26,140 bases of DNA from Candidatus Micrarchaeota archaeon (GTDB lineage Archaea > Micrarchaeota > Micrarchaeia > Anstonellales > Anstonellaceae), in NCBI GenBank assembly GCA_023248665.1, contig JAHFEC010000001.1, forward strand, positions 1-26,140. Direction: 5' to 3'. This document shows, piece after piece, positions 1 through 26,140 of this stretch. Made by a program: the position numbers and the translations under genes. The notes beneath the pieces were generated by a model. The model did no database searches. It saw only the letters and a list, made by a program, of their open reading frames with translations, and had not been told where the DNA came from. Numbering within the stretch: the stretch's first letter is position 1; the number at the start of each line of letters is the position of its first letter.

Positions 1-447
1 ATCCGGAAATGTGGGAACCCGGCGCTCAATTACCACGGGTTTGAGAACTTGCTCGCGCAGGGAGAATTCCAGCCACACCGTCTGGGCCGAACGGTCGGAG
101 CCATCAAAAAGCGGCCCGTGCGCCTTGAGCCTGAAAGTGGCGGAGCGCTCATCCACCTGCTCTTTGACCACGTCGAAATGGAGAAGGGGCTCGGCGCTGG
201 CAATCGCTTTCTGCACCAGACCCGGCAGGCTTTGGGCGTCTATCGAGGCCGTGAAATCCAAATCTTCGCTGAAACGATCCAGCCCGTAGAGCTTCTGCAA
301 AGCGGTGCCGCCCTTGAAAACGAACTGGGTCGAGGAGACCGAATAGAGCGAAGAGAGCAGCACGTCCTGCAGATAGCTTTTCTCGGTCTGGTAGAGATTG
401 AACCTGAGGCGCGAGGCATACCGGCCCAAATCCGTCCGATTAATCAT
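1..447 (-). CDS. abiEii: AbiEii-family nucleotidyltransferase toxin (type IV TA), runs off the window edge
   Basis: Not in the ORF track because it has no stop inside the window. Manual translation from ATG 447 gives MINRTDLGRY...QFVFKGGTALQKLYGLDRFSEDLDF, the AbiEii KGGT/RFSEDLD signature. ATGA overlap with the upstream antitoxin stop; frame open to base 1. Confidence 0.92.
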   Translation of the reverse strand, partial: MINRTDLGRYASRLRFNLYQTEKSYLQDVLLSSLYSVSSTQFVFKGGTALQKLYGLDRFSEDLDFTASIDAQSLPGLVQKAIASAEPLLHFDVVKEQVDERSATFRLKAHGPLFDGSDRSAQTVWLEFSLREQVLKPVVIERRVPTFPD

Positions 448-1142
448 TCCAACACCTCGTTTATGATTAGATTCCACCTCTTATCCACCGGCCCGCGGGC
501 GGGAGCGGATGGGTTGATGGGGTCGTTTTTGCGGTTGTGGGGCAGCTTGAAATTGTAGAAGATGCCCGCTTTCCCAAGCAGGAAACCCAGTCGCTTATTC
601 ACGATGCCCGAATCCAATCGTTCGGCGTATTCGGCCAATTTCCCCAGGTCCAAATCCGCCTGGCGCAGCGCTTGCAGAGTCTCGGACAGGGGGGCCTGCT
701 CTGGAAGATAAAGACTGTCCAAAATCGCTTTCTCGGGGTCGGCCACACGGACGCCATCAACGAGTGAGAAGCCGAAAAATGCCTCTTTCTTTAGGCAAAT
801 GAACTGGATTTTGGTGCCCGCGTAGTCCAATGGCTTGCGCGGCCTCACGACCGCCACCTGCTCGACAATCGGTATCTGGGTGGTGAGATGATGGAAGGAG
901 AGGGCGGAAAGAAAGGAGAGATAGGAGGGATGGGCGATGCTCGACGCGACCGCGTGCAAATCCGTATCGGACAGGGCGTATTTCCCGCGTTCGATATGGC
1001 GGATGCGGCCGGTTTTTTTGAGGCGGGCCAGATAGAGCTTGCAGTAGGGGGTTGGCTTTTGGATGACGCGCGCCGCATCGGCCAGTATGAAGACACCTGC
1101 ATCCATTCGGCGCAGGGTTTGCTCGAACTGTTCGGCGTTCAT
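444..1142 (-). CDS. abiEi: AbiEi-family antitoxin / transcriptional regulator (COG5340-like)
   Basis: N-terminal wHTH-like RLKKTGRIRHIERGKY, SYLSFLSALSFH and VADPEKAILDSL motifs; coupled to abiEii. ATG 1142 preferred over TTG 1148. Confidence 0.88.
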   Translation of the reverse strand: MNAEQFEQTLRRMDAGVFILADAARVIQKPTPYCKLYLARLKKTGRIRHIERGKYALSDTDLHAVASSIAHPSYLSFLSALSFHHLTTQIPIVEQVAVVRPRKPLDYAGTKIQFICLKKEAFFGFSLVDGVRVADPEKAILDSLYLPEQAPLSETLQALRQADLDLGKLAEYAERLDSGIVNKRLGFLLGKAGIFYNFKLPHNRKNDPINPSAPARGPVDKRWNLIINEVLE

Positions 1143-1164
1143 ATCCAATATTTAAACATTCATA

Positions 1165-1210
1165 TATTTAAAGATATCTTATTTGATAACTTTTAGCATA
1201 TAAAAGTTAT
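1165..1210 (-). promoter_or_regulatory. abiE promoter: TATA box TTTAAATA (1172-1165) plus 10-bp perfect inverted repeat (1186-1210)
   Basis: ATAACTTTTA-gcata-TAAAAGTTAT; TATA about 23-30 nt upstream of ATG 1142. Confidence 0.65.
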
Positions 1211-1951
1211 TTATATAACGCTCGCGCCCGCCACCCGCTGTATTTCATCCAGCAAAACCAGCTCTTTCTCGGTCAGCAACCCGGGCGAGCCCTTCAATCT
1301 TTCGGCCTGCGGTTTCGAAATATAGACATAGAGCTGCTCGCCGGCCTTGAAGGTCTTGCCGCAATAGGGCTCGTCCATGGAAATGGCGGCCTGCTCTTTC
1401 TCCGAAAGAAGCTGCAAAGACCCCTTCTTGTCCTGGATGGCTTTCACCACCCCGATCATTTCCCCGGAAGAATTCATCAGCCGCGCGCCGGGCCGAAGCC
1501 TTCCCGCAACCACTTCCACGCCAAAAATGGCGGGCTTGCACAAACGGAAGAAACAGTTGGGCAGAGCAATGATTTTGGCCGGCAGGGCCAGCTCGGAGAG
1601 CACCGCGCTCTGGTCGCGCTCTTTCTCCTCTTTCAGCCAGCTCAGATAATCTTCCAGCACGCGGTAGATGACCTCGGACTGGAAAATCTTGACCGAGCCG
1701 CGCCGGGCCTCCTCCAGCGCCTCGGGAAGCAGGGGCACGCTGAACGCCAGCACCACGCCCAGATACTTGTTCTGCATCGCGGCGGCGCGGGCGGAGATGA
1801 CGTCCTTCTTGCCCACCGGCCCCACGTCGATGGAGCGGGCCGGGATTTGGGCATTTGAGAGCAGGCGCATAAAAGCTTCGGCTGAACCCAACGTATCGGC
1901 CTTCACCACCACCCCCACGAGCGTGTCGCTCTGCACCAGGATGGACTTGAT
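1211..1951 (-). pseudogene. infB: C-terminal half (domains III-IV) of translation initiation factor aIF5B/IF-2; GTPase domain and domain II absent
   Basis: GVVVKADTLGSAEA, DVGPVGKKDV, VIYRVLEDY, PAKIIALPNCFFRLCKPAIFGVEVVAGRL are aIF5B domain III/IV motifs. Similarity extends upstream of GTG 1936 to about IKSILVQSD; in-frame TAA at 2020-2018. Confidence 0.8.
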
Positions 1952-2012
1952 TCGGAACCGCAGAGGGGCGCCCCCGCCCCCCGTCTCATTTCGTCTCGGC
2001 CCGCCATCTGCC

Positions 2013-2050
2013 GAAAGTTATATAAATTTCTACACATACATATACACATA
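2013..2050 (+). promoter_or_regulatory. vapBC promoter: BRE/TATA (GAAA..TTATATAAA) and TACACATA direct repeats
   Basis: TTATATAAA at 2018-2026; TACACATA at 2031-2038 and 2043-2050. Confidence 0.65.
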
Positions 2051-2274
2051 TGAGCAGCATCAACATTTCCCTGAACGCGGACGCCTACGCGCGCCTCGTC
2101 CGCCTCAAGCGCAAGAGCGAAAGTTTTTCCCAAGCCGTCGTCCGGTTGGCCGGCGAGAAAGACATCCGGCGTTGCTACGGCCTTCTCAAGGACGAGGATG
2201 ACGGCGCGTGGGATGCGGTTGCGGCGGAAGTGGCGCGCGTCCGGCGCCTTCCGTTGCGGGGGCGTTTGCGATGA
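2050..2274 (+). CDS. vapB: VapB-family antitoxin (COG1753-like RHH)
   Basis: SINISLNADAYARLVRLKRKSESFSQAVVRL fits the archaeal VapB pattern; ATGA overlap with the PIN gene. Confidence 0.87.
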   Translation: MSSINISLNADAYARLVRLKRKSESFSQAVVRLAGEKDIRRCYGLLKDEDDGAWDAVAAEVARVRRLPLRGRLR

Positions 2275-2675
2275 ATGCCTTGCTGGACAGTTCCGTGCTC
2301 ATCGACCTGTTGCGCGGCCATATCGGAGCCGAGGCCGAGATTGAGAAACTCCGCCTGAACGGAGCCGTTTTTTATACCTCCACCCTCAACCTCTACGAAG
2401 TGCTTTGCGGCCTGACGCTCGTCTCAAAGCGCCATCCGAACCGGATGAATGCCTTCGAGACCATGGTTTCCAGCATTCATGTGCTGGACTTCAATCCGTC
2501 TTGCGCCAAGAAATCGGCCCAGATATTCGCGCAGTTGAGGGCGGCCGGAAAACCGGCCGATGGGCTCGATTATCTTGTCGCCGGAACCGCGCTATCTTCC
2601 GGTATCGACGTGATCGTGAGCGCGAACAAGAAGCATTTCGAGCATATCGACGGCCTGAAAGTCATCGGCTATTGA
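2271..2675 (+). CDS. vapC: VapC PIN-domain ribonuclease toxin
   Basis: LLDSSVLIDLL, NLYEVLCG, DGLDYLVAGTA and VSANKKHF PIN motifs; start ATG 2271. Confidence 0.92.
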   Translation: MNALLDSSVLIDLLRGHIGAEAEIEKLRLNGAVFYTSTLNLYEVLCGLTLVSKRHPNRMNAFETMVSSIHVLDFNPSCAKKSAQIFAQLRAAGKPADGLDYLVAGTALSSGIDVIVSANKKHFEHIDGLKVIGY

Positions 2676-2678
2676 GCC

Positions 2679-3149
2679 TCATTCCGTTTCGGCCCGCCAC
2701 CCTTTGATGAATTTCAAGAACTGGTCGACCGGCAGCACATACGCCCGTTTCTCCTTCCACACGACGCGATACCCCAGCCGGAGCAGCACCATCTCGTCCC
2801 GCTTGTCGCAGTGCGACAGCACCACCTGCCCGTCTTCCATCTTTCCGACCGAGTCAAACAGGCCGGCCAAAAATGCGGCCGCGTAATCATTGGCATGGCA
2901 GAACGCCTCGTCCTCGCGTTTGAGCGTATTCTCGAAGAAAAGTCGGTAGGCCGTGTGGTAGAAATACGCGCGGTCCCCACTCAGCTGGATCTTGTCCGCA
3001 TCCGCCAGGCCGGCCTTGACCACGCGCGACACGAACACCTCGACGAACTCCGGCGTCCCCCGAACCCCGATGCCCTCCTTGGTGCGCACCCATTTCCACG
3101 CCCCGATGAGGTAGGATAGGGCCGGGTCGAGTTTTATCTTCATGTCCAT
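2679..3149 (-). CDS. Stand-alone degenerate LAGLIDADG-like protein
   Basis: AAAFLAGLFDSVG resembles the second LAGLIDADG helix and ALSYLIGAW the first; catalytic acidic residues absent. Confidence 0.65.
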   Translation of the reverse strand: MDMKIKLDPALSYLIGAWKWVRTKEGIGVRGTPEFVEVFVSRVVKAGLADADKIQLSGDRAYFYHTAYRLFFENTLKREDEAFCHANDYAAAFLAGLFDSVGKMEDGQVVLSHCDKRDEMVLLRLGYRVVWKEKRAYVLPVDQFLKFIKGWRAETE

Positions 3150-3196
3150 TATTTGCGGGCCGGGGCTTTTTTAACCTCCGGTGCGTGCTTCTGCGC

Positions 3197-4087
3197 ATGG
3201 CCGAGGAATCCCGCAAAGAGTCCAAGCCGATCCTGCCGCCTGCGCCGGCGAAGAACGTGGTGCTCGAGGCCCTCATGGCCAAGGACGGCGACGAGCCGAA
3301 AAAGGAGGAGGCGCGCAAGGCCTTGGCCCTGTCTGCCGACATGAAAAACGAGAGCCCGAAAAAATCGGCAGCCCTGCCGTCCGCGCTCCATCTGCCGGCC
3401 GCCTCGGAGGCCGCCGCGCACAAGAAATCTCTGGCCTCCCCCGTCCAGAAGCCGGCCGTTCCCCTGCAAAAATCCAATCCGCCTGCCGTCCATCTGAAGC
3501 CGCCGGCCATGCCGTTGCTCAAGCACCCGTTCCCCCCTTCCACCCGGGGTGGGCAATCCTCCATTCCCGAGATGCTCCTGTGGCTGGACAGCTATGACGA
3601 CATCTTCTCCGACTTCGACCCGCGCAATTACGAGTACCGCGAGCTTTCCGAGGACTTCCTCAAGGAGCTGAGCCGGCGCTACAAGGAGACGCCCAAGGGG
3701 GGCTTCGAGGTGCACCTTCTCATTCCCGCGCACCTGCGGCAGGCGCACCTCGAGGCGCGCATCAAGAAGAGGCTCAGGCATTATTTCGCCCGCGAGCTGG
3801 CCGGCGTGGAGCGGCAATTGCGAAAGAAGCGCGAGACCGGCGTCAAGTTCATCGCCGCCGGGCTCCTCGTGCTCTCGGCCCAGACCTGGCTGCTCTTCTC
3901 CTACCCCGACCGCTTCCTGCCCGAACTCATCGGCGTGCTGCTCGTGCCGGCCGGCTGGTTCGCCACTTGGACCGGCATCGAGCGGATGGTCGTGGAGCCG
4001 GAGAACCTCGTCTCCCTGCGCGAGTTCTACAAAAAATTCTTCAGGTGCGAATACGTGTTTTTGGCGGACGAGAGCCCCAAGAGATGA
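3197..4087 (+). CDS. Conserved hypothetical membrane protein with long Pro/Ala/Lys-rich N-terminal extension
   Basis: C-terminal domain LDSYDDIFSDFDPR...LSEDFL followed by two hydrophobic helices; T-rich TATA-like element at about 3167-3174. Confidence 0.8.
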   Translation: MAEESRKESKPILPPAPAKNVVLEALMAKDGDEPKKEEARKALALSADMKNESPKKSAALPSALHLPAASEAAAHKKSLASPVQKPAVPLQKSNPPAVHLKPPAMPLLKHPFPPSTRGGQSSIPEMLLWLDSYDDIFSDFDPRNYEYRELSEDFLKELSRRYKETPKGGFEVHLLIPAHLRQAHLEARIKKRLRHYFARELAGVERQLRKKRETGVKFIAAGLLVLSAQTWLLFSYPDRFLPELIGVLLVPAGWFATWTGIERMVVEPENLVSLREFYKKFFRCEYVFLADESPKR

Positions 4088-4130
4088 TGATAGAGCGCTC
4101 GCGCAGGAATCCGGCCGCTCCTGCCTCTTC

Positions 4131-5120
4131 CTATCCGTCTTGTTTCGTCCCCATCGCACTCATCAGCTGCGTCTCGTCTTGGCTGCGCGTGATCTTTTCG
4201 CGCACGCGCGCCGAATCCCGAAAGCCGCACGCCAGTTGCAGGGCCAGTCCCTTGGCCGCATTGAACGGGATGTCATATTCGCGCGACAATCGGCCGTACT
4301 CCCCCAAGAACCCGACTTTTTCTTCCCACCCCGTCTCCTTCCATTTTCCATCCGCCAGATATTCTCTTGCATGCCGGAAGAAGAGCGGATCGGCCAGCAC
4401 GGCCCGGCCCGCCATCACGCCCGCGCAGCCGGACACCTCGCAGATCCTTTTCACGTCCGGCGGCGCGCACACGTCGCCGTTCCCGAACACGGGCACCGAG
4501 ACGGCCCGCACCACCTCGCCGATGGCTTCCCAATCCGCTTTCCCGCCGAACTTCTGCCTCGCGGTGCGCCCGTGCACCGCCAGCGCCTGCACGCCTGCCG
4601 CTTCCAGCGCGCGGGCCATCTCGACGTTCTTGCCGTCTTTGTCGCCCAGCCTCATCTTCACCGTCACGGGCAGCGGGGAATATTTCGCCGCCGCCTCGAC
4701 GATTTTCGTGGCGTTCTTAGGCCTCTCCAAAAGCCGCGAGCCCGCGCCGGTCTTCACCACCTTCTTGGCGGGGCAGCCGAAATTCAAGTCGATGAGCCGG
4801 GCCCCGCATTCCCCGCTCTCCACATTTTCCCCGATGATCCTCACCGCCGCCGAGATGTCCGCGGGGTTCGCGCCGAACAGCTGGATGGCGCTGATGCCGC
4901 CCTCCCCGACGCGGATGATCTGGGCGGTCTTGGTGATCCGCCCGCCCTTCGAGAATCCGATCCCCTGCCGGGCGATGGCCGTGGCGGAGATCAATTCCGT
5001 ATAGACAATGTCCGCGCCGTTCCTGGCGATCAGCTCGCGGTAGGCCACGTCGGTGTAGCCGGCCATCGGGGCCAGCGCCAGCGCGGGTTCGCTCCGGATG
5101 GTGACGTTCCCGATTCTCAT
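4131..5120 (-). CDS. dus: tRNA-dihydrouridine synthase (Dus/DusB-like)
   Basis: LAPMAGYTD, IQLFG, DLNFGCP (catalytic Cys), VTVKMRLG, VHGRT, FGNGDV, GVMAGRA. Confidence 0.95.
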   Translation of the reverse strand: MRIGNVTIRSEPALALAPMAGYTDVAYRELIARNGADIVYTELISATAIARQGIGFSKGGRITKTAQIIRVGEGGISAIQLFGANPADISAAVRIIGENVESGECGARLIDLNFGCPAKKVVKTGAGSRLLERPKNATKIVEAAAKYSPLPVTVKMRLGDKDGKNVEMARALEAAGVQALAVHGRTARQKFGGKADWEAIGEVVRAVSVPVFGNGDVCAPPDVKRICEVSGCAGVMAGRAVLADPLFFRHAREYLADGKWKETGWEEKVGFLGEYGRLSREYDIPFNAAKGLALQLACGFRDSARVREKITRSQDETQLMSAMGTKQDG

Positions 5121-5228
5121 GCGATGACCCGTATGTGCGCAAGACCCGTAGCGCTTATTAATTTCACGATGCGCGTATTGTTTTCAATATCCATTCGGAT
5201 TCATGATATTAATTAATGGGGGGTTTGG

Positions 5229-5891
5229 ATGAATAAGGCATTCTCGGTCGCCATCCTGTTTACGTTGTCGCTCTTCCTCTTGTTCGGCTGCGCGAGCCCG
5301 CTGGCGGGTGCCGCTGCGGGCGCGAATCAATCCGGCTCAAATGCAGCCAGCCAGTCCGCGCCGAACGCCAACCCATCCGCGCCCGGCGCCGGCGCGAGCC
5401 CGTCCGCCCCCAACGCATCCATTTCCAATCCAACCGGAGGTATTTCCATGGCCAAAAATCCAGTCGTCGTATTCGAGACCAACAAGGGCGTGTTCAAAGC
5501 CGAGATATTCGTCAACGAGGCGCCGATCACGGGCAACAATTTCATGAAGCTCGTGCGCGCCGGCTTCTATGAAAACCTGACCTTCCACCGCGTGGAGCCT
5601 GATTTCGTGGTGCAGGGCGGCGACCCCAAGGGCGACGGCACCGGCGGCTCGGGCCAGAACATCCCGCTTGAAATAAAGCCCAACCTCAAGCACGTGTACG
5701 GAAGCCTCGGCATGGCCCGCGCGAACGACCCCAACTCGGCATCCTCGCAATTCTACGTCGTCACCGGCCCGGCCTCGTTCCTCGACGGCCAGTATGCCGT
5801 GTTCGGGAAAGTCCTCGGCACCGGCATGGACGTGGTGACCCGCATACGCGTCGGCGACCGGATGACCAAGGTGTACGAGGAGAAATCGTAA
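5229..5891 (+). CDS. Cyclophilin-type peptidyl-prolyl isomerase, lipoprotein
   Basis: LFLLFGC lipobox, Ala/Ser/Pro/Asn linker, then FHRVEPDFVVQGGDP, GSLGMAR, SASSQFY, YAVFGKV. Confidence 0.95.
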   Translation: MNKAFSVAILFTLSLFLLFGCASPLAGAAAGANQSGSNAASQSAPNANPSAPGAGASPSAPNASISNPTGGISMAKNPVVVFETNKGVFKAEIFVNEAPITGNNFMKLVRAGFYENLTFHRVEPDFVVQGGDPKGDGTGGSGQNIPLEIKPNLKHVYGSLGMARANDPNSASSQFYVVTGPASFLDGQYAVFGKVLGTGMDVVTRIRVGDRMTKVYEEKS

Positions 5892-5934
5892 GGCGCATCG
5901 GGTTAAAAACTTCTTTTCCCCTATTTTTCCTGCC

Positions 5935-6007
5935 GGGGGAATGAGCTAACCTGGTATGCTGCCAGGTTTGGGACCTGGTTGTCCGAGTTCAAATCTCGGT
6001 TCCCCCA
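5935..6007 (+). tRNA. tRNA-Pro(UGG)
   Basis: Acceptor GGGGGAA/TTCCCCC, anticodon stem CCAGG/CCTGG with loop TT-TGG-GA, T arm CCGAG-TTCAAAT-CTCGG; no encoded CCA; TTAAAAA about 26 nt upstream. Confidence 0.96.
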
Positions 6008-6012
6008 AGGAC

Positions 6013-6102
6013 TTTTTCTTTTCTTGTCTGCGGGCAAGAAAAGAAAACCTCCACTAAAAGAAAAGAAACATTTTGTCTGCGGGCAAGAAAAGAAAAACCT
6101 CC
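6013..6102 (+). repeat. 15-bp hairpin and partial 29/30-bp direct duplication downstream of tRNA-Pro
   Basis: TTTTCTTTTCTTGTC-tgcg-GGCAAGAAAAGAAAA (6014-6047); TTGTCTGCGGGCAAGAAAAGAAAA(A)CCTCC at 6024-6052 and 6073-6102. Confidence 0.85.
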
Positions 6103-6333
6103 CGAAAGTGCAAAGCACTTCTGGGCGCCATCGGCCCACGGGCCGATGCGTGTCACTAAAAGAAAAGAATCGTCAGGAAAGAAAAACCTGCGGCAACGCC
6201 AAAGCGTTGCGGTGCAGCCGGCCACCGAAAACGTGGTTGTCGGTAAGTCGGCCGAAGCCGACTGTAAAGCCGACTCGCACCTCGAAAAGAAAGTAAAAAA
6301 GAAAGCGATTAAGAATCGGTTTTCGGCTTTTCC

Positions 6334-7758
6334 TCACTTCGTCAGCATGATCTGCCCGTTCTTGCCCAGCAGCAGCACCAGCTCGCTTGAGTGCGTGAAA
6401 TAGTCCACGTACATGTCGCGCAGGGAAACCAGGTCGCCCTTGTCTATGCCGTTGCCGCGTTGGGGCATCACATACAGCGGCAGCGTGCGCTTGCCGTCCG
6501 ACACCGCGATGCGCGCCATCTGCACCATCTTCTTCTTTCCGGCGGGCACCATCACCAGCGTGTGCTCCACCACCTCCAGCGGGAAGGTGGTCAGCTTCTT
6601 CATGCCGGGCTTGAGGCCCGTCAGGCTCTCGATGCCGTTCTCTTTCGCGCGGTCGATGGCCATCTTGAACGCCATCTCGATCTCGTTCTTGATGTCTTTT
6701 AGCAGGCGCTCCTTCTCCTTCTTGAGCTCGGCCGCCTTGATACCGGGCGTGATGGCGAGCGCGTACGCCCACTGGTAGTAGTCGAGGCGGCTCTTGGGCA
6801 GCCTCCCCTCCTCCTCCCTGAACTCCCCTTCCGATCCCGCGAGCATGGGGATGGACGATACGGGCGAGTTCATCCTCTGTTCGAGGTTCGCCGGCAGCGG
6901 GAAATTGATGGCCTCATCGAGCCTCTCCTGCGTCGGCCGGACGGATTCCGTCTGGGCGGCCGGCGCCTCTTCATAGGGGTGCCGGATCTGGTGGAGCGCA
7001 TGGGGGCTGGCGCGTCCCGGCAGCAGGCCGATCCTCGCCTCGGCCTTGTCAAGCGAAGTCGTTCTGGGCATCTGCTCGATGGCCGACAGCGGATCGCCGG
7101 CGCCCGGAGCCTCCTGTCCATTCTCTTCGGATTCCTCGCTTTCGGCGTCTTCCTCTTCCCTCGAGATCTCCTCGTGTGCCGATTCAATCCGGTTCTTTGG
7201 CGAGCCCGCCAGAACCGGGCCGGCATGGGGCAACGGAACAGCGGCCTCGCCTTCCGGGGCGCGCGTCCCGCCCCTCTCCTTGCCGGTTGACATCCACGAG
7301 AAGAGCTTCTCGATGGAGGGCATGAGCCTGTCCTTGCTGGCCTTGTGCTTGGAGAATATCTTCTCGATCGATGGCATCATCTTGCTCTTGGTGGCCTCGA
7401 TGTCCTGCTCGCTGGCTTTGCCTTCGGCCTTCTCCTCGAATATCTTCTCCAGATCGACGATGGCTTCTTTCTCCTCCTTGAAATTTCCAAGCCCCGCGAG
7501 CGCCAGTTCCTTGATTTTGAGGTCCTTGTCGGCCGACAGCTCCAGGCGCGCAAAGATGGCCCTCGGGCCGTCGAATATGGAGAGTTCGATGGTGGCCTTC
7601 TTGCGCACGTGCGGGTCCGCGGCGTAGGTGAGCGAGACGAGCCGGTCGATGCGCGCGTTCTCGTCCTCGGCCAGCGCGGGCGCTGAGGCAGCCAAAGTAG
7701 CCTGCCCTTCCGGAGGCATCGGATGCTCCGTGCCTTTCGCGTGCTTGAGCGGGTTCAT
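6334..7758 (-). CDS. HEAT-repeat + acidic disordered linker + C-terminal RPA/SSB-like OB-fold protein
   Basis: N-terminal RLVSLTYAADPHVRKKATIEL...LELSADKDLKIKELALAGLG; C-terminal LTGLKPGMKKL...IAVSDGKR...IDKGDLVSLRDMYVDYF...ELVLLLGKNG. TATATAAG about 30 nt upstream. Confidence 0.75.
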   Translation of the reverse strand: MNPLKHAKGTEHPMPPEGQATLAASAPALAEDENARIDRLVSLTYAADPHVRKKATIELSIFDGPRAIFARLELSADKDLKIKELALAGLGNFKEEKEAIVDLEKIFEEKAEGKASEQDIEATKSKMMPSIEKIFSKHKASKDRLMPSIEKLFSWMSTGKERGGTRAPEGEAAVPLPHAGPVLAGSPKNRIESAHEEISREEEDAESEESEENGQEAPGAGDPLSAIEQMPRTTSLDKAEARIGLLPGRASPHALHQIRHPYEEAPAAQTESVRPTQERLDEAINFPLPANLEQRMNSPVSSIPMLAGSEGEFREEEGRLPKSRLDYYQWAYALAITPGIKAAELKKEKERLLKDIKNEIEMAFKMAIDRAKENGIESLTGLKPGMKKLTTFPLEVVEHTLVMVPAGKKKMVQMARIAVSDGKRTLPLYVMPQRGNGIDKGDLVSLRDMYVDYFTHSSELVLLLGKNGQIMLTK

Positions 7759-7843
7759 GGTAATCCGATGGCCATAACCACCTTAACTTATATATAGGCT
7801 CGGTGGCCGGGTTTCCGCCCGTCCCGTGTCCCATTGCTTTAAG

Positions 7844-7915
7844 TGGACTTGGTGGGAGTCGGACCCACGACCTCCTGATTGCAAATCAGGCGCGCTACCA
7901 CTGCGCCACAAGCCC
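7844..7915 (-). tRNA. tRNA-Ala(UGC)
   Basis: GGGCTTG/CAAGTCC acceptor with G3:U70, anticodon stem CCTGA/TCAGG with loop TT-TGC-AA, discriminator A. Confidence 0.95.
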
Positions 7916-7978
7916 GCACTCAAAATCTGGCCGAATGAAACTAATAAACCATTATGGGCGCGCGGGCGGATATCAGCC

Positions 7979-9523
7979 ATGCAAGAGGCTAAAAACCCCA
8001 AACGGCCTTTTTATTTCATGGACGACGAGCATCCCAAGCCCCCGCCCACCCCGCCTCCAGAATCCGGCCCGGTGCAGCTGCCTGAAGGCGTCGTAGCCCG
8101 CCCGGATCCCCCGGCGCGGGTCATCGACTGGGACGGATTCAATTCGCGCGCCCTCGAGGCGAGAAAAGAGGTCGAGCGGATGCGCGAGCCGCTCTTGGTC
8201 AACCACTACGACTGCGACGGGCTTTCGTCCGGCGCCATCGTCTGCGCGTTCCTTGAGAAGCTCGGCAAGAAATACAAGGTCCACACCGTGCGCAAAGTGG
8301 ACGACGCCCTAATCGGCTCGCTCGCGTCCGAGAAAGAGGTCATCTTCACCGACTTGGGCGGCGGCAGCCCGAGAGTAGACGAGCTGGGCGGCCATGTGGT
8401 GGTGTTCGACCACCACCAGACCAAGGGCCTCCGGCACCTCCAGCTCAATCCCCATCTTTTCGGCATCGACGGCGGCACCGAATTGTGTGGCGCCACCACC
8501 ACCTATTGGGCCTTGCGCGCCTTGCCGGAGGCCGCCATCGTGGGCGCCATCGGCGACATGCAATACCCGCTCATCGGCGCCAACCGCCGACTGCTCGACG
8601 AGCTGTCGGCCCGGGGCATCGTCCAAGCCTCCATCGACCTGCGCTTCTACGGCCGGATGTCCCGCCCGCTCCCTCAGCTGCTCGCCTTCGCCGACGACCC
8701 GTTCCTGCCCGGCCTGGGGGGCAGCGAGGAGCGGTGCGCGCAATTTCTGGAAAACATCGGCCTTGGCAAAAAAGAGCCGAACGGCGCGCCGGCCGCTTCA
8801 TCCGGCGCGAAATCGCCCTCGCCCGCCCCGGCCGGCGCCGATCCGCGCGCCTGGCGCACCTATTCGCAGCTGGACAACGCAGAGAAAAAGAAGCTGGTGA
8901 GCGCGCTCGCGCTCTACATGGCCGAGCTCTCGGGCGGGCCGTACCGCGCCGAGAAACTGGTGGGTGAAACCTACCTGTTCCCGCGCCTCTCATCCATCCC
9001 CGAATTATACGACGCCGGCGAATTCTCCACTCTCCTCAACGCCTGCGGCCGGCACAGCAAGCCGCAGGTGGGCATCGACGTCTGCCTCGGCCGGCCGGGG
9101 GCGCTGGAGCAGGCCCGTGCGCTGCTGGCTGAGCATCGGCGGGCCCTGCGCGAAGGCGTTGATTTCGCATACAAGAATTCGCGCGATTTCGGCCCCTTCC
9201 TTTTCCTCGACGGGCGGGGCGTCATCGACGACGGCATCATCGGCGTGGTGGCCGGCATGCTCTATCCGGGCGGGCGCAAAAAGCCCATCCTCGCCATCGC
9301 CTACGAGGAGGGCGGCAAGATCAAAATCTCCACGCGCGGCACGAAAAAACTCGTCGGCGAGGGGCTGAACCTCGGGCTCGCCCTCTCGAAAACCTGCCCC
9401 CTCGTGGGCGGCGTGGGCGGCGGGCATGCCATCGCCGCCGGCGCTTCCATCCCGCCGGACAAACTGGACGAATTCCTGAAGCTGTTCCCGCAGGAGATCG
9501 AGGCGCAGCTGAAAGCGAAATAG
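7979..9523 (+). CDS. recJ: Archaeal RecJ/GAN-like DHH-DHHA1 phosphoesterase (ssDNA exonuclease)
   Basis: HYDCDG, FTDLG, FDHH, GDMQ and GGGHAIAAG motifs. ORF-track start 7826 overlaps the tRNA, so ATG 7979 (or 8018) is preferred. Confidence 0.9.
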   Translation: MQEAKNPKRPFYFMDDEHPKPPPTPPPESGPVQLPEGVVARPDPPARVIDWDGFNSRALEARKEVERMREPLLVNHYDCDGLSSGAIVCAFLEKLGKKYKVHTVRKVDDALIGSLASEKEVIFTDLGGGSPRVDELGGHVVVFDHHQTKGLRHLQLNPHLFGIDGGTELCGATTTYWALRALPEAAIVGAIGDMQYPLIGANRRLLDELSARGIVQASIDLRFYGRMSRPLPQLLAFADDPFLPGLGGSEERCAQFLENIGLGKKEPNGAPAASSGAKSPSPAPAGADPRAWRTYSQLDNAEKKKLVSALALYMAELSGGPYRAEKLVGETYLFPRLSSIPELYDAGEFSTLLNACGRHSKPQVGIDVCLGRPGALEQARALLAEHRRALREGVDFAYKNSRDFGPFLFLDGRGVIDDGIIGVVAGMLYPGGRKKPILAIAYEEGGKIKISTRGTKKLVGEGLNLGLALSKTCPLVGGVGGGHAIAAGASIPPDKLDEFLKLFPQEIEAQLKAK

Positions 9524-9715
9524 TGGGATTAAGATGACGGAGATCGAAAAAAGGAGAAACAAACAAAAAACAATCATGAAAAAGAAACAAAAACGAAACC
9601 GAAAAAAATCGCAAGATCAGCGCCCGGGCGCCTTCGGCAAGCGAGCCGGGCCGATTGTCTTTGCGGTTTTTGGGGCTTCAGAAGTAGTATAAATCCGCGC
9701 GGGCATTATCTTCCC

Positions 9716-10951
9716 ATGCTCTTTACCGAGAAGCACGGCCCGAAAAAAGTTTGTGATCTGGCTGGCAACACGACGGTTTTCTCCCGCCTGCGCCAATGGG
9801 CCATGCAGTTCACCATGGGCAAAGTGCAGAAGCCCCTCCTGCTCTGGGGCCCCCCGGGATGCGCCAAGAGCGCGGCCGCCCACGCGCTCGCCTCCGAGAT
9901 GGGCTGGCCGCTGACCCCCGTCTACCCGCCCGAGGAGGGCGAGACGGATCGATGGGAGGGGCGGATCGCCTCCCTCCTGGGCGGTTCTTCCCTGTTCGGC
10001 GACGCATCCCTCGTGCTGGCCGACGACGTGGACGGCTGGGGCAAGACCGGCGTGCGCGGCTCGCTCTCCAAATTCACCGCACTGGCCCGCTCCGCCCGCG
10101 TGCCCCTCATCATCACGGCGCACGACGCATACGACCGGAGCGTCTCCTCCTTGCGCTCGCTCTGCGAGCCGTTGCAGCTGCGCGCCATCAACGCCTCGGA
10201 CATCGAATCGGCGCTGCGCGTCATCGCCGCGAAAGAGAAATACGCCGTCTCCGACGAGGAGATGAAGAAGCTCGTCGCCAACTGCGGCGGGGACCTGCGC
10301 GCCGCGGTCAACGATTTGGAGGCGCACAATTTCGCCGCCTCGCGGGAGCGCGAGCGCGGCCAGTTCGAGATCGTGCGCGCCTGCTTCAAGTCCCCGAGCT
10401 ACGCGGCCGCCAAGAAAGTCCCGCTGGGCGGCCTGTCCGAGCGCAACATGCTCAAGCTCTACGTCGCCGAGAACATGCCGGCCGAGCTCAACGGGCCCGA
10501 AGACCTCGCCCGGGGCTTCGACTTCCTCTCTCGCGCCGACGTGTTCGACGGGCGCATCCGCGCGCGCCAGTACTGGGGCTACCTGCGCTATTCGTCGGAC
10601 CTCCTCGTGTACGGCCCTTCCTCGGCGAGGCTCAAGCCCAAGGCCTCCTTCGTCTCCTACGCCTTCCCCTCCTACATCCAGAAGATGGGCTCGTCCAAAT
10701 CGCGCCGGGCCCTCGAGGGCGCGCTGGCCTATCGCATCGCCGTGCGCACGCACACGACGACGCGGACGGCGAGGCAGTACATCCCGCTCCTCGAATCGCA
10801 GGCCAAGGCGCTCGCCAAATCCGGGCAGGACCCGATGGCGCTCTCGGCCTACTACCGTTTCGACGACGAGGATTTCGCGGGGCTTCTCGAGATATCCCCT
10901 GATTCCCTCGCAGACGGCAACGGAAAAAGCAAAGCCGCCAAGGCCCATTAA
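9716..10951 (+). CDS. rfcL: Replication factor C large subunit (divergent ATPase motifs)
   Basis: LFTEKHGPK, LLLWGPPGCAKS, GDLRAAVNDLE, LSRADVFDGRIRARQYWGYLRY; GTATAAAT about 23 nt upstream. Confidence 0.88.
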   Translation: MLFTEKHGPKKVCDLAGNTTVFSRLRQWAMQFTMGKVQKPLLLWGPPGCAKSAAAHALASEMGWPLTPVYPPEEGETDRWEGRIASLLGGSSLFGDASLVLADDVDGWGKTGVRGSLSKFTALARSARVPLIITAHDAYDRSVSSLRSLCEPLQLRAINASDIESALRVIAAKEKYAVSDEEMKKLVANCGGDLRAAVNDLEAHNFAASRERERGQFEIVRACFKSPSYAAAKKVPLGGLSERNMLKLYVAENMPAELNGPEDLARGFDFLSRADVFDGRIRARQYWGYLRYSSDLLVYGPSSARLKPKASFVSYAFPSYIQKMGSSKSRRALEGALAYRIAVRTHTTTRTARQYIPLLESQAKALAKSGQDPMALSAYYRFDDEDFAGLLEISPDSLADGNGKSKAAKAH

Positions 10952-11060
10952 CGCCGTTGAACGGCGAAACCAAGGCCAAATAACGCCGTTGAATGGCGAA
11001 ACCAAGGCCAAATAACGCCGTTGAACGGCGAAACCAAGGCCAAATAACGCCGTTGAACGG
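10949..11060. repeat. Tandem array of 3.5 copies of a 32-bp palindrome-containing unit
   Basis: TAACGCCGTTGAA(C/T)GGCGAAACCAAGGCCAAA at 10949, 10981, 11013 and partial 11045-11060. Confidence 0.97.
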
Positions 11061-11210
11061 GGAACGCGCCGAGGCCCGCCGAGGCCGTTATCGCCCTTTT
11101 CGCATCCTCCGCACGCCGGGTTCCCTCCCGGCCAGCCGTCGTTGCCGTTCCCTCCGTCTCCCCGGAGAGGCCGGTTTTCTTCGACGTGGGTTTCGACGGC
11201 GGGATAACCG

Positions 11211-11253
11211 TTATAAACCCTATCGTCATATCTTCGTCGAAGAGTAGGAGGTG
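11211..11253 (+). promoter_or_regulatory. TATA box (TTATAAA) and strong Shine-Dalgarno (AGGAGGTG)
   Basis: TTATAAA 11211-11217; AGGAGGTG 11246-11253, 6 nt before ATG 11260. Confidence 0.75.
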
Positions 11254-11259
11254 TCCTTT

Positions 11260-11475
11260 ATGGGCTCGAAGATTGGTACAGAGAAAATAAAACGCGAAGA
11301 CGGCTATCTCTACTTCATCGGTAAGGATGGCTACGTCTGGGCGGCTCCGATGAAGCACAACAAGAAGGGCAAGAAGAAGAAAGTCGGAACCGAGAAGATC
11401 TCGAAGGAATCCGGCTACATGTACTACCTCGGAAAGGACGGATACGTGTACAAAGCCAAACTCAAAAACGCCTAG
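11260..11475 (+). CDS. Small basic protein with two internal repeats, CC1-like chromatin/DNA-binding protein
   Basis: KIGTEKIKREDGYLYFIGKDGYVW and KVGTEKISKESGYMYYLGKDGYVY joined by a Lys run; resemblance to CC1 recalled, not searched. Confidence 0.7.
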   Translation: MGSKIGTEKIKREDGYLYFIGKDGYVWAAPMKHNKKGKKKKVGTEKISKESGYMYYLGKDGYVYKAKLKNA

Positions 11476-11531
11476 ATTTTTCAGAGCGAATTTCGGGGCG
11501 CCCAATTCCGCGCCCCGAATTCCATGTTTTT
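11476..11531 (+). terminator. T-tract plus GC hairpin after the small basic protein gene
   Basis: ATTTTTC right after the stop; TTCGGGGCG/CGCCCCGAA stem (11492-11519) followed by a T-rich run. Confidence 0.55.
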
Positions 11532-11657
11532 CTCCTTCATCTCATCCGCCTTTTGCCTTCCATCCCCCGTTTTTTCGATCCGTTTTCCACCCTTGCAGGT
11601 TTCCATCTTCTTTGCGCATCCAAACTCGCTTATAAAATTTCGCAGCCTGCTACTGCC

Positions 11658-12227
11658 ATGTCCGACCCCGCCCCGAGGATGGCCTTCATCGCGCTTTCCC
11701 TGCTCTCTCTGGCCGCGCTCTCCCATGCGTCCGTTGTCGACATGGGCCTCTGGCAGTTCGACTCGAACCTGAGCGATTCGCAGGCGCTCGACCTTTTGGC
11801 CAACGTCTCGTTCAAGCCGGCCCCCAGTTTCTCCCCGGACGCGTGGAACCTCGCCTCTTCCAGCCTGCAGTTCTCCGATTTCGCCGGCGACATATCTGCC
11901 GATGTAGTCCTCATGCCGGCCTGCCCCGAGGGCTCCAACTGCACGCGCGCGACCGACATCTACACCGTGTCGGCCGGCCGGATTTCGCGCGCGGGCAAGC
12001 TCTCATTCAAGCCCAACAACCTCTTCAACATCGACCACTCGTCCCTCGACGAGCAGGGCGCGGCGGACAGCGCCTACCTGCCCTCCGAGCCGCAGAATTT
12101 GAGCGCCCCGCCGCCCCAGTCCGTGCCGGACATGGCCTTCGCATTCCTCCAGCAGTGGCTGGGGCTCATCACGCTGGCCGTGGTGGTGGGGTTGACGCTC
12201 TGGCACATCTGGCACAGCCGGTATTGA
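11658..12227 (+). CDS. Secreted, C-terminally membrane-anchored hypothetical protein
   Basis: Signal-like AFIALSLLSLAALSHA, C-terminal LGLITLAVVVGLTLW; TTATAAAA about 20 nt before ATG 11658. Confidence 0.75.
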   Translation: MSDPAPRMAFIALSLLSLAALSHASVVDMGLWQFDSNLSDSQALDLLANVSFKPAPSFSPDAWNLASSSLQFSDFAGDISADVVLMPACPEGSNCTRATDIYTVSAGRISRAGKLSFKPNNLFNIDHSSLDEQGAADSAYLPSEPQNLSAPPPQSVPDMAFAFLQQWLGLITLAVVVGLTLWHIWHSRY

Positions 12228-12371
12228 GGAGAAACAGCAGAACAAGAAATTCGAAAAAAACAGAAATAAAAAATATCAAGCCGGCCCGGCTCGCGGAACG
12301 GGCGCCCGAGCGCCCGTTCATCGCGCATCTTTCTTCATCGCGCATCTTTTCATTCCATCGCATGTCTCTTT

Positions 12372-13421
12372 CTATCCCCTGTCCAGTTCCTGCGCGAGCC
12401 TGAGCAAAAGTTCGTTCGTCTTCTCGATGTCTTTTAACGCGCACACGCCCACATTGGAATGGATGTAGCGGGCCGGCACGCAGATGGCGATGGACGGGAT
12501 GCCGCCGTGCAGATTGTACACCGTGCTCGCGTCCGTGCCGCCGCCCTCCACCACCTCGAGTTGGTAAGCAATCTTGGCCTTCTTGGCCACGTCCATCACC
12601 AGATTGCGCAGGAGCCGGTCCGCCACGTTGCCGGTGCTGGCCGCCTCCACCAGCGTGATGACGGGCCCCTTGTCCAGCGCCACCCCGCTCACGTCCTCCT
12701 CCGATATCTCGGGGTGGTCGCCGGCGATGGACGTGTCCACCGCGACGAAATATCTTGGGTGGACGTTCCAGGCCGAAAGGGCGGCGCCCTTGGCGAACAC
12801 CGACACCTCCTCCTGCACCGAGCCCACCAGCACCACGTCCAGTCCCATGGCCTTCTGAGCGAGCTTGAGCAGGCAGTAGCACCCCACCCTATCGTCGAGC
12901 GCCTTGGCGCTGATTTTTCCGTTCTGCAAGGAGCGCAAAGGCATGTCGAAACCGACCGGCGTGCCGATGCGGATGCCGAGCTTCTCCACCTCTTTTCTGG
13001 ATTTGGCGCCCAAGTCGATGAACAAATCCTTGGTCTCCGGCACGCGGCTTTCCGCGCCCTTCTTCTGCAGGTGCGGCGGCTTGTGCCCGATCACGCCGTA
13101 TATTTTCCCTTTCTCCGTCTTGACGATGACGCGCTGGTTGATGAGCACCCGGTTGTCGATGCCGCCGATCTTGATGAATCGCAAAAAGCCCTTGTCGGTG
13201 ATGAACTTGACCATGAGGCCGATCTCGTCCATGTGCGCGGCGAACATCACCGGATGCGCGCCGGCTTTCGGCGAGCGGGCGATGACGTTGCCGATGCGGT
13301 CGATGCTCGTTTTGTAGCCCATCTTGGCCAGTTTCTCCTTCATCAGCTTCGCGATTTCCTCCTCTTCGGAGGGCACGCCGAACGCGTCCACCAGCTCGGC
13401 CATGAGTTTGAGATCGGTCAT
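12372..13421 (-). CDS. M42 family (TET/FrvX-like) aminopeptidase
   Basis: AAHMDEIG, KALDDRVG, VQEEV, VAVDT, PARYIHS metal-ligand motifs; SD-like GAGGGTG before ATG 13421. Confidence 0.95.
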   Translation of the reverse strand: MTDLKLMAELVDAFGVPSEEEEIAKLMKEKLAKMGYKTSIDRIGNVIARSPKAGAHPVMFAAHMDEIGLMVKFITDKGFLRFIKIGGIDNRVLINQRVIVKTEKGKIYGVIGHKPPHLQKKGAESRVPETKDLFIDLGAKSRKEVEKLGIRIGTPVGFDMPLRSLQNGKISAKALDDRVGCYCLLKLAQKAMGLDVVLVGSVQEEVSVFAKGAALSAWNVHPRYFVAVDTSIAGDHPEISEEDVSGVALDKGPVITLVEAASTGNVADRLLRNLVMDVAKKAKIAYQLEVVEGGGTDASTVYNLHGGIPSIAICVPARYIHSNVGVCALKDIEKTNELLLRLAQELDRG

Positions 13422-13521
13422 ATCCACACCCCTCGGGATGGCGTCCGGCGTCGCGCTCGGGCCATCCTCTCCCCTCTTTCGGGCTCACGATATTAAAGGC
13501 CTCGTTCCCCCAATCCTAGCT

Positions 13522-14424
13522 ATGTTGAAAGTCATGGTCCTCGGCTCCGGCGGCTCGGTGCCGTCCCCGGTGCGCAATCTGCCCGCCGTCGCGGTGCAGA
13601 TCGAGGGCGACATCGTCCTGTTCGACTGCGGCGAGGGCACCCAGCGGCAGATGATGCGCCTCGGCATGAGCTATTCCAAAGTGCAGGCCATTTTCATCAG
13701 CCACCTGCACTTGGACCATTTCCTGGGCGTGTTCGGGCTCTCGGAAACATTGCGCCTCAACGGCCGGAGCGAGCCCTTGCATGTTTTCGCCCCGCGCGGC
13801 GCCTCGGCGCTTTTCCACGCTTTCCGCAAATTCGGCATCCTGCAGGTGCACGAGTTCGACGCGGCCGACCTCTCGTCCGGCAAGCCGCTCTTCACGCTCC
13901 ACGGCCACGACGTCTTCGCCTTCGAGGTGGACCACGGTCCGAACCTCGACGCCTTCGGCTTCGTCGTGCGCGAGCGGCCGCGCCGGCGCTTCTATGAGGC
14001 CAAAGCCAAGAAAGCCGGCCTCGCCGGCCCGCTGTTCAGCCAGATCGAGAAGGAGGGCTCGCTTACCCTCAAGGGAAAGAAAATCAAGCTCGAAGACGTC
14101 ACCTATGTGCAGGCGGGCCGCTCCGTCGCCTACAGCGGGGATACGATGTATTGCAAGAATCTGGCGGGCGCGGCGCGCGGCGCGGACCTGCTCCTGCACG
14201 AATGCACGTTCGACGACTCGATGCGCGAGGCCGCGGACGAGAAATACCATTCCACGTCCTCCGACGCGGCCCGGGCGGCCAAGGAAGCCGGCGCCAAGCA
14301 TCTGGTGCTCCTGCACATGAGCGGGCGCTACGGGCAGGACGATCCGCTGCTTCTTGAGCCGGCGCGCAAGATATTCAAGAAGACCGATCTGGCCAGCGAC
14401 GGCTGGTCCATCGAGCTGAAGTGA
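13522..14424 (+). CDS. rnz: Ribonuclease Z
   Basis: VLGSGGSVP, LFDCGEGTQRQ, SHLHLDH, YSGDT, LLHECTF, HSTS, LLHMSGRY; TATTAAA about 24 nt before ATG 13522. Confidence 0.95.
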   Translation: MLKVMVLGSGGSVPSPVRNLPAVAVQIEGDIVLFDCGEGTQRQMMRLGMSYSKVQAIFISHLHLDHFLGVFGLSETLRLNGRSEPLHVFAPRGASALFHAFRKFGILQVHEFDAADLSSGKPLFTLHGHDVFAFEVDHGPNLDAFGFVVRERPRRRFYEAKAKKAGLAGPLFSQIEKEGSLTLKGKKIKLEDVTYVQAGRSVAYSGDTMYCKNLAGAARGADLLLHECTFDDSMREAADEKYHSTSSDAARAAKEAGAKHLVLLHMSGRYGQDDPLLLEPARKIFKKTDLASDGWSIELK

Positions 14425-14488
14425 GAAGAGCCCGGGGCGAACATCGCGGCCCGCCTCCAGCGTGCGATCATCTGCCCTGTGTGATTTG

Positions 14489-15412
14489 ATGGACATCCTT
14501 TCCCCATTTTCCGAGTTCATCCGCGTCAATTACCTGGTCCCGATGTGGGCGCGCGAGGGCTACAACCCCGTCAACACGCTCACCTATGCCCTCATCGCCA
14601 TCGCCTCGCTCTATCTCGTCTGGCGCTACATGGAGAAGAAAAAAATCCCCATCGACGAGGATTTCACCCTCTCCTGCATGGCCTGGGTGCTTTTCGGCTC
14701 ATCATTGCGCATTCTGACCGATGCCGTGGATGCCGGCACCATGGCCAAGGCGGCCGCGGCCGGCGGGGCGGGCCTGCAATCATGGCTCTCGTCCAGCATC
14801 TATCCCGGCATTCTCTCCTCGCACCTCTTCGACTACCCCGCCAATGGCGTGCTGGACGCGCATCTTTTCACCATCTCGCCGGGCATCTATGTCCTGACGG
14901 CCGCGCTCTTCTTTGTCTCATTCGCCCTCTCGCGCAAATTGGGCCGCCCGTATTTCTGCGCTTTCTGCGGGGGTTTCTTCGGCCTGCTCAACCTCGTCAT
15001 CCTGTTGCCGATGTTCTCGCACTGGCTCTACGCCGGCTTCGTCCTCGGCCTTGTGCTTTTGGTGGCCGCTTTCCTGTGGTTCGTTCTCAAATGGCGCTCG
15101 TTCTGGCAGGTGATGCCCGTCCTCGCGCATGCCCTCGACGGCGCCGCCACGTGGGTGGCCATCGACTGGTTCGGCCCGGCCGTGGGCATCCCGTACTTCG
15201 AGCAGCACGTGCTCTCCGGTAGCATCGGCAGCGCGACGCCGCTGGGCTTCGGCCTCTTCTTCGCGCTCAAGGTGGCCTTCGCGGCCGGCGCAGTCTACCT
15301 ACTTTCCAAGGAAAAGGACACGAAGATGGTGCGCCTGGCCCTGCTCGTCATCATGGTGATCGGCTTCGCGCCGGGCCTGCGCGACCTGCTTAGGATGCTC
15401 GCCGGTACCTGA
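14489..15412 (+). CDS. DUF63 family multi-pass membrane protein
   Basis: GYNPVNTLTYA, FGSSLRIL, SPGIY, HALDGAAT, YFEQHVL motifs; many hydrophobic helices. Confidence 0.85.
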   Translation: MDILSPFSEFIRVNYLVPMWAREGYNPVNTLTYALIAIASLYLVWRYMEKKKIPIDEDFTLSCMAWVLFGSSLRILTDAVDAGTMAKAAAAGGAGLQSWLSSSIYPGILSSHLFDYPANGVLDAHLFTISPGIYVLTAALFFVSFALSRKLGRPYFCAFCGGFFGLLNLVILLPMFSHWLYAGFVLGLVLLVAAFLWFVLKWRSFWQVMPVLAHALDGAATWVAIDWFGPAVGIPYFEQHVLSGSIGSATPLGFGLFFALKVAFAAGAVYLLSKEKDTKMVRLALLVIMVIGFAPGLRDLLRMLAGT

Positions 15413-15430
15413 TCCCTTTCATCGGCCCGG

Positions 15431-15510
15431 GTTTGCCGCTATCCGCATAGGCGCACCCCTCCATCCCATCGTTTGCCGCTATCCGCATAGGCGCACCCAT
15501 CCATCCCATC
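15431..15510. repeat. 40-bp tandem duplication
   Basis: GTTTGCCGCTATCCGCATAGGCGCACCC(C/A)TCCATCCCATC twice, 1 mismatch. Confidence 0.97.
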
Positions 15511-15601
15511 ATTTCCATCCCCCTTCTCCCGCGCCCATGCGCATGAATATTTATAAATGCCCACGCCTTATTGCACTATCAGTGTAAAGGGGCGTGAAAT
15601 C

Positions 15602-16276
15602 ATGAGTAGCATCCAATTCTTGGGCCATTCGTGTTTCAAAATCCAGCTTGACAACATCGTCTGCCTCATCGACCCCGTCATATCCAACACCATCAGCGCC
15701 AGCCCCCGCAAAATCCCCTCTGCCCTCGTGCCGACGGCCATCCGGGAATGCGACCTCATCTTCCTGACGCACGAGTTGCCGGACCACTGCGAGCCGGACA
15801 CGGTCAAGACCATCGCCGAGCGCACCTTCGCCTCGGTGGTGGCGCCCAAGCCGGCGCTGGCCAAGATTGACATCTCGGACCGCTTCAAGATTGACGTACG
15901 CACGTCGGACAAATTCACGGTCAAGGGCCTGGACATCGAAGTGATCAAGGCGGTACACCCCCAGTCGGCCTATCCGGTCGGCTACCTGATCAAGAGCCCC
16001 AAGTACAAGGTGTACCATGCCGGCAGCACCTACTCCTTCCGCGAGATGGCCACGGTCGGCGCCGACATCGCCATCCTGCCCATCGGCGGCACATACACCA
16101 TGGATCCCTTCGCGGCCGCCAACGTCTGCAAGGAGATGCGGCCCAAGTACGCCATCCCGATGCAGTACAACACCACCGAGCGCATCGCGCAGGATGCGGC
16201 CGAATTCACAAACGATCTGGGCTCGATCACCAAGCCGCTCGTATTGCAGGTCGGCCAGACCGCGAAGCTTCCCTAA
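15602..16276 (+). CDS. MBL-fold hydrolase homologue (UPF0173-like) with lost metal ligands
   Basis: FLGHSCFKI, LIDP, LPIGGTYTM; but THELPDH, HAGST and PMQY replace THxHxDH, HAGDT and PMHY. Confidence 0.85.
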   Translation: MSSIQFLGHSCFKIQLDNIVCLIDPVISNTISASPRKIPSALVPTAIRECDLIFLTHELPDHCEPDTVKTIAERTFASVVAPKPALAKIDISDRFKIDVRTSDKFTVKGLDIEVIKAVHPQSAYPVGYLIKSPKYKVYHAGSTYSFREMATVGADIAILPIGGTYTMDPFAAANVCKEMRPKYAIPMQYNTTERIAQDAAEFTNDLGSITKPLVLQVGQTAKLP

Positions 16277-16398
16277 GCGAATAAGACGCTCGCCCACTCC
16301 GCCTAAGTTGCCCGGATCCGCCATTTGCCTTAAAAGTTTGTTCCCCTCTATCTTACCTATTGAAGTCCTAGCGACTTTGAACATCCGAGGTGTTTTGA

Positions 16399-24318: not shown

Positions 24319-24735
24319 ATGTTTATGCAGGATTTCCAGAGCCCCGGGCGCAAGAAACCGCTTGAGGGCCAGCCGCTTTCTTCCGGGATAGCCAAAGAAG
24401 TCCTTCCGGTCAAACCCATCATTCTTGCCCCAGGCAACGGCGAATTCAACAACGCGCAGAAAGGGATGAACGCCTGCATTGCCCCTTTCCTGAAAGCCGA
24501 AACCAGCCCGTCCGAATACCACGATTTTCTTTCATCCATCGTCAATGGAAAAAAAGCCGGCAAGATTTACGTGATGCCCGATTCCCTGACAGCCAGTTAT
24601 GGAAAACTTCTGGTGACCGTCGGCATCCCGTCCGGGCGCATCACCACGCTGACCATCAATGACGGCAAGAAATTGCAGAGTCATTTTGTCCAGAACGGCC
24701 CGTCCGTCTCCGTTTACTCTGCGAACTCTGCTTGA
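24319..24735 (+). CDS. Hypothetical protein
   Basis: 138-aa ORF filling the gap between genes, TTTTTAAA about 25 nt upstream; no family recognised. Confidence 0.55.
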   Translation: MFMQDFQSPGRKKPLEGQPLSSGIAKEVLPVKPIILAPGNGEFNNAQKGMNACIAPFLKAETSPSEYHDFLSSIVNGKKAGKIYVMPDSLTASYGKLLVTVGIPSGRITTLTINDGKKLQSHFVQNGPSVSVYSANSA

Positions 24736-24777
24736 GTTCTGTGGCATGAAAACAGGCCGGGTTTTTTCAAATCCTTC

Positions 24778-25692
24778 TTACATCTGCCTGAGCGCTTTTA
24801 TCCGCTCTTCAAGCGGCGGATGCGTCGAGAAAAGGTTCCCGATGCTTTGCGCAAGCGATTTCTTGCTCTCCTTCCCTCCCAACGGGTCCGAGATGAACAG
24901 CGGCGCGGTGGCGCTGTTCGCGTTGCGCATGGGGCTCGCCCCTTTCAGCTTCTCCAGCGCGGAGGCGAGTCCATCCGGGTTCCGGCTCAGCTGCGCCCCT
25001 GATGCGTCGGCCAGAAATTCGCGCTGGCGCGAGATGGCCAAGCGCACCAACTGTGCCAATATGGGTCCGAGGATGATGAGCACAATGCCAAACAGCATCA
25101 ATATTCCGCCCCCGCCGCCCCGGTCACGCTCGCCGTCATTTCTCATCGAGCCGAAGAAGAACACGCGCGAGATTATGTTGGCCAGTATGGCCACCAAACC
25201 CACCAGCACGATGACCACGGTCATGAAGCGCGTGTCGAAATTTCGGATGTGGCTCATCTCGTGCGAGAGCACGCCTTCCAATTGCGTCCTGTTCATGATG
25301 GAAAGAAGCCCGCTCGTCACGGCCAGGGACGCGTGGGCCGGATCCCGGCCCGTGGCGAAGGCGTTGGGCGAGGGATCGTCGATGACGTATAACTTGGGTT
25401 TCGGTATTCCGGCGGCCAGCGCGAGGCCCTCGACCGTGTTGACGAGATAAGCCTGTTGGCGCTCGTCGGCCGGGTGCGCGCCCGACACGGCCAGCACCAC
25501 CGAATCCCCGAAGAAGTAGCCCCCGAGCGAATACGCAAGGGCAAAAACAATGGCGACCGGGAAAATCCACTCGCCTCCGTAAAACAGGTTGGAGGCGACC
25601 AGGCCCAAACCGGCGATGAGCGGGATGAACGCCAAGACGAGCCCGTAAGAGTAGAGCTTGTTCTTGCGCTGCACGTCCCAGAAGCTAGCCAT
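24778..25692 (-). CDS. htpX: HtpX-like M48 zinc metalloprotease
   Basis: PNAFATG, HEMSH, REFLAD, THPPLEERI; SD AGGTGA before ATG 25692. Confidence 0.95.
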   Translation of the reverse strand: MASFWDVQRKNKLYSYGLVLAFIPLIAGLGLVASNLFYGGEWIFPVAIVFALAYSLGGYFFGDSVVLAVSGAHPADERQQAYLVNTVEGLALAAGIPKPKLYVIDDPSPNAFATGRDPAHASLAVTSGLLSIMNRTQLEGVLSHEMSHIRNFDTRFMTVVIVLVGLVAILANIISRVFFFGSMRNDGERDRGGGGGILMLFGIVLIILGPILAQLVRLAISRQREFLADASGAQLSRNPDGLASALEKLKGASPMRNANSATAPLFISDPLGGKESKKSLAQSIGNLFSTHPPLEERIKALRQM

Positions 25693-25728
25693 GCGATTCA
25701 CCTGTTCGGCCCTCCTGCTTTCGGCGCA

Positions 25729-26139
25729 TTAGTGTTTGAGTTTTGGGGCCTCGACATTTATGTTCTGCGTTGTTTTAACGTCTGCGCTAAGCACGCCATT
25801 TTGCACGGTTGGCGGGAATGACAGTATGCTTTTGAGCAGGCCCATTTTCGCGTTATCTGGCTTAGGCTCGTATCTCACAATCACTCCATCGGGGGATTCT
25901 TCAACCTTGACTACCGGGCTGAGAAGGTTAAACAGCTTGTCTTGCAAGCCGCTCAGCACGCCTTGCGACTCGTCCTCTGCATATTTTGGGTACGATGTGA
26001 AGCTCAGAGCCTCCTTATTTATTTTCGAGAGGTCCATGTATGCCGACCGCAATTCCTGAAATTGGCGCTTGGTGATGTCGATTTGGGCCGTTCCATCTGT
26101 CCCCATCAGTACAAGATGATAGCTTCCCTTGAATTCATC
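25729..26139 (-). CDS. Hypothetical protein, 5' end probably outside the window
   Basis: Frame is open from the window edge (DEFKGSYHLVLMGTDG...) to the stop at 25729. Confidence 0.6.
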   Translation of the reverse strand, partial: DEFKGSYHLVLMGTDGTAQIDITKRQFQELRSAYMDLSKINKEALSFTSYPKYAEDESQGVLSGLQDKLFNLLSPVVKVEESPDGVIVRYEPKPDNAKMGLLKSILSFPPTVQNGVLSADVKTTQNINVEAPKLKH

Positions 26140-26140
26140 C

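Follow-up and report, generated by a model that had tools for sequence, protein, structure and literature searches.

A HEAT-repeat, acidic-linker and SSB-type OB-fold protein conserved in the Anstonellales (Micrarchaeota)

A 474-residue protein of a Candidatus Micrarchaeota archaeon carries a C-terminal domain that is homologous to the crenarchaeal SSB and to human SSB1. Its gene lies in a 26,140-nt stretch of contig JAHFEC010000001.1 (hereafter the window), where the whole coding sequence, from an ATG start to the stop codon, occupies positions 6334..7758 of the minus strand and encodes, in this order, HEAT repeats, a tandem motif, an acidic linker, helices and an OB fold. The HEAT, acidic linker and OB architecture is undescribed, and no Pfam or NCBIfam model captures it for the window protein. 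A preliminary description, made from the sequence, had proposed HEAT-like N-terminal helices, a duplicated MPSIEK(I/L)FS motif, an acidic disordered middle, a helical segment and a C-terminal OB fold of the RPA/SSB class, and each of these elements was recovered in our analysis.

Judging from sequence and predicted structure, we give an about even chance (roughly 0.5) to the joint reading that the gene is a paralogue, specific to this lineage, of the single-OB SSB of archaea and that its product would be tethered to single strands of nucleic acid as a modular adaptor. Read as a paralogue of SSB that carries its own acidic linker and a docking module, the protein leads to a concrete, testable hypothesis, that of a lineage-specific component of nucleic-acid metabolism. 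The architecture is new among the few derivatives of single-OB SSBs (crenarchaeal SSB, hSSB1/2), and may offer a clean natural case in which to study the tuning of an OB fold by a disordered acidic segment.

A conserved gene of the Anstonellales

The same two-module layout is found in 22 close and 89 representative homologues, which shows the gene to be conserved and rules out a fortuitous open reading frame. The architecture is kept across the 89 representative clusters, most of them with matched stretches at both the N- and the C-terminus. Strong full-length matches (E <= 1e-19) were present in about 132 of the 136 genomes of the window's order, the Anstonellales, as assigned by the record labels. 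Among the sampled genomes of other Micrarchaeota orders, no match to the HEAT-OB protein was found. A locus search with alignment A1 gave 39 loci, of which 36 bear the label Micrarchaeota or that of a taxon within it (Micrarchaeia, Micrarchaeales, Anstonellales, Anstonellaceae); three are labelled only “uncultured archaeon”. The genomes of 0.5-0.6 Mb in the order also carry the gene, as a 258-aa version in which the HEAT part, a short acidic linker, a helix and the OB are retained. The function is probably important, because Micrarchaeota (DPANN) genomes are very small and yet nearly all sampled genomes of the order, those of 0.5-0.6 Mb included, keep the gene.

Current names hide the SSB-derived domain. 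The sources call some homologues “HEAT repeat(s)” or “HEAT repeat domain-containing protein” (P0002, P0011, P0018, P0041), the latter because of the two PBS-type repeats, and others “hypothetical protein” (P0015, P0020, P0022). A Protein Atlas search with the full-length protein as query found nothing.

The C-terminal domain is an SSB-type OB fold

The SSB/hSSB1-type OB fold spans residues 377-474 (6337..6630, minus strand), and sequence profile, profile-profile comparison and predicted structure agree on its identity. Both the family profile and hhalign indicate a significant sequence relationship to known SSBs. Against PDB sequences, profile A3 matched 5d8f (SOSS-B1/hSSB1) at E 3.6e-8 and 1o7i (Sulfolobus SSB) at E 1.3e-7. 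In hhalign, A3 matched five standalone Micrarchaeota SSBs (98%, E 3e-13), which themselves match 1o7i at E 8.5e-18. The AF2 model of the C-domain (pLDDT 91.4, pTM 0.69) is a five-stranded OB barrel in which a short helix separates strand 3 from strand 4 (strands 77-89, 93-103 and 108-113, helix 115-118, strands 126-137 and 142-156 of the model), all five strands having pLDDT > 90. The top Foldseek matches were 5d8e, 5d8f, 1o7i and 4oww, with target-normalised TM of 0.69-0.73 and rmsd of 2.4-3.0 over about 97 columns. The AF2/Foldseek check per domain, which had been suggested in advance, thus came out in favour of the fold, with a TM of ~0.7 to both 1o7i and 5d8f.

The window protein (P0001) has no OB or SSB match in Pfam or NCBIfam, and when 72 C-domains were searched singly against Pfam, none matched an OB family with E <= 0.01. 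Two relatives, P0037 and P0046, weakly match the archaeal SSB models of NCBIfam (including PRK06461), with 24-26 bits against cut-offs of 176-235. With the C-domain alone, Protein Atlas gave leads only, to OB_Ssb-like clusters.

The domain has the same single-OB strand order as crenarchaeal SSB (Saccharolobus solfataricus SSB, 1o7i/2mna) and the ~98-aa Micrarchaeota SSBs, shares with crenarchaeal-type and standalone SSBs the LKPG(M/L) entry motif, and superposes, as predicted, on the crenarchaeal-type SSB at an rmsd of ~2.5 Å. Both crenarchaeal-type SSB and the window protein carry a flexible acidic segment next to the OB. In the former, however, it forms a C-terminal tail, whereas in the 474-aa window protein the OB itself is C-terminal and the acidic segment is internal, on its N-terminal side. 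Crenarchaeal-type SSB has neither the HEAT repeats nor the tandem motif. Human SSB1 (SOSS-B1/NABP2; 4owt/4oww/5d8f) is the best OB match, at the E-value given above, a TM of 0.73 and 23-24% identity.

A separate ~98-aa SSB coexists with the HEAT-OB protein in the order, and many same-order genomes have a second, short SSB match. In the window's own genome, the assembly of which is 73% complete, tblastn and profile searches found no standalone SSB. OB searches of this genome retrieved PolD DP1 and two ORFs of ~445 aa, which we guess to be aminoacyl-tRNA synthetases, and no multi-OB RPA. The lone own-genome match to Rep_fac-A_C (PF08646) is a weak one (E 0.05) on a different contig. The window protein was also considered as a large subunit of heterotrimeric archaeal or eukaryotic RPA, which is marked by a series of OB folds, a zinc-finger OB and a trimerisation helix at the C-terminus. 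This was rejected, as the window protein has one OB only, no cysteine and no match to PF08646.

The OB surface is remodelled

The base-stacking triad, which we take to be W56/W75/F79 in SsoSSB and W55/Y74/F78 in hSSB1, in agreement with the profile-PDB alignment, corresponds to M431/Y450/F454 in the window protein, as compared with Trp/Trp/Phe in crenarchaeal-type SSB. This triad, intact in all five standalone SSBs (Trp, Trp/Tyr, Phe), is not a conserved feature of the HEAT-OB family: across 72 members, all three positions are aromatic in 7, two in 35, one in 18 and none in 12. The family conserves a different set of OB residues, namely K383, G385, M386, R416, D421, Y429 (83%) and R434 (81%, plus Lys). 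By strand alternation, Y429 would share a face with the SSB Trp. The acidic loop that follows beta3 in SSBs is replaced by a conserved R-G-x-G. The OB of the window protein is basic (net charge +5, pI 9.6), and the domain is positive in 97% of the 72 members, in contrast to the neutral crenarchaeal-type and standalone SSBs (~0 in the latter). The basic charge is indirect evidence for ssDNA binding, which the relaxed aromatic triad makes less certain.

These surface changes could also mean that the OB does not bind nucleic acid at all. It would then be a protein-interaction OB like those of RPA70N, RPA32/RPA14 or Stn1/Ten1, and the whole a pure protein scaffold, in which the basic cleft binds acidic or amphipathic peptides, possibly those of its own linker or of the standalone SSB tail. 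We regard this as possible, though rather unlikely. It would agree with the relaxed triad, with conserved residues that differ from those of SSBs, and with a basic OB next to an acidic internal linker. In addition, a canonical SSB with intact triad coexists in relatives, which would leave the paralogue free to change its function. On the other hand, the nearest relatives in structure and sequence are DNA-binding SSBs and not RPA70N-type OBs, at least two of the aromatic positions are kept in 42 of the 72 members, and Y429 supplies a further conserved aromatic residue on the same strand. The strong basic character, moreover, reaches the adjoining helices.

An acidic linker and basic helices precede the OB

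The linker, residues 159-311 (~150 aa; 6826..7284, minus strand), is acidic, proline-rich and predicted to be disordered, with pLDDT < 50 over most of 156-311. Its net charge is -14 in the window protein, with a family median of -13, and is negative in all 66 members scored. The charge culminates in an acidic core at residues 190-216 (7111..7191, minus strand; net -11). Also inside the linker is a conserved NFPLP motif (6889..6906, minus strand), in which P287 is near-invariant in alignment A1. A basic helical segment follows before the OB (residues 312-376; 6631..6825, minus strand), with AF2 helices spanning 310-374, conserved A363, F364 and A367, and a net charge of +1 in the window protein (family median +4).

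In Pyrococcus abyssi RPA, an acidic helical domain beside OB-1 lowers ssDNA affinity (PMC10122647). The corresponding AROD-OB-1 of Rpa1 (8aa9; PMC10122647) has helices directly N-terminal to a DNA-binding-type OB, as does the window protein, and the concept of an acidic element that modulates OB binding applies to the HEAT-OB protein. Foldseek aligns 162-171 columns of the two, but at an rmsd of ~15 Å. Furthermore, the AROD helices form an acidic three-helix bundle that a short linker joins to the OB, whereas the HEAT-OB helices are basic and the acidity resides in the disordered linker, and the window protein lacks the trimerisation core, the zinc finger (no Cys) and the further OBs of P. abyssi Rpa1. 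On sequence and charge, a relationship to AROD was rejected, since profile similarity to 8aa9 is confined to the OB (E 0.034) and the helices carry a positive charge.

If the protein is an adaptor, the basic OB and helix module would bind single-stranded nucleic acid (ssDNA, possibly RNA) through the remodelled face, on which the conserved Y429 and R434-G-x-G would replace the SSB Trp and the acidic loop; in the window protein, Y450 and F454 are retained. The linker may act like the acidic tails of SSBs, either as an intramolecular competitor that tunes binding, or as a partner-binding tail, or both. In SsoSSB the flexible tail serves partner binding, and both RNA and DNA are bound (PMC5346138). 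Docking of a partner would fall to the HEAT and motif module, which would thereby hold it at exposed single strands.

The N-terminal module combines HEAT repeats and a tandem motif

Two PBS-type HEAT repeats occupy residues 33-90 (7489..7662, minus strand), where AF2 predicts four helices (H33-43, H49-59, H65-74 and H80-90; pLDDT 81-92). Positions 43-94 of the family profile match HEAT/alphaRep chains, with a best single-domain i-Evalue of 1.9e-8. Family profile and AF2 model together place the module among the HEAT repeats, though the window sequence alone stays below the Pfam cut-off (HEAT_2, E 0.0099, 16.6 bits versus 27.7). PF13646 is precomputed on 20 of the 22 close homologues. The likeness to PBS-lyase-type HEAT proteins (HEAT_2; the alphaRep scaffold family, e.g. 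MTH187) consists in two canonical repeats, ~31 residues long, and in the D-x-x-x-x-V-R and DPRA signatures. The window protein differs from them in having only two repeats, followed by the family-specific tandem motif and the OB.

The motif copies are MPSIEKIFS at residues 128-136 (7351..7377, minus strand) and MPSIEKLFS at residues 146-154 (7297..7323, minus strand). In alignment A1, P129, E132 and F135 are near-invariant in the first copy, and P147, S148, E150 and F153 in the second, where K151 is invariant. Together they form a conserved amphipathic element, LMPS[IL]EK[LI]F in two copies, that belongs to the N-terminal module. By a strict pattern, the tandem motif is present in 42 of 67 full-length relatives. 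It is absent from every other ORF of the own genome, which makes a shared, proteome-wide short linear motif unlikely. When compared by eye with the PCNA-binding PIP-box, Q-x-x-[ILM]-x-x-[FY]-[FY], the sequence M-P-S-I-E-K-[IL]-F shows the h-x-x-a-a spacing and is flanked by basic residues, but has neither the Gln nor the first aromatic.

In the SOSS complex, an OB of the same type works with an alpha-solenoid scaffold, INTS3. Unlike SOSS, the window protein has its helical repeats and OB in one chain, and only two PBS-type HEAT repeats. Searched against the PDB, the family profile gave SOSS-B1 chains and no INTS3 chain. The likeness to SOSS is architectural only, and common descent of the scaffolds is unsupported. 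A more daring reading, which we consider improbable, would make the protein a single-chain counterpart of INTS3-hSSB1, a sensor or adaptor auto-inhibited by its linker, which would open on exposed single strands. It would then recruit, via the HEAT repeats and the tandem LMPSxEKLF, a core component of the replisome, of repair or of RNA polymerase (such as PCNA, RecJ/GINS, NurA or RpoK). If true, this would make it a component that the order has added to an otherwise conserved archaeal machinery of information processing, in DPANN archaea with reduced genomes.

Genomic neighbourhood

A tRNA-Ala(TGC) gene (7843..7915, minus strand) lies 85 nt upstream of the coding sequence on the same strand. 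Beyond it, on the plus strand, are a gene for an archaeal RecJ-family nuclease (~7979..9523; DHH, DHH-CID and DHHA1 by Pfam) and, downstream of it, rfcL, encoding the RFC large subunit (9716..10951). The recJ ORF scores 384 bits with NCBIfam RecJ_archaeal (cut-off 360), with M52 and M65 of the long ORF as the candidate starts. Coordinates and strands confirm the arrangement given in the preliminary description, with recJ and rfcL divergent from the gene across the tRNA.

The preliminary description had further inferred an ssDNA-binding scaffold in replication or repair, and had named a lack of conserved linkage as one half of what would speak against it. This half is what we found. By tblastn over 41 loci, recJ is located within 4 kb of the gene in 5 of the 12 loci of the window's family, in the genera g1, g2 and g4 only. 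It is near none of the 18 loci of f5, the largest family, and one f6 locus has it at 5.9 kb. The rfcL gene adjoins in this window alone, not even in genomes of the same genus. The linkage is therefore not conserved, recJ and rfcL are ruled out as conserved operon partners, and their placement here is a local accident. SSB and RPA proteins stimulate RecJ-type nucleases in other systems, and recJ is divergent from the gene in the window and in g1, g2 and g4, and co-directional and immediately adjacent in one locus (L007). A more specific version of the proposal, in which the protein is a dedicated ssDNA-binding partner of the neighbouring RecJ and RFC large subunit, is nevertheless highly improbable; the synteny already shows in part that the families do not co-vary. 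The earlier functional proposal is weakened because the adjacency is local and the aromatic triad is relaxed. A role in replication or repair may still be inferred, but a role in RNA metabolism or transcription, or a protein-binding OB, is equally compatible with the data.

De novo clustering of neighbours returned family-specific neighbours only. In f1, the neighbour is a ~160-aa protein, to which Pfam and a PDB profile search gave no family name. In f5, the neighbours are rpoK, a membrane protein, dCTP deaminase, NurA and a class V aminotransferase. Immediately after the gene and on the same strand, rpoK (Rpb6-like) is found in 14 of the 18 f5 loci, with a gap of 26 nt in L005. This arrangement would suit an SSB-derived factor that resembles an RNA chaperone or associates with RNA polymerase, rather than acting in replication or repair. 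The ssRNA binding of SsoSSB (PMC5346138) is consistent with such a role, and SisSSB, which is dispensable for replication, behaves as an RNA chaperone (PMC10684826). We consider this role unlikely, as the rpoK adjacency is missing from f1-f4, f6-f8 and the window, and the neighbourhoods also hold genes of DNA metabolism (dCTP deaminase and NurA in f5, a DNA ligase in one locus, recJ in some f1 loci). Since the neighbours differ between families, no consistent partner emerges from the context.

The intergenic sequence of the window contains a TATA-like, AT-rich element (7787..7796, minus strand) about 30-38 nt upstream of the ATG, a putative promoter of the gene's own that would give a short leader or none.

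A HEAT-repeat protein ending in an SSB-type OB fold

[quoted passage not shown] A disordered linker, acidic in every member scored, joins the OB to a small module of HEAT repeats and a tandem motif. HEAT repeats, acidic linker and SSB-type OB together form a new architecture, and the Micrarchaeota genomics papers searched make no mention of the family. The frame starts with ATG and spans 474 aa. Every element listed in the preliminary description, a reading of the sequence alone, is present.

Two PBS-type HEAT repeats make up the N-terminal helices. The single window sequence scores only weakly with Pfam HEAT_2 (E 0.0099); the family profile matches designed and natural HEAT-repeat chains through its positions 43-94, with individual repeats reaching i-Evalues as low as 1.9e-8, and AF2 predicts four helices in residues 33-90 (pLDDT 81-92). 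The proposed motif duplication is exact, with MPSIEKIFS at 128-136 and MPSIEKLFS at 146-154. Across the family alignment, its Pro, Glu, Lys and Phe vary little or not at all, and no other protein of the same genome was found to contain it. Judged by eye only, M-P-S-I-E-K-[IL]-F recalls a degenerate PIP box. The acidic middle that had been described as disordered corresponds to residues 159-311, which are mostly disordered by prediction and carry a net charge of -14; in their core, 13 of 27 residues are acidic. Linker net charge was negative in every family member scored (median -13). After the linker, AF2 places helices at 310-374, followed by a five-stranded domain up to the C-terminus.

To identify this domain we used a profile (A3) of the last ~157 residues of 72 family members. 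Against PDB sequences, A3 matched human SSB1/SOSS-B1 (5d8f, E 3.6e-8) and Sulfolobus SSB (1o7i, E 1.3e-7) across the entire OB, and P. abyssi RPA more weakly. The C-domain model built from A3 was confident (pLDDT 91.4, pTM 0.69), with two helices and five strands, and its best PDB structures were again hSSB1 and Sulfolobus SSB (target-normalized TM 0.69-0.73, rmsd 2.4-3.0, ~97 columns); the full-length model gave the same structural matches. Whole-genome searches revealed that relatives carry a second, short A3 match. Five of these proteins, each ~98 aa, were extracted and are typical SSBs (match to 1o7i, E 8.5e-18), which hhalign aligned to A3 with 98% probability (E 3e-13). The "RPA-like OB fold" of the preliminary description is therefore correct, and is more exactly of the single-OB SSB/hSSB1 type.

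Divergence from the standalone SSB

No curated OB model was reached by the window protein, or by any of the 72 C-domains taken individually. All five standalone Micrarchaeota SSBs have Trp, Trp/Tyr and Phe at the three base-stacking positions, and the ~98-aa SSBs of relatives (loci L088-L092) have the Trp/Trp/Phe triad intact. In the window protein these positions are M431, Y450 and F454. Across the 72 members, all three are aromatic in 7, two in 35, one in 18 and none in 12. The main alternative to nucleic acid binding, an OB turned into a protein-binding module, is favored by this relaxed triad. Other residues are conserved in the family instead: Y429 (83%), on the same strand and two residues ahead of the lost Trp; R434-G-x-G in the loop following that strand, a loop that is acidic in SSBs; and also K383, G385, M386, R416, D421 and E459. 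Whereas the standalone SSBs are approximately neutral, the OB of the window protein is basic (net +5, pI 9.6), its net charge is positive in 97% of the members, and the helices preceding it are also basic.

We infer that this basic unit of OB and helices has retained binding to single-stranded nucleic acid, via a remodeled face. The acidic linker could tune this binding or carry partners, and the N-terminal HEAT and motif module may dock a partner. As points of reference, SsoSSB contacts partners through a flexible tail and binds RNA as well as it does DNA (PMC5346138), S. islandicus SSB acts as an RNA chaperone (PMC10684826), and in P. abyssi RPA the acidic AROD domain reduces OB-1 affinity (PMC10122647).

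A family fixed in one order

The gene is real and a member of a family. A word-indexed search returned 22 relatives, all labeled Micrarchaeota or unnamed, most with a precomputed HEAT_2 match; where a name is given, it is "HEAT repeat(s)", "HEAT repeat domain-containing protein" or "hypothetical protein". An exhaustive phmmer search of 1.84 billion representatives gave 89 clusters (62 with E 1e-10 or better), typically of 330-440 aa. Their matched stretches are one N-terminal and one C-terminal, so that the two-module layout is a conserved unit with a linker of variable length. Scanning a single genome for each GTDB species with a pattern confirmed 39 loci, 36 labeled Micrarchaeota or its taxa, Anstonellaceae and Anstonellales among them, and three only "uncultured archaeon".

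An A3 search across 400 genomes from the phylum showed that the paralogue is fixed in one order, beside a normal SSB. Of the 136 genomes from the window's order, about 132 contain a strong match (E no higher than 1e-19), with frame lengths of roughly 260-550 aa. In members of this order whose genomes measure 0.5-0.6 Mb, a 258-aa version is kept, with HEAT repeats, short acidic linker, helix and OB. Other Micrarchaeota orders gave weak matches only (E 1e-4 to 1e-14); where listed, these cover the OB part alone in frames of about 100-200 aa, which identifies them as the standalone SSB. The window's own assembly, 73% complete, yielded the fusion but no short SSB, and OB-family searches detected no multi-OB RPA. 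The other OB-family matches there were the PolD small subunit and two ORFs of ~445 aa, which we guess to be aminoacyl-tRNA synthetases.

Genomic context

A tRNA-Ala lies on the same strand 85 nt upstream of the gene and, beyond it, an archaeal RecJ-family nuclease and the RFC large subunit are divergent. We queried ~20 kb around the gene from 40 genomes of the order with the window's neighbors. A recJ gene within 4 kb occurs in three genera only (g1, g2 and g4), amounting to 5/12 loci of the window's family, and near the gene on three metagenomic contigs; it is absent in 18/18 loci of f5, the largest family of the order. The rfcL adjacency is restricted to this window and absent even from same-genus genomes. 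A specific partnership with RecJ or RFC-L, suggested by this arrangement, is thus poorly supported, since the linkage is not conserved. The preliminary description thus holds as an observation, and its interpretation is supported in part. In several relatives, the place that rfcL has in the window is occupied by an unnamed 448-472-aa protein without a Pfam match, between pyrB/pyrI and recJ (L001:2510-3856, L003:602-2020, L007:4004-5395).

In the window's family, de novo neighbor clustering showed an unnamed ~160-aa protein adjoining the gene at 11 of 12 loci; there it lies within ~1.5 kb, mostly convergent and directly downstream. The window copy (2679-3149, minus strand, 156 aa) is displaced by ~3.2 kb and on the same strand as the HEAT-OB gene. 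It had no match in Pfam or PDB-profile searches; by eye, it contains the LAGLIDADG-like motifs YLIGAWK and FLAGLFDSVG. The position held by this gene in relatives is in the window a non-coding stretch (6013-6300), between tRNA-Pro (5935-6007, plus strand) and the HEAT-OB stop codon; therefore, a local rearrangement or insertion next to the gene seems likely. The interval 3150-6333 contains an unknown 300-aa ORF, Dus, cyclophilin and the tRNA-Pro.

In f5, rpoK is directly downstream on the same strand in 14/18 loci, and after it come a membrane protein, dCTP deaminase and NurA. The cluster (L055-L079; e.g., L005:4311-9574) runs from a class V aminotransferase through HEAT-OB to rpoK, with the ~205-aa membrane protein and dCTP deaminase on the opposite strand, then NurA; metagenomic contig L005 also has a DNA ligase. 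As neighborhoods differ between families, the context names no constant partner and hints only loosely at nucleic-acid metabolism.

Other features of the window

The minus-strand ORF at 1211-1936 (241 aa, GTG start) covers aIF5B only in its IF-2 and EF-Tu domain-4 parts, with no GTPase domain upstream, and may be a truncated or split copy. Where the GTPase part would be expected stands a 155-aa protein, PIN/VapC-like by eye (2208-2675, plus strand). An AbiEi-like antitoxin (444-1148, minus strand) is followed by an ORF resembling, by eye, the AbiEii nucleotidyltransferase toxin (1-477, minus strand), which runs past the window edge; the two are a probable toxin-antitoxin pair. An IS605-family OrfB/TnpB (16847-18037, minus strand) has OrfB_IS605, Cas12f1-like TNB and HTH_OrfB domains, and GC content drops to 0.51 in the kilobase holding it.
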